Positions 1 through 64,000 of a stretch of 64,000 nucleotides of DNA are shown here, one piece after another. Source of the stretch: Pseudomonadota bacterium (GTDB lineage: Bacteria; Bdellovibrionota_B; Oligoflexia; Oligoflexales; CAIYRB01); contig JANOTL010000115.1 of NCBI GenBank assembly GCA_031416315.1, positions 1 through 64,000 on the forward strand. Reading direction: 5' to 3'. The notes below the pieces were generated by a model. That model searched no databases. It was not told where the DNA came from and saw only the letters and a program-made list of their open reading frames with translations. Every line of letters begins with the position of its first letter. Within the stretch, counting starts at the first letter, position 1. A program made the translations under genes and the position numbers.

Positions 1-125
1 CCGACGCCGGATCCGGCTCCCGATGCGGTCTCTGGCGTCGGATCGCGGGTCGCGGCTATCGGTTTCGGATGGCGGCCGTATAAGAAGGGCGCGGACGACG
101 GCAGCTGGCGCTGCGAGGCCGTGAC

Positions 126-1670
126 TCAATCCAAAACCACCACATCCCTCTGCACCCCAAGCTTCTTCATCAACCGGTGCAGATACGCACGCTCCAGACA
201 AAGCAGACGCGCCGCCTCCGACACGTTCCCGCCGGCCTTGCGCAGCACGAATTTCAAGTACGACTTCCCGGCCGTCTCGTGAAACTCCTGCCAACTCGTC
301 ACGTTGCTTCCGAAGGCAAATTCCCCCGCGACCGTCGTGCCAGCGCCGGCGCCCACGCTCCCGCCGACTCGCCCCTCGAACCCAGCCTCAGCCGCCGCCA
401 AGCTCGCCGTCGCCGCGACCGCTCCGGTCGCGCCCGCGCCACTCGCGCTTACGGTCGGCAGATCGTCGATGACGTCGATGTCCCCCTCTTCGCTGAGGAT
501 CGCCGTCCGCTCGACCAGGTTGCGAAGCTCTCGGATATTGCCGGGCCAATGGTGCGCCTCGAGCTGCTTCATCGCCACGGGCCCAAAGAACTTCTCGCCC
601 AGCGAATGCTCCTGACAAGCCTCGGCGAGAAACACCTTGGCGAGAGCATTGACGTCGGTCTTGCGCTCGCGCAAAGGCGGAAGCTGCAGGGTCACCACGT
701 TCAGCCGGTAGAAGAGGTCTTCGCGAAACTCCCCCGTCTGGCACATCTCGGCCAGATCGCGGTTGGTCGCCGCGATTAGGCGTACGTCGACGTTGGTTAT
801 GACCTCGCCGCCGACCCGCTGGATCTCGCCGTTCTGGAGCGCGCGCAAGAGCTTCGCCTGCACGTCGAGCGTCAGCTCGCCGATCTCGTCGAGAAAGAGC
901 GTGGCCTTGTCGGCACGCTCGAAGACGCCTTTCCTTTGCTTCACCGCGCCGGTGAACGAGCCCTTCTCGTGCCCGAAGAGCTCGCTCTCGATTAGGGTCG
1001 CCGGAATCGCCGCGCAGTTTACCTTGATCAAGGGCCGGTCCGACCGCGAGCTCTCCCGATGGATCGCGCGCGCGACGAGCTCTTTGCCCGTGCCGCTTTC
1101 GCCGGTCACCAGGACGCGCCCGTTCGTCGGCGCGACGCGCCGAATGAGCTTCAGCACTTCCTGGATCTTCGGGTGCTCGCCCTGGATCTCCTGAGAGCGC
1201 AGCCGGATCTCCAGCTTTTCCTTGTCCGACTGGATGCGGTTGAACGCCAGGCAGCGCGCCACGCTGACGATGATCCGCTCTTCGCCGAACGGCTTTTCGA
1301 TGTAGTCGAAGGCGCCCATCTGCGTCGCGCGGAAGGCGTCCGTCACCGTGCCCTCGCCGGAGATCATGATGACCCGCGAGGCCAAGCCGGCGTCCGACAG
1401 GGTCTTCAAGACGTCCAGGCCGCTGCCGTCCGGCATCCGGATGTCCAAAAGCACGCATTCGTATGCGAACTCCGCCGGCCCGCGCCCGATGTGCCCGAGC
1501 TTCGCCAGAGCGTCCTTGCACGTCTCCGCCTCGAAGATCTTCGCGCCTTCGCCTTCGAGCGTCATCCTGAGGCTGACGCGGATGTTCCGATGGTCGTCGA
1601 CCACCAGGATCCGGCGGTTGCGAATCAAATCCGAGCGCGCGCTCGCTTCTGCGTCCGTACCTTGTTCCAT
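126..1670 (-). CDS. Sigma-54-dependent response regulator (REC + AAA+ + Fis-type HTH), NtrX/NtrC family
   Basis: ILVVDD...[11 protein letters not shown] receiver; [11 protein letters not shown]alker [34 protein letters not shown]-terminal [13 protein letters not shown]. Start set at ATG 1670 (MEQG). Confidence 0.93.
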
Positions 1671-1680
1671 CGCCAATCCC

Positions 1681-3180
1681 TCAATGCGCCGACGCGTCTT
1701 TGCGCTTCTTCGGCAGCCGAATCGTAAATACGGTCTCGCCCGGCTTGCTGCGCACTTGCAGCTTCCCGCCGTGGTCGATGACGATCTTCTGGCACACCGC
1801 GAGCCCAAGCCCCATGCCGGGGTTCGGTCCCGTGTGCTTTGTCGTAAAATAGGCCTCGAAAACCCGCTCGACGTGCTCCTTCGGGATCCCCGGGCCGTCG
1901 TCGGTGACCGTGATCAGCCACTCGCTCACCGTCTCCTCGAGCCCGACCATGATGGTCGCCGGTTTCTCCGAGCAAGCCTCGCCGGCGTTCTTCACCAGGT
2001 TGATCAGGACCTGCCGCAAGAGGTCCTCGTCGGCGTTCGCGACCGCCTTGCCGGCTTGCGCGCGCAGGTCGATCGTGTGCTGGGGGAACATGTTCTTCTC
2101 GAGCTCGACGACGTGGCGGCACAAGCTCGCCAGATCCGTCGGCTTCGGCTCCGGCTGCGGCAGGCGCGCGAAGTTGCTGAAGTTGTCGACCATCCGCCGG
2201 AGCCCGGAGACCTCCTCCGTGATGATCGATTGCGCGTTGTCGAGGAGCTTGGCGAAGTCCTTGTCCTCGCCCCGATACTTCCGCTTCAGCTGCGACACCA
2301 TCATTTGGATCGGCGTCAAAGGATTCTTGATCTCGTGCGCCAGCTTCCGCGCGATGATCTGCCACGAGGCGATCTTCTCGAGGTAAAGGCTCCGCTGCCG
2401 GTTCGCCTCGACCTCGTCCGCCATCGCGTTGAACTGCACGGTGATCAGCTTCAGCTCGCCGCGGTAAAGATCGTCGAAGCGAAAGTTCGCGTCCCGCTCC
2501 GACCACAGCGCAAAGCCTTCGATCACGTCGCCGATGCGTTTCTTGAAACGCTGCGCATAGACGATGAAGATCGAGGCGAGCAAGACGAAGCTCGCGACCA
2601 GGACGACGATGCTCGCGCGCAGCAAAGTCGGCAAGATGTTCTCGTTCAGCTTGACGCCCACCAGCTGATAGCGCTGCTTCACGTCCTCGGCGACCTTGAA
2701 GGCGTCGTACACCTCGCCTTTCGGGAACTCGACGATGCGCCCTAAGACCTTGAGGCTGTCGCGGTCGATCCATCTCAGCGCCGCCTCTTGCGCCTCGCCT
2801 TCGACGCGACCCGCAGCGTCGGTCACCCGCAACTCCGCTGCCGCCGTGCCGAGGTCGGCCGTCGCCGTCGCGAGCCAGGTCCGCATCGTCTTCTCGTCGA
2901 CGGCCGCACTCGGCCCGCCGGCCGCAAGCGTCGGCGCGACGAGGACCCTGAGCCTTTCGACCACAAGCTGCTGCCGGAGATCCTGGATCTTCTTCAGATC
3001 CGTGAGCCGCGCCGATAGACTCGCCTGGATTTCATCGTCGTGCGCCAGCTTCGCGATCGAGTCGATGCTCTCGTAGGTAAAGATCGCGCTGGTCGCGAAG
3101 CCCAAGAACAAGATGAACGAGGCGAGCCCGGCCGCGCGGATGATCCAAGACTCCGACCAATGCACCTTCAGGACGGGCAT
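1681..3180 (-). CDS. Membrane sensor histidine kinase, NtrY-like
   Basis: Two TM segments, HAMP-like region, ARKLAHEIKNPLTPI H-box, NLVKNA, DDGPGI, YFTTK, GMGLGL. Start uncertain (3180 or 3288). Confidence 0.9.
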   Translation of the reverse strand: MPVLKVHWSESWIIRAAGLASFILFLGFATSAIFTYESIDSIAKLAHDDEIQASLSARLTDLKKIQDLRQQLVVERLRVLVAPTLAAGGPSAAVDEKTMRTWLATATADLGTAAAELRVTDAAGRVEGEAQEAALRWIDRDSLKVLGRIVEFPKGEVYDAFKVAEDVKQRYQLVGVKLNENILPTLLRASIVVLVASFVLLASIFIVYAQRFKKRIGDVIEGFALWSERDANFRFDDLYRGELKLITVQFNAMADEVEANRQRSLYLEKIASWQIIARKLAHEIKNPLTPIQMMVSQLKRKYRGEDKDFAKLLDNAQSIITEEVSGLRRMVDNFSNFARLPQPEPKPTDLASLCRHVVELEKNMFPQHTIDLRAQAGKAVANADEDLLRQVLINLVKNAGEACSEKPATIMVGLEETVSEWLITVTDDGPGIPKEHVERVFEAYFTTKHTGPNPGMGLGLAVCQKIVIDHGGKLQVRSKPGETVFTIRLPKKRKDASAH

Positions 3181-3265
3181 CGCCGTCCTCTTGGTCGAGC
3201 CGTCGCCCGCGCGCCCGCCGGTGGCCAAAGCCTTCGGCTGAGCCGGCGGCGCTCCTCGGCCATCC

Positions 3266-3937
3266 TCATCCCTTGCGTTTGGCATCATCGGGCGCTTGCA
3301 CCCTCTCCACGACTTCGGGTTTCGGCGGCACGCTGACGCGGACGCTCGCCGTTTGATTCAAGGTGAGCTCGCCCAGCATGTGTGAGAAGAGGCTCTGCAT
3401 GACGCCCGACTGCTGCTGGATCAGCCAGTCTTTGATCTTCTCCGCCTCTTCCGTCGAGGTTTGCTTCACCACGAGCTTGGCGAAAATCGTGCCGCCGCGC
3501 GCGGCGAGCTTGTCGACCAGCTCCGGCTTTTCCAGCTCGGCTTTGAGGCACATCTCGCCGTAGTCGCCGAAAGTCTTGACGGTGCCGGCTCGCGGCCTTT
3601 CGTCGTCCAGGCGCGCCACGTCGTAAACTTCTTCCCATGCGTCGAACTTGACGCTGCAGCGCACGCCGTAGAACACGGGAAGGTCGTTGTCGTCCTCGTC
3701 CTTCGCGCCGGTTGCGAGCTTCAAGCTGAGCTGGCTCAGGGTCGTGAACCCGCCGTCGATCATGTCCCGCTGCTTTTGCGTTAAAGCGCCCGAAAGCGCG
3801 ATGACGACGGTGAGCTTATCGCCTTTCTTCTGCCATTTTGCCGTCGCCACGAGCTCTGCATCGGCAGCATGGGCCGCGCTCGCCGCGAGCCAGAAGCTCG
3901 CCGCCGCTAGGAGCCGGCCCCCCCACCCGGCGCTCAC
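3266..3937 (-). CDS. Secreted/periplasmic protein (DUF4390-like) upstream of the NtrY-like kinase
   Basis: Signal peptide ending AHA-ADA; 'SVKFDAWEEVY' motif and position next to the ntrY-like gene. 4-bp overlap with the upstream gene. Confidence 0.6.
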   Translation of the reverse strand: MSAGWGGRLLAAASFWLAASAAHAADAELVATAKWQKKGDKLTVVIALSGALTQKQRDMIDGGFTTLSQLSLKLATGAKDEDDNDLPVFYGVRCSVKFDAWEEVYDVARLDDERPRAGTVKTFGDYGEMCLKAELEKPELVDKLAARGGTIFAKLVVKQTSTEEAEKIKDWLIQQQSGVMQSLFSHMLGELTLNQTASVRVSVPPKPEVVERVQAPDDAKRKG

Positions 3938-5190
3938 GGCTCGGACCCGGCGTTCGCCGGTCCCGTGATCTTGCGGGTTTTCGGCACCAGCTCTTCCGGC
4001 GAGCGCGTCACTTTCAGCGCCAGCTCCGCGATGAAGCCCGAGCTGTGGTAGCGCACGCCGATGATGGCGCTCGAGCCGACCAGGTTGGTGTCTCCCATCA
4101 CGTCGTGGCCGCCGCGGAAGCGCAGGAAGAGCTCCGCCTGGTCCTCGTTCGGATCCTGGCTGCCGATCGGCACGTCGAAGCGGCTTTCCCCGCGCAAGGA
4201 ATACCCGTCGACCCCGACCGTCAGCATGCGCGTGTCGAAGGTAAGATACGCGAGCTGGCCGAAAGAGAAGGTCTTCGCCAGATTCAACTCGAAGACGGAG
4301 TTCTCGGTGTCGGTCGGCGCGAACAGGATCGCGGCCCCGATCTGGTGGCCCGAGCCCGGAAAGAAACCGCGTAGGCGCGTCTCTTTATAATAGGCGAACT
4401 TGGGCCCTGCGACCGAGCGCGGAAAGCCGTTCAGCGCGAATTCAGGCCCTTTGTTGACGTACATCGCGGCGCCGTATTGCACTTCGCCGAGCCCTGAGAC
4501 GCTGCGCGCCCAGAGCCCTTGCCCACGCCCGCCGAAGCCGAGCGCGTCGAGATAGCGATGCCGCACGTTCACGCCGGCGACCTCGGCGTCGAACTGCACG
4601 TCTTCCAGCGCGAAGCGCGGAAAGCCGTAGGCGAGCTGCCCCTGCGTGAACTTGCCCTTGCTGTCCAGGTCGACGAAGAGCGAGCCGCGGTGCATGTCTT
4701 GAAAGAGGTTCCGCGCCACGAGCCCGAGCCGGTAGTCCATCGGCGCCGACTCGGGATCCGCCGTCGACGCCGAGCTCTCGGTCAAGCTCACGCCGAGCTC
4801 GCCGCCCAGGGCCCAGTCGGTCAAGACGCCCTCGTCGTCCTCGAGCTCGAAGATCAGCTTCGCGTAGCCGGGCTGCGTGCCCTTGCGCATGATCAGGATC
4901 GCGGATTTGAAGAGACCCAAGCCGAGAAGCTTAGACCGCGTCGTCATCACCAAGTTGTCGTCGAGCGGGGTGCCGCGCACCAGGCCGAGCTCTCGCGCCA
5001 GGTCGTCCGCCGCGATCCGTGTCGAGCCGCGGATCTCCACCGTCTCCAACCGGTAGACCTGGACCTTCCGGTCCGGCCCGATGGCGATGCCGTCCGCCAG
5101 CGCGCGGTCGGGCGCCGCCCAAGCCGCGAAAGCGAAGACGGCGAGCACTAGAAAAGCGCGCCAAACCCGCATGTTTCGCGCTGAAGCCAT
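3934..5190 (-). CDS. POTRA-domain outer-membrane beta-barrel protein (Omp85-like)
   Basis: Signal peptide; POTRA-like 'VEIRGSTRI...KLLGLGLFKSA'; 'RNLF' before alternating amphipathic beta strands. Confidence 0.65.
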   Translation of the reverse strand: MASARNMRVWRAFLVLAVFAFAAWAAPDRALADGIAIGPDRKVQVYRLETVEIRGSTRIAADDLARELGLVRGTPLDDNLVMTTRSKLLGLGLFKSAILIMRKGTQPGYAKLIFELEDDEGVLTDWALGGELGVSLTESSASTADPESAPMDYRLGLVARNLFQDMHRGSLFVDLDSKGKFTQGQLAYGFPRFALEDVQFDAEVAGVNVRHRYLDALGFGGRGQGLWARSVSGLGEVQYGAAMYVNKGPEFALNGFPRSVAGPKFAYYKETRLRGFFPGSGHQIGAAILFAPTDTENSVFELNLAKTFSFGQLAYLTFDTRMLTVGVDGYSLRGESRFDVPIGSQDPNEDQAELFLRFRGGHDVMGDTNLVGSSAIIGVRYHSSGFIAELALKVTRSPEELVPKTRKITGPANAGSEP

Positions 5191-5195
5191 CGGCG

Positions 5196-5972
5196 TCAGT
5201 ACCGGAAGTGCTTGATCGGCTCGCCCTGCGCGCCGATCTCGGTCATCGCCCGGATACCGATCTCCAGGTGCAGGTCGACGTATTTTTCGCTGACCTTCTT
5301 GTCGCTCGTCTCGGTCTTCACGCCTTCCGGCGTCATCGGCATGTCGGAGACGAGGAGGAGCGCCCCACGCGAGATCTCGTTCGCCACGCCGACGGTGAAC
5401 ACGGTCGCCGTCTCCATGTCGATGGCGATCACGCGCAGCTTTTTGAGCCGTTCCTTAAAGGCCTCGTCGTGTTCCCAGACGCGGCGGTTGGTCGTGTAGA
5501 CGACGCCGGTCCGGTAATCCATCTTCGCCTCGACGATCTTGTCGCTGACGAACTTGTGCAGCTTGAAGGAGGGCATCGCCGGCACCTCCGGCGGCAGGTA
5601 GTCGTTCGACGTGCCTTCGCCGCGCACGGCTGCGATCGGCAGGATGAAGTGGCCGATTTCGGCGGCGTGCTTGATGCCGCCGCACTTGCCGAGGAAGAGC
5701 ACCGCCTCCGGCTCGACCGCTTGCAGGAGGTCCATGATCGTCGCCGCCATGGCGGAGCCGATGCCGAAATTGATGATCGTGAGGTTGGAGGCCTTGTGCG
5801 TCGCCGTCTGCATCGGCCGGCCCTCACCGCGCACGGGGACGCCGTAGGTCTCGGCGAAGCGCCGCACGTAGTCCGTGAAGTTCGTGAGAAGGATGTACTT
5901 CCCGAACTCCTCGATCGGCGTTCCGGTGTAGCGCGGCAGCCAATTGCGGACGATCTCGGCTTTGGTCTTCAC
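5196..5972 (-). CDS. amn: AMP nucleosidase (short form)
   Basis: MKTKAEIVRNWLPRYTG, ILLTNF, FLGKCGG, RGEGTSNDY, TTNRRVWEHD, IDMETAT; GTG start. Confidence 0.9.
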   Translation of the reverse strand: MKTKAEIVRNWLPRYTGTPIEEFGKYILLTNFTDYVRRFAETYGVPVRGEGRPMQTATHKASNLTIINFGIGSAMAATIMDLLQAVEPEAVLFLGKCGGIKHAAEIGHFILPIAAVRGEGTSNDYLPPEVPAMPSFKLHKFVSDKIVEAKMDYRTGVVYTTNRRVWEHDEAFKERLKKLRVIAIDMETATVFTVGVANEISRGALLLVSDMPMTPEGVKTETSDKKVSEKYVDLHLEIGIRAMTEIGAQGEPIKHFRY

Positions 5973-6059
5973 GGCCGTCCTTCAGCGGGTAGATAAGTAG
6001 GGACCATGGTAAGCGAAAAGGCCGACTTTCCCTAAGAGATTTTGTGCTAGCCTAAGGAC

Positions 6060-7508
6060 ATGGCGAAGCTACGGGAAAGGTTGATGAGAGGCGGCGTGAG
6101 CCGCCGGTCGGCGGGCGGCGTCTTCGCGTTGCCGCGCGAGGCGGCGCACGTGACCAAGGCGCTCGTCAAGCACGGCGTCTTCGGGCTCCCGTGGCGCGTC
6201 GGTCGCGCCCTGGCGAAGGAGCCCGGACTGCCACGCGCTTTCCCGAGTCAGGAAAGGCTCTGCGAGCTTTTCGGCGAGAACGCCGTCTCGCTCTTCGACG
6301 ACCTCGGCCCGATCTACGGCAAAGCCGGCCAGATCCTCCTTTCCCGCCTGACGCCCGAGCTGCACGCCATCGCCGCGACGCTCCGCCTCACGCGCCTCTA
6401 CAAAGACTGGCCGCCGCTTTCGTTCTCGGCCGTGGAGAAGATCCTCGACCGTGAGGTCCCGCGTTGGCGCACCGAGCTCTCGCTCGAGTCTTTTCCCTTG
6501 GGCGTCGCCTCGATTGCTCAGGTTCACGCCGCCGTCGACGCTGAAGGCCGAGAGTGGGTGGTGAAGATCGTGAAGCCCGCGGCCCGCGCCCGCCTCCTCG
6601 ACACCGTGCACGCGCTCGAGGAGCTGGCCACGCGCCTGACCCCGCTTGCCGTCACCTTCACCTCTCGCCGCATGCTGAAGGAGACGCGCGAGCTCTGCCT
6701 CGGATTCCGCCGCGAGATCGATCTCTCGCGCGAGCGCGAGACGATCTCCCGCGTGCACGACAAGCTGCGCGCCCGCCGGCAAAAGACGCTGGTGATCCCC
6801 GACGTGCACCCCGACCTCGGCAGCGAAAGCGTGCTGATCGTCGAGCGCTTCCGCGGCGTCTCCCTCGCCGACGTCGCCTCCGGTCATGTCGAGCTCCCCG
6901 CCGCAGCGCGGCAGAAACTCGCCAAGACCATGCTCTCCGAGCTCCTCGTCTAGGTGTTCGAGCTCGGCCTCTTTCACGCCGACCCGCATGCCGGCAACCT
7001 GATCCTCCTCGAGGACGGCTCCGTCGGCCTTTTCGACTGGGGCTTGGCGGGCGAGCTCCTCGAGTCCGATCGCCGTCACATCGCCTCGATCCTGAAGGCG
7101 GTGATCGCGCTCGACGCCGATCAGCTCATCGACGCGCTCGGCGAGATGGCGGAAGACGGCGGCGCCTCCGGCATAAGCCGCGAGGCCATCCGCACCGAGC
7201 TGAAACAGGTCGTCGCCCTGATCAAGCGCGGCAAGAGCGATCCGAAATGGAAGCCGTCGATGCAGCAGCTCTTCGAAGCCTGCTTGAAAGGCGCCGCGCG
7301 CCTCGGCATCGCGGTTCCGGACGGCCTGATCATGATGGTGAAGGCGCTCGTCACCATCGAAGGCTTGGCCAAAGGCATCGACCCGAAAGTCTCGATGGGC
7401 CGCATCGCCGGACCCGTGCTCTTCCGCGCGGCGCGCCCGGGCGTGAAGGATTTCCTGGCGCTGGGCATGCGGCTGCCGCAGCTCGCGAAGCAGATTTTCA
7501 CCGCGTGA
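6060..7508 (+). pseudogene. ABC1/UbiB (AarF) atypical kinase family protein interrupted by one in-frame TAG at 6951-6953
   Basis: LGPIYGKAGQILLSR, PLGVASIAQVH, VVKIVKP, then ELLV-TAG-VFELGLFHADPHAGN...FDWGL continuing in the same frame to TGA 7508. Confidence 0.75.
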
Positions 7509-8641
7509 GCCTCGCCGCGACACTCGCCGCCACTCTCGTCGCCACGGCCGCGTCGCTCATCGCCCTGCAGACCGCAGCGGCCGCCCCTACGCCAACGATC
7601 AAGGTCGCGATCCTGGGAGACAGCCTCGCCACCGGCGCGGCGACGCACCCCGCACTGACCTTCGATGCGGGCGAGCTCTGGTCGGTGTTTACCGGCAAGG
7701 TCGACCTCAAAGTGCCGAAGACGGCGCCGCGTCGCCTCTGGCCGGCGTCGCGCGAGTTTTTCGGCGGCTCCGACTGGGTCTTTCGCAATCTGATCCAGAC
7801 GCTCTCGCGTCAGTATCTCGACACCGAGGAATACTCCTGGGGCTATCAGCTCGCTGAGCAGCTCCAACTTCCCGTCCAGGATTTGGCCATCGCCGCCGAG
7901 GACGGCGCCCGCATGCAGGACGTCGGCCGCCAGCTCGAGCGCGTCCTCGCCGCCAACGGCAATGTCGTCCCCGAAAAAATTTTCCTCCTCTACACCGGCA
8001 ACGACCTCTGCGCGCCGAACGTTCCGTCGACGACTCCGGTCTCCGAATTCCGCCACGGCCTGCGCGAAGGCCTAGCATCGCTTCTCGAGGGCGGCCGCAC
8101 GTTTCCCGCCGGTGGCACCGACGTCTACGTCGTCGGCTATCTCGGCATCCTGCAGCTGATGGACTCCGACGAGATCTTGGCGAAGCGGGTGAGGGCCTTC
8201 GGCAAGGAGCTCAACTGCCGCGAGCTCCGCGCGCAGGGCTTCCGCGCCAAAGCGCCCGAAGAGGCGACGCGTGGCCTGCCGGAAGACGCTTGGTACTTCG
8301 CGATGGTGATGCCGCCGAACCCCGCGGGCTATTGCCCGACGCTCTTCGGTCCCGCTCTGGACCGTGCCTCCGCGTCGCCGAGCGCGCTCGCCGCCGAGGA
8401 CGCGATGCATCAGCTCGCCAACAAGATCAGAGATTTCCGCGACGCCAGCGCGAAGACGGTGCAAGAGCTAACCGAGCTCGTGGCAAAGGCGCCGGCGAAG
8501 CCGGCGCTCCGCTTCCACTACCTAGCGGGCACCGAGACCGTGGGCTTCGGCGCCGAAGACATCGCGGGCGACTGCTTTCACCTGTCCCGCGAGGGCCATG
8601 CGAAAATCGCTACGGCGATTGCTGCGTCGATTCCGCGCTGA
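7505..8641 (+). CDS. Secreted SGNH/GDSL-family hydrolase
   Basis: GTG start overlapping the upstream stop (GTGA); signal peptide; ILGDSLATG, YTGNDLC, GDCFHLSREGH. Confidence 0.85.
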   Translation: MSLAATLAATLVATAASLIALQTAAAAPTPTIKVAILGDSLATGAATHPALTFDAGELWSVFTGKVDLKVPKTAPRRLWPASREFFGGSDWVFRNLIQTLSRQYLDTEEYSWGYQLAEQLQLPVQDLAIAAEDGARMQDVGRQLERVLAANGNVVPEKIFLLYTGNDLCAPNVPSTTPVSEFRHGLREGLASLLEGGRTFPAGGTDVYVVGYLGILQLMDSDEILAKRVRAFGKELNCRELRAQGFRAKAPEEATRGLPEDAWYFAMVMPPNPAGYCPTLFGPALDRASASPSALAAEDAMHQLANKIRDFRDASAKTVQELTELVAKAPAKPALRFHYLAGTETVGFGAEDIAGDCFHLSREGHAKIATAIAASIPR

Positions 8642-8999
8642 AGGAGACTTCGATGTCGAGCTTCGCGACGGCGCGATGCAGCGCCTCGAGCCGTTGCAGG
8701 TTGTCGAGCACGCGCAAGCCGATCTGAAAGCCGCCGCCGTCGTCGTTGATCGCTTTACACCATTTGACTTCGCAGCTGAGGACCAAGAGAAATGGCTTCG
8801 CGATGGTGAGCTTGACGATCTCGTTGCGCGCAATCCGCTCGGCGGCCCAGATGCGCACGCCGCGGTCGGAGATGTCCCAGAGCATGAACGGGCCGTGCCC
8901 ATCCGCGCCGCGCGTCGCGATGCCGCGGATCTCGCTCAGCGCAACCTCGGAGCGCAGGTCGGCGCGGCGTAGCGGGCTCATCGATTTGGCAGGCGTCAT
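8610..8999 (-). CDS. Stand-alone PilZ domain protein
   Basis: RADLR (RxxxR) and DISDRG (DxSxxG), CEVKWC, FQIGLR. Confidence 0.8.
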   Translation of the reverse strand: MTPAKSMSPLRRADLRSEVALSEIRGIATRGADGHGPFMLWDISDRGVRIWAAERIARNEIVKLTIAKPFLLVLSCEVKWCKAINDDGGGFQIGLRVLDNLQRLEALHRAVAKLDIEVSFSAESTQQSP

Positions 9000-9232
9000 G
9001 GCGCATCCCCTTGCGTGGATCACGAACTTGGGAACCGATTTCTGGAACGATCCCTCTTTCGCCCTTCGGCCACAAAGGCTTGATGCATCGCCGTTACACC
9101 ATTGATTTCAGGGACTTCAAGGCTTCCATTCCGCGCCCCCTCGCACGCTCGGCGCCACGGCGATAAGCTGAGAGAGGAGGCAAGTTCCACCTGGGCTACC
9201 TAACCACTCGCATTTTCGGTATTTTCGGCCTC

Positions 9233-9478
9233 ATGGCTCTGGCTCTGGTCATCGGCCTGGGCTCGCCGGCGAGCGTCGGCGTGCTCGACGGTGAGGGCCT
9301 CGCGATCTCTGCCGAGACGGAGCCTCCGGAGGCCCAGGACCGACCGGGAGCCCTGACGCCCTCGACGCAGCTAAGACTCCCAGCGGGAGGCTGGTTCTTT
9401 CTGCCTGCGGAGCGGGAGCAAAGCGTCCGGCACGGCGACGTCGCGCGCTACCGTTTGGCGAGCGCCTGGCTCCTCTGA
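9233..9478 (+). CDS. Small hypothetical protein with hydrophobic N-terminus
   Basis: ORF filling the gap upstream of tatA; no recognisable motif. Confidence 0.3.
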
Positions 9479-9543
9479 GCCCGCGACGCCTCACGACGTT
9501 CGCTCAAAATGTTAGATCCAAACTCCACAGCGAGGGATTTCCG

Positions 9544-9729
9544 ATGGCGATGCCCGGCATGCCCGAGATGCTGCTCATTCTCGGCGTCATGGTGCTCCTG
9601 TTCGGCGGCAAGAAGCTGCCCGAGATCGGCTCTGCGCTCGGCGAGAGCATCAAGAACTTCAAGAAGGGCGTCGCGCCCGAAGATGGCGCGGGAAAGGCAG
9701 GAGACGATGAGCGACCGAAGCCCGAGTGA
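9544..9729 (+). CDS. tatA: Twin-arginine translocase subunit TatA/E
   Basis: [38 protein letters not shown]. Confidence 0.93.
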
Positions 9730-10231
9730 AGCGAAGCCGCGCCTGCGCGGCACCGGCTGGCTGGTGGCGCTCGCCCTGTTCTTTCTCGCGCTCGGCGCAT
9801 ACTCGATCGGCGCTTACGTCGTTTTCGAGCGCGAGGCCGTGCACGTCCCCGGCACGGTGAGGTCGGTCGAGCGCCACCAGCATCGCACCGGCCGGCGAGG
9901 CGGCAAGGTCAGCACGGTGCGGCCACGCGTCGAGTTCACCCCATCCGGTTCGGGGGTCCCGGTGGCCTACGCGACGGCGACCGATCATCGCGACGAGTTC
10001 GAGGTCGGTCAGGCGATTGACGTGGAGTACGCGCCCGGCCGCGTCGAGCAGACGGTCCGCATCGCCACCGGCTTGCCGATGCTCGACCTCCTGGTGTCCG
10101 TCCTTGGACTCTTCCTGCTGGCCTACGCGATCCTTCGTGAGCAGCGGGCTCGGCACGCGCGCTTACGGCAAAGGACCACCCACCCTTCGGGATCCAGTGG
10201 ACAGCTCGGTCAAGCGCCGTTAAAAGAGTAG
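9707..10231 (+). CDS. Membrane protein, DUF3592-like
   Basis: N-terminal TM, 'VPGTVRSVE...RPRVEF...[13 protein letters not shown]', C-terminal TM. Confidence 0.65.
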
Positions 10232-10248
10232 CTCGGCTTTGCGCCCGT

Positions 10249-10334
10249 GCCGGCGTGATGAAATGGTAGACATGCGAGACTCAAAATCTCGTGCCCGCAA
10301 GGACATGTCGGTTCGAGTCCGACCGCCGGCACCA
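10249..10334 (+). tRNA. tRNA-Leu (anticodon CAA)
   Basis: GCCGGCG acceptor stem pairing with CGCCGGC, D-loop TGGTAGAC, anticodon arm CGAGA-CTCAAAA-TCTCG, long variable arm, GGTTCGAGTCC T-arm, encoded ACCA. Confidence 0.96.
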
Positions 10335-10348
10335 ATCGTTCCCAAAGC

Positions 10349-10382
10349 GAAGAGCCGCGCAACCCAAGTTGCGCGGCTCTTC
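10349..10382. terminator. Perfect 15-bp hairpin, probable (bidirectional) terminator between the tRNA and the convergent gene
   Basis: GAAGAGCCGCGCAAC-CCAA-GTTGCGCGGCTCTTC. Confidence 0.7.
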
Positions 10383-10407
10383 TGCCGACCGTGTTCCGGG
10401 CACGCGC

Positions 10408-10821
10408 TTAGTGGGCCGATTTCTTCTTTTTCTTCGTCGGGGCGCGCTTGGCGACGGTCGAGCCCCGCTCGACGCGCGCGATCTGCTGCGTCGTCAGGCC
10501 GAGCTGTTGCATGAACTCACGGCTGGTGAGGCAGGGCTGACCGACGGCGGCGGCGCTCTTGTCGATGACTTTGAAGCTGCAATCCGGGGCGATTTCGGCC
10601 ACTGGCGCGTCGATTGTGACCGTCTCTCCCGTCGTCGCGGCGGCGGCGTCCGCGGCCAGCTCGCCGCGGGAGACCAGACCGACGGGCGCGATCTTGAAGG
10701 CGCCCTCCTCGTCGATCGTCTCGGTCTTGGGATCGAGGGGGGCCGAAGCCTGATCATTAGTTACGCAGCCAACGAGGGCAGCGAGGGCGAAAACGGCGGC
10801 GAGGACGGTTTGGAGTTTCAT
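10408..10821 (-). CDS. Hypothetical lipoprotein
   Basis: Signal peptide with lipobox LVGC; Lys-rich C-terminus. Confidence 0.7.
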   Translation of the reverse strand: MKLQTVLAAVFALAALVGCVTNDQASAPLDPKTETIDEEGAFKIAPVGLVSRGELAADAAAATTGETVTIDAPVAEIAPDCSFKVIDKSAAAVGQPCLTSREFMQQLGLTTQQIARVERGSTVAKRAPTKKKKKSAH

Positions 10822-11086
10822 GAGTAAGGCCTTACTTTCCCTAAAGGGGTTCGTCGATTAGGGGGCCCTTCTAATGTCCGCACGGAGTCCGTGTCAAGCG
10901 AGGCGCCGGATCAGGAAAAGAGTATGACGGAAATGGACTATTTACGCCCATCCCACGCCTCAGGTATTCGTCGCCAATTGGTGGAACTCCCGGGTCTCTC
11001 GACCCACCCCCCCCGAGCTCGAGGGGACCAGGCGCCGTCCGGGCCCCTTGGTTCTGATCGCTGCTCGCTTCGGAGCGCCTCGTTCG

Positions 11087-11311
11087 ATGACTCAGCCATC
11101 CCTCACGTTACCCCGACCCGCTGGCCGCGCTTCCGGCGTCAAGCTGCGGCACGTGGTCCTCGGAGCGACCGTCGTCCTAATGGTGCTTAAGCTGATGACG
11201 CAGCACCACGTCGGTGGCCTCGGCGCTCTGCCCGAGCCGAGCGACACCTACATCAGCGACGCGGAGCCCGCGGAGCTCGACATGTCGAGCGTCGAGGAGC
11301 AGGGCGAGTAA
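11087..11311 (+). CDS. Small single-TM hypothetical protein
   Basis: MTQPS...VVLGATVVLMVLKLM hydrophobic segment, acidic tail. Confidence 0.4.
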   Translation: MTQPSLTLPRPAGRASGVKLRHVVLGATVVLMVLKLMTQHHVGGLGALPEPSDTYISDAEPAELDMSSVEEQGE

Positions 11312-11313
11312 AG

Positions 11314-11658
11314 CTACGGTCCGAGATGCTTCTTGATGAGCTGGTCGGCATAAGCCGCCGTCGCGCATCCCGGAGCCTCCCCGGACGTCGCAGCCGCTGG
11401 CTTGGCCGAAGGCCCGCAGCCGCAGCCGGTGCCGTGAACATGGTCCGCCTTAGGCCGCGAGGCCGCGCTCGCGCCCCCGACGCCTGGGCTCCTGTTCACC
11501 AGGGGCGCCGCCGCGAACCCGGTGAAGGCGAAAGGCGCCACCTGCTTAGCCAGGCTCGACGCCCGGCACGTAGGGCAAGCCGGGGTCGGTCCGTCGAGCT
11601 TCACGAGCAGAGTGCAGCTCGCCCCACACCCTTCGCACACGTAGTCGTAAAGCGGCAT
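11314..11658 (-). CDS. FmdB-family zinc-ribbon protein
   Basis: MPLYDYVCEGCG...ACPTC, HVHGTGCGCG; GGAGG upstream. Confidence 0.85.
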   Translation of the reverse strand: MPLYDYVCEGCGASCTLLVKLDGPTPACPTCRASSLAKQVAPFAFTGFAAAPLVNRSPGVGGASAASRPKADHVHGTGCGCGPSAKPAAATSGEAPGCATAAYADQLIKKHLGP

Positions 11659-11755
11659 CATCCCTCCAGTCATAGCCTTTCCATTGTAATTCACTCTCGC
11701 GGCGATTGTCGGAACGCGCCTCAAGTCGTGGCATCCCCTGCCGATCCTCCTGATC

Positions 11756-13060
11756 ATGCAACGCTTTTGGCAAAAAATCGCGGACCCCGACGCGAGGGCC
11801 TTCACCGCCTCCTGGCTCGTCGTGCGCGACGAGACGATGGGGATGCTGACCTACGTCGGCGGCCTCGCGTTTCACCTCGGCGCGCTCGCGGTGGAGCCTT
11901 TCGTCGCGCACGAAAGCTATGTCGAGCCGCTGCGCTGGATGCACCTTGGCGTCATCGTCGTGAATCTAGTTTGGCTCTTCGCCCTCAGGCCGCGGCGCGT
12001 GCCCGGTCGGCACTTCGCCATGCTCTGTCACTTGGTCGTCGCCTTCACCTACGCGGCGATCGCACGCCATTGCCACGCCGCCGACGCGTGCCGCCCGACG
12101 CACTTTGCAGCCGGGACGATGTGCTTCGTCACCATCGCGACGGCGCTGCTGATCATCCTGCCGTTCCACCGGCCGGCCGCGATCGTCGCCGTTTTCGCCG
12201 CCTATTGCGGCCTCGGCGCTTGGATCCTGCTGGGTAGCGACCAATTCGCGACGGCGTTCCCGATCGTCGTGGTCGGCTGTGCCTCCGGCGCGGTCATGCG
12301 CGCCGCGTTCACCGTCTGGACCCGGATCGAGGCGCAGCGCGAGTTCAAGATCCGCCGGCAGATCGCGCCGCTCACGGTCGTGCGCCGCTCGACCGAGGAC
12401 CCGCGCCCGATCGACGAGGTCTTCGCGCCCGCGATGCGCCCGACAGTTTGCGTGTCGAGCGACTGGCGCAATTACCAGAGCCTCAGCTCGACCTTGACGC
12501 CGGAAGCGCTGGCCGCTGCCTTGAACGCTTATTACGAGATGTGCGAGCGCGTCCTCGCCGAGGTCGCGCCGAACGGCGACTACTACTCGGACTGGATCGC
12601 TGACGAGCTTTTCATCGTCTTTTTCGCGGAAGCGGGCTTCGCCCACGCGGAGATCGTGTGTGAGGCGCTCCGCTTCGCGGAAAGACTGCTCGAGGAGAAG
12701 GCCCGGTTCGTCGTCGAGCACCAGCACCCGCGCGCCATCGACATCGGCGTCGCCGCCGGCGCCGCCCTCGTCGGCATGATGGGGCCAGAGGCGCATCGCA
12801 AGGCGACGGCCCTCGGCGAGGTCCCCGGCCGGGCGCGCCGCTTGCAAATCGTCGGGAAGAAGCTGCGCGCCGACTTCGGCGAGCGCGACCGCGTGATCTT
12901 CGGCAAGGAGGTGCTGGCGCTCGTCGGCAACGCGTGGCCCGGGGTCTCGAGCTTCGAGCTGCCCCCAGGGCAAAAGCTTCGCGACCTGGACGACGGCGAG
13001 ATCTTCTTCCTCGGCGGCAAGGACCCCGCCAATGGGGCGGCAAATCCCGAGGTCGCTTGA
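11756..13060 (+). CDS. Multi-TM protein with a divergent class III nucleotidyl cyclase domain
   Basis: About 6 TM, then VCVSSDWRNY, WIADELFIVF, IDIGVAAGAALVGMMG, ATALGEVPGRARRLQ. Confidence 0.7.
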   Translation: MQRFWQKIADPDARAFTASWLVVRDETMGMLTYVGGLAFHLGALAVEPFVAHESYVEPLRWMHLGVIVVNLVWLFALRPRRVPGRHFAMLCHLVVAFTYAAIARHCHAADACRPTHFAAGTMCFVTIATALLIILPFHRPAAIVAVFAAYCGLGAWILLGSDQFATAFPIVVVGCASGAVMRAAFTVWTRIEAQREFKIRRQIAPLTVVRRSTEDPRPIDEVFAPAMRPTVCVSSDWRNYQSLSSTLTPEALAAALNAYYEMCERVLAEVAPNGDYYSDWIADELFIVFFAEAGFAHAEIVCEALRFAERLLEEKARFVVEHQHPRAIDIGVAAGAALVGMMGPEAHRKATALGEVPGRARRLQIVGKKLRADFGERDRVIFGKEVLALVGNAWPGVSSFELPPGQKLRDLDDGEIFFLGGKDPANGAANPEVA

Positions 13061-13206
13061 CCTTTCCCGGCTTTCGCGGGGGGCTGCCGACCCGACGGCC
13101 GCGATCGGACCGAGCTTCTGATAAGCTCTTGCCGGGGCGTCTTTCCCTTTGGTAAGGTCGCCGCTCAGAATTTTGAGCGAAGCCGTGACGTTACGAAAGG
13201 AAGATC

Positions 13207-13407
13207 ATGCCAGGGATCAAGGTACGGGAAGGCGAGCCGATCGACAAGGTGCTGCGCATCTTCAAGAAGCAGGTCGAGAAGGCCGGCGTCATCGGTGATC
13301 TTAAGAAGAATCAGCACTACGAGAAGCCGTCGGTGAAGCGCAAGAAGAAGGCGATCGCCGCGCGCAAGCGCCGCATCAAGCAGCTTCGCAAGATGGGCCG
13401 CGCCTAA
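13207..13407 (+). CDS. rpsU: 30S ribosomal protein S21
   Basis: [27 protein letters not shown]...[12 protein letters not shown]. Confidence 0.96.
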
Positions 13408-13430
13408 GGCCTCTTTGCTGTTGAGCTCCG

Positions 13431-14747
13431 CTGGATAACGTCACGCATAGCTTGTTCGGCGCCGCCGTCGCCGAAGCCGCGATTCAAATGCGCGCGGCTT
13501 TGGCGAGGCGGCGTTCTTCGTCCGGGGACGGCGCAACGCGACCGGACGCCGCGGGCGTCAGCTTGCACGCGCAGACGGCGCCGAGCCTGTCGCACCGGGC
13601 CGCGCTCTATCTCACCTCGATCGTCGCGAGCAACGTCCCCGACCTCGATCTGGTGCTGTCGCCCCTGATCCCCGGAAAACTCGGGTATCTGCTGCATCAC
13701 CGCGGCCACACGCACACGCTGGTCTTCGCCATTCCGCTCGCTCTGCTGTGCCTCGCAGTCCCCTGGTTCTACTCGCGGCGGCGGGCGCACCTTTGGAATC
13801 GCGGCGATTGGGGCTGGCTCGTCGCGGTGGCGATTCTCGGACCGGTCGTCCACTTGGGGCTCGATTTCGGGAACAGCTACGGCGTCCACCCATTCTGGCC
13901 TTTCGATGCGCGCTGGTATTTCGGCGACCGTGTCTTCATCGTCGAGCCGAGCTTCTGGCTCGCGCTTTGCCCCGCGCTTTTCCTCGCGTCGCGACGCGGC
14001 GGACCGCGCCTTCTTTGGGGCGCGATCTTTCTTGCGGCCTTGGGGCTCGAGCTCTTCAGCGGCTTCGTGCCCTTACCCCTCGGCACCGCGTTCGCGGTGA
14101 TGGGCGTCGGCCTCGTCGTGGTCTTGGCGTGGATGGGACCGGGGTGGCGCATCGCCGGCTCGGGCTTTGCGGCGCTCACGATCATGGCGCTCTACTACGG
14201 CGCCGGCGCTCTGGCGAAGGGGCGGGTCGAAACGATGCTCGCGAGCGCCTATCCGGAATGGCGCTCGCTCGACAACGTCATGGCGCCGATGCCGTCGAAT
14301 CCTTTGTGCTACTCGCTGATCGCGCTGCAAGTGCGGGGCGAGACGTTGACGCTCCGTCGGGGCGCGTTCGAGGTCTTCCCGTCTTTCCTGCCGAAGGTGG
14401 CTTGCCCCGAGATCTCGAGGATGGGAACGATGCCTCTGGCCTCGGCCGGCGCGAGCGAGACGCAGATGGGCGCGACCAAGATCGCCTGGATCGGCGCGGC
14501 CGAGGTGTCGATCCCGGAGCTGCGGCGCTTGCATCGTGAGCGTTGCGACGTCGCGGCATTCTTGCGGTTCGCGCGCGTACCGTACGTGACGACTTCGGCC
14601 GAAGGTCTGATCGTCGGAGATTTGCGCTTCGATCGGGCGAAGGGCGCCGACGATTTCGCCGATCTCGTGTTGGAGCCGGTGGCGGCGCCTTGTCCGGAGC
14701 GCGTGCCTGAGTGGGCGCCGCCGCGGGCGGACGTGCTTTCGGATTGA
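13431..14747 (+). CDS. Inner-membrane metal-dependent hydrolase (YdjM-like); probable CTG start
   Basis: (L/M)DNVTHSLFGAA, SNVPDLD, HHRGHTHT, HLGLDFGNSYGVHPFWPF, DLRF. Confidence 0.85.
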   Translation: MDNVTHSLFGAAVAEAAIQMRAALARRRSSSGDGATRPDAAGVSLHAQTAPSLSHRAALYLTSIVASNVPDLDLVLSPLIPGKLGYLLHHRGHTHTLVFAIPLALLCLAVPWFYSRRRAHLWNRGDWGWLVAVAILGPVVHLGLDFGNSYGVHPFWPFDARWYFGDRVFIVEPSFWLALCPALFLASRRGGPRLLWGAIFLAALGLELFSGFVPLPLGTAFAVMGVGLVVVLAWMGPGWRIAGSGFAALTIMALYYGAGALAKGRVETMLASAYPEWRSLDNVMAPMPSNPLCYSLIALQVRGETLTLRRGAFEVFPSFLPKVACPEISRMGTMPLASAGASETQMGATKIAWIGAAEVSIPELRRLHRERCDVAAFLRFARVPYVTTSAEGLIVGDLRFDRAKGADDFADLVLEPVAAPCPERVPEWAPPRADVLSD

Positions 14748-14763
14748 TCCGCCGCTGCCTATT

Positions 14764-16359
14764 TCAACTCAGGTAAAGCGCGACCAGCCTGGCCACGGAA
14801 ACTGCGAGGTAGATCCCGAGAAATCCGCCGGCGACGCGCGATCCCGAGCGCGCCGCCAAGGTCGTCCCTCCGAGGATCACGAGCAAGCTCGCCGCGCTTG
14901 GAATCGTGTAGGTCAGCGCCGGCGTGTAATGCGGATAGCTCGCGACGATGATCACGAGGGCCGTCGCGAGTCCCAGCGTCAACCAGCCGAGCGGAACCTT
15001 GATCCCCTTCGGTCTTGCGAATGCCAAGAGCGCCGTCGCCAAAAACGGCGCGTAACAGATCGCAGCGTACCCGTGCTCCGCATCGTGCCAGAAGCGAAGG
15101 GCGAACGCGTAACGTCCGGCCTGCAGGTGGTCGATCAGCTCGCCCCATAGCGGCAGCTGCAGCCCTTCCTGAAGCTGAAAGGTCCGCTTCGGGATCTGCT
15201 CGGCGACGAAGGGATGTTCCGCGAAAAATGCCGCGATCGTCGCGCCGAGGCCAGCCTTGGGGTAGGGGAGCTTCTGCCCCGCGAGGAAGAACTCGCGCAG
15301 AAGCACGTAGTTCTCTTCGAGCCAAAGGCGCTTGACGAGACTCCAGGGCAAAGAGAAGCCAAAAACCATCGCCGTGACGACCGTCGCGGGACGAAGGCCG
15401 CTCCTGACCATTGCGACCATGACGGCGATTGGAAAAAGTAGGGCGGCGCTCAAATGAAAATTGATCGCAACGCCCCAACACGTGCCGACGAGCACCGCGT
15501 CCAAGAGCCGTCGTTCTCGTGACCGCCAAAGATAAATGCCGCTGAGGGTGCACGAAGCGCCCGCGAGCTTGAACCACGTATAGATGCTGTTCAGCAGTCC
15601 AAAGGGCGTGAGAAACGGCACAAGCGCCACCCAGGGAGCCCAAGGGCGAGGCACGGCCAAGCTCGCCAACGCGCACAGTGGCACGTAGGCCGTGACGTTG
15701 AAGACAAGTCCCAGAAGCGTGTACGCAAAGAAGCTGTCGGCTAAACGCGGCGAGAGCGCTTCGATCATGCGTCGCAAGACCGAGAGCACGACCCCGGCGC
15801 CCATCTCGCGATCCTGGACCTGATAGATCAGGGCGTTGGCACCGTAGTACTTCGAAAAGGGCTCGTGCTCGGCGATGGCCTTCGCGTTGAAGCTTTGGAA
15901 GGTGTTGTCGTGCGCCCGCCAGGCGCCCTTCATTTGTGTTACGACGCTCGGTTGATCGAAGTCAGAGATCGGCCGCGTCGTCGGCAGGAACAGATACGCA
16001 TAGCTCGCGCAAAGGACGACCGTCAGTCCCGCCAAGGGACTGGGCGCTCGTCTCGAGCCGAGCACCACCCGTAGAAGTCGCCTGCGGTAGCGCCGCGCTG
16101 CAAAGAGGCACGCGCCACTCTGCGCCAAAAAGCTGCCGAGAAACACGGCGCTCGGCAGCCGCACGTCGAATCCGCCCTCGATCGCGACGTTCAAGAGCAG
16201 GTAGAGCGGCAGATAGCTGAAGATCGACACGGGAAACGCCAGGCACCACCAGCGCCGAGACGAGCCGAGCCGTCGGCGCACGGCCGGCACGGCGCCCAAG
16301 ACGAGAAATCCCGGCGCGAGCGCCAGCGCTGGGGCAAAGACCGCTAGCGCCAGCGCCAT
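14764..16359 (-). CDS. Polytopic membrane protein, possibly a GT-C-fold glycosyltransferase
   Basis: More than 10 hydrophobic segments, a large first extracytoplasmic loop (HDNTFQ...QDREMG), YTWFKL motif; function is inference. Confidence 0.5.
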   Translation of the reverse strand: MALALAVFAPALALAPGFLVLGAVPAVRRRLGSSRRWWCLAFPVSIFSYLPLYLLLNVAIEGGFDVRLPSAVFLGSFLAQSGACLFAARRYRRRLLRVVLGSRRAPSPLAGLTVVLCASYAYLFLPTTRPISDFDQPSVVTQMKGAWRAHDNTFQSFNAKAIAEHEPFSKYYGANALIYQVQDREMGAGVVLSVLRRMIEALSPRLADSFFAYTLLGLVFNVTAYVPLCALASLAVPRPWAPWVALVPFLTPFGLLNSIYTWFKLAGASCTLSGIYLWRSRERRLLDAVLVGTCWGVAINFHLSAALLFPIAVMVAMVRSGLRPATVVTAMVFGFSLPWSLVKRLWLEENYVLLREFFLAGQKLPYPKAGLGATIAAFFAEHPFVAEQIPKRTFQLQEGLQLPLWGELIDHLQAGRYAFALRFWHDAEHGYAAICYAPFLATALLAFARPKGIKVPLGWLTLGLATALVIIVASYPHYTPALTYTIPSAASLLVILGGTTLAARSGSRVAGGFLGIYLAVSVARLVALYLS

Positions 16360-16473
16360 CCGTGGCTCTGGGTTGCGCGCTGCGGTGAGCGCTTGGACGC
16401 AGAGCGCAAGAAATCCGGCGGCGGCGACGAGCCAAAGCCAGAATCCAGGGGATTTCGCCCGCGCGTGAACGAC

Positions 16474-18564
16474 TCAACCGGCCGCGACGGCACGCGGCGC
16501 GGCGATGCGCGCGGTGCGCACCGAGATGCCGACCAGAATCACCGCAACGAGCGCCGCGAACGCTTGGGCCCCCATCGACTCCACGTAGTGATACATGCCG
16601 AGCGCGTCGATCGTCGGCGCCCACGGCAAGGTCGTCGGCGTCACATAGCCTGCTTCGATCAGCTCCTTCACGGCCTTGCCGGCGAGAACGATCGAGATGA
16701 CGATCATCAGGCTCGAGGTCACGAGGAAGAACTGGCGCAGCGGCAAACGCACGCCCAGCTTCATGATCGCCCAGCAAAGGACGAAGAGCACCAGGCTTCC
16801 GGCGACGAAGCCCGCGCCCACGGCGCTCACGGAGGCGGCGCTGCTCGTCAGCGCGGCGTAAAAGAGCACGGTCTCCGCGGCTTCGCGGTAAACGGCGATG
16901 AAGGCGAGAAAGAAGAGCGCGACGGTCCTAGTCTCGCCCGCTCCGGCGAGGCTCTTGCCGCTGCGCTTCAAGAAACCGTCCCAGCGGCTGCGCTCCGCTT
17001 GATTGAGGAGCCAGAAGCTGACGTAAAACAGGACGACGGCCGCGATGCCGGTCGAGACCGCCTCGACCGTCTCGCGCGTGGCGCCGGTGATGCTCATCGC
17101 CTTGATGAAGATGAAGTAGGTGGCGAAGCCGGCGACCACGGCGCTGATCCAGCCGACGTGGATCCAGCGCTTGCGCTCGCCGACGCCGGATTTGGTGAGC
17201 AAGGTGAGGATGGCGCCGACGATCAGAAAGGCCTCGAAGCCTTCGCGCAGGATGATGACGAACGACGTGAAGAAGTCGCCGGTGCCGCCTTCGACCGAAG
17301 GCGCGCCGCTTTTTGGCGCCAAGAGCGTCGCGGCGTGCACGAGCTCGAGGTCGAGCTTGGCCATCGCCTGGGCGAAGCCCTCTTTCTGATCGTTTCGCGC
17401 CTGCTCGCGCGCCGCGATGAAGTCCTGCTCGGCACGCGTGACGTGCGCCGAGTCCTTGATCCTCAGCGTCGTCTCCAGCTTCTCGTAGCCATTGAGGTAG
17501 GCGTCGAAGAGCGCATTCTCCGCGCCGGCGGCGTCGCCCGCCGCAAATTTCGTCCGGGCGGCGGCGACCAGCTCCGTCGTCCGCGCCAACGCGGAGGCGA
17601 GCTCATTCGGCTCGGGCGCCTCGTCGACTTTCGGGGGCACGACCTGCGCCGGCGTCTCGAGGCTCGCCGTCTTCGGCGTCTCTTTCAAGAATGGCGCCGC
17701 CGCGCGCAGGAGGTGCGTCGTGCGCTTGATCGCTTTGGCGTCGAGCCTCTCCGAGGCGAGCGTCGTGCGCGTCCAGGCCTCGAGCTCCCCGAAATTCATG
17801 CGCGACAAGAGGGCCAAGCTAAGGCCGCCTTTCGTCAGCGCCGCGCGCGTCGGCGCGGGGAGTTTCGCCCACAGCGCGGCGGGCGGCAGCGCGGCGTCAC
17901 CTTCGAGCGCGGCGCGCGAGGGAAAGGCGATCGCTTGGAACGCGAGGCTCCAAAGCGCCGCGTCGTCGAGCGCCTTGGCGTAGGAGATCATCCCGGTGCC
18001 TTCGACGCCGGTCAAAAGCGTGTTGTAAAACTTGAACGGCGAGGCCGACTCGACGACGCCGTCCTCGTGGAAGTTGCGCGGCAGGGGCTCGAGGCCTTTG
18101 CCGCCCGGGCCGTCGCCCTTGCCGGCGGCGCCGTGGCAGTTGGCGCAGGTGGTGCCGTAGGTCTTCTCCGCGATCCCGAGATCGGGCACGGCGGTGGGGG
18201 CCGTGTCGACCTTGAGCTCGTCGAGGATCCGGTTCCGGATCGAGCGCGCCTGCGCGCCGACGGCCGTAGCGTCGGCCTTCGCGCCGATCAGGCTTTCGAG
18301 CAGCTTGACGTTGGCCTCGAGGGCGCCGCCCGTCTCCGCGGCGAAGCGCGACTTCAGCGGCGCGAACGCGCGCACGACCTTGGCCGAGAACTCGGTCATC
18401 TCCTGGTACTCAGCCTGGCTGACGACCTTGCCGCCCTCGACCGCGCCGCCGTAGTCGCCGCCGATGTACTCGACGAGCGCGATCAGGCGCTGCACGTCGT
18501 CCTGTGGCGCGGGTGCGGCGGCGGCGATGAGGGGAATGAGGCAGAGGACGAGCGAGCGAAGCAT
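16474..18564 (-). CDS. Cytochrome c-FTR1 family iron permease fusion
   Basis: Signal peptide, EYIGGDY...EYQEM, CANCHG heme motif, ILREGFEA and VYREAAET (REGxE-type FTR1 motifs). Confidence 0.9.
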   Translation of the reverse strand: MLRSLVLCLIPLIAAAAPAPQDDVQRLIALVEYIGGDYGGAVEGGKVVSQAEYQEMTEFSAKVVRAFAPLKSRFAAETGGALEANVKLLESLIGAKADATAVGAQARSIRNRILDELKVDTAPTAVPDLGIAEKTYGTTCANCHGAAGKGDGPGGKGLEPLPRNFHEDGVVESASPFKFYNTLLTGVEGTGMISYAKALDDAALWSLAFQAIAFPSRAALEGDAALPPAALWAKLPAPTRAALTKGGLSLALLSRMNFGELEAWTRTTLASERLDAKAIKRTTHLLRAAAPFLKETPKTASLETPAQVVPPKVDEAPEPNELASALARTTELVAAARTKFAAGDAAGAENALFDAYLNGYEKLETTLRIKDSAHVTRAEQDFIAAREQARNDQKEGFAQAMAKLDLELVHAATLLAPKSGAPSVEGGTGDFFTSFVIILREGFEAFLIVGAILTLLTKSGVGERKRWIHVGWISAVVAGFATYFIFIKAMSITGATRETVEAVSTGIAAVVLFYVSFWLLNQAERSRWDGFLKRSGKSLAGAGETRTVALFFLAFIAVYREAAETVLFYAALTSSAASVSAVGAGFVAGSLVLFVLCWAIMKLGVRLPLRQFFLVTSSLMIVISIVLAGKAVKELIEAGYVTPTTLPWAPTIDALGMYHYVESMGAQAFAALVAVILVGISVRTARIAAPRAVAAG

Positions 18565-18600
18565 GGAGACCTCAACGAAGGCGCGAGCGGCAGTGCGTCG

Positions 18601-18623
18601 TTGATAATGGATCTCAAAATCAA
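18601..18623. promoter_or_regulatory. Fur-box-like inverted repeat upstream of the FTR1 gene
   Basis: GATAATGGATCTCAAAATC (18603-18621) matches 13/19 of GATAATGATAATCATTATC, within TTGAT...ATCAA, about 40 bp upstream of the start. Confidence 0.55.
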
Positions 18624-18681
18624 ACTCAAGACAAAAGAATAGCCAGCGATGCCGCTGGCTTTTTCGGCGCGTCAAGGCGGC

Positions 18682-19578
18682 TCAGTAGCGAACGCCGAGC
18701 TTCTCCAAGGTCGCGACGTCGGCTTGGCCGGTGACCGCCAGACCGTGCTTTTTCTGAAAGGCACTGAGCGCGGTGCGCGTGTCCTTGCCCATGATGCCGT
18801 CGACGTCGACCGTGACGCCGGCTTCCGCCAGCGCCGACTGCATGGCGGTGACCGCGGCCTTCGCCAGCTTCGGCGCCTTCGGGGTCTCGGTGACTGTCAG
18901 AGCCGGCGCCGTGCCCTCGTCGCCGGAGCGCTGAGCCGCGACGACCTCCGCCTTCGGATTCGGGGCGGCATGCGCCTCCGGATTCGGCGTCGAGGCGAAG
19001 CTCGTCCGAGGCGCGGCGGCGAGCGAGGTCTCGGGATCCATCACGTTCTTTGCCCCGGCGTCATCACCGGTGACCGCGTCATTCGTAGTCGTTGTCGCAG
19101 TCGCGCTCGCGTTCGCGCCCGAACCCGCCCCCAAAACCTCCCCCCCCGTCCCCGGAACCACCCCCTCCACCCCACCGGCCTTGGCACTAGCCGTTGCAAA
19201 ATCATCGGCCAAGCTCCCAAGCTCCGCGTCGGTCGGCGTGCCGGAGCGCGCCGTCGTCGGATCGACTTCGAAGACTTCGTCGTCGAACGAATCTTCCTCG
19301 TCGTCCTCCGCGAAGTCCTCGTCGTCGTCCTCCTCGCCCTCAGCGGCGGTCTCGTCGTCGAGCGAGAACTCGCCCTCGCTCACCTGGTTCTTCGCGTCGA
19401 CCGTCGGCTCGTCTTCGGTCTCGGACGCCGTCGCGTCGGCCGAAGCCTTCGCGGTCGCGGCAGGCTTCGCCTCGTCGATCGGCGCGGTCTTGTAGCTCGG
19501 CACTTGCTCGGCGGCGGCGCTTTGCGCCAAGAAGGCGCAGAGCGCGACGGCAAAGAGGGGAGCGGACGGGCGACTCAT
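18682..19578 (-). CDS. Secreted protein with an acidic low-complexity region and a C-terminal peptidoglycan-binding domain
   Basis: Signal peptide; VTAMQSALAEAG...VDGIMGKDTRTALSAFQKKHGLAVTGQAD (PG_binding_1-like). Confidence 0.8.
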   Translation of the reverse strand: MSRPSAPLFAVALCAFLAQSAAAEQVPSYKTAPIDEAKPAATAKASADATASETEDEPTVDAKNQVSEGEFSLDDETAAEGEEDDDEDFAEDDEEDSFDDEVFEVDPTTARSGTPTDAELGSLADDFATASAKAGGVEGVVPGTGGEVLGAGSGANASATATTTTNDAVTGDDAGAKNVMDPETSLAAAPRTSFASTPNPEAHAAPNPKAEVVAAQRSGDEGTAPALTVTETPKAPKLAKAAVTAMQSALAEAGVTVDVDGIMGKDTRTALSAFQKKHGLAVTGQADVATLEKLGVRY

Positions 19579-19645
19579 GGGCGACTCCTACTAGCGGCCG
19601 AAACCGTATTGATGCGTTTAGTTTCGAACCGGAACCGCGCGTCGG

Positions 19646-20014
19646 TCAAGGCTTTGATGCCTTCGCCGGCGCGCCTTCGGCCGCCTCGATCGTGCCGTTC
19701 TCGTCGTCCATGGCAGCCGGAACGTCGACGACGACGCCGTTCTCCTCGTCGTCCTCGATCGTTTCGACCGTGCTGCCGCTGCCTTGCGGCGCGAGCGGCG
19801 GCCTTTGCGCGATCTTGGCCGTCGGCGGCTGCGGCAGCTCGTCGTCCTCTTTCGCGTCGCTTTCGGCCTCGAGCTCGTCCGTGTCGTGCACGCTACTCGA
19901 CGGGCCGGCGCCGGCGGCGCCGCCGTCCCGATAGCCCTGCCGGGTCAAGAGCGAGTAACAGATGCCCAGGACCGCCACGAAGACGACGAGGGCGAAAAGC
20001 GGCCATTTGCTCAC
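19646..20014 (-). CDS. Hypothetical membrane-anchored acidic protein
   Basis: N-terminal TM, acidic disordered tail; GTG start. Confidence 0.55.
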   Translation of the reverse strand: MSKWPLFALVVFVAVLGICYSLLTRQGYRDGGAAGAGPSSSVHDTDELEAESDAKEDDELPQPPTAKIAQRPPLAPQGSGSTVETIEDDEENGVVVDVPAAMDDENGTIEAAEGAPAKASKP

Positions 20015-20102
20015 CGAAAGCTCCAGGATGGATCCGCGAGTCTTCGCGCTTCAGCTTTTCCGAATCGTATCATAAAGTGCCGTTTTCGTCGGGGGTTTCG
20101 CG

Positions 20103-20432
20103 ATGGGCGACAAGCCGGTCTTCTCCACCTCGAAGGGCGTTCCGGTCACGGGCAAGAAGGGCGAGCGGCAAAAGCCGGGTTGGGCGCGCGGTCAAGGCCC
20201 GGCCAAGATGCGCCTCGAGACCAAAGGTCGCGGCGGCAAGGCCGTGACCGTGCTCTTCAATTTGCCTTTCGCCGAGGACGAGGCCGATGCCATGCGCCGA
20301 GAGATGCAAGCGGCCTTCGGCTGCGGTGGCACGCTCGGCGAAGGCACCATCGAGCTCGCCGGCGACCTCCGCGACAAGATCGAGGCGCATCTCGCTAAGC
20401 GCGGGCACAAGCTCGTGCGCGCCGGAGGCTGA
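20103..20432 (+). CDS. SUI1/YciH-family translation initiation factor
   Basis: RLETKGRGGKAVTV, GCGGTL, IELAGDLRDKI. Confidence 0.9.
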   Translation: MGDKPVFSTSKGVPVTGKKGERQKPGWARGQGPAKMRLETKGRGGKAVTVLFNLPFAEDEADAMRREMQAAFGCGGTLGEGTIELAGDLRDKIEAHLAKRGHKLVRAGG

Positions 20433-20435
20433 GCG

Positions 20436-21422
20436 ATGCGCATCCTGATTCTCGGCGGCACGTCCTTCCTCGGCCGGCACGCGGCGGAAGAGGCTCTGCT
20501 CCGCGGCTATCATGTGACCCTCCTCAACCGGGGGAAGACGGGTCCCGAGCTTTTCGCCAAAGCGGAGGCGGAGGGCCGCGTGACGCGGGTGAAGGGCGAC
20601 CGAGCCCGCCTCGCGGAGCCGGGAAATCCAGCAGCGGAGGCCTTGCGCGGGCAGCATTTCGACGCCGTGATCGACACCTCGGGCTATCAGGCGGAGGTCG
20701 TGCGCCAAAGCGCCGAGCTCCTTGCGGCGGCGACGGGGACCTATCTCTTCGTCTCGTCGATCTCGGTTTATGCCGCGTTCACGGCGCCGAACGTCGAGAA
20801 GAAGACCGAGGTCTCGACGGTGGGGGAGGGCTACGGCCCGCAAAAGGCCGCGTGCGAAGACGAGGTGCGCCGCGCCTTCGGGCCCCGCGCCCTCATCTCA
20901 CGCCCCGGTCTCATCGTCGGTCCGTACGATCCGACCGATCGGTTTACTTATTGGGTGCGGCGGCTGGCGCACGGCGGCGTCGCGGTCGCGCCGGGGGACG
21001 GGTCGCGCCTCGTGCAATTCATCGACGGGCGCGATTTGGCGATGCTCTACCTCGATCAATGCGAGCGCCAAGAATCCGGCAGCTTCAACGCCACGGGGCG
21101 CCCGCTCACGATGCGGACGTTTCTCGAGACCGCCCGGGCGGCGCTCGGCCCAGGCGCGGCGGAGCTTCGCTGGTTGGACGAGGCCTTCCTCACGCAGCAC
21201 GACGTGAAGCCCTGGATGGAGATGACGACCTGGCTCCCCGAAGATCAAACGATCGACTGCACGGCGGCGCTCGACGCCGGGCTCGCGTTTCGCGCGCTGG
21301 AGGACACGGTGCGCGCGACGCGGGCCTTCGACCTCGCTCGCGGCGAGCCGACGCCGATGCGAGCGGGGCTCACGGCGGAGCGCGAGAAAGCCCTACTTAC
21401 AGCGGCTTCCCAGTCGAGATGA
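20436..21422 (+). CDS. NAD-dependent epimerase/dehydratase family (extended SDR)
   Basis: ILILGGTSFLG, FVSSISVY, YGPQKAACE, RPGLIVGPYDPTDRFTYW. Confidence 0.88.
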   Translation: MRILILGGTSFLGRHAAEEALLRGYHVTLLNRGKTGPELFAKAEAEGRVTRVKGDRARLAEPGNPAAEALRGQHFDAVIDTSGYQAEVVRQSAELLAAATGTYLFVSSISVYAAFTAPNVEKKTEVSTVGEGYGPQKAACEDEVRRAFGPRALISRPGLIVGPYDPTDRFTYWVRRLAHGGVAVAPGDGSRLVQFIDGRDLAMLYLDQCERQESGSFNATGRPLTMRTFLETARAALGPGAAELRWLDEAFLTQHDVKPWMEMTTWLPEDQTIDCTAALDAGLAFRALEDTVRATRAFDLARGEPTPMRAGLTAEREKALLTAASQSR

Positions 21423-22686
21423 AAGGCCTCGGCAGCTCGGCGACGTCGTCGAGCTCCGAAAGCTTCAGTCCGCGACCCTCCGGCGCCTGCGGTGAAAGCA
21501 GATACGTCGTCATCGCCCGAATGTGGTGCGCCACGTAGTCGATGCGCACCGAAGCTTTGCGCGGATCGTCGGCGAGCCCGCCAGTGAGGCCGAAGAGCTG
21601 CGCCGTGCGCGACAGGACGGGATCGGCTTCGTAAATGTTGCCGGGTAATCCGTATTGGAATTGTAGGGCGAAGGCCACGTGCTCTTTGGCACGCGCCCAC
21701 AAATGCCGCGCGTCGCGGTCGCGGCCGAGGAGGCGCGCGAGCTCGACGCCGGCGAGGAGTCCTTCGTTACGGGCGGTCGCATTACAAGAGTAGAGCTTGC
21801 CCTTGCGCGAGCCGACGTAGCGGCTCGTGCCGTCGAGCTCCTCGTCCTCGTCGCCTTGCACGGCGCTTCGCGCTTGCGCCAAGGCGGAATCGACGGCGCG
21901 GCTCAGGACGCGACGTGACAGGCTGGCGCCTTCGCCAGCGAGCCAGCTCGCGGCTTGGATGTGCCAGTGCGAGGTCTTGCCGGCGGCGGTCGCCGACTCC
22001 AGCCAGCGCGCCGCGGCGACGAGGCTCGCGGAGTCTTTCTTCACGAGCTTGTTGTAGTGCACGATCCCGATGACGGCCTGCGACTCGGCCCAGCCTTCTT
22101 TCGTCGCCAGCGGGCCATTGAAGGCCAAGGCTTCGGTGAGAAAGCCGTTCAGATCCTCGGCCAGGGAGGCGTACGGGCCCTTGCCCGGCTTATGGCCCGT
22201 GAGCTTGTCGTAGAGTGCGACGTCGATCAGGAGGAAGCCGTTCTCGCCGAGGCTGAGACTGCCGTTCATGCTCTTCATGACGCGCTTGTGCGCGCCGTAG
22301 CTGTCGATGAAGGTCTGCGCGAAATCGAGGCTCTTCTTCGCCGCGGTGAGGTACTCGGGAAACGGGCTCACCTCGTACGCGCGCAAGAGCGCATAGATCG
22401 CGCCGAGGTGACGGATCATGCTGTACTTGTCGGCCTTCTTCAGGCAACAGCGACCGAGCGGGTCGTTGATGTAAAGAAAGCGGCCGTCGGCGAGCTGATT
22501 GCGCATCAGGTACTCGGCCGAAGCGGACAGCGCGGGCAAGAGCTCTTCGCGTGTGAGCTCGAGGCTCTGCCACGGATTGGGCCCTTTGCCGAAGTCGACT
22601 TTGGCAGGCGACTTCGCGGACGCGGCGAGCGCGGACGGAGTCGTGAACGCGAGACTCAACAAGAGAGATGCGAGGCGATGTTTCAT
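21397..22686 (-). CDS. Secreted hypothetical protein, probable (alpha/alpha)-toroid fold
   Basis: Signal peptide; YLMRNQLADGRFLY, YSMIRH, ATARNEGL, VRIDYVAH. Confidence 0.6.
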   Translation of the reverse strand: MKHRLASLLLSLAFTTPSALAASAKSPAKVDFGKGPNPWQSLELTREELLPALSASAEYLMRNQLADGRFLYINDPLGRCCLKKADKYSMIRHLGAIYALLRAYEVSPFPEYLTAAKKSLDFAQTFIDSYGAHKRVMKSMNGSLSLGENGFLLIDVALYDKLTGHKPGKGPYASLAEDLNGFLTEALAFNGPLATKEGWAESQAVIGIVHYNKLVKKDSASLVAAARWLESATAAGKTSHWHIQAASWLAGEGASLSRRVLSRAVDSALAQARSAVQGDEDEELDGTSRYVGSRKGKLYSCNATARNEGLLAGVELARLLGRDRDARHLWARAKEHVAFALQFQYGLPGNIYEADPVLSRTAQLFGLTGGLADDPRKASVRIDYVAHHIRAMTTYLLSPQAPEGRGLKLSELDDVAELPRPFISTGKPL

Positions 22687-22748
22687 GCCGAACGATTCGG
22701 CACGACGCGAACGCCGATTCACTGGGCAGAAATTACCATCAATTAAAC

Positions 22749-23669
22749 TCAGTACTTAGAAGCGCGCGGCAAGAGATCGCGATCGCCTTCGTACTCCATC
22801 GGGCGCGGGGCGGCGGAGACGATGCACCCGTTGTCGAGCACGGGCTTGCCGTAAGGGAGGCTCGTAAGCCCGTAGCCGTTGATGTAGACGCGGCGCGGAC
22901 CGGGCGAGAGATTCGGCGTCGAGCCGTGAATCACGTAAGGATTGAAGAGGATCGCGTCGCCGGGGCGCATCTCCGGCTGAACGGCGGCGTTCGCGTCGAA
23001 GTAGCGCTCCGCATTCTCGTTGTCGGCGTCGAGCGTGAGCGGGCCGATCTCGTGGCTCCGCGGGATGACGCGCAGGCCGCCGGTGAAAGGCGAGCAGAGA
23101 TCGAGCGCCGTCAGGGTCTGCACGAACTGCTGCACCGGTTCCGTCATGCCGGGCTTGCGGAAGCGGTAGTCCTGGTGCCAGCCCCAGCCGGCGCCGCCGC
23201 CGGGTGGATTGAAATTCACCTGGTTCACGACCTGGACGAGGTCGTCGCCCAGAATCTGCGCCACGGCGCCGAGGAGGCGCGGGTGCGTGCGGAAGCGGTC
23301 GAGCGTCGGGTTCACCGCGTAAGGATAGGCGACGCGCCGGAGGAGACCAGGGACCGGCGGCTCGTGCTCGGCGTTCTTCGCGAAGGGATTCGTGCGGCGA
23401 TGGAGCGCGAAGAAGCTTGCGCCGAGGAACTCGTCCTTGGTGAACGCGCTCGCCAACGCTTCGATCTCGTCGCAAGCCGCGCGCAGAGCGAAGACCTCAT
23501 GGGTCGCGATCACGTGGCGCGCGACGACCCAGCCCTCGCCGTTATAATGCGCGAGTTCGGCGGAAGTCAGAACGTTGCGGGTGACGAGCAGATCGCGCTC
23601 GCCCCCGCGAGCATCAGAGCTTGGCGCCTTCGCCTTGGGGGGCAAGGACTCCGAGAGGCCGGGCTTCAT
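22749..23669 (-). CDS. Phytanoyl-CoA dioxygenase (PhyH) family Fe/2OG dioxygenase
   Basis: WHQDY (HxD), GGLRVIPRSH, PGDAILF, IHGSTPN...RR. Start uncertain. Confidence 0.85.
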   Translation of the reverse strand: MKPGLSESLPPKAKAPSSDARGGERDLLVTRNVLTSAELAHYNGEGWVVARHVIATHEVFALRAACDEIEALASAFTKDEFLGASFFALHRRTNPFAKNAEHEPPVPGLLRRVAYPYAVNPTLDRFRTHPRLLGAVAQILGDDLVQVVNQVNFNPPGGGAGWGWHQDYRFRKPGMTEPVQQFVQTLTALDLCSPFTGGLRVIPRSHEIGPLTLDADNENAERYFDANAAVQPEMRPGDAILFNPYVIHGSTPNLSPGPRRVYINGYGLTSLPYGKPVLDNGCIVSAAPRPMEYEGDRDLLPRASKY

Positions 23670-24372
23670 CGCGTGCATCTCCTTCGGCATGAGCGCCGTC
23701 GTCGTCGGTCCAGGCTTCGGCGCGGGAGGCGCCCTCGACCGAGCGCCCACCTTCGAGCGGGGACGCATCTGGGGCCGCCGCACAGGCGCCTTCCACGGTG
23801 CGCTCCGGCGCCGGTGTTGGCGCGGCGCTCTCGGATTCCGGCGAGCGCAGCACGGCTTTGTCGAGGTCGACGCCGAGGAGGATCGCTCCGGTCAGGTCGG
23901 CGCCGCGCAGGTCCGCGCCTTCGATCTTCGCGCGCGTCAGCCGCGCGCGCTTCAGGTCGGCGTCCTGCATCAAGGCGTTGCGCAAGTTCGCCGCGGTCAA
24001 GTTCACGGCTTGAAGATCACAGCCCTGCAAGTTCGCGCCTTCGAGGTTGGCGCCGCTCAAATTCAGGCCCGCGAGCGAGAGGCCGCGGAGGTCCGCGCCC
24101 TTCAGGTTGGCGCGGCCCGCGGCATAGTCGACGGCTTTGGTGTCGAAGACGCTGGCGATCCAGAGCTGGTGGGCCTGCACGATCGCCAGGATCTCCGCCT
24201 GCGAGGCGGCGGTCTGCGGCACCGAGATGGGGATCTCCGGCAGGCGGTTCTTCGCGGCCTTGGCTTCTTCGGCCTCGCGGGCCAGCTGCTCCGCGCTCGG
24301 CTCGCCTTCGGCTAAGGCCTCTTCGGCTTCGGTGCGCTCGCGGTTCTTGTTCTTCGCGGGTGAGGAGGACAT
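23614..24372 (-). CDS. Pentapeptide repeat protein
   Basis: Tandem A(N/D)LxG repeats: ANLKG ADLRG ... ANLEG ANLQG ... ADLRG ADLTG. Confidence 0.88.
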   Translation of the reverse strand: MSSSPAKNKNRERTEAEEALAEGEPSAEQLAREAEEAKAAKNRLPEIPISVPQTAASQAEILAIVQAHQLWIASVFDTKAVDYAAGRANLKGADLRGLSLAGLNLSGANLEGANLQGCDLQAVNLTAANLRNALMQDADLKRARLTRAKIEGADLRGADLTGAILLGVDLDKAVLRSPESESAAPTPAPERTVEGACAAAPDASPLEGGRSVEGASRAEAWTDDDGAHAEGDARDEARPLGVLAPQGEGAKL

Positions 24373-24483
24373 GCGCAGGATTCCCCAATGACGGCAAGAC
24401 GGGCGGAAAGGACGGAAAAGAGACTGATTCTTGGTTTTCGTGTACCACGATCCTAACACGATTCGAAAGGAGACCGAAAGCGG

Positions 24484-25347
24484 ATGGAAACCCCTGCCGT
24501 CCTCGCGAGCTTCAACGGCGTGACCCAGCCTTTGGCGAGCGTGCGCGTGTCGCCGCTCGACCGCGCCTACCTTTTCGGCGACGCGGTTTACGAAGTCATA
24601 CGGGTTTATGCCGGCCGTCCCTTCCGGCTTGAACGGCATCTCGACCGCTTGCGGGCGAGCCTCGCGGCGCTGGCGATTCCTCATGACATTGCCGTCACGC
24701 GCGAGCGCTTGGCGGCGCTCCTCGCCGTGAGCGCTGTGCGGGAGGGCTCCGTCTACTTGCAGATCTCGCGGGGCGAAGCGAAGCGCACGCACGTGCCGGC
24801 GCCTGGGATGCAGCCGAACGAGCTCATGTGGCTCGAGCCCTTGCCGGTGGATTTCGGCGCGGCGAAGCGCGCGGCCGGCGTCACGGTCGCTTTGTGTCCC
24901 GACTTGCGCTGGGGGCTCTGCCGCGCAAAGACGACCAACCTCTTGGGTAACGTCGTCGCCGGCCTAGCCGCGCAGGACCAAGGCGCGACCGAGGCCTTGC
25001 TCTACGACGAGAGCGGGCGCGTGACCGAAGGCATGCATTCGACCTTTTTCGCCGTCGACGCCGGTCGCCTCGTGACGACGCCGCTTGGCGCCAACGTCCT
25101 CCCGGGAATCACCCGAGAGGTGGTGCTCGAGATCGCCCGCGCGTTGGGCATCGAGACGGTCGAGCGCTCCGTGGCGCGCGGGGAGCTCCCCGCGATGCAG
25201 GAGCTCTTTTTCACCGGCACACTCTCCGAGATCCAGCCGATCGTCGCGGTCGACGGCACGGCGGTCGGAGACGGCCGGCCCGGGCCCTTGGCGCGGCGGC
25301 TCCAGGAGCGTTTCGTTCTCCGCGTAAGCGCCGAATGCGCCTCTTGA
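24484..25347 (+). CDS. Aminotransferase class IV (D-amino-acid transaminase-like)
   Basis: DRAYLFGDAVYE, HLDRL, YLQISRG, AKTTNLL, TEG, LPGITR. Confidence 0.88.
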   Translation: METPAVLASFNGVTQPLASVRVSPLDRAYLFGDAVYEVIRVYAGRPFRLERHLDRLRASLAALAIPHDIAVTRERLAALLAVSAVREGSVYLQISRGEAKRTHVPAPGMQPNELMWLEPLPVDFGAAKRAAGVTVALCPDLRWGLCRAKTTNLLGNVVAGLAAQDQGATEALLYDESGRVTEGMHSTFFAVDAGRLVTTPLGANVLPGITREVVLEIARALGIETVERSVARGELPAMQELFFTGTLSEIQPIVAVDGTAVGDGRPGPLARRLQERFVLRVSAECAS

Positions 25348-25405
25348 AAGGTTCGACTTAAGTTTTTTCACCAAAGGCCGAAACCTCCTCGGGGGCGCGT
25401 GCGGC

Positions 25406-25780
25406 ATGGGCGAACGCAACATCGATGATCTCGAGACCACGGAGCCGCTGAAAGCGGAGCCGAAAGTCGTCGCACCGACGCCAATGAAGCCCGTGCGCGC
25501 GGCTGAGGCCGAGAAGCTCATCGACGTGAACTATCCCGAGCCGACGTCGATCGCCAAGGTCGTGCGCGACGTGGCGCGGTGGTCGGGGCAATCCTTCGTG
25601 ATGGAGCCGCGGCTCGACGCGAAAATCCAGATCTTCGCGCCGAAGCCCTTGCGGCCGAGCGAGGCGTATCAGCTCTTCCTCGCCTCCCTGCAGGTTTTGA
25701 ATCTGCGCGCAGTCCAACTCGGGACGCCCGCGGGGATCGTCGTCAAGATCGTGCCGGTGCAGCCGATCGTCGGCGCCTGA
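25406..25780 (+). CDS. Small protein resembling an isolated GspD secretin N0 domain
   Basis: IAKVVRDVARWSGQSFVMEPRLDAKIQIFAPKPLRPSEAYQLFLASLQVLNL...VVKIVP. Confidence 0.65.
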   Translation: MGERNIDDLETTEPLKAEPKVVAPTPMKPVRAAEAEKLIDVNYPEPTSIAKVVRDVARWSGQSFVMEPRLDAKIQIFAPKPLRPSEAYQLFLASLQVLNLRAVQLGTPAGIVVKIVPVQPIVGA

Positions 25781-25789
25781 GGCTCCTCC

Positions 25790-26383
25790 TCAGAGGAACG
25801 TGACCTTCTTGTCGAGCGCCGCGCGCAAGCGCCGCATGTATTGCGCGCGCGTGATCTCCATCACTCCCAAAGACTTCAGATGCGGCGTGATAAACTGCAC
25901 TTCCAGCAGGGTCATTCCGCGCATCTTCATGTGCTCGACCAAGCCGAGAAGCGCGATCTTCGACGCGTCGGTGACGCGATGGAACTTCGACTCGGCAAAG
26001 AAGGCCCCGGCGAGCGCGACGCCGTAGACGCCGCCCACCAATTTGCCGCCTTGCCAAACTTCCACCGAATGCGCGTCGCCCTGCGCGTGCAGCTCGCCGT
26101 ACGTGCGCTTGAAGAGCTCGTTGATCCAAGTCTCCTTGCGCGCGGCGCAGCCGTCGAGCACGCCCGCAAAGTCCTTGTCCAGCGTCACTTCGAACTCCGC
26201 CTGCCGCAAACGCCGGCGCAGCGAGCGCGACACGTGGAAGTGCTCCAGAGGCAATATGGCGCGCGGGTCCGGGTGGAACCACAGGATCTCGCCGGATTCG
26301 GGGTGCGGCATGGGGAAGTAGCCCTGCGCATAAGCCAAGCGCAGAAGATCGGGCGTAAATGGCGGGAGCCGTCGATCGCTCAC
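25790..26383 (-). CDS. aat: Leucyl/phenylalanyl-tRNA--protein transferase
   Basis: AYAQGYFPM, WFHPDPRAIL, SRSLRR, TWI, AHSVEVW, LVGGVYGV, FFAESKF, DASKIAL. Confidence 0.93.
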   Translation of the reverse strand: MSDRRLPPFTPDLLRLAYAQGYFPMPHPESGEILWFHPDPRAILPLEHFHVSRSLRRRLRQAEFEVTLDKDFAGVLDGCAARKETWINELFKRTYGELHAQGDAHSVEVWQGGKLVGGVYGVALAGAFFAESKFHRVTDASKIALLGLVEHMKMRGMTLLEVQFITPHLKSLGVMEITRAQYMRRLRAALDKKVTFL

Positions 26384-26544
26384 GGGCGCCTCCTCGAACG
26401 GACTTAAGGGCCAGTGTCGTAAATTTTACGCCGTCGGGGTTTTTTTTTCTCCTTTCCGCCCGGTATACTTAGTCGCACATCACCAGAAATTTTTTCGATT
26501 CGACTCGATGCACGGACTTTCGGTCTCACTTGCAGGAGAGTTTT

Positions 26545-28611
26545 ATGAGTTTTTCCGGTTCCCGCAACGCGAAGCTCGCGACTTCACTGGTCGTTGGCGC
26601 GGCGTTCTTTTCGTCCACGGGTTGCGACAAGGCAGCTGACGCGCTGAAGGACGCGGCGCAGGATGCTGCAGGCATCTCGAAGCTGGAAGCGCCTGAGCAG
26701 GCGACTCTTCTCGCGGAAGCGGGCTGGGACGCGACGAAAAACAAGCAGCTGGAGAACTTCACGGTCTACGGCGGCTTCACGCTGACCGAAAAGTTCCCCG
26801 GCGACCTGGCGAAGACCGTCAAGCTCCCCGTCCCGATCGACATCCCGGACAAGGCGCAGGGCGCCGCGGGGAATCAGCGCTCGATTGCGCTGCTCCGCGC
26901 CGAGAAGTGCGAGCTCGAGCCGGGCAAGCCGGTGACCCGCTTCCGTATCGTCACGGTCGCCCGCTACGACGGGGCCGAAAAGTCGCTCGAGATCACCGGC
27001 GAGACCATCAACGCCGCGATGGACCCCGCGCAGGTCATCAGCCTCGCGAACAAGAACCAGGCGGGTACGTACATCCTGGTCGAGGGTAAGGGCGACAAAG
27101 GCCTCGCCTACGTCACCGGCACGGCCTACCTCGCCAAGTACGGCGACCCGAACAAGGTGCCCGTCGCGGGCGCCTGCGTCTTCACCACCGAGTCGCCATT
27201 CGTCACGGTCTCGGGCGCCTCGGGCAAGTACTTCCTCGCCATGCTCGAAGGCAGCAAGGGCATGGTCGTCGGCTCGAAGAACAACATCGTCGCGACCTAT
27301 TCCGTGCCGGGCACGCCGACCTCGGCCACCGAGCAGGTGAAGTACGCCGGCGTCCTCGACAAGTACCAGGACAAGTACAACGAGAAGATCGGGGACGTAG
27401 GTAACGCTGAAGTCACCGCGAAATCGGGCGAGCTCTTCACCAAGGTGAACACCAAGGTCACCGACTGGCTCAACGGCTGGAAGCTGATCGAGATCCCGAT
27501 CACCTTCCGTCAGCCGCCGCAGGTCGCGGCCGTGCCGCCCCCGACCCCGCAAGCCGATCTCCCGGTCAAGCCGGCTCCGGACCCGGCTCCGGGCCCGGCT
27601 CCGACGCCGACCCCTGGCCCAGCGCCCGCGCCGGCCCCGACGCCTCCAGCCGACAACGTGGCGCCGGACGCCGACGTCGTCCGTGAAGTCACGCCCGACC
27701 CGGCCTTCAACGAGAACCTCGGCTGCGACGACCCGACCAAGCTCATCGTCGACGGCTCGAAGTTCGACACCTACACCGCGGACGTCGCCGGCTGGCGCGC
27801 CGTGGGCGACGTGCGCATCAGCGCCAACCAGCACGAGAAGATCTTCGGCGCCCCCGAAGACGTCGCGGAAGGCTCGAACGGCCGCTACCTCGACCAGTTC
27901 ACCGGCTACTGCGTCCTCTCGACCGGTGACTCGCAGTTCCAGGAAGGCGGCGCCGCCAACCCGATCTTCCAGCCGATCGAGGACATGCAGTCCGAGATGT
28001 GGCAGAAGCTCAAGATCCCGGCCGCCGCCTCCGGCATCAAGGCCATCCAGCTGCGCGTCGCGTTCTTCTCGCAGGAATTCCCGAAGTTCGTCGGCACGCA
28101 GTACAACGACTCGTTCTACGTGAAGTTCGACGAGCACCTCGACGTGATCGGCGACGGCAACTTGAACGAGATCGCCGGTATCAACGACCCGGCCTTCGCG
28201 GCCGAGGTCAACGGCTGCTCGGCGCAGGTCGGCGGCAACGTCAAGTGCGGTGACTGGCAGAGCGTGAAGACCCTTGGCCTCCACGGCGAGATGTGGTCGG
28301 TCGACAAGGACTCCCAGGCGACCTCGAAGTCGATGACGTACGAGTGCCAGAACCCCGATACGAAGAACTCGAAGCTCGCCGACGGCAAAGTGAAGTGCTA
28401 CCACGGCTGGGTCCCGCCGCGGACCTTCTGCAAGAACCTCGCGCCGGAAGACTTCGGCACCGAGAAGACCTTGCGCATCGGCATCACGGACGTGGGCGAC
28501 CAGTACTTCACGTCGGCGATCGCGATCGACTCGGTCGTGTTCACGAAGGCGGACTGTGCTGGCGATGCCGGATTCGCCGCCGACCCGGATTCCCGCGCCA
28601 GCGAGCTGTAA
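26545..28611 (+). CDS. Large surface lipoprotein with a Pro-rich linker and a C-terminal choice-of-anchor-L-like domain
   Basis: GGAGA RBS; lipobox STGC; PAPDPAPGPAPTPTPGPAPAPAP linker; LSTG, FFSQEFPKFVGTQYNDSF, IGITDVGDQYFTSAIAID. Confidence 0.65.
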   Translation: MSFSGSRNAKLATSLVVGAAFFSSTGCDKAADALKDAAQDAAGISKLEAPEQATLLAEAGWDATKNKQLENFTVYGGFTLTEKFPGDLAKTVKLPVPIDIPDKAQGAAGNQRSIALLRAEKCELEPGKPVTRFRIVTVARYDGAEKSLEITGETINAAMDPAQVISLANKNQAGTYILVEGKGDKGLAYVTGTAYLAKYGDPNKVPVAGACVFTTESPFVTVSGASGKYFLAMLEGSKGMVVGSKNNIVATYSVPGTPTSATEQVKYAGVLDKYQDKYNEKIGDVGNAEVTAKSGELFTKVNTKVTDWLNGWKLIEIPITFRQPPQVAAVPPPTPQADLPVKPAPDPAPGPAPTPTPGPAPAPAPTPPADNVAPDADVVREVTPDPAFNENLGCDDPTKLIVDGSKFDTYTADVAGWRAVGDVRISANQHEKIFGAPEDVAEGSNGRYLDQFTGYCVLSTGDSQFQEGGAANPIFQPIEDMQSEMWQKLKIPAAASGIKAIQLRVAFFSQEFPKFVGTQYNDSFYVKFDEHLDVIGDGNLNEIAGINDPAFAAEVNGCSAQVGGNVKCGDWQSVKTLGLHGEMWSVDKDSQATSKSMTYECQNPDTKNSKLADGKVKCYHGWVPPRTFCKNLAPEDFGTEKTLRIGITDVGDQYFTSAIAIDSVVFTKADCAGDAGFAADPDSRASEL

Positions 28612-28634
28612 CAGCAAGAATCAGCTGATTTGAT

Positions 28635-28673
28635 GAAGGCCGGCCTCTCAACGAGAAGCCGGCCTTTCGTTTT
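28635..28673 (+). terminator. Rho-independent terminator
   Basis: AAGGCCGGC...GCCGGCCTT stem followed by TCGTTTT, downstream of the 26545 gene and between convergent genes. Confidence 0.7.
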
Positions 28674-28772
28674 GTCGTGGCTTGCATGAGGCTAGGTGAA
28701 GGCTCGTCCCGGCTTCCAGACAAAAAAGCCCAGTCGGGCCCGTCCGAGTTGCAGCCGCATTCCGCCGTCGCC

Positions 28773-29951
28773 TCAGAACTGGTAGCCGACCCCGAAGCCC
28801 AGGCCATAACCCGCGCTCGTCTTGCGGTGGTCGACGGCCTTCTCCACGGCTTCCAGATGAAAGTCCGCGGCCCCGAAGTCGGCGTCGGTGAAGTCAACGA
28901 ACCCCGAGTTCCCGGCTTTCAGAACGGAGAGCGGCACCAGGGCGCCGAAATCGAGCGCCACCAGGAAGGAGCCGAAGTGGTACTCCGCCGTCACGCCGAG
29001 GTCTAAGCCGAGAGCGTAGAGGTAGGACTCGTATTTGGCGACGGTGAAGGTCTTTTGCGACGTCGGATCGTCGAGCGTCGCGTCCATCACCAGCTTCGAG
29101 TTCAGGATCGAGAGGCCGCCCAGGCCGACGACGCGGTAGCTGCCGCCGGAGGCGAGGAGATAGCCGACGTCTAGGGCTACGCCCTTCTCGGTGCCCGTCG
29201 TCATCGAGCGGACGAGTGACTTCGGTTGCAGAGGGTCGAAGCGCGCCTCAGCGGCGAAATCGTTGTTCGTGCTGTAAAAAAGGGCCGGCGCCAGCTCGAG
29301 CTTGGCCGACAGCGGCTTATGGAATGAGACTTTGACGCCGTAGGCCGGCGTCTCCACCGTCGCGGTCGAGCTCCAGGGGGCTGCCTTAGCGTCCGTCCGG
29401 GCCTTCTGATTGAAGCCGACGGCCTCGTAGGCCACGGGGTTTGCGAGGCCGTAAACGAAATGCGCGCGCAAGCGCGTGGCGAGCGCGGTGGTGGCTTCCG
29501 GCTTCGGATCGGCAGGCTCGATCGGCTCGCCTTCTTCTTCCTCAGACTCGGGCGCGGCGGCCGCGGCGGGCGGCGGCGCGGGGGCTTTCTCGGACTCCGT
29601 TTCGACCTCGATCGGTTCCCCCGGTGCGGTCGGGGCGAGGGCCAAGGCCTCGGCGAGGGCGCCGACCCTCACCTTTTTAGCGTCGGCGTCGTCAAGACTC
29701 ACACCCGCGGCGCTCTCACGCAAAGTCGCGACTTTGCCGCAGGCGACCTCGGCGCCGGACTTGTCCTTGAAGCAAACGCGGTCGCCCATCTTCAGGCCAC
29801 GGTTCTTTCCCGCGTCGATGACGGCGAACGCTCCGGACTTTGCCTTGCCCGTGCGAACGACCTTGATGTCGACTTCGTGAGACGTCGTCGTGCAAGCGAA
29901 GGCGCCCGCGGTGGCTCCCACGAGGGCGGCGCGCGCGAGGAGATGCCTCAT
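28773..29951 (-). CDS. Lipoprotein with an N-terminal small beta domain and a C-terminal outer-membrane beta-barrel
   Basis: Lipobox AFAC; VIDAGKNRGLKMGD; C-terminal GLGFGVGYQF barrel signature; ATG overlaps the HD-GYP stop. Confidence 0.65.
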   Translation of the reverse strand: MRHLLARAALVGATAGAFACTTTSHEVDIKVVRTGKAKSGAFAVIDAGKNRGLKMGDRVCFKDKSGAEVACGKVATLRESAAGVSLDDADAKKVRVGALAEALALAPTAPGEPIEVETESEKAPAPPPAAAAAPESEEEEGEPIEPADPKPEATTALATRLRAHFVYGLANPVAYEAVGFNQKARTDAKAAPWSSTATVETPAYGVKVSFHKPLSAKLELAPALFYSTNNDFAAEARFDPLQPKSLVRSMTTGTEKGVALDVGYLLASGGSYRVVGLGGLSILNSKLVMDATLDDPTSQKTFTVAKYESYLYALGLDLGVTAEYHFGSFLVALDFGALVPLSVLKAGNSGFVDFTDADFGAADFHLEAVEKAVDHRKTSAGYGLGFGVGYQF

Positions 29952-31978
29952 TTCGCGGGAGTCCAGCTCGGTTCCAACACGGGCTCGAAGATCTTCGACT
30001 CGCAAAAGAGCTTGAACAGCTCGCGGTCGATCTTCCCGCCTTTGACTTCCATGTCGAGAATGTCGAGCGCGCGATCGACGGGTACGGCCTTCTTGTAGGG
30101 ACGATCGGCGGCCGTGAGCGCGTCGAAGATGTCGGCGATGGTCATCATCCGCGTTTGCGCCGGGATCTCGTCGGCCTCGGCCGAGGTCGGGTACCCGGAG
30201 CCGTCGAGCTTCTCGTGATGCTTGGCGGCGATCTGTGGCACGTTCGCGAGCTTCTTGCCCCATGGGATCTGGCGCAGGAACTCGTAGGTATTGGTGACGT
30301 GGCTCTGGATTTCCGCAAACTCCTCGCGCGTCAAGGAGCCGCGCGACACGGAGAGCGCTTTCAGCTCCTCGCTCGTCAAGTACGCGTGCTTGTCGCCGCG
30401 CATGTTCTTGAAGTGGAGGTTGGCGATGTCCTTCAGCTTCTCGAAGCCGCCCTGCTCCAAGACCGTCGGCTCGTTCGCCTTGGCGATGAACTTCAGGAAC
30501 TCCTCGAGCTCGCCGACCTTCTGGTTTTTCTCGTACTCGAAGGTGTAGGGGTTGGCGCCCATCGGGAAATGGTCGGGGGATTGTAGATACTCGATGACAC
30601 GGCGCAGGTAGTCGATCTCGATCACCGAGCGGATCGAGTCGAAGCGGGTGAGGAGGCGGTCCATCTCCCACGGATGCAGCTTCTTCGCCTTGATCAGCAC
30701 GTTCTCGCGGACGCCGACCTTGCCGAAGTCGTGGAGGAGGGAGGCGTATTCGATCTCTTGCAGCTGGTTGTCGTTGAAGAAGCTGTCCTTGTACGGGCCT
30801 GACTCGGCGCGGTTCACGACCTTGGCCAGCTCGCGGGTGATGTAGGCGACGCGGTGGCTGTGGCCGGAGGTCGTCGGATCCCGTTGCTCGATGGCCTTGA
30901 CCGACGCGTTGACGAAGCCGTCGAAGAGCTCCTGGATGTTCGCCTGCATGTTGGCGTTTTCCAGCGCGATCCCTGCTTGCTGGGCGACGAGCTCGGCCAT
31001 CTCCTGGTCGATCTCGTCGAACGGGATCACTTGCGCTTCGAAGTCTTCCGGCGCCTTCAGCTGCGCCTTCTTGTCCTTCTTGCGGTTGATCAGCTGGATG
31101 ACGCCGATGACGTTGTGGCTGATGTCGAACATCGGCACGGTCATCATCGAGTGCGATTCGTAGCCCGAGCGCTGGTCCCAGGTGCGGTCGTGGCGCGTCC
31201 CGTAGGGGTTGTCTTTGGGATCGGCCGAGAGCCGATAGAGGTCTGGGATGTTGATCGTGGCTTCGTGGATGCAGGCGTTGCCGACGACCGAGCCCTCGTT
31301 GACGGGCATCACGAACTCAGAGAGGTTTTGCTTGATCGAGTGGTTCTGCGTGAAGCGGAAGCGGAGCGTCCCGTCGCGGACGTTGTCGGTCGGCGAGTCG
31401 ACGGTATAGATCGAGCCGGCGTCGGCGCTGACGATGTCTCTCGCCTTGCTCAGAATCTGGTTGAGGAGCTTCGGAATGTCGCGCTCGCCGTTCAGCTCGC
31501 GGGAGATCGACATCACGTACTTGACGTTCTTGTTGGCCTCCTCGATCTCCGAGGACTGCGCCTTCGTGTGGGCGACGAGCGTCATGAGGTTGTGGACGCT
31601 GCCGAGCACGGCCGTAAGGTTCAAGCGGTTGAGCGGCAGGCCGAGCTGCTGAATGTCGGGGCGCTTCAGCTCCGAAGGGAACTCGGCGAACTCGGCCTCG
31701 TTGCCGATGGCGACGAGGGCGATCCCAGCCGCGCCCGCTTGCTCGATATACGGCATGCGGCGCTCGAGGCTCGTCCAGACGCGCGAGCCGAGGAGCACCT
31801 GCGTGAGACCGTCTCGCGTCAGGGACAGGACGTCCGTCTCGGGCGACTCGAGCTTGTAGCCCCTGAATGCCGGCTCGGAATAGGCGGCGGCGCACAGCTC
31901 CTCGAAGGAATTGAGGACGGGGCGGGCATCAGCTTCTAGCTGGACGGCGGGGGCCAGCTTCTGAGGCGACGTGGTCAT
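29948..31978 (-). CDS. GAF + HD-GYP cyclic-dinucleotide phosphodiesterase
   Basis: GAF (ADAGSIY...IGVIQLINRK), RDPTTSGHSHRVA, LLHDFGK, HHEKLDGSGYP, IADIFDALT-DRPYKK. Confidence 0.92.
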   Translation of the reverse strand: MTTSPQKLAPAVQLEADARPVLNSFEELCAAAYSEPAFRGYKLESPETDVLSLTRDGLTQVLLGSRVWTSLERRMPYIEQAGAAGIALVAIGNEAEFAEFPSELKRPDIQQLGLPLNRLNLTAVLGSVHNLMTLVAHTKAQSSEIEEANKNVKYVMSISRELNGERDIPKLLNQILSKARDIVSADAGSIYTVDSPTDNVRDGTLRFRFTQNHSIKQNLSEFVMPVNEGSVVGNACIHEATINIPDLYRLSADPKDNPYGTRHDRTWDQRSGYESHSMMTVPMFDISHNVIGVIQLINRKKDKKAQLKAPEDFEAQVIPFDEIDQEMAELVAQQAGIALENANMQANIQELFDGFVNASVKAIEQRDPTTSGHSHRVAYITRELAKVVNRAESGPYKDSFFNDNQLQEIEYASLLHDFGKVGVRENVLIKAKKLHPWEMDRLLTRFDSIRSVIEIDYLRRVIEYLQSPDHFPMGANPYTFEYEKNQKVGELEEFLKFIAKANEPTVLEQGGFEKLKDIANLHFKNMRGDKHAYLTSEELKALSVSRGSLTREEFAEIQSHVTNTYEFLRQIPWGKKLANVPQIAAKHHEKLDGSGYPTSAEADEIPAQTRMMTIADIFDALTAADRPYKKAVPVDRALDILDMEVKGGKIDRELFKLFCESKIFEPVLEPSWTPAK

Positions 31979-32080
31979 GGCCGCTCGAGCTCCCGGCGAC
32001 AAACGAATTTAATGGGGAAGGGATTGCTTCCATTTTATGGTATCACGTCCCGAATCACCACCACCGCGGGCGGGGAACGT

Positions 32081-32803
32081 ATGGACTACGGCATCATCGT
32101 CGACCTCGAGACGACCGGGCTCACGGCCGGAGAAGACCGGATCATCGAGATCGGCCTCTTGGAGTTTCTCGTAGACGGCGAAGGGAAGCCGATCGTCACG
32201 CGCTCTTACGGCGCGCTGCAGGATCCGGGCGTGCCGCTCGCGCCCGAGGTGGCCAAGATCACCGGGCTCGCCGACGCCCACCTGGCCGGTCAAAGGATCG
32301 ACTGGGACATCGTCCGTGGCTTCTTCGAGCGGGCCGAGATCGTCATCGCGCACAACGCTACCTTCGACCGCGGCTTCATCGAATGCTGCGCCGAGCTGGA
32401 AAGCCTGAAGGAAAGGCGCCTCCACTGGGCCTGCTCGATGCGCCACGTCGATTGGCGCGGCCACGGCTTCGGCACGCAGTCCTTGAACTACCTCGCCGCC
32501 GACCACGGTTTCGTGAATCCCTTCGCGCACCGCGCCCTCTTCGACTGCGCCACGACGTTCCGACTCGTCGCGCCTTACCTCCAAGAGCTCATCGCGCGCA
32601 GCTACGAGCGGGAATATGCGGTCAAAGCGTACGCGTCGCCCTTCGAGTCGAAGGACGTCCTGCGCGGCCGCGGCTACCGGTGGGACCCCGAGGAGCGCGT
32701 TTGGGGCAAGGTCGTGTCCGAGACGAAGCTCGAGGAAGAGCGCACGTTTCTCGCGAACGAGGTCTACAAAGGCAAGCCCGCGCACCGTGAGATGCAGCTC
32801 TAG
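32081..32803 (+). CDS. DEDDh 3'-5' exonuclease (DnaQ/epsilon-like)
   Basis: IVDLETTG, IAHNATFDRGF, AHRALFDC. Confidence 0.9.
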   Translation: MDYGIIVDLETTGLTAGEDRIIEIGLLEFLVDGEGKPIVTRSYGALQDPGVPLAPEVAKITGLADAHLAGQRIDWDIVRGFFERAEIVIAHNATFDRGFIECCAELESLKERRLHWACSMRHVDWRGHGFGTQSLNYLAADHGFVNPFAHRALFDCATTFRLVAPYLQELIARSYEREYAVKAYASPFESKDVLRGRGYRWDPEERVWGKVVSETKLEEERTFLANEVYKGKPAHREMQL

Positions 32804-32812
32804 CCGCGCGGC

Positions 32813-33442
32813 TCAGGGCGCTTCGATCTTGCTCATGTACCGCTTCTTTACGTACGCGAAGACGAAGAAGGCGACGACCAGGACGGCCAAGGACACGTAG
32901 ATCCCGTACTGGAACTGGCGCATCTTCACCTCGAGCTCCTCGAGGTTCTCGCCGAACTTGTGGCCGATCCAGATCCAAAGGGGGACGGAGATCAGAGCCG
33001 CAGAGCCGTCGAGCAGGAAGAACTTCCACGCCCTCACCTGGTAGATCCCGCTCGTCAGGAAAATCGGCGTGCGCAGGCCCGGCATGAAGCGACCCATGAA
33101 GATCACTTTGTCGCCGTACTTGTGGAAGATGCCTTGCACCTTCTTGTCGCGCGCCTCGGTGAAGATGCGCTTGAAGATGCCTTTCTTCTTGATGCCGGGG
33201 CCGAAATGCCGGCCGATGCCGAAGATGATGCCGTCGCCGACGAGAACTCCCGCCATGCAAACGACGTTGACCATCCAGTAGTCGGTGATGCCGCGTGCCG
33301 AGAGGATCCCGCCCGTGATCAGGACGATGTCTTCGGGCATCGGCAAGCCGAAGCCACAGGCCAGCAAGATCCCAAACATCATGAAGTACGATTGCGTCCC
33401 GTACGGCGTGATGAAGGCGAGGAGCTTGAGGAGGAGCTGCAT
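32813..33442 (-). CDS. DedA family membrane protein
   Basis: GFGLPMPEDIVLITGG, GVLVGD, GRFMPGLR. Confidence 0.92.
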   Translation of the reverse strand: MQLLLKLLAFITPYGTQSYFMMFGILLACGFGLPMPEDIVLITGGILSARGITDYWMVNVVCMAGVLVGDGIIFGIGRHFGPGIKKKGIFKRIFTEARDKKVQGIFHKYGDKVIFMGRFMPGLRTPIFLTSGIYQVRAWKFFLLDGSAALISVPLWIWIGHKFGENLEELEVKMRQFQYGIYVSLAVLVVAFFVFAYVKKRYMSKIEAP

Positions 33443-33462
33443 CTATGGCCCGGTGATACAGC

Positions 33463-33831
33463 TCAGCGAAGCTGCTGGACGAGCGATTTGACGCCCGAAA
33501 GTTTGTCTTTGATCCAGCCGGCCTTGACGTCGAGCGAGCCCAGGACGATGGCTGCCGTGGCGGCCGCCGTCACCGAGAAGGAGCACAGTCCGACGAGGCT
33601 CAGAACGAGCAACCCGCGGCCGATACCGCCCGCGGCCTTTTTCCGCAAGGCCACAGACCTCTTCGCGGCCGTCTTGGGCGCAGCCTCGGCCGTCTGCGTC
33701 CGTGGCTCCAAGGAGCGCGCCGGCAGGGGCGGGAGCTTGCCCTCGATCGGCGCCGGATCGCGCGAGCGCGCGCCGTCCAGACCGACGGGGATGTCGGGAA
33801 GATCCGAAGGGTCGAGTTTGCGAGCGGCCAT
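33463..33831 (-). CDS. Hypothetical membrane-anchored protein
   Basis: Pro-rich N-terminus, one C-terminal TM; co-oriented with its neighbours. Confidence 0.5.
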   Translation of the reverse strand: MAARKLDPSDLPDIPVGLDGARSRDPAPIEGKLPPLPARSLEPRTQTAEAAPKTAAKRSVALRKKAAGGIGRGLLVLSLVGLCSFSVTAAATAAIVLGSLDVKAGWIKDKLSGVKSLVQQLR

Positions 33832-33882
33832 GAAGTAAGATCCGTCCGGATGGCAGTAACGACGAAAGCTGGATCGACCTTC

Positions 33883-36093
33883 TCAAGTTAGCACGGGAGG
33901 CGGAGGGCCAGGAACGTGGCGGATTTTGCCGAGCGCCGAGATCACGGCCGCGCCCGGCGCGCTGCGCGCCAAACGCACGTCGCGCACGGTCGGCTTCAAG
34001 CCCGCCGCGGCGATCTCCGTCGGCACGGCCAAAGGTGAGAGCTTGGCGCAATCAATCGAGCCAAGATCCGCCGCGCCGTGGTGGAGGGCCAGAGCGGCAA
34101 ATTTTTCCGCCGGATGCTGCGTCTTGGCGGTGCCGAGGCCGCGCGCCGGGCTCACCGTCGGGATCTCCGCCAAGGGAGCGATGATGAGAGGCACGCCGCG
34201 CGCCGCGAGGCGGGCGATCGCGATGGCACGGAGGTACTCGGTCGCCGTTACGAAGCTTCCGGAGGAAACGGTGACCGCAAGCCCAAGGAGGCCGCCGGTG
34301 TCGCCGCGCGCCTCCGCCAATTCGGCGAGCACTTGCGCTCTGCGCGCGAAGCGCTCCCAAAACGGTGCCCCGGAGCCGTTTTCAGGCGCGTCCAGCTCGA
34401 GTTTCGCGATGGTGACCAGCTCTGCGGCATGCGCGGCGCGGTGCAGGTCGAAGAGCTCGCCGGTCGTGAGATCGCGCTCGCTCTCACGTGGGCTCGACTC
34501 GACGGCGTCGACGCCCGCTTCGGCCAGGCGTTGAAAGATCTCGCTGGGGTCGACCTCGGCGGCGGTCGCGACGCGCCACAAGGCCTTAAAGCCCCAGAGG
34601 GAGAGCTCGAGGTCGGGGTACGTGTGCTGCAAGGCGAAGCAGGCTTCGATGAGCTGCGACGGATCCGCCGCCTCGTGGTCGCCGTCGACGCAGAGGTCGA
34701 GCGAGATCCCATGCGGCGCCGATTGGAAGCGCTCGCGCGCCTCGTCGATCTCTTTGGCGACGGCCGAAACGAGCTCGCCCGGCGTGGCTCCCGGCCGCCA
34801 TGAGACGACGACGGTCGGCGCGTAGCTGCCTTCGCCCGCATGCGCCGTGGCTTCCCGCGTCGCGAGCGCCAAGCGGCTGAGCTCGGCGATCGGAAGCGTC
34901 GCGGCCAAGATCGCCAGCTCGGAGGCCTCGAGCGCGTCGCGGCCGATCTCCGCTTTCGTCACCAGGGCCTGCGCGGCCGCGAGATCTTTCTCGGTGCCGT
35001 GGGCCTCTCCCGAAGGCGTCCCGATCGCCCGGTAGAGCGTGTCGCGCTCGCACGGGATGCGACCGGCTTTGCGGATCATGCTCTCAAGGAAGCCGCGCTC
35101 CATCGCCATGCCCGAGCGGCCGCCGGCCATGCGCGAGATCTTCTCCTCGAGGACCGTGCCGTCGAGGTCGTTCGCGCCGTAGTTCAGCGCGATCTGCGCC
35201 ACGTCCTGGCCGAGCATGACCCAGTAAGCTTTGAGGTGCTTGAAGTTGTCGAGGTAGAGGCGGGCGACCGCGATGGTCTTCAGGTCGTCGTAGCCGAACG
35301 TGTAACGGTCGATCCCCATCTCGTTCTGGAAGGGCTGGAACGCGAGCGGGATGAAGGCGTTGAAGCCGTGGGTCTCGTCCTGCAGCTCGCGCAGGCGACG
35401 CATGTGGTCGACGCGGTGCTCGTACCGCTCGATGTGGCCGTAGAGCATCGTGCAGTTCGAATGCATGCCTAGATTGTGCGCGGTGCGGTGCGTGTCGATC
35501 CATTGCTCGGCCGACACCTTGGTGTCGCAGATCGCGTCGCGGATCTCCGGGTGGAAGATCTCGGCGCCGCCGCCGGGCAGAGAGCCCAGTCCGACCGAGC
35601 GTAGGTCCTCGAGCGTCTCTTTGATCGACTTCCTGGCACGGCGCGCGAGCCAGTCCAGCTCGACGGCCGTGAAGGCCTTGATGTGCACTTGCGGGAACGC
35701 CGTCTTCACGGCAGCGATCATGTCGCGGTAGTAGTCGTACTTCCAACGCGGGTGGAGACCTCCGACCATATGGACTTCGGTCGCCCCCTGCGCCACCGCT
35801 TCACCGGCTTTCGTCACCATCTCTTCTATGGTGTAGGCGTAGCCGCCCTCCTCGCCCGGCTTGCGCGAGTATGCGCAAAACTTGCAGCTCAAAGCGCAGA
35901 TGTTCGTCGGGTTGATGTGGCGGTTGACGTTGAAGAAGACGACGTCGTCGTTTTTCTTGCGGTTCTCGGCGTCGGCCAGGCGACCGATCTCGGTCAGCTC
36001 GGGCGACTCGAAAAGGGCCAGGGCGTCGGCCTCGGAGAGGCGCTGGCCCATTTCGAGCTTTTTCGCGACGACGTCGATGATGTGTTGCGTCAT
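33883..36093 (-). CDS. mqnE: Aminofutalosine synthase MqnE (radical SAM) fused to a degenerate CofH/MqnC-like domain
   Basis: NRHINPTNICALSCKFCAY, EVHMVGGLHP, HIKAFTAVE, SLPGGGAE, HLKAYWVM, GANDLDGTVLEEKI; about 370 extra C-terminal residues. Confidence 0.88.
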   Translation of the reverse strand: MTQHIIDVVAKKLEMGQRLSEADALALFESPELTEIGRLADAENRKKNDDVVFFNVNRHINPTNICALSCKFCAYSRKPGEEGGYAYTIEEMVTKAGEAVAQGATEVHMVGGLHPRWKYDYYRDMIAAVKTAFPQVHIKAFTAVELDWLARRARKSIKETLEDLRSVGLGSLPGGGAEIFHPEIRDAICDTKVSAEQWIDTHRTAHNLGMHSNCTMLYGHIERYEHRVDHMRRLRELQDETHGFNAFIPLAFQPFQNEMGIDRYTFGYDDLKTIAVARLYLDNFKHLKAYWVMLGQDVAQIALNYGANDLDGTVLEEKISRMAGGRSGMAMERGFLESMIRKAGRIPCERDTLYRAIGTPSGEAHGTEKDLAAAQALVTKAEIGRDALEASELAILAATLPIAELSRLALATREATAHAGEGSYAPTVVVSWRPGATPGELVSAVAKEIDEARERFQSAPHGISLDLCVDGDHEAADPSQLIEACFALQHTYPDLELSLWGFKALWRVATAAEVDPSEIFQRLAEAGVDAVESSPRESERDLTTGELFDLHRAAHAAELVTIAKLELDAPENGSGAPFWERFARRAQVLAELAEARGDTGGLLGLAVTVSSGSFVTATEYLRAIAIARLAARGVPLIIAPLAEIPTVSPARGLGTAKTQHPAEKFAALALHHGAADLGSIDCAKLSPLAVPTEIAAAGLKPTVRDVRLARSAPGAAVISALGKIRHVPGPPPPVLT

Positions 36094-36106
36094 GGGGGAG
36101 TGCTCC

Positions 36107-36958
36107 TCAGTCGATGAGCCAGGCGCGGTCAGGCCCGAGGCTTCGGCACAAGCCGGCCTCGGCGCCTACGGCGAAGAGGCGCTGAACCCCGGCGCGGGCG
36201 TCCTGCGCGAACTTGAGACTGCGCTCGTTCACGTACATGGAGATGTATTGGTCGCCGAGCGCCGCGTCGATCGCAGCACCCGACATCGTGAGCGCTTTTG
36301 CGAGCGTCGCCTCGCGATTTGCCAGGCCGTACTCGACGCTTTCGCGCATGATCGCGTTCACGTCCTTGATCACCGCGTCGCCGAGACCGCGACGGATGGC
36401 GTTCGCGCCGAGCGGCAAGGGCAGCCCGGTGGCCGCGTGCCAGAGCTTGCCCAAATCTCCGAGCTTCACGAAGCCCTTCGACTCGCAGTCGAGCTGCAGC
36501 TCGTGAATCAAGATTCCCGCGTCGACCTCTTCGGCCTGGACCGCGGGACCGATCTTGGTGAAGTGCATGGGGACCGCGGTGAAGCTGCCGATCAGGCCGC
36601 GCGCGGCGAAAAAGGCCGAAGTCTTCAGGCCCGGGACGGCGATACGCTTGCCTAAGAGCTCCGCTGGGCGCCGGAGCGGCGAGCCTTCGCGGACGATCAA
36701 GGCGGGACCGAATTCGTCGCCAACGCTGGCGCCGACGGGCATCATCAGATAGCGGTCGGAGAGGTCCGGATACGCCGCGACGCTGATGGCCGTGACGTCG
36801 TAGGTTTCGCGCATCGCGGCCTCGTTGAGCTCCTGGATGTCGGCCGAGGTGAACTCGAACTCGTAGCCCATGAGGTCGACGGCGCCGTCCTGCATGGCGC
36901 GCACCATGAAGGCATCATCCGTGTCGGGGCTGTAGGCGATGGTGATCTTCTGGCTCAA
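36107..36958 (-). CDS. mqnD: 1,4-dihydroxy-6-naphthoate synthase (MqnA/MqnD family)
   Basis: IAYSPDTDDAF, DIQELN, GILIHE, DLGKLW...LPLPLG, YISMYVNE; TTG start overlapping the mvk stop. Confidence 0.85.
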   Translation of the reverse strand: MSQKITIAYSPDTDDAFMVRAMQDGAVDLMGYEFEFTSADIQELNEAAMRETYDVTAISVAAYPDLSDRYLMMPVGASVGDEFGPALIVREGSPLRRPAELLGKRIAVPGLKTSAFFAARGLIGSFTAVPMHFTKIGPAVQAEEVDAGILIHELQLDCESKGFVKLGDLGKLWHAATGLPLPLGANAIRRGLGDAVIKDVNAIMRESVEYGLANREATLAKALTMSGAAIDAALGDQYISMYVNERSLKFAQDARAGVQRLFAVGAEAGLCRSLGPDRAWLID

Positions 36959-37932
36959 AGCTCGACTCCGTAGACGCGGTTGCGACCGAGGCTCTCGCGC
37001 AAGCGGTTGAGGTCGGAGTCGGCGCGCGCGGGATCGAGGAGCGCGAGCACGCAGCCTCCGCCGCCGGCGCCGGTGGATTTGGCCGCCTTGGCGCCGAGGC
37101 TCACCGCGAGCTCCGCGAGCTCTGCGAGCGGGCCGCTAACGACGCCGGCGTCGGCTAGGTGGCGGCCGGCTTCGTTCATCGCGGCGGCGACCGTGTCGAC
37201 TTTGGAGGCGGCGAGGCCTGCGGCGACGTCGTCGGCGAGCGCGTCGAAGCGCGCAATGCGGCGCGCGCCGTGCTCGCCCTGGAAATAGGGGGCCGCCACT
37301 TGGATCATCGTGGCGGTGGAGGAGCGCACGCCGCTATCTAGGAGCGCGAAGCGCCAAGGCGAGCGGACGGCGAGCAAGGTCGGCGCCTCGCCCTTCCGGA
37401 AAAAGGTGACGCGCTCGGCGGCGACGACGGCCGTGTCCAAGCCGGAGGGATTGCCGTGGAAACGCCGCTCGAGCGTGTTGCCGAGGGCGGCGAGCTGCGC
37501 GGGCGCCAAGGTCACGTTCTTCGCGGCCGCCAATGCCTTCAGGATGACGATGCAGAGCGAGGCGGAGGATCCCAATCCGGCGCCGATGGGCACGGTCGAT
37601 TGGCCCTCGAGATCCATCGCGAAGGGGCTCAGGCCGAGGAGCTCGCGCGCCTCTTTCACGACGCCTTCGAGGTGCTCGGTGACCGCGCGGCCGCCGAGCG
37701 AGATGCGCACGTCCGGCTCGCCCTGCGCGTTGCGCCGATCCGTGAGCTGTAGGCGCAGGCTCATCGTCAGGCTCGGCACCGGCATGGCGACGGCGCGGGC
37801 ACCGTAGACGACGGCATGCTCGCCGACGAGGATCGCCTTGCCGACGGCGGCCTTGCGCACGGCTTTCATCGTTTCGGGGACGGCGGCTGGGGCCGCATAG
37901 TCGTTGGAGAGCTCGAGTGGCGGAACGGTCAC
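36955..37932 (-). CDS. mvk: Mevalonate kinase
   Basis: GKAILVGEHAVVYG, PIGAGLGSSAS, FHGNPSGLD, KSTGAGGGGC. Confidence 0.9.
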   Translation of the reverse strand: MTVPPLELSNDYAAPAAVPETMKAVRKAAVGKAILVGEHAVVYGARAVAMPVPSLTMSLRLQLTDRRNAQGEPDVRISLGGRAVTEHLEGVVKEARELLGLSPFAMDLEGQSTVPIGAGLGSSASLCIVILKALAAAKNVTLAPAQLAALGNTLERRFHGNPSGLDTAVVAAERVTFFRKGEAPTLLAVRSPWRFALLDSGVRSSTATMIQVAAPYFQGEHGARRIARFDALADDVAAGLAASKVDTVAAAMNEAGRHLADAGVVSGPLAELAELAVSLGAKAAKSTGAGGGGCVLALLDPARADSDLNRLRESLGRNRVYGVEL

Positions 37933-38963
37933 GACGGCAAATCCTCTAGAGGATGGGAAGCGAGGCTCACGCCCTCGCCGATTTGATCTTGCAAAATGGA
38001 GCGGACGGCGGCGCCGAACCGCGCCTGGATCTTCGCGGTCACGGTGGCCGCGTCTTCCGGGCGACACAGAACGTGGACGTTCGGCCCCGCGTCGATGGTG
38101 AAATAAGCCTCGAACGAGCCGCGGGCGCGCTCCTCGCGCAGCCAAGCGCACAGCTCGACCGTCGCCGTCTCGAGGTAGCGCACCGGCGGCTCGGCCGTCA
38201 TGATCACGGCGTGCATCTCCAGGGCCTCGTGCTCGATCTCGATGCCGAGGCGCTCGAAATCGCCGGCGGCGAGGGCCGTCTCGATGCGTTTGAGGCGCTC
38301 GGGAAGGCCTGCGAGGCGCGGTCCGAAAAGGGGCGAGGTCCAGGCATGGCGGTGCGCCTCCGAGGAGGAGACGCGCTTTGCCTCCGCCTGTAGGACGACG
38401 ATGAGATCGGCGAGGGGAAAGGCCTCGGGCGCGAGGATGGGCCGCACGTCCTGACGCTCCGGCGCCGGACCGGCTTCCCACAGGACGTAGCCGCCGAAGA
38501 GGCTGCGGCAGGCGCTGCCGGAGCCCAGGCGCGCGATCGAGGCGAGGCGGGCGCGGGTGAAGCCGCGGCCTTCGAGCTGCGCCATATCCGGCGCGCCAAG
38601 GAGCGCCGCGGTACCGGCGAGCGTGAGCGCCGCAAAGCCGCTCGCACTGCTGGCGATGCCCGCGGCCGAAGGGAAGGTGTTCTGCGTCTCGATGCGCAAA
38701 TGGGCCGAAGCGCCGGTCTCACGGCGCAAGAGGTCGAGGTGGCGCATGACGCGCGCCGCTTCCTTCGCCTCGCGCGCGAGGCGTTGACCGCCGAATACGA
38801 ACTCGTCATGACCGGAGTCGACAATCATCGCGCGCGTCTCGGTGCGCGCGGCCGTCAGGGTCATCGAAAGAGAGTCGTTGGCGGGCCATTGGCGCGCAGC
38901 ATCGCGTTTTCCCCAGTATTTCACCAGGGCGATGTTGCTCGGGGCGACGGCGACGACGCTCAT
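37929..38963 (-). CDS. mvaD: Diphosphomevalonate decarboxylase
   Basis: APSNIALVKYWGKRD, AAGIASSASGFAA, ARLGSGSACRSLFGG, FTIDAGPNVH. Confidence 0.94.
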   Translation of the reverse strand: MSVVAVAPSNIALVKYWGKRDAARQWPANDSLSMTLTAARTETRAMIVDSGHDEFVFGGQRLAREAKEAARVMRHLDLLRRETGASAHLRIETQNTFPSAAGIASSASGFAALTLAGTAALLGAPDMAQLEGRGFTRARLASIARLGSGSACRSLFGGYVLWEAGPAPERQDVRPILAPEAFPLADLIVVLQAEAKRVSSSEAHRHAWTSPLFGPRLAGLPERLKRIETALAAGDFERLGIEIEHEALEMHAVIMTAEPPVRYLETATVELCAWLREERARGSFEAYFTIDAGPNVHVLCRPEDAATVTAKIQARFGAAVRSILQDQIGEGVSLASHPLEDLPS

Positions 38964-40006
38964 TCGACCAAGACTCCTTCGCTGGCGAAGCGCGCATTGA
39001 GCGGGTCCCAACCCATGCCATACAGCGCGAGCGTCGCCGGCGCGAGCCGCGTCTTCTCGCCGATCAGGAGGAGCGCATCCTCGCCGCCGGCGCCGGTGGT
39101 CTTGAAGGTCCAGGTCTCGCCCTCGCCCGGCAGGCGCTCGAGCGTCGAGCGCAGGTGCACGGGATCGTGCGGCGAGCCCGCGAAGATCGAGCGGTGCGTC
39201 GTCACGATCTCGATCAGCTCGCGCATGCTGCGGTGATCCTGGCGCTCGGAGAGGGCGACGCCGAAGGCCTGCGTCAGCTCCTCCGACACGGAGAGCACGG
39301 CGTCGAGGCGGCCTTCGCGCTCGAGCCAGGCCAGAGTATCGAGCATGACGGGGCCGGTCGGCGCGCCGCGGCCGCCGACGTAAGGGTGGACGATTTCGCG
39401 CAGGGGAAAGACGAGCTTCGGATAGCTCGACACCTCGACGGGCCAGGTGGCCTCGCTGTCCAGCTGACCGGAGCCGGGCCGATGCGTCGCCGGATTGCGG
39501 AAGCTGACGACGCCGCCCATCATTTGCGTCGCGACGTCGTAGCCGGAGGCCATCGATTGCGACAGCCGTTGGAGGCGCCAGGCCTCGCGCGCCAAATCCT
39601 GCGGCTGGAGGCGCTTGTCCTCCGCCGCGAGCGCGTTCGCCGCGGTCAGGACGCCCGCGCGCAAGGCCGACGAGGTGCCGACGCCGTGCTCGACGCGCAG
39701 CTCGGAGGTGACGGTGAAATGCACGTCAGCGAGCCCGAACATCTCCAAGGCCCGCGACGCGGCCTGCGCGAAGGGTTCGTTTTGGAGCTCCGGCGCCGGT
39801 TTTTCGCCGGCCGCCGGGACGGTCTTCTCGTCGGCCCAGATCTCGCTCGACAGCTTGGCGCCGCCCGAGACGGTGCCGGCCGCGAGCTGCAGGGCGGTGA
39901 CGGTGAGGCGCTTGTCGAGGGTGCCCGACAAGGCGCGGCCGCCGAAGAGGACGGCGTACTCGCCGGCCAGCATGATCTTTCCCGGCAGTGAGGCGACGGC
40001 TTTCAT
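38960..40006 (-). CDS. Phosphomevalonate kinase (GHMP family)
   Basis: PGKIMLAGEYAVL, GVGTSSAL, ASGYDVA, KTTGAGGED; lies inside the mevalonate operon. Confidence 0.82.
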   Translation of the reverse strand: MKAVASLPGKIMLAGEYAVLFGGRALSGTLDKRLTVTALQLAAGTVSGGAKLSSEIWADEKTVPAAGEKPAPELQNEPFAQAASRALEMFGLADVHFTVTSELRVEHGVGTSSALRAGVLTAANALAAEDKRLQPQDLAREAWRLQRLSQSMASGYDVATQMMGGVVSFRNPATHRPGSGQLDSEATWPVEVSSYPKLVFPLREIVHPYVGGRGAPTGPVMLDTLAWLEREGRLDAVLSVSEELTQAFGVALSERQDHRSMRELIEIVTTHRSIFAGSPHDPVHLRSTLERLPGEGETWTFKTTGAGGEDALLLIGEKTRLAPATLALYGMGWDPLNARFASEGVLVE

Positions 40007-40008
40007 GG

Positions 40009-41328
40009 TCAAGAAGGCTCCGTCCCGCCGGAGGGCGGAGCGAGGCGAGACAGGAGGTCGAGGTTGCCGCGGTGGAGGCTCATGTGACCGCGTTGGATGC
40101 CTTCGGACGCCAAAGCGCGCAAGGCCGACAGATTCTGGGCCAGTCCGACCGCGGTGACGATCTCGGCTAAGACGCGCGCCGAGGGCGAGCCGAGGAGCTT
40201 CAGGGCGGCCTTCGCCGTTGGATGCAGCTTCGTGACGCCGCCGACCGTGCCGACGGCCATCGGCAGCTCGAGGACGCCGTGGAGATCGCCGCCAGCCGTC
40301 TTCGTCCAGACGGCGAGCGGCCGGTACTGGCCGTCGCGCGCCGCGTACGCGTGCGCGCCGGCCTCGACGGCGCGCCAGTCGTTGCCGGTCGCGATGAGCA
40401 CCGGATCGATGCCGTTCATCACGCCCTTGTTGTTGGTCGCGGCGCGGTAAACGTCGTGATGCGCGAACTGGTAGGCCATGACGATGCGGTCGATCACCTC
40501 GGCACCGGAAAACTCGTGCGAGTCGAGCGCGTTCTCGGGCACCGTGCAGGTGACGCGCGTGACGCGGCGGTCGGTGAGATTCGTGAGGATGCGCAGGCCG
40601 ACGTCGACGGGGAAGAACTCGGGGAGGACGGTCGAGAGCTTTTCGCACATCGTGTTGACGATGTTCGCGCCCATCGCGTCGCCGGTGTGGATGTGGAGGT
40701 GGAAGACGAGGGACTTGATCTCCGGGATCAGCCGGAAGGTCAGGTCTTGGGCGCCGCCGCCACGCTCCATGAGGCGCTCCTGCCCGCGGTTCGCGAAAGC
40801 GAGAAGCTCCGCCTTGCGTTCGGCGAGCATCGCCTCGACCATCGCCGGCGTGACGGTGTCGTCGCGCAACAGGAGCTGGATCTGACCGGTCATGATCGGA
40901 TCGGTCGAGCTGGCGGTGAAGCCGCCGCCGGCGCGCGCGAGCTTGGCGCCGTGGCTCGCGGCCGCGACGACGCTGGTCTCCTCCACGGCCATCGGCACGA
41001 GGACGTCCGAGCCGTTGACGAGGAAGTTGGTCGCGACGCCCAAGGGAAGCGCGTAGACGCCGACCGCGTTCTCGATGAAGACGTCGACCAGCTCCGGCGT
41101 CAAGGCGCCGAAGCGGCAGAGGGCGTCGGCGTCGGCGTTGCCCAAGCCGGCGAAGATCTGCGCCACCTTCAGGCGCTCGCCGATCGGGAGCTCGTAAAAG
41201 CCGGGGAGCCGCGAGGACAAGGCCTGCGCACCGCCGAGCTTGGGATCGTCGCCCACGGGCCTTCCCGGCAAGGGGCGCCGCGGTGCGGTCTCGATCTCGG
41301 GCACGTAGCCTTTGGCCTCGTCTTTCAT
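40009..41328 (-). CDS. mvaA: Class II HMG-CoA reductase
   Basis: IENAVG, PMAVEETSVVAAAS, DAMGAN, RAATNNKGVMNG, TGNDWRA, GLAQNLSALRALASEGIQRGHMSLH. Confidence 0.94.
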   Translation of the reverse strand: MKDEAKGYVPEIETAPRRPLPGRPVGDDPKLGGAQALSSRLPGFYELPIGERLKVAQIFAGLGNADADALCRFGALTPELVDVFIENAVGVYALPLGVATNFLVNGSDVLVPMAVEETSVVAAASHGAKLARAGGGFTASSTDPIMTGQIQLLLRDDTVTPAMVEAMLAERKAELLAFANRGQERLMERGGGAQDLTFRLIPEIKSLVFHLHIHTGDAMGANIVNTMCEKLSTVLPEFFPVDVGLRILTNLTDRRVTRVTCTVPENALDSHEFSGAEVIDRIVMAYQFAHHDVYRAATNNKGVMNGIDPVLIATGNDWRAVEAGAHAYAARDGQYRPLAVWTKTAGGDLHGVLELPMAVGTVGGVTKLHPTAKAALKLLGSPSARVLAEIVTAVGLAQNLSALRALASEGIQRGHMSLHRGNLDLLSRLAPPSGGTEPS

Positions 41329-41349
41329 GATTGCGCCCCTGAGGTCTCG

Positions 41350-42687
41350 TCAGTCGGTGAAGTCGCTCAACATCTCTTCGAAGCGGCGCGTCGGTCGAAC
41401 GCGGGCCTTCAGGCTCTCCAGGTTCCTCGCGCCGCTCGCCAGCATCGCGGTCTTCAGGCCTTGCGCCAAGGTTTCGAGCACGGCGAACGGCGCCTCTTCG
41501 CTCGCCAATGCGGCGCGGAAGATCGGCAGGCCCACGCCCGCCACGCGGGCGCCCAAGCCCACGGCCTTGGCCACGGCGAGGCCGTCGCGCACGCCGCCGG
41601 TCGCGGCGAGCTCGAGCTTCGGTAGACGCCGGTGCAAGGCCGAGACGGCCAAGGCCGTCGGCAGGCCGAAATCGCGAAAGGTCTCCGCGACGGCCCGCGT
41701 CGCCGCCGACTGCGCGCGCAGCCCTTCGATGTAGCTCCAGGAGGTGCCGCCCTTGCCGCCGACGTCGACCGCAGAGACGCCGCACTCGAGAAGGCGCGCG
41801 GCGCTCAGCGGATCGAGCCCGCCGCCGACCTCTTTCACCAAGACCGGCACGCCGAGCTTGCGCGCGACCTCGCCGATCCGATCGGTGAGGCCGCGGAAGT
41901 CGCGGTCGCCTTCGACCTGCACGATTTCCTGCAGCACGTTCAGATGAATCGCCAAGGCGTCGGCGTCGATCATCGCGACGGCGCGCTTGCAGTCGTCGAG
42001 GTAGGTCGGGGAGCGCAGCTGGCCGATCCCGAGGTTGCCGATCAGGAAGACTTTCGGCGCCTCGCGTTTGACCGCGAAGATCGAGGCGTGCTCCGGATGC
42101 TCGAGCGCGATCCGCTGCGAGCCGACGCCCATCGGGATGCCGAAGTGCTGCGCCGCGGCCGCGAGCCGGGCATTGATCTCAGCGCCGCGCAAAAGGCCGC
42201 CGGTCATGCCGGTGATCAAGAGGGGGAGGGGGAAGGCGCGCCCGAGAAAGCGAGTCTCGGTGCGCAGATCGTCCCAGGCGAGCTCCGGCAAGGCCGAAGG
42301 CCTGAGGATCACCTCGCTGAAGCCGGTGAAGCGGTCCTTCGCCTCGACGTCCATCGACTCGCAGATGGCGATGTGCTGGCCCTTGCGTACGAGGGTGAGG
42401 AGATTGTCGAGCTCGCGCAGGTCCTCGGGCTCGACTTCGGCCTCGACCTTCAGGCCCTGGCTCGAGCCGGCGAACGCCGCGGTGCCGAAGGCCACGCGCA
42501 AAGTGAAGCTCCGGCCTTCGCCGAAGGCGACGGTGAGGCGATCGCGCGCCGTCGCGCGCAGCTCGCTCGGAAACTCGAGCACGAGATGATCCACCGCCAA
42601 GGCCGTCACGAAGCCGGCGCCGGCGCGATCGGCGACGAACGGCAAGGGCGGCCGCAGCGTCACGAAGCTGCGCGCTGGAGTGGACAT
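41350..42687 (-). CDS. fni: Type 2 isopentenyl-diphosphate isomerase with a ~100-aa N-terminal extension
   Basis: RKGQHIAIC, ITGMTGG, GVGSQR, HLNVLQE...EGDRDF, VKEVG, GGTSW. Confidence 0.92.
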   Translation of the reverse strand: MSTPARSFVTLRPPLPFVADRAGAGFVTALAVDHLVLEFPSELRATARDRLTVAFGEGRSFTLRVAFGTAAFAGSSQGLKVEAEVEPEDLRELDNLLTLVRKGQHIAICESMDVEAKDRFTGFSEVILRPSALPELAWDDLRTETRFLGRAFPLPLLITGMTGGLLRGAEINARLAAAAQHFGIPMGVGSQRIALEHPEHASIFAVKREAPKVFLIGNLGIGQLRSPTYLDDCKRAVAMIDADALAIHLNVLQEIVQVEGDRDFRGLTDRIGEVARKLGVPVLVKEVGGGLDPLSAARLLECGVSAVDVGGKGGTSWSYIEGLRAQSAATRAVAETFRDFGLPTALAVSALHRRLPKLELAATGGVRDGLAVAKAVGLGARVAGVGLPIFRAALASEEAPFAVLETLAQGLKTAMLASGARNLESLKARVRPTRRFEEMLSDFTD

Positions 42688-42803
42688 CGAGAGCTTCCGG
42701 AAAGGGCCTAGGACTTGAAGCGCCGAATGGCGTAAAATGTCATGGCGTGTCCAGGCGTTAGGGCAGCCTAAGCTATGCGCCCTGAGGTCTTCCGTCAATC
42801 GAT

Positions 42804-43610
42804 TTGGAGTCTTTGATGATTTCGATGCGCGGCGTCAAAATGTCGTTCGGCGGGGTAAACCTGCTTAGCGACATAAGCTTTTCGGTGGCGAAGGGCGAGC
42901 GCATCAGCCTGATCGGGCCGGGCGGCTGCGGCAAGTCGACGATCCTCAAGATCCTGCTCGGGCTGATGAAACCGGACGCCGGCGAGGTCAGCCTGATGGA
43001 CGTCGACATGACCAGCGCCAAGGAGGAGGAGAAGCAGGTCGTCCTGCGCAAGGTCGGGATGGCCTTCCAGCAAGGTGCGCTCTTCGACTTCATGACCGTG
43101 CGCGAGAACCTGATCTTCGCCATGGAGAACATGACGGAGCTCGACGTCAACGCGATGGACGCGCGCCTGAAAAAGCTCCTGCAAGGCGTCAAGCTCGGTC
43201 GAACGGAGTACATGTACCCGTATGAGCTCTCGGGCGGCATGCAAAGGCGCGTCGGCATCGCGCGCGCGCTCTGCACCGAACCGGTGATCGCGATCTTCGA
43301 CGAGCCGACCTCGGGCTTGGACCCCGTGACCTCGACGATCATCTTGAATATGATCGTCGAGCTCGGCGGCAAGTCCGACGAGCACGCGCAGATGGTCGTC
43401 ACCTCGAACGTCGAGATCGGCATCCGCTTCGCCGACCGCCTCCTCGTCGTCAACGAAGGCAAGGTCGTCGCCGACGGACCGTGGCGCGAGCTCCTCGTGA
43501 CCGGACCGGAATGGGTCCGGCACTTCCTGGGCGTCCGCTTCATCGGCCTCGATCTGGAGTACGCGCACGAGTTGAAGCTTCCGCAAGCATTCATCGATAA
43601 GCATTGGTGA
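42804..43610 (+). CDS. ABC transporter ATP-binding protein, MlaF/Mkl-like
   Basis: GPGGCGKS, FQQGALFD, ELSGGMQRRVGIARAL, FDEPTSGLDP. Confidence 0.88.
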   Translation: MESLMISMRGVKMSFGGVNLLSDISFSVAKGERISLIGPGGCGKSTILKILLGLMKPDAGEVSLMDVDMTSAKEEEKQVVLRKVGMAFQQGALFDFMTVRENLIFAMENMTELDVNAMDARLKKLLQGVKLGRTEYMYPYELSGGMQRRVGIARALCTEPVIAIFDEPTSGLDPVTSTIILNMIVELGGKSDEHAQMVVTSNVEIGIRFADRLLVVNEGKVVADGPWRELLVTGPEWVRHFLGVRFIGLDLEYAHELKLPQAFIDKHW

Positions 43611-43717
43611 GCAGGTAGTTCCTCTGAGGGCCTCTCGGGGCCTTCGGGCCTCCGAGTTCATAGGCGGGCGGCGAAGTCCGAAGAGCTTTCCGGGAAACCC
43701 CGTGGAGCTATCGGTAC

Positions 43718-44605
43718 TTGAACGCCGCCAACCGCATCGTCCGCTACCTCTTGCCCGTCGTCATGTCGGCGACCGTGCTGTCTGCGCTCGGCGTGACCAC
43801 CCTCGTCGCGGAGTTCACGCCCGCGGACCGGCTCGTCTCGACCCTGTGGATCGTCGCATCCTTCGTCTTGGCCGGCGCCGTGGCCTCCGTGCCGGTACTC
43901 TACTGGCTCGCGCGCCGGCTGACCCAGGAGATCGCGACGGCGCTGGAAGCCGGCGTTCCGCTCGACGAATTAAACAAAGATCAGTTTGCCGCCAGAGGCG
44001 CGCTGGCGGCCGTGACCCGCGGCCCGGTGACGATCGTCTTCGCCAGCGTCGAGGGCCTTTCGCGGGTGATGGAGGTGGTGACGCCCGAGGTCGCGGCCGA
44101 GCTTTTCGACGGCCTCCTGCGCCTTTGCACCGACGTCGTCGGCGAGCACGGCGGCGTCGTCGAGCGCTTCACCGACCGCGACGTCGTCTTTGTCTTTCCC
44201 GCGCGCCCCGACGCCTCCGCCGAGACGGCCGCGACCGAGGCGGCGTTCCGGCTGGCGCAGCTCATTCCGGAGATGAAGCTCAAGATTCCCGGCGAGGCCG
44301 GCCTCCTGCGCGGCCTGCGCTTCGCCGCCGGCGTCACGGCGGGCAGCGCCGTCATGGGCAAGCTCCACGGCCAGCCCTTGATCCTGGGCGAGATGGTGCA
44401 GCAAGCCCGCGCGATCGCCAACGCCGGGCGGGCGCGGGGCGTCTTTCTCCTCGTCTCCCACTACGTGCAGACGCGCCTGAAGCCCGGCTTCCGCGTCGAG
44501 CCGGCCGGCGCGATCAACGAGATGCTGGCGCATCAAAAAGTCGACGTGTACGCCGTCACCGGCCTCGCGCCGGCCGGCGAAACGCCGACGCCGCGGGCGG
44601 GCTGA
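43718..44605 (+). CDS. 2-TM protein with a degenerate class III cyclase homology domain
   Basis: VTIVFASVEGL, HGGVVERF, RFAAGVTAGSAVMG, ILGEMVQQARAI; TTG start. Confidence 0.65.
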   Translation: MNAANRIVRYLLPVVMSATVLSALGVTTLVAEFTPADRLVSTLWIVASFVLAGAVASVPVLYWLARRLTQEIATALEAGVPLDELNKDQFAARGALAAVTRGPVTIVFASVEGLSRVMEVVTPEVAAELFDGLLRLCTDVVGEHGGVVERFTDRDVVFVFPARPDASAETAATEAAFRLAQLIPEMKLKIPGEAGLLRGLRFAAGVTAGSAVMGKLHGQPLILGEMVQQARAIANAGRARGVFLLVSHYVQTRLKPGFRVEPAGAINEMLAHQKVDVYAVTGLAPAGETPTPRAG

Positions 44606-44608
44606 GCC

Positions 44609-45997
44609 ATGAGCCGCCCGCGCCAAAGCCGCATCGCACACCTCTCGGCGGACGTCGCGGATAAGGTCCGCGCCACGCCTTCGCGCATCGGGTCCTTGCG
44701 CTTCAAGCCTTCGGTCGAGCGGCGCTTCCACGAGTACGCCTTCGAGCAGAACAAAAAATGGTTCATGACGGGCACGCTCGTCGTCGCCGTGATCTTCCTC
44801 CTCTTCCTCGCGGTGATGTACCTGCTGGCGCCGGACGGCATGCCGCCTTTCGCCGACACCGTTCCCTACATCGCCGCCGGGCTCTTCCTGCTCGGCATCG
44901 GCCGTAAAGTCGGCGAGCGCACGAAGGTGGCGCAGAAACAGCTGATCGGCTGGATCGTCGCCTGCTTCTGCGTCCTCGTCGGCGTGTCGTTCTCGCGCCT
45001 TTCGGCGATGGCGTCGATGGACCGGGCGCGCTACGGTTTCGGCCTCGTGATCGTGTTCACCATCGCGATCTATGCGCTCGTTCAGCTGCGCGGCGTGCAA
45101 GCGCTCGTGGCGGGGTGGGGGACGGGCATCTGCCATGCGGTGCTCGCGTACGGGGCGGACTACTATCAGCGCGACGATTTCCTGCAGGTCTGTTCCTACC
45201 TTGCGCTCACGAACCTAATGGGCACGGCGATCGCCTATACGATCGAGCGCCAAAACCGCCTCTTCTTTGGCACGATGCTCGACGCCTCGGCCGCCCACGA
45301 GCGCACGAAAAGGCTCTTGCGGCAGCTCCTGCCGGCGCCGATCGCCGACCGCATGCTCGCGGGCGAGGCCCGGGTCGCCGATCAGTTCGATTACGTGACG
45401 GTGATGTTCGCCCACGTGCACGGCATACGGGTGCTCGCCGAGACGAAGAATCCGAAGGCACTGGTCGCGCTCCTCAACCGGATCTTCGGCGCCTTCGACG
45501 AGGCCGCGCAGGCGACGGGCATCGACAAAGTGAAGTCCTCGGGATCGCGCTACCTTGCGGCCGCCGGCCTCGCGGGGCGCCGTCCGAAACGCGGCGAGCC
45601 TTCGGGCGCCACCCGCGTCGTGCGGTGCGCGCTCGAGATGCGGCGCGCGTTCGACCGCGCCAAGATCGAGTCCGGCTTGGACGTCGCGCTTTCAATCGGG
45701 ATCCACACCGGGCCGGTCGTCGCGGGCGTGATCGGGAAGACGCGCCTCGTCTATGACATGTGGGGCGATACGGTGAACGTCGCGAGCCGTATGGAGAGCG
45801 TCAGCGCGCAGGGCGAGACGCGGCTCTCGACCGAGGCAGCGGCGTGGCTCCTCGACGAATCGGTCTTGAGCGAGCCGCAGACGGTCGACGTGAAGGGTAA
45901 AGGAAAAGTGCAGACGCACGTCCTCCTCGAAGGGGAGGCGAGCGCGGCTGGAGCGGCTACCACCGCGGCTCCGCCGAAGTTCGAGGGGGCCGCATGA
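44609..45997 (+). CDS. Multi-TM class III adenylyl cyclase subunit, C2-like (metal Asp residues lost; K, D, N, R kept)
   Basis: RLLRQLLPAPIA, VMFAHVHG, KVKSSGSRY, GIHTGPVVAGVIG, YDMWGDTVNVASRMES, VKGKG. Confidence 0.88.
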   Translation: MSRPRQSRIAHLSADVADKVRATPSRIGSLRFKPSVERRFHEYAFEQNKKWFMTGTLVVAVIFLLFLAVMYLLAPDGMPPFADTVPYIAAGLFLLGIGRKVGERTKVAQKQLIGWIVACFCVLVGVSFSRLSAMASMDRARYGFGLVIVFTIAIYALVQLRGVQALVAGWGTGICHAVLAYGADYYQRDDFLQVCSYLALTNLMGTAIAYTIERQNRLFFGTMLDASAAHERTKRLLRQLLPAPIADRMLAGEARVADQFDYVTVMFAHVHGIRVLAETKNPKALVALLNRIFGAFDEAAQATGIDKVKSSGSRYLAAAGLAGRRPKRGEPSGATRVVRCALEMRRAFDRAKIESGLDVALSIGIHTGPVVAGVIGKTRLVYDMWGDTVNVASRMESVSAQGETRLSTEAAAWLLDESVLSEPQTVDVKGKGKVQTHVLLEGEASAAGAATTAAPPKFEGAA

Positions 45998-47430
45998 GCG
46001 AGGGCGGCGGCAAACGCTCCCAGCTCGGGCGCACGGGGGATAAGGGCAAACGCTCCGAGTTCGGCCGGCGCGAGGACACCGGCCGGCGCTCTGAATTCAG
46101 GCTTCGCCACGATACCGGGGTCCGCGGCGACGCCACGCAACAGAACGCGCCGCAGCAAGACGGCGCCCTGCGCCGGATCATCTCCGAGACGGCGATGCGC
46201 TTCTCGACCGTCCGGCTCCAGCCGCTCCTCGAGGAAGAGTACGATTTCACGGCGGCGACCCAAAACGCGCGCTCGACCTTCGTCGGCATCGTTTTGATGA
46301 TCCTCATGATCGCCGTCCACGCTTTCGCCTCGCACCTCCTCGATCCGATCGGTCTCGCGCCCTTCTTCGAGGTCGCGCGAAGCTACCTCACGATGCTCGT
46401 CGTCGCCGTCGTCACGGCGGTGCTCTTCGTGCGATTGCGGCCGGAATGGCTGGCGCGCGTCGCGCCTTCGTTCGGCGCCTTGGCCCTTTTCGTCGTCGCG
46501 CAGACGACGCTCCTCGCGGTCTTCGCCGGGGACCTCGAGCGCCGCCAGTTGGGATTCGCGGTCTGCGAGCTCTTGCTGATCGTGATCTACATGCTCTTCC
46601 GCTTCCGGCCGTTCTTCGCGTGCTTCACCGGCTGGACGACGACGATCTTCTACCTCTATTCGGCGAAGGCCTACGACGTCTATCCCGAAGACCGTTTCGT
46701 GCAGATCTCGATGTATCTCATCATCATGAATCTGATCGGCATGGTGGTCGCCTTTTTGGTCGAGCGCCAGGAGCGCCAGATCTTCCTGACCTTGGTCGGC
46801 GTCTCGAACGAGAAGGCGCGCGCCGACTCGATGTTGGCCAACGTCCTGCCGGAGACCGTCGCCGAGCGCCTGAAGAACGGCCGGGAGGGCGGCATCGCCG
46901 AGGCGCACCCCGAAGTCACCATTCTGCAGGCCGATCTGGTCGGCTTCACGGCTTTGGCCGCCAAGCTCTCGCCGGTCGACCTCGTCAGCATGCTCGACGA
47001 GCTCTTTACCGAGTTCGACCGCATTATGGCGCGCCACGGCGTTGAGAAGGTGAAGACCGAAGGCGACGCCTACATCGCCGCCGCGGGCCTGCCTTTGCCC
47101 ATGCACCACCACGCGCTGCGCGCGGCCTCGGCCGGACTCGACATCGTCGACGCCGTGCACGCCTTCGCCAAGGCGCGCGGCATCTCGATCGACGTCCGCG
47201 TCGGCCTCGACACCGGCTACGTCGTCGCCGGGGTCATTGGCAAACAAAAACAAGTTTATGACATTTGGGGCGGCCCGGTGACGGGCGCCGCCCGCCTGGA
47301 GGCCCAGGCCGAGCCCGGGGCCGTCTTGGTCTCCGCCGTCACCGCCGAGCATCTCGACGAATATCTGACCCTGACCGGCGGCCCGGCGGTTTTCCGCCTC
47401 TTGCGCGCCGGGGGGCAAACCGCGGTATAA
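45994..47430 (+). CDS. Multi-TM class III adenylyl cyclase subunit, C1-like (metal Asp residues kept; catalytic Asn replaced by Thr)
   Basis: MLANVLPETVA, ILQADLVGFT, KVKTEGDAY, VVAGVIG, YDIWGGPVTGAARLEA. Confidence 0.88.
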   Translation: MSEGGGKRSQLGRTGDKGKRSEFGRREDTGRRSEFRLRHDTGVRGDATQQNAPQQDGALRRIISETAMRFSTVRLQPLLEEEYDFTAATQNARSTFVGIVLMILMIAVHAFASHLLDPIGLAPFFEVARSYLTMLVVAVVTAVLFVRLRPEWLARVAPSFGALALFVVAQTTLLAVFAGDLERRQLGFAVCELLLIVIYMLFRFRPFFACFTGWTTTIFYLYSAKAYDVYPEDRFVQISMYLIIMNLIGMVVAFLVERQERQIFLTLVGVSNEKARADSMLANVLPETVAERLKNGREGGIAEAHPEVTILQADLVGFTALAAKLSPVDLVSMLDELFTEFDRIMARHGVEKVKTEGDAYIAAAGLPLPMHHHALRAASAGLDIVDAVHAFAKARGISIDVRVGLDTGYVVAGVIGKQKQVYDIWGGPVTGAARLEAQAEPGAVLVSAVTAEHLDEYLTLTGGPAVFRLLRAGGQTAV

Positions 47431-47461
47431 GAGGCCTTCTCTCCAGGAGGGCTCGAGTTCC

Positions 47462-48307
47462 GTGTATTCCTTAATGAAAACACTCGCGTGGGGACTCGGG
47501 CTCTTGACCCCGCGCCTCACCGGGGCTCTGGCCAAGCTGATCGCCTTCGTGATTTTCGATGCCATCCGGCTGCGCCGCGATTTGATGCTGCGGAATCTCG
47601 GCCTCGCCTTCCCCACGATGCCGGAGGCGCAGATGCGTCGCGTCGCGCGCGCCTCGGTCGAGAACTTCGCCCTGACGGCTTTCGAGTTCCTGCGCTCGAA
47701 GCGGGTCGACATCGCCGGTCACATCGAGCTCGACGGCGTGGAGCACATCCGCACTGCGCTCGACCGCGGCCAGGGCGCCTACATCCTCTGCTTCCACCTA
47801 GGCAACTGGGAGGCCATGGGCGCGAAGTGCACGCGCGTCCTGACGCCGTCGCACGTTTTGGTCAAGAAGGTCGGCCGCGGCGGGGTCGAGCGCTTCGTCA
47901 GTGAGCTCCGCACCCAGAACGGCTTCTACGGCGTCAAACGCGAGAAGAAGGGCGACGGCTACAACGCCATCCGCGACATCTTGGCCAGAGGCGAGATCGT
48001 CGGCTTCGTCATGGACCAAGCCCGACCGGGCGAGCCCCGCCTGCCCTTTTTCGGCGTCCCGGCCAAGACCAACACGAGCTTCGCGGCCATCTGGCGGAAA
48101 ATCCCGGCCCCGATCATCCCGGCCTTCATCGAAAGGACCGGGGTCGGCCGCCACACTTTGCATTTTTTTCCCGAGGTGAAGCCTACGGTTACGCAGGATC
48201 CGGAGGCCGACGTCCTGCGCCATTCGACCGAGTTCAATGCGGTCGTCGAGACGCACGTACGCAAGCACCCCGATCAGTACTTCTGGATGCACAACCGGTG
48301 GAAGTGA
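47462..48307 (+). CDS. Lipid A late acyltransferase (LpxL/HtrB family)
   Basis: HLGNWE, VMDQ, PFFG, HPDQYFWMHNRWK. Confidence 0.88.
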   Translation: MYSLMKTLAWGLGLLTPRLTGALAKLIAFVIFDAIRLRRDLMLRNLGLAFPTMPEAQMRRVARASVENFALTAFEFLRSKRVDIAGHIELDGVEHIRTALDRGQGAYILCFHLGNWEAMGAKCTRVLTPSHVLVKKVGRGGVERFVSELRTQNGFYGVKREKKGDGYNAIRDILARGEIVGFVMDQARPGEPRLPFFGVPAKTNTSFAAIWRKIPAPIIPAFIERTGVGRHTLHFFPEVKPTVTQDPEADVLRHSTEFNAVVETHVRKHPDQYFWMHNRWK

Positions 48308-48321
48308 GCGATCCTTAGGTC

Positions 48322-49221
48322 ATGAGCGGAATCGGCCTCTTCGTCACCGACATCGACAACACCCTTTTCGACTGGGTGCGCTATTACGTGCACGCTTTCT
48401 CCGCCTTGCTCGAGGCGGTCGAGACGGAGACGAAGGTGCCTTGGGTGATCCTCGCCGAGGAGGCGAAGGCGGTCTTCGTCGAGCACGGCTCGATCGAGTA
48501 CCCATTTCTGGTGCAAGAGCTCCCGACGGTCGCCAAGCACTACGGCGACGACATCGACGCGATGCTGGCGACGGTCGTGCGCGCGGCACGCCAGCGCTTC
48601 AACGTCGAGGCGGAGCGCTACTTGATTCCTTACGACGGCGTCTCGACCGCGCTCGGCGCCTTTCGCGCCGCGCATCCGGGCGTTCCCGTCGTCGCGTTGA
48701 CCGACGCGCCGCGTTACGTCGCGATGTGGAAGCTGAACAAGCTCGGCCTTTTGCAGCATTTCGACGCCGTCTACGGCTTGGCCGACCCGCGCATCCCGAC
48801 GTGCGCGAACGCGGGCCGCGTCAAGGTCGATCCCGAGATCCTCCTGAAGCATTTGCGGCAAAACGCCTTCGGCTTCAAAGGCCGTATCCGCATCCTGCCC
48901 GACGACTACGAGAAGCCGGGCACGAAGGGCTTGAAGACGGTGCTGATGGACTTCGACATGGACGAGGACCTGGCGCACCGCCAGCGCGTCGTCTGGGTCG
49001 GCGACAACCAGCGGAAGGACGTCGGCCTAGGCAAGCGCCTCGGCGTGAAGACGGCCTGGGCGAAGTACGGAAAGCCGGACCAGAGCCTTCTTCCGAAGCT
49101 GCACGCCTTCAGCCCCGCGCTCAACATCCACAAGAACGCGGCGCTGTCGGACGCGGAGATCGAGGGCTCCCGTCCCGATTACGTGCTCGAGACGTTCGCG
49201 GACATTATGACGATCGTTTGA
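48322..49221 (+). CDS. HAD-superfamily hydrolase
   Basis: TDIDNTLFDW (DxD), EKP, WVGDNQRKDV, WAKYG. Confidence 0.82.
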   Translation: MSGIGLFVTDIDNTLFDWVRYYVHAFSALLEAVETETKVPWVILAEEAKAVFVEHGSIEYPFLVQELPTVAKHYGDDIDAMLATVVRAARQRFNVEAERYLIPYDGVSTALGAFRAAHPGVPVVALTDAPRYVAMWKLNKLGLLQHFDAVYGLADPRIPTCANAGRVKVDPEILLKHLRQNAFGFKGRIRILPDDYEKPGTKGLKTVLMDFDMDEDLAHRQRVVWVGDNQRKDVGLGKRLGVKTAWAKYGKPDQSLLPKLHAFSPALNIHKNAALSDAEIEGSRPDYVLETFADIMTIV

Positions 49222-49242
49222 GGGTTCCGGGCACTTTGCGGG

Positions 49243-49884
49243 TCAGTCGAGGCGAACGCGCACGTCCCGCTTCTGATGCGCCTTCACCTGCAGCTTGCGC
49301 ACGACGACTTGGTGGCCTTCGGCCCAGACCTCGAGGCGAATGCGGCCAGGATCGACGGCGAAGTACTCGCCGGCCTCCGCCACCATGAGGCCGTCCACCA
49401 TCACGACGGCGTGCGGGGCGTCGACCATCACGCGGACGAAGGTGTCGGTGCGCGAGGGTTTGGCCTTCGGTTTCTTCCGGCCTTCGTAGCCGTCGAGGAA
49501 ATCGTACTCGGGCTCGTCGCGACCATCGTCGACGTTCATCTCGTGCGCGATCTCGGGGCAGACGCAATCGATGTCGCCTTCGCGGCAGACGTCGAGCGCG
49601 AGGCCGTTCTGGTCGGCGACGTAGCCGCGTTGGCCCTGCTCGAAGAAGAGGTCGAACTCGTCGGTCGCGCCCTCTTCGTAGTGCGAATCGACGTTCAGAT
49701 AGCCGTCGCCTTCTTCGAATTCATGCGCCGCACTCTCGAGCTGGGGCTCCCAGAACTCGACCTCCGCCGCTTGGCGAAGGTTCTCGTCCTGGGCGCGACT
49801 CTTCGTGAACTTCGACGGCGTGGAGCAGCTAGCGATGAGCGCGAGCACCCCGGCGCACATGAAAATGCGGACGACCTGTCCCAT
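49243..49884 (-). CDS. Hypothetical lipoprotein with a C-terminal PEGA-like domain
   Basis: Lipobox IASC; GGAGG upstream; APHAVVMVDG...VDPGRIRLEVWAEGH. Confidence 0.65.
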   Translation of the reverse strand: MGQVVRIFMCAGVLALIASCSTPSKFTKSRAQDENLRQAAEVEFWEPQLESAAHEFEEGDGYLNVDSHYEEGATDEFDLFFEQGQRGYVADQNGLALDVCREGDIDCVCPEIAHEMNVDDGRDEPEYDFLDGYEGRKKPKAKPSRTDTFVRVMVDAPHAVVMVDGLMVAEAGEYFAVDPGRIRLEVWAEGHQVVVRKLQVKAHQKRDVRVRLD

Positions 49885-49961
49885 GGAAAACCTCCCTGTA
49901 AGCTTCTGAAGAGCTTTTCGGAAGATTTGGCCAGAGCCGCAAACGGCAGCGAATTTGCCGG

Positions 49962-50531
49962 TCAATTTAGGTAGGTGTGCTCGGTCGGAACCAAGGTTCT
50001 CGCCGTCGCTCCGAGGGCGGCCATCGCGCGCTCCCAGAGCTCTCGCCAGTTGGTGTCGAAGACCATCGCATGGGTCGCGTGCGCTTGAAGCCACGCTCCC
50101 GCCATCAGCTCTTCCTGCAGCTGCCCCGCACCCCAGCCCGAATAGCCGACGAGAAAGCGGAAAGGATAGAGGGGCGACCCTTCGCGCGGCGCGGCCAGAG
50201 CTTGATCGAGCATGCTTTCGGACGCGCTCACCGTCACCGCGAGCGGGGCTCCGGGCGTCACGTCGCTGCCTTCGAGCGGCGCCAGGACCAGGCCCGCGCG
50301 CGTCTCCACCGGGCCGCCGAACCAGGCCTTCAGATCGGCGTCGATCTCGGCTTCGAGGTCCGAGGCATCGATGAGCTCGCTCAAGGGCACGTCGGTCGGA
50401 CGATTGAGCACGAAGCCCATCGAGCCGTTCGGTCCGTGCTCGACGATCAGCACGACGCTGCGGTTGAAGTTGGGATCGGTGAGCTGCGGCGTTGCAATCA
50501 GCAACCACGGCAGCGAGAGCTCACGACTCAT
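49962..50531 (-). CDS. YqgE/AlgH family protein (UPF0301)
   Basis: LLIATPQLTDPNFNRSVVL, GFVLNRP, FGGPV, GYSGWGAGQLQEEL. Confidence 0.92.
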   Translation of the reverse strand: MSRELSLPWLLIATPQLTDPNFNRSVVLIVEHGPNGSMGFVLNRPTDVPLSELIDASDLEAEIDADLKAWFGGPVETRAGLVLAPLEGSDVTPGAPLAVTVSASESMLDQALAAPREGSPLYPFRFLVGYSGWGAGQLQEELMAGAWLQAHATHAMVFDTNWRELWERAMAALGATARTLVPTEHTYLN

Positions 50532-50715
50532 GTTCCGACCTTTTCCGGCGCGCTGTGCAAATAGTGAACAATTTGATGCGATCGGGGCCTGGTTGACGCG
50601 AACTTAAATTCAGGGTCAAACGCCCGCCGCGCCCTCCATTCTGGCTCGATCTTGCCATCTGGGCCAGGACTTTCGGCTTGAGCTACGCCTGTTTTTTGGG
50701 CAGAATTTCCATATC

Positions 50716-51759
50716 ATGCAGCGAAATCTTCATCAGCGTTCGAAAGCCGCTTTCGCGGCCGCCTGTCTCGCCCTCGCGGTCGAGGGGCCGGCAGCGTTCG
50801 GCCACAGCGTACGGCAGAAGCTCGGCGGCTACGCTGACTCCGACGGGACGACTCGCCAGCGCATAGGCTTGGACGCCGCCATAGAGCCCGCCGCGGGCGA
50901 GACGCTGACTGCCTCGAGCTATACGTTGTCGATTCTTCGTGACGCCTATCAAGCCAGCGACGCCGCGACCAACGAGTACGACCGTGAGGTCTACGGATCG
51001 GGCTACCGGTTAAATCGCACGGCGACCGTCGCCACCAATCAAACCTGGAACCGGGTCACCGAGACCAGGGTCCTCGGCTCTTACGCTACGGACGACCGCG
51101 TGCGCTCGCGGACCTGGTCGGCCGGCGCGAGCCAATGGTTCAGACACGAGACGCTGCGCGTCGGCATCGACCTGTCGCGCACCGTCGTCGAACAGCCGCT
51201 CTACCAGATCCTCGACTTCGACTCGCGCGAGATCGGCAACCCGACGGTGCTCTCTTCCGTCGGCGCGAGCCTCGGCGTGCGGCATCTCGCGACGCCGACC
51301 TTGATCTTGGATTACGCGGTCACGCGCCTCGAGGCGGAGAACCGCCCTCCGGCCCACGTCGCCTCGATCGGCGCCCGCCGCTTCGTGCCGGCGCTCGACG
51401 GCGCGGCCCATGCGATCCTGACGCGCGGTGACAACCGGGGCCGGGTCGACGAGACCTCGACTTACGGCGAGGTCGACGCTTGGCAGGCCGAGGCGGCCTG
51501 GGTGCAAAACCTATGGAAAGGCGGTCTCGCCCGCCTCGGCTACCGTTATTACCAGGAAGACGAGACGACGCGGGCCTACCGCGATCGGAAAGTCTTCGGC
51601 TCCGATACGGTGACCTTGGGCCTCAGCCAGGAGCTGCGGCCGTCGAAGGACGGGACCTTGCCGGTTCCCGTCACGCTCGACGCGGCCGCGGGCCGCTATC
51701 TGACGAATGCCGGCATTTCCGCACGCAGCTTCGAGGCGGGCCTCACGGCGCGCTTCTAG
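50716..51759 (+). CDS. Outer-membrane beta-barrel protein, DUF3570-like
   Basis: Signal peptide, amphipathic strands, ENRP and YRYYQE motifs, C-terminal F; directly precedes a DUF4266-like gene. Confidence 0.6.
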   Translation: MQRNLHQRSKAAFAAACLALAVEGPAAFGHSVRQKLGGYADSDGTTRQRIGLDAAIEPAAGETLTASSYTLSILRDAYQASDAATNEYDREVYGSGYRLNRTATVATNQTWNRVTETRVLGSYATDDRVRSRTWSAGASQWFRHETLRVGIDLSRTVVEQPLYQILDFDSREIGNPTVLSSVGASLGVRHLATPTLILDYAVTRLEAENRPPAHVASIGARRFVPALDGAAHAILTRGDNRGRVDETSTYGEVDAWQAEAAWVQNLWKGGLARLGYRYYQEDETTRAYRDRKVFGSDTVTLGLSQELRPSKDGTLPVPVTLDAAAGRYLTNAGISARSFEAGLTARF

Positions 51760-51783
51760 TCTGATTCATGGTTCGGGGGGAAC

Positions 51784-52023
51784 ATGGATATGAAATTTGC
51801 CGCGGCAACCGTGCTCGCGATGCTCGCCGCTGCCGTCTTGCAGGGATGCGAGACCGTGAAGCCTTATGAAAAAGAGTATCTGCTGTCGCCCGCGATGGAC
51901 GACGCCGCGGTGTCGCGGCTCGATGCCGCGGTCATGAGCTCCGCAGCCCAGGGCTACGAGAAGCTCGGCAAAGGCGGTCCCGGCGCCGGCGGCGGCAGCT
52001 CTTGCCCGACGTGCGGAGGCTGA
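51784..52023 (+). CDS. Small lipoprotein, DUF4266-like
   Basis: LQGCETVKPYEKEYLLSPAM; Gly-rich C-terminus ending SSCPTCGG. Confidence 0.75.
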   Translation: MDMKFAAATVLAMLAAAVLQGCETVKPYEKEYLLSPAMDDAAVSRLDAAVMSSAAQGYEKLGKGGPGAGGGSSCPTCGG

Positions 52024-52025
52024 CC

Positions 52026-53897
52026 ATGCGCTTCGCCCAGCTCGCGGCCCTCGCCGCCCTCATCGTGACGACCTCGGCTTGCGCCTCGAAGCTCAAGCGT
52101 CAGCTCACCGACAACACACCGGAAAGCCGGAGCGTCGAAGAGGCGCTGGACACGAGTCAGATCAACTTCACCGACTTCGCGAGCGGCGCGACCGTGAACC
52201 TGAAGGCCTACATGGAGGCCTCGGACCGCGACTACCTGCTTCTGACCTTTGGATCCAAAGGCTGCACCGCCTGTAACGAGAAGGCAGCGCTACTCACTAA
52301 GGACGTGATCGGGAAGCACTCGCTCTTTTTGACTGATCCCGGCAAGCGCTTCGAGATCGTCGGAGTGAACACCGACTCCGAGCCCGCGAAGCGCCTAGCC
52401 GGCTACCTCGGCAAGTTCCCGTACATCCGTTGGTCGGACCCTGCCGGGCTCGGCATGATCGGTCACTTCGTGCCGCCCGGGCGCAAGTTCGGCGTCCCAG
52501 TGACGGTGATGGTCAGCCGCACCGGCATCGCTTGGCGGATCATGCCCGAGGAGTCGACCTCGATCGAGATCCTGATCGAGAAGGTCGAGATCACCCTGCA
52601 ACTGCGCGGTGGCGAGGCCGCCGGCACGGGAGAAGGCGGTGACGACGGCGGCGCGGCCGACGGACCGGCGGTGGACGGCTCCGGGGACGCGAGCGATGCG
52701 AGCGACGCTAGCGACGGAACAGGGGCCGAAGACGCCGGCACGACCGATGCGGACGACGGTACCGACGGCGCGACGACCGACGGCGGCAGCACGGACGCGA
52801 CTGGCGATGGCGGCGCGACCGATGCGGTCGACGGATCCGACGATGGCGATGGCGTCGTGCCGACCGATCTGGCGAGCATGACCCCCGGACGGTTGAAGCG
52901 AGTCACGGTGAAAGGCTGCGACGGCGTCGAGCAGAACCTCGCGGCCGCGCTCGGGTCAGCCGACTACCGTTTCGTCTCCGTCGTTCGCGGGGCCTGCGGC
53001 CCGGCGTGCGAGGCACAGATGCGCGCCTTGAAGTACGTGAAAGAGCGCTGTGCGCGGCTGAGCTGCGCGGTGGCGACCTTGTTTACTGACGGAATTGCCC
53101 CACAGATCTGCGCCACAAGCGACCGCGTCCCCGTTTACGAGGGTGGCGCGAGCTTCTTCTCCGTTTTCAAGACGCATTTCGATTGGTCCTACACTCCCAT
53201 CGAGCACGCGGACTTTTCATTGGAAATGCCTCCGGTCGAAGGGCCTCTCCTCTTGGGCTTCGCCCGCGACGGCACCCTCGTTCATTCAATCGAGGGAATG
53301 GTCGATGAGGCGGCCCTCGCCGAATTGGTCGAAGGCCCGGCCATTGGCGAGGTTGCCCGCGGCCCTGACTTCCGGCTCTTCGACAAGGCCCGAGGCGAGT
53401 TCGGCTTCGCAGACTTGAGGCGCCAAGCCAAGTACACCGTCGTCTCGGCATGGAGCGCTTTTCCGCTGTGCCAGCCATGTATCGAGGAGCTGGTGTACTG
53501 GAGCCAGCCCGGCAAGCTGGTGGACTTCTGCGCCGCGCGCCCTGGAGAATGTCAGCTTGCAGCCCTTGAGCTGCACGAGCCAGCTGCCGATCAGTCCCTG
53601 GAGTCCTATTTCGACGACGTCCTCACCGGACGGCTTCCCGAGTTCGACGGCATGAACGCACGCGGTGTGCGCATTCCGCTCCTCCTCGATCCGAAGCCGG
53701 TGAGCGGCCCGCTCGGCAACGGTTACCTGTTCCGCTTCTTCGATGGCTACATGAGCGCAGCGTTTCCGGAAATGGGATACGATCCGCGTACTTTAATCTA
53801 CGACCGCGAAGGCAAGATCGTCGGTGCGTTTCGCTCCGAGACACCGACGGAAGCACATGATCCTGTGTTTGAGCTGCTTGAGAGTTTAGTCGACTAA
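52026..53897 (+). CDS. Lipoprotein with multiple thioredoxin-like domains and an acidic linker
   Basis: Lipobox TSAC; GCTAC, CGPAC and LCQPC motifs; FGVPVT and YDPRTLIYDREGKIV Trx-type ends. Confidence 0.7.
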   Translation: MRFAQLAALAALIVTTSACASKLKRQLTDNTPESRSVEEALDTSQINFTDFASGATVNLKAYMEASDRDYLLLTFGSKGCTACNEKAALLTKDVIGKHSLFLTDPGKRFEIVGVNTDSEPAKRLAGYLGKFPYIRWSDPAGLGMIGHFVPPGRKFGVPVTVMVSRTGIAWRIMPEESTSIEILIEKVEITLQLRGGEAAGTGEGGDDGGAADGPAVDGSGDASDASDASDGTGAEDAGTTDADDGTDGATTDGGSTDATGDGGATDAVDGSDDGDGVVPTDLASMTPGRLKRVTVKGCDGVEQNLAAALGSADYRFVSVVRGACGPACEAQMRALKYVKERCARLSCAVATLFTDGIAPQICATSDRVPVYEGGASFFSVFKTHFDWSYTPIEHADFSLEMPPVEGPLLLGFARDGTLVHSIEGMVDEAALAELVEGPAIGEVARGPDFRLFDKARGEFGFADLRRQAKYTVVSAWSAFPLCQPCIEELVYWSQPGKLVDFCAARPGECQLAALELHEPAADQSLESYFDDVLTGRLPEFDGMNARGVRIPLLLDPKPVSGPLGNGYLFRFFDGYMSAAFPEMGYDPRTLIYDREGKIVGAFRSETPTEAHDPVFELLESLVD

Positions 53898-53908
53898 TGG
53901 GGGGAACC

Positions 53909-54427
53909 ATGAAAGTCGCTCGTTATCTCATCCTGTCCTTGGGCCTATTCGCGACAAACGCGCAGGCCGTCGTCGTCGGTGAGGGTTTAGGCGCCCTAAA
54001 GGTGGCCGCACACAGCGGCACGCCTCTGACGCCCGAGCTGCTGACCGGCAAGATCACCTTGATCAACTTCTGGGCCACGTGGTGCGCGGCCTGCAAGGTC
54101 GAGATCATCGAGATGGAAGACCAGCTGAAAGAGCAGCTCGTCGACAAGGACTTCCAGGTCGCCTTCGTCTCGCTCGACAAAGAGTCGAGCAAGGCCGTCG
54201 ACTGGTTTCAGAAAAATCTGAAGGAGCCGGACCGCCTCCTGAAGCATCTCTACTTCGACGGCGGCTTCGAGCTCGCCGATCGCTTGGGCGTCGACAGCTT
54301 CCCGTTGACCCTGATCATCGGCCGCGACGGCAAGATCGCGCACGTTCAGAAGGGCTTTAAAGAAGGCCAAGGCTCCACCGAGCAGTTGGCGAAGATCTCC
54401 GAGGAGCTGCTGAAAGCGGCCCACTGA
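53909..54427 (+). CDS. TlpA-family thiol-disulfide oxidoreductase
   Basis: LINFWATWCAACK, VSLD, FPLTLIIGRDGKI. Confidence 0.9.
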   Translation: MKVARYLILSLGLFATNAQAVVVGEGLGALKVAAHSGTPLTPELLTGKITLINFWATWCAACKVEIIEMEDQLKEQLVDKDFQVAFVSLDKESSKAVDWFQKNLKEPDRLLKHLYFDGGFELADRLGVDSFPLTLIIGRDGKIAHVQKGFKEGQGSTEQLAKISEELLKAAH

Positions 54428-54445
54428 GTCCGGGGCCGCCGGGCC

Positions 54446-55093
54446 TCACTCGGTCATGCAGCTCGCGACGTAAGCCTTCTTCTCGGCATCGGTGGTCGGC
54501 ACCGGGGGGGCAACGTCGACGAACTGCTGGAAGCAGACGCTGATCACTTTGCCCTTGTTCAAGAACTTGCAGTCCTTGGTCGAGGTCGAGGCGTTCTTCA
54601 CGAAGTATTGGGCGATGATCTTGGTGCCGTCGTTCGACGCGCCGCAGCCGATCAGCTTCGCTCCGGCGTTCTGCTGCTTGTCGAGCGGCGAGGTCGAGAG
54701 CGTGAGGTTGGTGATCTCGGCCTTGATCGAGGCGTAGCTGCACTCCCACAAGGCTTTGCCCATGGTGGTGCAGCCTTTGGCGTCGAAATTGTAGAGCTTG
54801 TCCTGCTTCAGGCAATCCTGAACGTCCTGCGGGTACTCGAGCTTGGCGAAGTCTTTCTCGGGATCGCAGTCGACCTCGAGCGGACCGGTGTCCTCGGGCG
54901 AGCCCGTTCCCGTGTCCTCGGGCTCGGTCGGCTTGGCTTGCGGCTCGGTCGGCGGACTGAACGGCGGCGGCGTCGCGGGCTTTTTCGGCGAGGCTTCTCT
55001 CGCGCTCGGCGCGACCGGTTTGGCATCGGTACAGGCCACGGCGCAAACGCCGAAGGCGACAAAGGCGGCGATGAGATGCATGCGGTTTTCCAT
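54446..55093 (-). CDS. Cys-rich hypothetical lipoprotein
   Basis: Lipobox AVAC, Pro-rich linker, eight further cysteines. Confidence 0.7.
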   Translation of the reverse strand: MENRMHLIAAFVAFGVCAVACTDAKPVAPSAREASPKKPATPPPFSPPTEPQAKPTEPEDTGTGSPEDTGPLEVDCDPEKDFAKLEYPQDVQDCLKQDKLYNFDAKGCTTMGKALWECSYASIKAEITNLTLSTSPLDKQQNAGAKLIGCGASNDGTKIIAQYFVKNASTSTKDCKFLNKGKVISVCFQQFVDVAPPVPTTDAEKKAYVASCMTE

Positions 55094-55219
55094 GTCGGGC
55101 CTATCGGCAGCTCGGCGCCTTTCCTTGAGGCTCAATCGCCCAAACGCTTTCCCCTTGAATCGACGCGGGAATCCGCTACTGTTTGGAAGAAATGCCAGCG
55201 AATTTCAGGAGTCCTCGCA

Positions 55220-57091
55220 ATGAGACGCTACGTCTTTCTCCTTTCCGCCTTGGTCCTTTTGCCCGCCTGCCGCTCGACGACCGGTGAAACCCAGGAGCTG
55301 AAGTCGGTCGAGGTCTCCGGCGCCACGCCGGAAGGCGGCGGCGCCGTCTACTTCGCGGAAGGCGGCAAAGTCTATCGGTTCGCTTGCAGCGCCAAGACCT
55401 TGGCCGAGATCCCCGACGGCGTCACGCTCGACGACCCGGCGGCCGTGCGCAAGTACTGCGCCGAGCGTCCGGCGAAGAGCGGCGCCCCGACGCTCGCGGC
55501 GTTCGAGAGCGCGCTTTCCGGGGCGTACATGACCCTGGTCGAGGACACCGAGCTGAACGAGATGGAGAAGCTCGTTCTGCAGAACATCACGCAGGCCCTT
55601 CCCGGCGGCTCCGCCTCGAAGAAGCCGCTGAAGCTCGAGCGCGCCGCGCGCCCGGCCGGCGACCAGATCGCTGCGCGCTTTGCCGGACTCTTCGACGCGG
55701 CCTACGACGGAACCAGCGCCGCGCGGCCTCTAGCCGCGCCCGAGGACACCGCCGGCGGCAACGGCCTTAACCTCGCCGGCGCGACCAACGTCGCCGTCGG
55801 CACGCTCAGCTTCAAGACGAACTTCCCGTCCAACACGAACTTCAACCTTGCCGTCGTCGGCAATGCTTCGGCCGTCGCCGTCGACACCCTGATGCCCACG
55901 ACCACCTTGACCCCGAGCGGGACCTGTCGCGCGCAGCCGATCGGCATCGCGAGCGTCACGGCGATGACCCCGAGCGGGCCGGCGAGCGTGCCAGTCTCTG
56001 CCCATCCGATGAAGCCGGGCGCGTTCCGCATCAACGGCGGCGCCGCGGTGCGCGTGCAGTCGGTGACCGTCACCGTGCGCCGTTCCGGCCTTCTCGGCGG
56101 CAACCAGACGTGCAGCCTGCGCCTCGTTGGCGAAGCAACCGACACGCCGCCGCCGCCGCCGCCCCCCAACGACCGCGACGGCGCGATGAAGGGCCTCATG
56201 GCGCAACGCACGCATCGCATGTGGCACTTCCTGTGGCACGGCATCCGGAACGCTTGGCCGTCGATGACGACGTCGCAGAAGAACAGCATCCGCAACACCC
56301 TCGGCGCCGAATGGGGTCGCAGCAACACCGAGACGCAGGCGAATCCGGCGCCGAACAAAGGCGAAGAATTCCTGCACATGCACCGAGGCATGCTCCTCAC
56401 GCTGAGGGAGTACCTCGGCGCTGCGAAGATGTACGAGGCGTGGAAGGCGGTCCCGACGCCACAAGACACGGGCTTCCCGGTTCCCGGGGGCAATACCTCG
56501 CAGTCGAACGCCGAATACACGCAACGCATCGTCCCTTGGCAGACCCAGGCGATGGATGCCGGGCGCCTCAAGACCATGACGCTTTCCGCCTACGGCGAAT
56601 GGATCGAGCGCACGCTCCACAATACGATGCACATGCGCTGGGCCGACAGCAGCAAGGCGAGCCTCGAAGGCATGCAGGATATCTTCCAGACGCCGCAGGC
56701 CGCGTGGGACGATCCGAACGCCGACTACCTAGGCTCGACTTATTCCTCGCACGTAAACCCGATCTTCTATCGTCTCCACGGCTTCGTCGACGCGCGCATC
56801 GAGGACTGGCTGAAGGCGAACAACTTCACGTCGATCGCCGACAACTGTGCCGGCGTCGCCAAGTGCTACCAATGGAAAGGCGTGTGGGACGGCCCCTTGC
56901 CGCCGCGGCAGACGCCGTTGCCGCAGTCCGCGCCGGCTCTCGGTGCGGACCCGGAGACCGGCGTGATGCGCGACATCCACGATCACGGCTTCGACCCCGA
57001 CGCTTTCGAGAAGCTCTCCCGGTCCCTTAGGCGCCTGATCCGCGAGAATTCGAACATGTTCCCGGTCCTCGACGACGCCGAGCTCGATTGA
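55220..57091 (+). CDS. Lipoprotein with a C-terminal PvdP-like type-3 copper (tyrosinase) domain
   Basis: Lipobox LPAC; HRMWHFLWH, GEEFLHMHRGML, LHNTMHMRWA, YLGSTYSSHVNPIFYRLHGFVDARIEDW. Confidence 0.78.
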   Translation: MRRYVFLLSALVLLPACRSTTGETQELKSVEVSGATPEGGGAVYFAEGGKVYRFACSAKTLAEIPDGVTLDDPAAVRKYCAERPAKSGAPTLAAFESALSGAYMTLVEDTELNEMEKLVLQNITQALPGGSASKKPLKLERAARPAGDQIAARFAGLFDAAYDGTSAARPLAAPEDTAGGNGLNLAGATNVAVGTLSFKTNFPSNTNFNLAVVGNASAVAVDTLMPTTTLTPSGTCRAQPIGIASVTAMTPSGPASVPVSAHPMKPGAFRINGGAAVRVQSVTVTVRRSGLLGGNQTCSLRLVGEATDTPPPPPPPNDRDGAMKGLMAQRTHRMWHFLWHGIRNAWPSMTTSQKNSIRNTLGAEWGRSNTETQANPAPNKGEEFLHMHRGMLLTLREYLGAAKMYEAWKAVPTPQDTGFPVPGGNTSQSNAEYTQRIVPWQTQAMDAGRLKTMTLSAYGEWIERTLHNTMHMRWADSSKASLEGMQDIFQTPQAAWDDPNADYLGSTYSSHVNPIFYRLHGFVDARIEDWLKANNFTSIADNCAGVAKCYQWKGVWDGPLPPRQTPLPQSAPALGADPETGVMRDIHDHGFDPDAFEKLSRSLRRLIRENSNMFPVLDDAELD

Positions 57092-57131
57092 TGCCTCGGC
57101 TCGTCTTCGGAACGTTCGCGATGGATAGGGG

Positions 57132-57575
57132 TTAGGGTGCGGGCGTCAGGGAAAGCTGGCGCAAGCTCTTCAGCTCGAGGCCGCCGACCTTCACGGTGAC
57201 GGTCTCGCTCAGCTCGACGCCGGCCTTCTGCAGGACGACGCGGACCGTGCCGTTCACTTTGCCGGTCGGCAGGCCCGCGGCGCAGCCAATGTCGGCGCCG
57301 AGACGGCCGACGGCAGGGTAGTGGCTCAAGCTCACGTAGCGCCACAGATCGGGGAAGGTGAGCTCGAGCTCGCCGTCCACCGGATACTGTGGGTGCGGTA
57401 CGCTCGCGAGACAGCGGAACGCGGCGCCGTCGAAGTCGAAGGCGACGTCGGTCCAAGTACGGTCGCTCAGGACTTGCGCCGGGGCGGCCTCGGCGCGTGA
57501 GGGGAGGGCGAGCGCCAAGAGGGCGGCCGCGGTCGCGAGGAAGTGCAGTTTGTGGAGACGGTGGGGCGTGGGCAT
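57132..57575 (-). CDS. Secreted hypothetical protein
   Basis: Signal peptide ending AEA-AP; GGAGG upstream. Confidence 0.6.
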   Translation of the reverse strand: MPTPHRLHKLHFLATAAALLALALPSRAEAAPAQVLSDRTWTDVAFDFDGAAFRCLASVPHPQYPVDGELELTFPDLWRYVSLSHYPAVGRLGADIGCAAGLPTGKVNGTVRVVLQKAGVELSETVTVKVGGLELKSLRQLSLTPAP

Positions 57576-57589
57576 TTTGATGACCTCCG

Positions 57590-57655
57590 ATTTTCATTGT
57601 AATGTAAAATGAGCGCAATCCATAATAATTATTGAAATATCGGATAAAATTAGAT
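57590..57655. promoter_or_regulatory. AT-rich divergent promoter region upstream of the crt operon
   Basis: Strongly AT-rich stretch in a GC-rich background, with dyads TTTTCATT-GT-AATGTAAAA and AATAATTATT. Confidence 0.5.
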
Positions 57656-57693
57656 GGTTCGCCGGCCCGCCAGCCAGTGCTAAGGTGGGCCCG

Positions 57694-58857
57694 ATGCAAC
57701 GAGTTCTCATCATCGGCGGAGGGCTGGCCGGGAGCCTCATCGCAAGCCGCTTCGTCGAGGCGCGGCCCGAGCTGGAGCTCACCTTGCTCGAGGGCGCGCC
57801 GCGGCTCCTCGGCGACAAGACCTGGAGCTTTCACGCGGCCGATCTCGCGCCGGCGACGCGCGGCGGCCAAAGGCTGGACCCCTCATGGCTCGCAGGGCTT
57901 GCGAGCCGCACTTGGGATGGGTACGACGTCTTCTTTCCGCGCCTCGAGAGGCGCATTGAAGACCGCTATTATTCCATCCGTTCCGAAGACTTGCGCATGC
58001 GGCTGATGCCGCTGCTCGGCAGTCGCGTCCGCCTCGGAGTCGTCGTGCGCACGGTCGACGCGAAGGGCGCGACGCTCGCCGACGGCACGCGCGTCGAGGC
58101 CGATCTCGTGATCGACGCGCGGGGCGGCGCCACTCGCGGCGCCCCGGGACCGGTCGCCTGGCAGACTTTCTACGGCGTCTTTCTCCGCACGGAGCGGCCC
58201 CATGGGATCCTGCGGCCCCGGCTGATGGATGCGCGGGTTCCGCAAATCGGCGGGTTTCGCTTCCTCTACACGCTTCCATTCAGCGAGCACGAGCTCCTGA
58301 TCGAAGATACGCGGTATGCCGACGCGCGCGCGATCGACGAAGAAGGGGCACGGGCGATCCTGCCGGATTATTTGCGGCGCATCGCGCCCGATGCCGGCGC
58401 GTGGACGGAGACCGGCTCCGAATCCGGGGCGCTGCCGATCCCGCTCTGCGGACCCGCGACGCCCGAGCACGTCCCGGGCGTGGCTCCCGCTGGCGTCGGC
58501 GCCGGACTCTATCACCCGACGACCGGCTACTCTTTACGTTACGCGGCGTTGGCGGCCGATCTCGTCGTCTCCGCGGGCGATGCGAGCGCCGCCGTCGCGC
58601 TGATGCGCGCCGCTGCCGACCGCGCCTGGACCGACGGCGCGTTCTACCGGCGGCTCAACAACATGCTGTTTTTCGCCGCGCCGCCGGCAGAAAGATGGAA
58701 GGTCCTCGAAAAATTCTATCGCCTCGGAGACCAGTCCGTGGGACGTTTCTATGCCGCGCGGTCGACTCTCCTCGACCGCGTGCGTCTGTTGAGTGGACGG
58801 CCGCCCGTGCCACTCAAAGCAGGGATTCGGGCGTTCTTGAGGAAAGCGGGTGCGTGA
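57694..58857 (+). CDS. crtY: Lycopene beta-cyclase
   Basis: IIGGGLAG, TWSFH, VIDARG, LMDARVPQIGGFRFLYTLP, LIEDTRY, HPTTGYSL, LLSGRPPVP. Confidence 0.92.
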   Translation: MQRVLIIGGGLAGSLIASRFVEARPELELTLLEGAPRLLGDKTWSFHAADLAPATRGGQRLDPSWLAGLASRTWDGYDVFFPRLERRIEDRYYSIRSEDLRMRLMPLLGSRVRLGVVVRTVDAKGATLADGTRVEADLVIDARGGATRGAPGPVAWQTFYGVFLRTERPHGILRPRLMDARVPQIGGFRFLYTLPFSEHELLIEDTRYADARAIDEEGARAILPDYLRRIAPDAGAWTETGSESGALPIPLCGPATPEHVPGVAPAGVGAGLYHPTTGYSLRYAALAADLVVSAGDASAAVALMRAAADRAWTDGAFYRRLNNMLFFAAPPAERWKVLEKFYRLGDQSVGRFYAARSTLLDRVRLLSGRPPVPLKAGIRAFLRKAGA

Positions 58858-59896
58858 AAATTCGGAATCGGCGAGTCCGGCGAGCGGACTTCCCGAGAGC
58901 GCGGCTCTGGCGTCGCGCATCGAAGGTCTCTCGCCAAGAATCGCGGCGACCTTGGCACAGGTCCTGATCGCACCGGCGCGGGATCTGGCGGAGCGGCCCA
59001 GCAAGCGTTTCCGTGCCGACCTGGTCACCTTGGGCTTCGCCTTGGCGCGGGGCGCGTTCCCCGAGACGCCGCTCGCCCCGCGCGATCAGCATGCGCTCGC
59101 GACCTGCCAGCAGGCGATCGAGCTCTTGCACGCGGGCGCGCTGATCGTCGACGACATTCAGGACGGCAGCGCCGTGCGCCGGGGCGCCGAGGCCGCGCAC
59201 ATGCGCTACGGCATGCCGCGGGCGCTTTGCGCCGGGAATTGGCTGTACTTTTGGCCGCTGCGCCTCATCGCGACGCTCGGGCTCAGCGCCGAGTCGGAGC
59301 GCTCCGCGTTTCGAATCTACGGCGACGCTCTCGAGCGGGCGCACTACGGGCAGGCCTTGGACCTCGGGCTTCGCGTCGACGAATTGCCGCAAGAAGAGCT
59401 CGGCGCGGCGTGCCGCGTCGTGACGGAGCTGAAAACGGGGGAGATCACGGCGTTGGCGATGGCGCTCGGCGCGATTGCGGGCGGCGCGACCGAGCCGACG
59501 ACGGAGATCCTTCGCGGCTTCGGGCGGCGCTTCGGCGGCGCCCTCCAGCTCCTCGACGACCTCGGGAACGCGCTCGGCCGGGTCGACCCGGAAAAGCGCT
59601 TCGAGGACTTCGTGCAAAGAAAGCCGACCGGGCTCTGGGGCGAGGCGGCGTGCTTCTTCGACGAGCCGGATTTCGCACGGTTTCGCGGCATGGCGTTGGC
59701 CTTGCCTGAAGGCGCCGAGGCCTTCGTCGCCGAGCTGGCGAAGACGGGATTCGAGGCGCACGTGCGTCGCGAAGCGGCTCGGGCCTTGGACGAGGCGCTC
59801 TCTGGCTTGGCGCGCGAGCTGGAGCACCCGCCCGAGCATCCGGCCCTGATCGCCATCCACAAGCTCGCGCGGAGATTGACCCATGCGTATGGCTGA
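58850..59896 (+). CDS. crtE: Polyprenyl diphosphate (probably GGPP) synthase
   Basis: KRFR, IELLHAGALIVDDIQD...RRG, GQALDL, LKTG, QLLDDLGN; crt operon context. Confidence 0.82.
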   Translation: MRENSESASPASGLPESAALASRIEGLSPRIAATLAQVLIAPARDLAERPSKRFRADLVTLGFALARGAFPETPLAPRDQHALATCQQAIELLHAGALIVDDIQDGSAVRRGAEAAHMRYGMPRALCAGNWLYFWPLRLIATLGLSAESERSAFRIYGDALERAHYGQALDLGLRVDELPQEELGAACRVVTELKTGEITALAMALGAIAGGATEPTTEILRGFGRRFGGALQLLDDLGNALGRVDPEKRFEDFVQRKPTGLWGEAACFFDEPDFARFRGMALALPEGAEAFVAELAKTGFEAHVRREAARALDEALSGLARELEHPPEHPALIAIHKLARRLTHAYG

Positions 59897-61439
59897 AGGA
59901 CCTCGCGCCGCCGTCATCGGCAGCGGCTTCGGCGGGCTCGCGACCGCGATCCGCCTGCAGGCGGCGGGCGTGCCCACGACGATCTACGAAGCCTTGGACA
60001 AGCCGGGTGGCCGTGCTTACGTGTTCGAGGATCAAGGCTACACTTTCGACGCCGGGCCGACCGTGATCACGGCGCCCGAATGCCTCGAGAAGCTCTTTCG
60101 CGTCGCGCGCCGGCCGATGCAGGACTATGTCGAGCTCCTGCCGATCTCACCGATGTACCGCCTTTTCTGGGAGGACGGCGAGCGCTTCGACTACTACGCC
60201 GACGACGCGGGCATGATGGCGGAGATCGAGCGGCTCTCGCCGGGGGACGTCGCGGGCTACCGGCAGTTTTTCCGTTACGCCACCGAAGTCTACAAAGCGG
60301 GATACGAGGAGCTTTGTCACGTGCCGTTCCTGTCGTTCGCCGACATGGTCCGCGTGGCACCGGAGCTGATGCGCCTGCAAGCGTGGCGGCCGGTGTACTC
60401 GAAGGTCGCGAGCTACTTCAAGAGCGAGAAGCTGCGCCAGGCCTTCAGTTTCAACAGCCTCCTGATCGGCGGCAATCCGTTCTCCGCGTCTTCGATCTAT
60501 ACGCTGATCCATCCGCTCGAGCGCAAATGGGGCGTCTTCTTCCCGAAGGGCGGGACGCATGCGCTCGTGCGCGGCTTGGCGCGGCTTTTCACCGACCTCG
60601 GCGGCAAGCTCGTCCTGAACGCGGAGATCGAGCGGATCACGACCGCGAGCGGGCGCGTCACCGGCGTCGAAGGCAAGGGCGGTCACGCGGAGGCTTTCGA
60701 TCTCGTCGTCAGCAACGCCGACGTCACGACGACCTACAAAAAGCTGCTGCAAGACGACGCCGACGGGCGAAGAGCGGCGCGAAGCCTGCAAAAAAAGCAG
60801 CTCAGCATGTCGCTCTTCGTCGTTTACTTCGGCGTCTCCGGGCCGGCCTACCCGAACCTCGTGCACCACAACGTCATGTTCGGGCACCGGTACCGCGAGC
60901 TGCTCGACGACATCTTCAAGCGCGGCAAGGTGGCCGACGACTTCTCGCTCTATTTGCACGCGCCGACCCTGACCGATCCGTCGCTCGCGCCCGAAGGCGG
61001 ACACTCGTTCTACGTCTTGTCACCCGTGCCGCACCTCGGGCACAAAGACGGCTACGACTGGCAGAGCGGCGCCGAGCGTTACGCCGACAAGATCATGAAA
61101 TACCTCGACGAGCGCTACATGCCGGGCCTTAGGCAGCGCGTCGTCACGCGCCGAACGTTCTCGCCGCTCGAGTTCCAGTCGCGGCTCGGCGCGCACCTCG
61201 GGAACGCCTTCTCGCTGGCGCCGACCTTGACGCAAAGCGCATACTTCCGCGTCCACAACCGCGACGACCGCATCGGGGGGCTCTATTTCGCGGGCGCTGG
61301 GACACATCCGGGCGCGGGCATTCCGGGCGTCATCGGCTCGGCCGAGGCGACCTTCGGGGTCATCGCGCGCGATCTAGGCATCGCGTCCGTCCCGGCCGAG
61401 GCCTTTGTCGGCTCTGCTTTCGAGGCGGCGCATGTCTGA
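59889..61439 (+). CDS. crtI: Phytoene desaturase
   Basis: VIGSGFGGLA, PGGRAY, FDAGPTVIT, LLIGGNPF, VVSNAD, LYFAGAGTHPGAGIPGV. Confidence 0.95.
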   Translation: MAEGPRAAVIGSGFGGLATAIRLQAAGVPTTIYEALDKPGGRAYVFEDQGYTFDAGPTVITAPECLEKLFRVARRPMQDYVELLPISPMYRLFWEDGERFDYYADDAGMMAEIERLSPGDVAGYRQFFRYATEVYKAGYEELCHVPFLSFADMVRVAPELMRLQAWRPVYSKVASYFKSEKLRQAFSFNSLLIGGNPFSASSIYTLIHPLERKWGVFFPKGGTHALVRGLARLFTDLGGKLVLNAEIERITTASGRVTGVEGKGGHAEAFDLVVSNADVTTTYKKLLQDDADGRRAARSLQKKQLSMSLFVVYFGVSGPAYPNLVHHNVMFGHRYRELLDDIFKRGKVADDFSLYLHAPTLTDPSLAPEGGHSFYVLSPVPHLGHKDGYDWQSGAERYADKIMKYLDERYMPGLRQRVVTRRTFSPLEFQSRLGAHLGNAFSLAPTLTQSAYFRVHNRDDRIGGLYFAGAGTHPGAGIPGVIGSAEATFGVIARDLGIASVPAEAFVGSAFEAAHV

Positions 61440-62346
61440 GACGCCGCTCGAACATTACTGCACGGCGGCGATCCGCAAGGGCTCGCTCAGCTTCGATTTC
61501 GCCTCGCGGCTATTGCCGCGGCGCTCGCGTGCGGCGGTGCACATGCTTTACGCCTGGTGCCGGCATGCGGACGACGTCGTCGACCGCGGCGGCGACGCCC
61601 AAACCGTAGCTGAGCTCCGGCGTTTGACGCGCAGGGCGATGGCCGGGATTCCCGAGGGCGGCCGTGAGTTTGAGGCCCTGACCTGGCTTTCGCGCAACTA
61701 CGCCTTGCCCGAGACTTACCTGCAGGAGCTCCTCTCGGGCATGCAGATGGATGTCGACGGCGCCCGCTATCCCGATCTCGCAAGCCTGCGCCTTTACTGC
61801 TGGCGTGTCGCTGGCACGGTCGGCGTCATGTTCTCGCACATCGTCGGCGTCAGCACGCCGGTGGCGCTCGCGCATGCGGCCGAGCTCGGCATCGCCATGC
61901 AGATGACCAACATCGCGCGAGACGTGCTCGAAGATCACGCGATGGGGCGCTGCTACTTGCCGGAGAGCTGGCTCGCCCAAGCCGGCTTGAGCCGCGAGAC
62001 GGCGTTCGCGCCGGAGCATCGCGAGAAGCTGCACGAGGTCGTCACGCGCCTTTTGGCCGAGGCCGACCGGAGCTACGCGCTCGGCGACCGCGGCGTCGGC
62101 TTTCTGCCGCTCGGCACCGCCTTAGCCGTCGCGGTCGCGCGACGCGTCTATTCCGAGATCGGCCGCCTCGTCCGCGAGCGCGGCGGGGGCGCCTGGGATC
62201 GTCGAGCGTTCGTGCCTTTGTCGCGTAAGCTTCAGCTCTTTTTGTTCGCCGCCCTCCAGGCGCTCTCGACTCGAAGGCTCGTGCGCTTTCGCGCTTGCGA
62301 GCTCGCCGCCGCCCACTACCGCTTCGAAGGAGGACTCACGCCATGA
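61432..62346 (+). CDS. crtB: Phytoene synthase
   Basis: GSLSFDFAS, LYAWCRHADDVVD, YCWRVAGTVG, LGIAMQMTNIARDVLED...GRCYLP. Confidence 0.93.
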   Translation: MSETPLEHYCTAAIRKGSLSFDFASRLLPRRSRAAVHMLYAWCRHADDVVDRGGDAQTVAELRRLTRRAMAGIPEGGREFEALTWLSRNYALPETYLQELLSGMQMDVDGARYPDLASLRLYCWRVAGTVGVMFSHIVGVSTPVALAHAAELGIAMQMTNIARDVLEDHAMGRCYLPESWLAQAGLSRETAFAPEHREKLHEVVTRLLAEADRSYALGDRGVGFLPLGTALAVAVARRVYSEIGRLVRERGGGAWDRRAFVPLSRKLQLFLFAALQALSTRRLVRFRACELAAAHYRFEGGLTP

Positions 62347-62939
62347 GCGTCGCCACGCCCGCTCTCGCGCCCTTGCGCGAGTTTCGCAGCTACGTCGCCA
62401 ACATCCGCTCGTTCGACGGGCGCGACTGGTTCCTCTACGCGATGTGGATGGGGACCATCTTCAGCCTGTTCGCGGGGACTTCGGCGTTCGTCCTCTTCGG
62501 CACCTTGGGCGGCGTCGACTTCCCCGGGTACGTCTACTTCGTGCCGATCGGCACCTTCCTCTTCAGCACCGCGCTGGCGGTCGACGACATCGGCCATCGC
62601 ACCCTCTACAAAGAGGACTTGAAAGCCGGAGAAGGCCAAGTGCACCGGATGATCGTCGCGACGGCGGTCCCGAGCGTGATGGCGCTCTGCCTTAGCTACC
62701 AGCATCCCGAGACGTTTCGCATGCCGGCGCTGGCGCTCATCTTCCTCTCCCTGTTCTACAGCGCGCTCGACGAAGCGATGCACTGGGTGCGCTACCGAAC
62801 GAAGGGCCTCGACAGAGTCGAGATGTGGAGCCACTTCGTCGCGATCACGGGCCACGTTCTGATGATCTCGTGTTGGTGGCAATGGTACGACGACGGTTAC
62901 AAGGGCGTCGCCGAGACGCTGCGACTCCTGCCGTTCTAA
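62343..62939 (+). CDS. Unknown multi-TM protein with repeated [DE]xxxH motifs, inside the crt operon
   Basis: ATGA overlap with the crtB stop; DDIGH, EGQVH, DEAMH, EMWSH between hydrophobic helices. Confidence 0.75.
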   Translation: MSVATPALAPLREFRSYVANIRSFDGRDWFLYAMWMGTIFSLFAGTSAFVLFGTLGGVDFPGYVYFVPIGTFLFSTALAVDDIGHRTLYKEDLKAGEGQVHRMIVATAVPSVMALCLSYQHPETFRMPALALIFLSLFYSALDEAMHWVRYRTKGLDRVEMWSHFVAITGHVLMISCWWQWYDDGYKGVAETLRLLPF

Positions 62940-62964
62940 GCTCACTCGAAGGAGTTCCGTCGCC

Positions 62965-64000
62965 ATGGGAACCGCTCTCGCCCTCCTCGGTCTTCTTCTC
63001 CTCGCCTACCGCTTGACGCCTCGCGCCGCCGCTTGGCGCCGTCCCGTCGTGACCGAGCCGAAAAAGTGGCCCTTGGTCTCGATCATCGTGCCCGCGCGGG
63101 ACGAGGCGGCGAACCTGCCGCGCCTCCTCGGTTCTTTGAGGTCGCTCGACTATCCGCACACGGAAATCTTGGTCGTCGACGACTGCTCCACCGACGACAC
63201 CGCGTCGGTCGCCGAGCGGGAAGGCGCGCGCCTCATCCGCGGTCGGGCCTTGCCCGAGAAATGGCGTGGAAAGCAGTGGGCTTGCTGGCAGGGCGCCTAT
63301 CACGCGCGAGGCGACCTCTTTCTCTTCACCGACGCCGACACGAATCACGAGCCGGACTCCCTGAAACGCGCCGTGCAGGACCTTGTGGGTAGCGGGAGCG
63401 CCATGCTCTCGGCCTTGCCGTTTCACGAGGCGAAGGACCTTTGGGAGCGCCTCCTTGGACCCTTCCATCTCTTGCTTCTCGCTATGACCGCGCCCTTCGG
63501 TCGTCCGCGCGAGGGTCGCGTCTTCGCTATTGGCCAGTATCTCCTGATGACGCGCCAGGCTTACCGCTCGCTCGGCGGTCACTCGGCCGTACGCAACCAC
63601 GCCGTCGAAGACCTGCCGCTGGCGAATCTCTGCCTGTTCCAAAAGCAGCCGTATCGGCTCTATCCAGCGCAGGCCGGCGAGGCGCCGCTTTTTCGCGTGC
63701 GCATGTACACGAGCTTCGGCGACTTCCTCGCCGGCTGGCGCCGCAATTTCCGCGCCGGCTTCACCGAGACGACGCCGATCGCGGGCCTCGAGATGGTCCT
63801 CTTCGCCGCCGCGATCACGGGTGGGGGCCATTTCACCGCGACTTGGATGACCGCCCTCGTCATGCTCGCGACGATGGTCGTCTTCGCCTTGCGGCAGCGG
63901 GCGAGCGGCAATTTTCACGTGGCCGGCGCCGTCCTCGCGCCGCTCGTGCTCGTGGTCTTTTGCTACGTCTCGATCCTCGCGTTCTTCGACCTCGTCTTCC
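62965..64000 (+). CDS. Family 2 glycosyltransferase (CrtQ/CruC-like carotenoid glycosyltransferase), truncated by the window end
   Basis: Translated by hand from ATG 62965: VSIIVPARDEAANL, ILVVDDCSTDDT, WRGKQWAC, LFTDADT, VEDL. Absent from the ORF track because no stop occurs before the window end. Confidence 0.85.
   Translation, partial: MGTALALLGLLLLAYRLTPRAAAWRRPVVTEPKKWPLVSIIVPARDEAANLPRLLGSLRSLDYPHTEILVVDDCSTDDTASVAEREGARLIRGRALPEKWRGKQWACWQGAYHARGDLFLFTDADTNHEPDSLKRAVQDLVGSGSAMLSALPFHEAKDLWERLLGPFHLLLLAMTAPFGRPREGRVFAIGQYLLMTRQAYRSLGGHSAVRNHAVEDLPLANLCLFQKQPYRLYPAQAGEAPLFRVRMYTSFGDFLAGWRRNFRAGFTETTPIAGLEMVLFAAAITGGGHFTATWMTALVMLATMVVFALRQRASGNFHVAGAVLAPLVLVVFCYVSILAFFDLVF

Follow-up and report, generated by a model that had tools for sequence, protein, structure and literature searches.

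The window analyzed herein is a 64,000-nt stretch of contig JANOTL010000115.1, and the target within it, 44609..47430, carries two consecutive genes on the forward strand, as do all features given below. Gene A (44609..45997) codes for 462 amino acids, with six transmembrane (TM) helices, a helical transducer-type segment and a C2-like class IIIa cyclase domain; gene B (45994..47430) codes for 478 amino acids, with a low-complexity N-terminus, five or six TM helices, a helical segment and a C1-like class IIIa domain. The two reading frames differ, and the stop codon of A and the start codon of B overlap in the tetranucleotide ATGA (45994..45997), where the initial annotation had placed them, an arrangement that suggests translational coupling. 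That annotation also counted about six TM helices per gene. Hydropathy bears this out for A, in which six hydrophobic segments span residues 56-209 (44774..45235), whereas in B five segments were called (residues 94-256) and the sixth follows from alignment with A. Just upstream, gene C (43718..44605), with an uncertain start codon and a stop codon 3 nt ahead of A, codes for two TM helices and a class IIIb-like pseudo-cyclase that lacks the first Asp, the Asn and the Arg; its domain has a PDB match with an E value of about 2e-5 and an Atlas value of 0.93 to PF00211 clusters. A scan for promoters and terminators at the locus gave no signal above chance. Two Logan contigs, spanning 43400-45313 and 45288-47800, match the locus without a difference, but the run behind them is possibly the source of the assembly, and hence they are not independent. 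Together with the ~90% identical orthologs described below, which carry the same substitutions, they disfavor an assembly error as far as this is testable.

A and B each contain one PF00211 domain, with scores of 151.5 and 149.4 bits, respectively (cut-off, 21.9), the Asp of a YDxWG motif (D383 and D423), and no class IIIb Thr, all of which assigns them to class IIIa. The hallmarks of soluble guanylyl cyclase, a Glu/Cys guanine signature and an H-NOX domain, are missing, as A has the adenine signature K309/D383 and PF00211 is the sole domain detected. The two proteins are 29% identical across 400 aligned positions, and their LLP/VLP segments align with those of Cya and the mammalian adenylyl cyclases. 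All twelve residues singled out in the initial annotation (H269, K309, S313, D383, N390 and R394 in A; D314, K354, D358, D423, T430 and R434 in B) are in place.

To score the catalytic residues, a profile was built from 121 class IIIa domains, and A and B were then compared with 343 canonical domains, absent loop positions being counted as lost. Canonical domains lose on average 0.18 positions on the metal side and 0.62 on the Asn/Arg/Lys side. In A, the D-I-V-G-F-T metal and P-loop motif is replaced by H269-V-H271-G-I-R274 (45413..45430), and the segment K309-S-S-G-S313-R314 (45533..45550) retains the adenine-selecting Lys but has Ser for the second metal Asp. In addition, S362 (45692..45694) takes the place of the triphosphate-binding Arg, which is present in 333 of the 343 canonical domains. 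Thus, five of the eight conserved metal and P-loop positions are lost (H269, H271, I273, R274 and the S313 region), as well as the triphosphate Arg. The opposite side is untouched (0/16 lost): the base-selecting Asp, ribose Asn and transition-state Arg (D383, N390 and R394; 45755..45790) are intact, and so is K429 (45893..45895) in the VKGKG beta7-beta8 loop. The catalytic signature of A accordingly reads H, S, K, D, N, R, K, and the K309/D383 combination would select ATP as the substrate.

Gene B presents the mirror image. It keeps the first metal Asp, D314 (46933..46935), the second, D358, within K354-T-E356-G-D358 (47053..47067), and the triphosphate-binding Arg, R402 (47197..47199). The Glu in the second motif occupies a normally hydrophobic position and recurs in 0/343 canonical domains. 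In the segment D423-I-W-G-G427-P428-V-T430-G-A-A-R434 (47260..47295), the Asn is replaced by Thr and three more conserved positions, the equivalents of D427, T428 and S433, are altered; the beta7-beta8 Lys loop is missing altogether. The signature of B is therefore D, D, K, D, T, R and no Lys loop, and its losses amount to 1/8 on the metal side and 8/16, including the whole Lys loop, on the Asn/Arg/Lys side.

The catalytic residues are thus partitioned between A and B in the complementary manner of C1 and C2, with R434 of B as the one exception, and even the triphosphate-binding residues are split, since A lacks the Arg (S362) and has K429, and B has R402 and lacks that loop. Neither chain carries a full set, unlike a homodimer of the Rv1625c type. 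According to one account of the class III mechanism, the two Asp and the triphosphate Arg come from one monomer and the Asn, Arg and beta7-beta8 Lys from the other (PMC2576301). If this established assignment of residues to protomers holds here, an A:B dimer would contain exactly one complete site. Another report describes an engineered precedent, in which the D300A and R376A subunits of Rv1625c give activity when combined, whereas D300A by itself gives none (PMC4821796). We consider it about 75% probable that A and B make up a heterodimeric 6TM+6TM adenylyl cyclase in which one site is active and the other pocket is degenerate, a design that would have arisen by convergence with the mammalian enzymes. 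The initial annotation had predicted that A would be dead alone, B weak alone, and the two together a single catalytic site beside a degenerate pocket; the residue losses favor all three predictions, and the triphosphate Arg/Lys split extends them.

B may nonetheless have some activity of its own. R434, K354 and D423 are kept in 3/3 B orthologs, and cyclases that have lost the Asn can remain active, Rv1900c being one example (PMC4886424); B:B might therefore be partly active. It is conceivable, if unlikely, that B works weakly as a homodimer and that A is a modulating pseudo-subunit that is not required. Against this, B has lost more than the Asn (8/16 positions, including the Lys loop), A has kept 16/16, and there would be little reason to preserve A's half if it served no catalysis. 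Moreover, E356 of B sits in a loop that would meet the partner across the dimer axis, so that its position at the pseudo-twofold may disfavor B:B; the corresponding loop of A carries R314, and a role of this couple in the choice of partner is speculation.

Both genes are conserved as far as relatives can be found. A has one ~90% identical Logan ortholog, the only further sequence known (two in total), and B likewise has one; the two orthologs are separate and unfused, each lies on a contig of 5478 bases, and they are likely adjacent. No fused form of A and B was found among 2733 longer candidates, which is weak evidence. Another genome of the same genus (G001) has a B ortholog that is 58% identical, has Ala at the Asn position and lies upstream of the same acyltransferase gene, and a C ortholog located after the same ABC gene; A was not found there, a point in favor of an independently working B, and C and B both end at contig edges. 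In two other genomes of the family (G003 and G011), the ABC and acyltransferase genes adjoin and the cassette is absent, such that the cassette is present in 2/12 genomes of the family, both of the same genus. Searches with A over genome contigs and with the B alignment over metagenome contigs found no related loci, and a B-specific DNA pattern had 0 metagenome matches.

This narrow distribution, and the long branch of A in our trees (0.77-1.03), might point to ordinary decay of redundant duplicates that came out complementary by accident. We regard such an accident as highly improbable. Both frames are open, and the catalytic domains are better conserved than the membrane parts: identity to the ~90% orthologs is 179/184 for the catalytic domain and 187/215 for the membrane part of A, and 161/164 and 175/199, respectively, for those of B. 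Across species, the B domain matches that of G001 at 122/164 positions, and two intact cyclase controls score 123/179 and 129/181. The half-dead domains of A and B are hence at least as conserved in their orthologs as intact cyclases, and A has retained 16/16 positions on one side. Random decay among orthologs, which the initial annotation named as an outcome that would speak against it, was not seen; the ~90% orthologs carry the same substitutions, and B of G001 has the same losses as B (1/8 and 8/16). Among the 120 best matches of A, 119 are canonical and one is its ortholog, and the same is true of B; among class III domains scoring >120 at 60 loci in other genomes of the order, 62/64 are canonical and two are partial. 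Although all these sets were picked by score and lean canonical, such rarity among close kin argues that the degeneracy of A and B exceeds chance. Some of the order-wide loci are intact tandem cyclase pairs.

The genome contains 25 PF00211 matches, and five of its single-domain class IIIa genes are intact. Each of its degenerate class IIIa domains belongs to a complementary couple; besides A/B, these are a fused protein encoded at C21:2675-5374 and a 5'-truncated paralog of the latter on contig C153. In the fused cyclase, a TM-domain unit with both Asp, and Lys/Gln for Asn/Arg, is followed by a second TM-domain unit with Tyr for the second Asp. Its halves are sisters (SH-aLRT 98-99), which indicates a second duplication, separate from that of A and B. 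A search with this protein recovered MCO4763075.1 from Myxococcales, both halves of which are intact, and a JGI protein in which one half is intact and the other C1-like. The fused cyclase, like gene C, is absent from the initial annotation.

The presence of these paralogs raises another reading, in which A and B do not cooperate and are pseudo-enzymes, acting as ligand sensors or dominant-negative partners on intact class IIIa cyclases, with gene C as a third. The five intact genes would offer alternative partners, and the fully dead gene C resides in the same cassette and is conserved in G001. Yet A mirrors B in what it has lost, the two genes overlap, the membrane regions are sister sequences, and in two other genomes (G126 and G127) a complementary pair makes up the only such domains at E<=1e-30. 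We consider this reading very unlikely.

Complementary pairs are found in other bacteria as well. A pattern scan of GTDB genomes for cyclases without the second Asp, which is blind to A itself and to changes of Asp to Glu, Gly, Ala or Val, returned 56 loci, 46 of which encode a cyclase domain there. Ten genes are C2-like in a strict sense, defined after inspection of the data as Asn, Arg and loop Lys all kept. Six of the ten have an adjacent paralog, and in five of those six the partner has lost Asn and/or Arg. Three of these five pairs have 5-6 TM helices, two in Chitinophagales (L115 and L117) and one in a betaproteobacterium (L136); the other two are a receiver type in Ignavibacteriales (L141) and a pair in Flavobacterium (L121). 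The remaining 4/10 have no partner in view, and if the loop Lys is ignored, 6/19 are neighbored and 13/19 are not. As for the rest of the loci, three are fragmented and 33/46 are otherwise degenerate with no neighboring cyclase, a fraction that fits free-standing pseudo-enzymes. The ratio of 5/10 to 0/62 gives a Fisher p of 1.8e-5, which is descriptive only, given the different phyla, the post hoc definition and the fact that a single genome contributes two of the five pairs. The N-terminal regions of pair partners find their best matches within their own pair or genome, and the pairs are spread over different parts of the tree. For the L136 pair, a search at E<=1e-65 through 120 further genomes from the same family detected no relative.

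In the Ignavibacteria family of G127, 13 of the 28 loci are two-gene loci: eight C1+C2, two C1+intact, two intact+intact and one intact+C2, and 0/13 adjacent pairs lose the same half. The 2/13 C1-like+intact and 2/13 intact+intact pairs would agree with a self-sufficient B. Complementary pairs are therefore also present in Bacteroidota, Ignavibacteria and a betaproteobacterium, so that a search for adjacent pairs of this kind, as the initial annotation had proposed, turned them up beside 5/10 strict C2-like genes and at 8/13 two-gene loci of Ignavibacteria.

As to origin, among 567 segments the membrane region of A finds its best match in that of B and vice versa, with 64-71 bits to each other or to orthologs and <=35 to other families, which indicates a local tandem duplication. 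A different origin, in which A and B are a split relative going back to the ancient duplication that gave rise to eukaryotic C2 and C1, appears remote to us. The best PDB matches are AC9, AC5 and AC8, with B closer to C1, A slightly closer to C2, and the AC5 and AC8 alignments reaching into the membrane region; however, full-protein scores of mammalian enzymes add up two domains, and single-domain scores favor mycobacterial Cya. Two quick LG+G4 trees, made from rows chosen by hand (107 in the first and 117 in the second, out of several hundred domains) with seven catalytic columns dropped, placed A and B amid bacterial single-domain cyclases, with no starred support. AU tests on the catalytic domain rejected neither A with metazoan-like C2 (p 0.067) nor B with metazoan-like C1 (p 0.25), the label "metazoan-like" being assigned by motif and only one such cluster having a named member, coral AC9; joining A and B in one clade gave a fit no worse than that of the unconstrained tree (lnL 0.6 higher). 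The phylogeny with eukaryotic C1 and C2 that had been proposed leans toward a separate bacterial duplication. The initial annotation left it at "analogue or relative". The reciprocal membrane matches and the confinement of the cassette to one genus (2/12 family genomes) favor analogue, and the AU tests leave a C1/C2 grouping unrejected. Convergence with the mammalian design is likely, not proved.

The second pocket would be lined by H269, H271, R274, S313 and R314 of A and by K354, D423, T430 and R434 of B. T430 and S313 align with T500 and S1035 of AC6, which are named as forskolin contacts in PMC10135528, and N503 of AC6 corresponds to Ala433. The resemblance to the forskolin site claimed in the initial annotation is weak beyond this match, as the Thr430 position is Ala in G001 and A fills its side with His and Arg. 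Since the Thr is not conserved, forskolin-site equivalence was set aside as a functional claim. With so basic a lining, an anionic compound would be a likelier ligand than forskolin.

Taken together, A and B are probably a real, conserved two-gene membrane adenylyl cyclase and an obligate pair, mammalian-like in its working and not of that family. In the scheme we propose, a 6TM class IIIa cyclase gene would have undergone tandem duplication in this genus, and each copy would have lost the half of the active site that the other kept. The products, presumably co-translated via the ATGA overlap, would assemble into a heterodimer with 12 membrane helices. B would contribute D314 and D358 for the two metals, the P-loop and R402 to the complete site, and A would contribute K309 and D383 for the choice of adenine, along with N390, R394 and K429; this site would convert ATP to cAMP, for which the 15 cNMP-binding domain matches in the genome imply that readers exist. 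The symmetry-related pocket, lacking metal ligands, would be non-catalytic and possibly regulatory, and the two unlike membrane domains may act as one asymmetric receptor. A bolder extension, which we hold to be doubtful, is that bacteria repeatedly re-invented the animal membrane cyclase design, with two independent inventions here (A:B and the fused TM-C1-TM-C2 protein). On this extension, the spare pocket of A:B, in which metal ligands have given way to basic residues (H269, H271, R274 and R314, facing K354, D423 and R434 of B), would be an allosteric site that works without metal and accepts an anionic metabolite, for instance an adenine nucleotide, and it would be nature's equivalent of the forskolin site; gene C might be a third, dead subunit competing for the dimer interface.

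Bacterial class III cyclases are described as homodimers, pairs of identical subunits, in two papers (PMC4821796; PMC9552081), whereas a mixed pair is a design familiar from animals. The second of these papers, a 2022 review, states that no fused dimeric class III cyclase is known from bacteria and raises the question of what the advantage of duplication and fusion might be (PMC9552081). Heterodimers are mentioned in the text of PMC2447327. In the literature covered, no natural two-gene bacterial cyclase heterodimer is described, and subscription reviews such as Bassler 2018 may mention such pairs. A/B, the fused protein encoded elsewhere in this genome and the gradation found in other bacteria (intact+intact, intact+half-dead, complementary and fused) are expressible bacterial models with which this advantage, and the role of a degenerate pocket and two unequal membrane domains, can be addressed without G proteins. 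Bacterial sAC-like proteins have two fused cyclase domains together with STAND/TPR and form a single-site pseudo-heterodimer; to our knowledge, they are an exception to the rule that bacteria have no fused cyclase. They differ from A/B in being soluble and fused and in their subclass and regulatory domains.

Rv1625c/Cya, a 6TM class IIIa homodimer (PDB 7yzi and 4p2x), resembles A and B in single-subunit architecture and gives the best single-domain scores. Both sites of the symmetric Cya homodimer are intact, whereas A and B are each natural half-sites, an arrangement mimicked by the engineered D300A + R376A pair. Soluble guanylyl cyclase, according to PMC2576301, likewise builds a heterodimeric class III catalytic unit from two paralogous genes, alpha and beta in that case, but it is soluble, heme-regulated and GTP-specific, whereas A/B are membrane-bound with a Lys/Asp adenine signature. 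The mammalian enzymes AC1-9 (TM1-C1-TM2-C2; PDB 8sl3, 8buz, 6r3q and 1azs/1cjk) share with A/B class IIIa domains, 6TM plus a helical segment per half, and a division by which one half holds both metal Asp and the triphosphate Arg and the other holds Lys, Asp, Asn, Arg and Lys; even the Ser that replaces the second Asp and the Thr that replaces the Asn recur in AC5. Unlike AC1-9, A/B are encoded by two genes, with the C2-like gene before the C1-like gene, B retains the transition-state Arg, and A has His/Arg where mammalian C2 has Ser/Thr. Control by G proteins or forskolin is not indicated for A/B, and the two designs probably arose independently.

Immediately upstream of gene A, the first of the two overlapping six-TM class IIIa cyclase genes A and B, lies a third gene on the forward strand (gene C, 43,718-44,605), which codes for a class IIIb-like pseudo-cyclase with two TM segments that lacks the first metal Asp, the Asn and the Arg. 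A Pfam search of gene C gave no match, and an ortholog with about 50% identity is present in the same-genus genome G001. Gene B itself opens with a low-complexity stretch of imperfect repeats rich in Arg, Gly and Asp (45,994-46,170, forward strand), and this stretch differs in an ortholog that is otherwise ~90% identical. Menaquinone and mevalonate-pathway genes occupy the reverse strand at 33,883-42,798, where MqnE, with a C-terminal extension of ~370 aa, and a class II HMG-CoA reductase scored above the cut-off, and an FMN-dependent isomerase-like gene of the mevalonate pathway carries an N-terminal extension of ~130 aa.

Adjacent cyclase genes in other bacteria occur in several states. Tandems of six-TM class IIIa genes that are both intact, i.e. 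that keep the metal Asp pair as well as the Asn/Arg side, were found in three genomes of the same order (L046 in G076, L047 in G079 and L056 in G077), and represent a possible precursor state. Among 28 loci of an Ignavibacteria family (L166-L193, family of genome G127), 13 are receiver-cyclase gene pairs, which grade from intact+intact up to fully complementary. A Flavobacterium locus (L121) holds three cyclase genes in the order intact, C2-like (second metal Asp lost), C1-like (Asn and/or Arg lost); in the C1-like gene, as in B, Thr replaces the Asn, and its product is extended by ~190 aa at the C-terminus.

Among the loci from a scan for cyclases lacking the second metal Asp (L106-L161), about 29 code for widespread pseudo-cyclases of ~700 aa (e.g. 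L108 of Acaryochloris marina, L143 and L151), most of them also without the Arg or the loop Lys, and none with a neighbouring cyclase; a dCache-HAMP architecture was Pfam-confirmed in L108 only. In two lone membrane class IIIa genes of betaproteobacteria (L135 and L145), the second Asp is His and the Asn position Ser, so both sides are dead. L131, a bacterial MAG locus whose metazoan-like cyclase motifs are split into pieces, may be eukaryotic contamination.

Fused two-domain membrane cyclases were found in the protists Diphylleia (P0244, P0245), Entosiphon (P0251, P0390) and Ceratiomyxa (P0242), with intact+intact or intact+near-intact domains; both domain orders occur, C1-C2 in 47 and C2-C1 in 44 of 150 matches. 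Two apparently bacterial ones, P0246 (MCO4763075.1, Myxococcales; both domains intact) and P0247 (JGI; intact and C1-like domains, MASE8 anchors), are possible intermediates. The genome holding A and B encodes another in a single ORF of about 873-892 aa (L013, contig C21, 2,675-5,374, forward strand), whose halves are sisters, so that it stems from an independent duplication-fusion. No counterpart was found in G001; one fragment from elsewhere (P0243) is 64% identical to it. A 62% identical paralog (L014, contig C153, 64,728-66,590, reverse strand) is 5'-truncated, its ORF beginning within the first cyclase domain; it adjoins a putative tRNA-like sequence, with putative transposase-like ORFs nearby. 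A 2022 review (PMC9552081) gives the fused form as unknown in bacteria. L013 is laid out as TM-C1-like-TM-C2-like with complementary losses in the two domains, the same order as in the mammalian enzymes.
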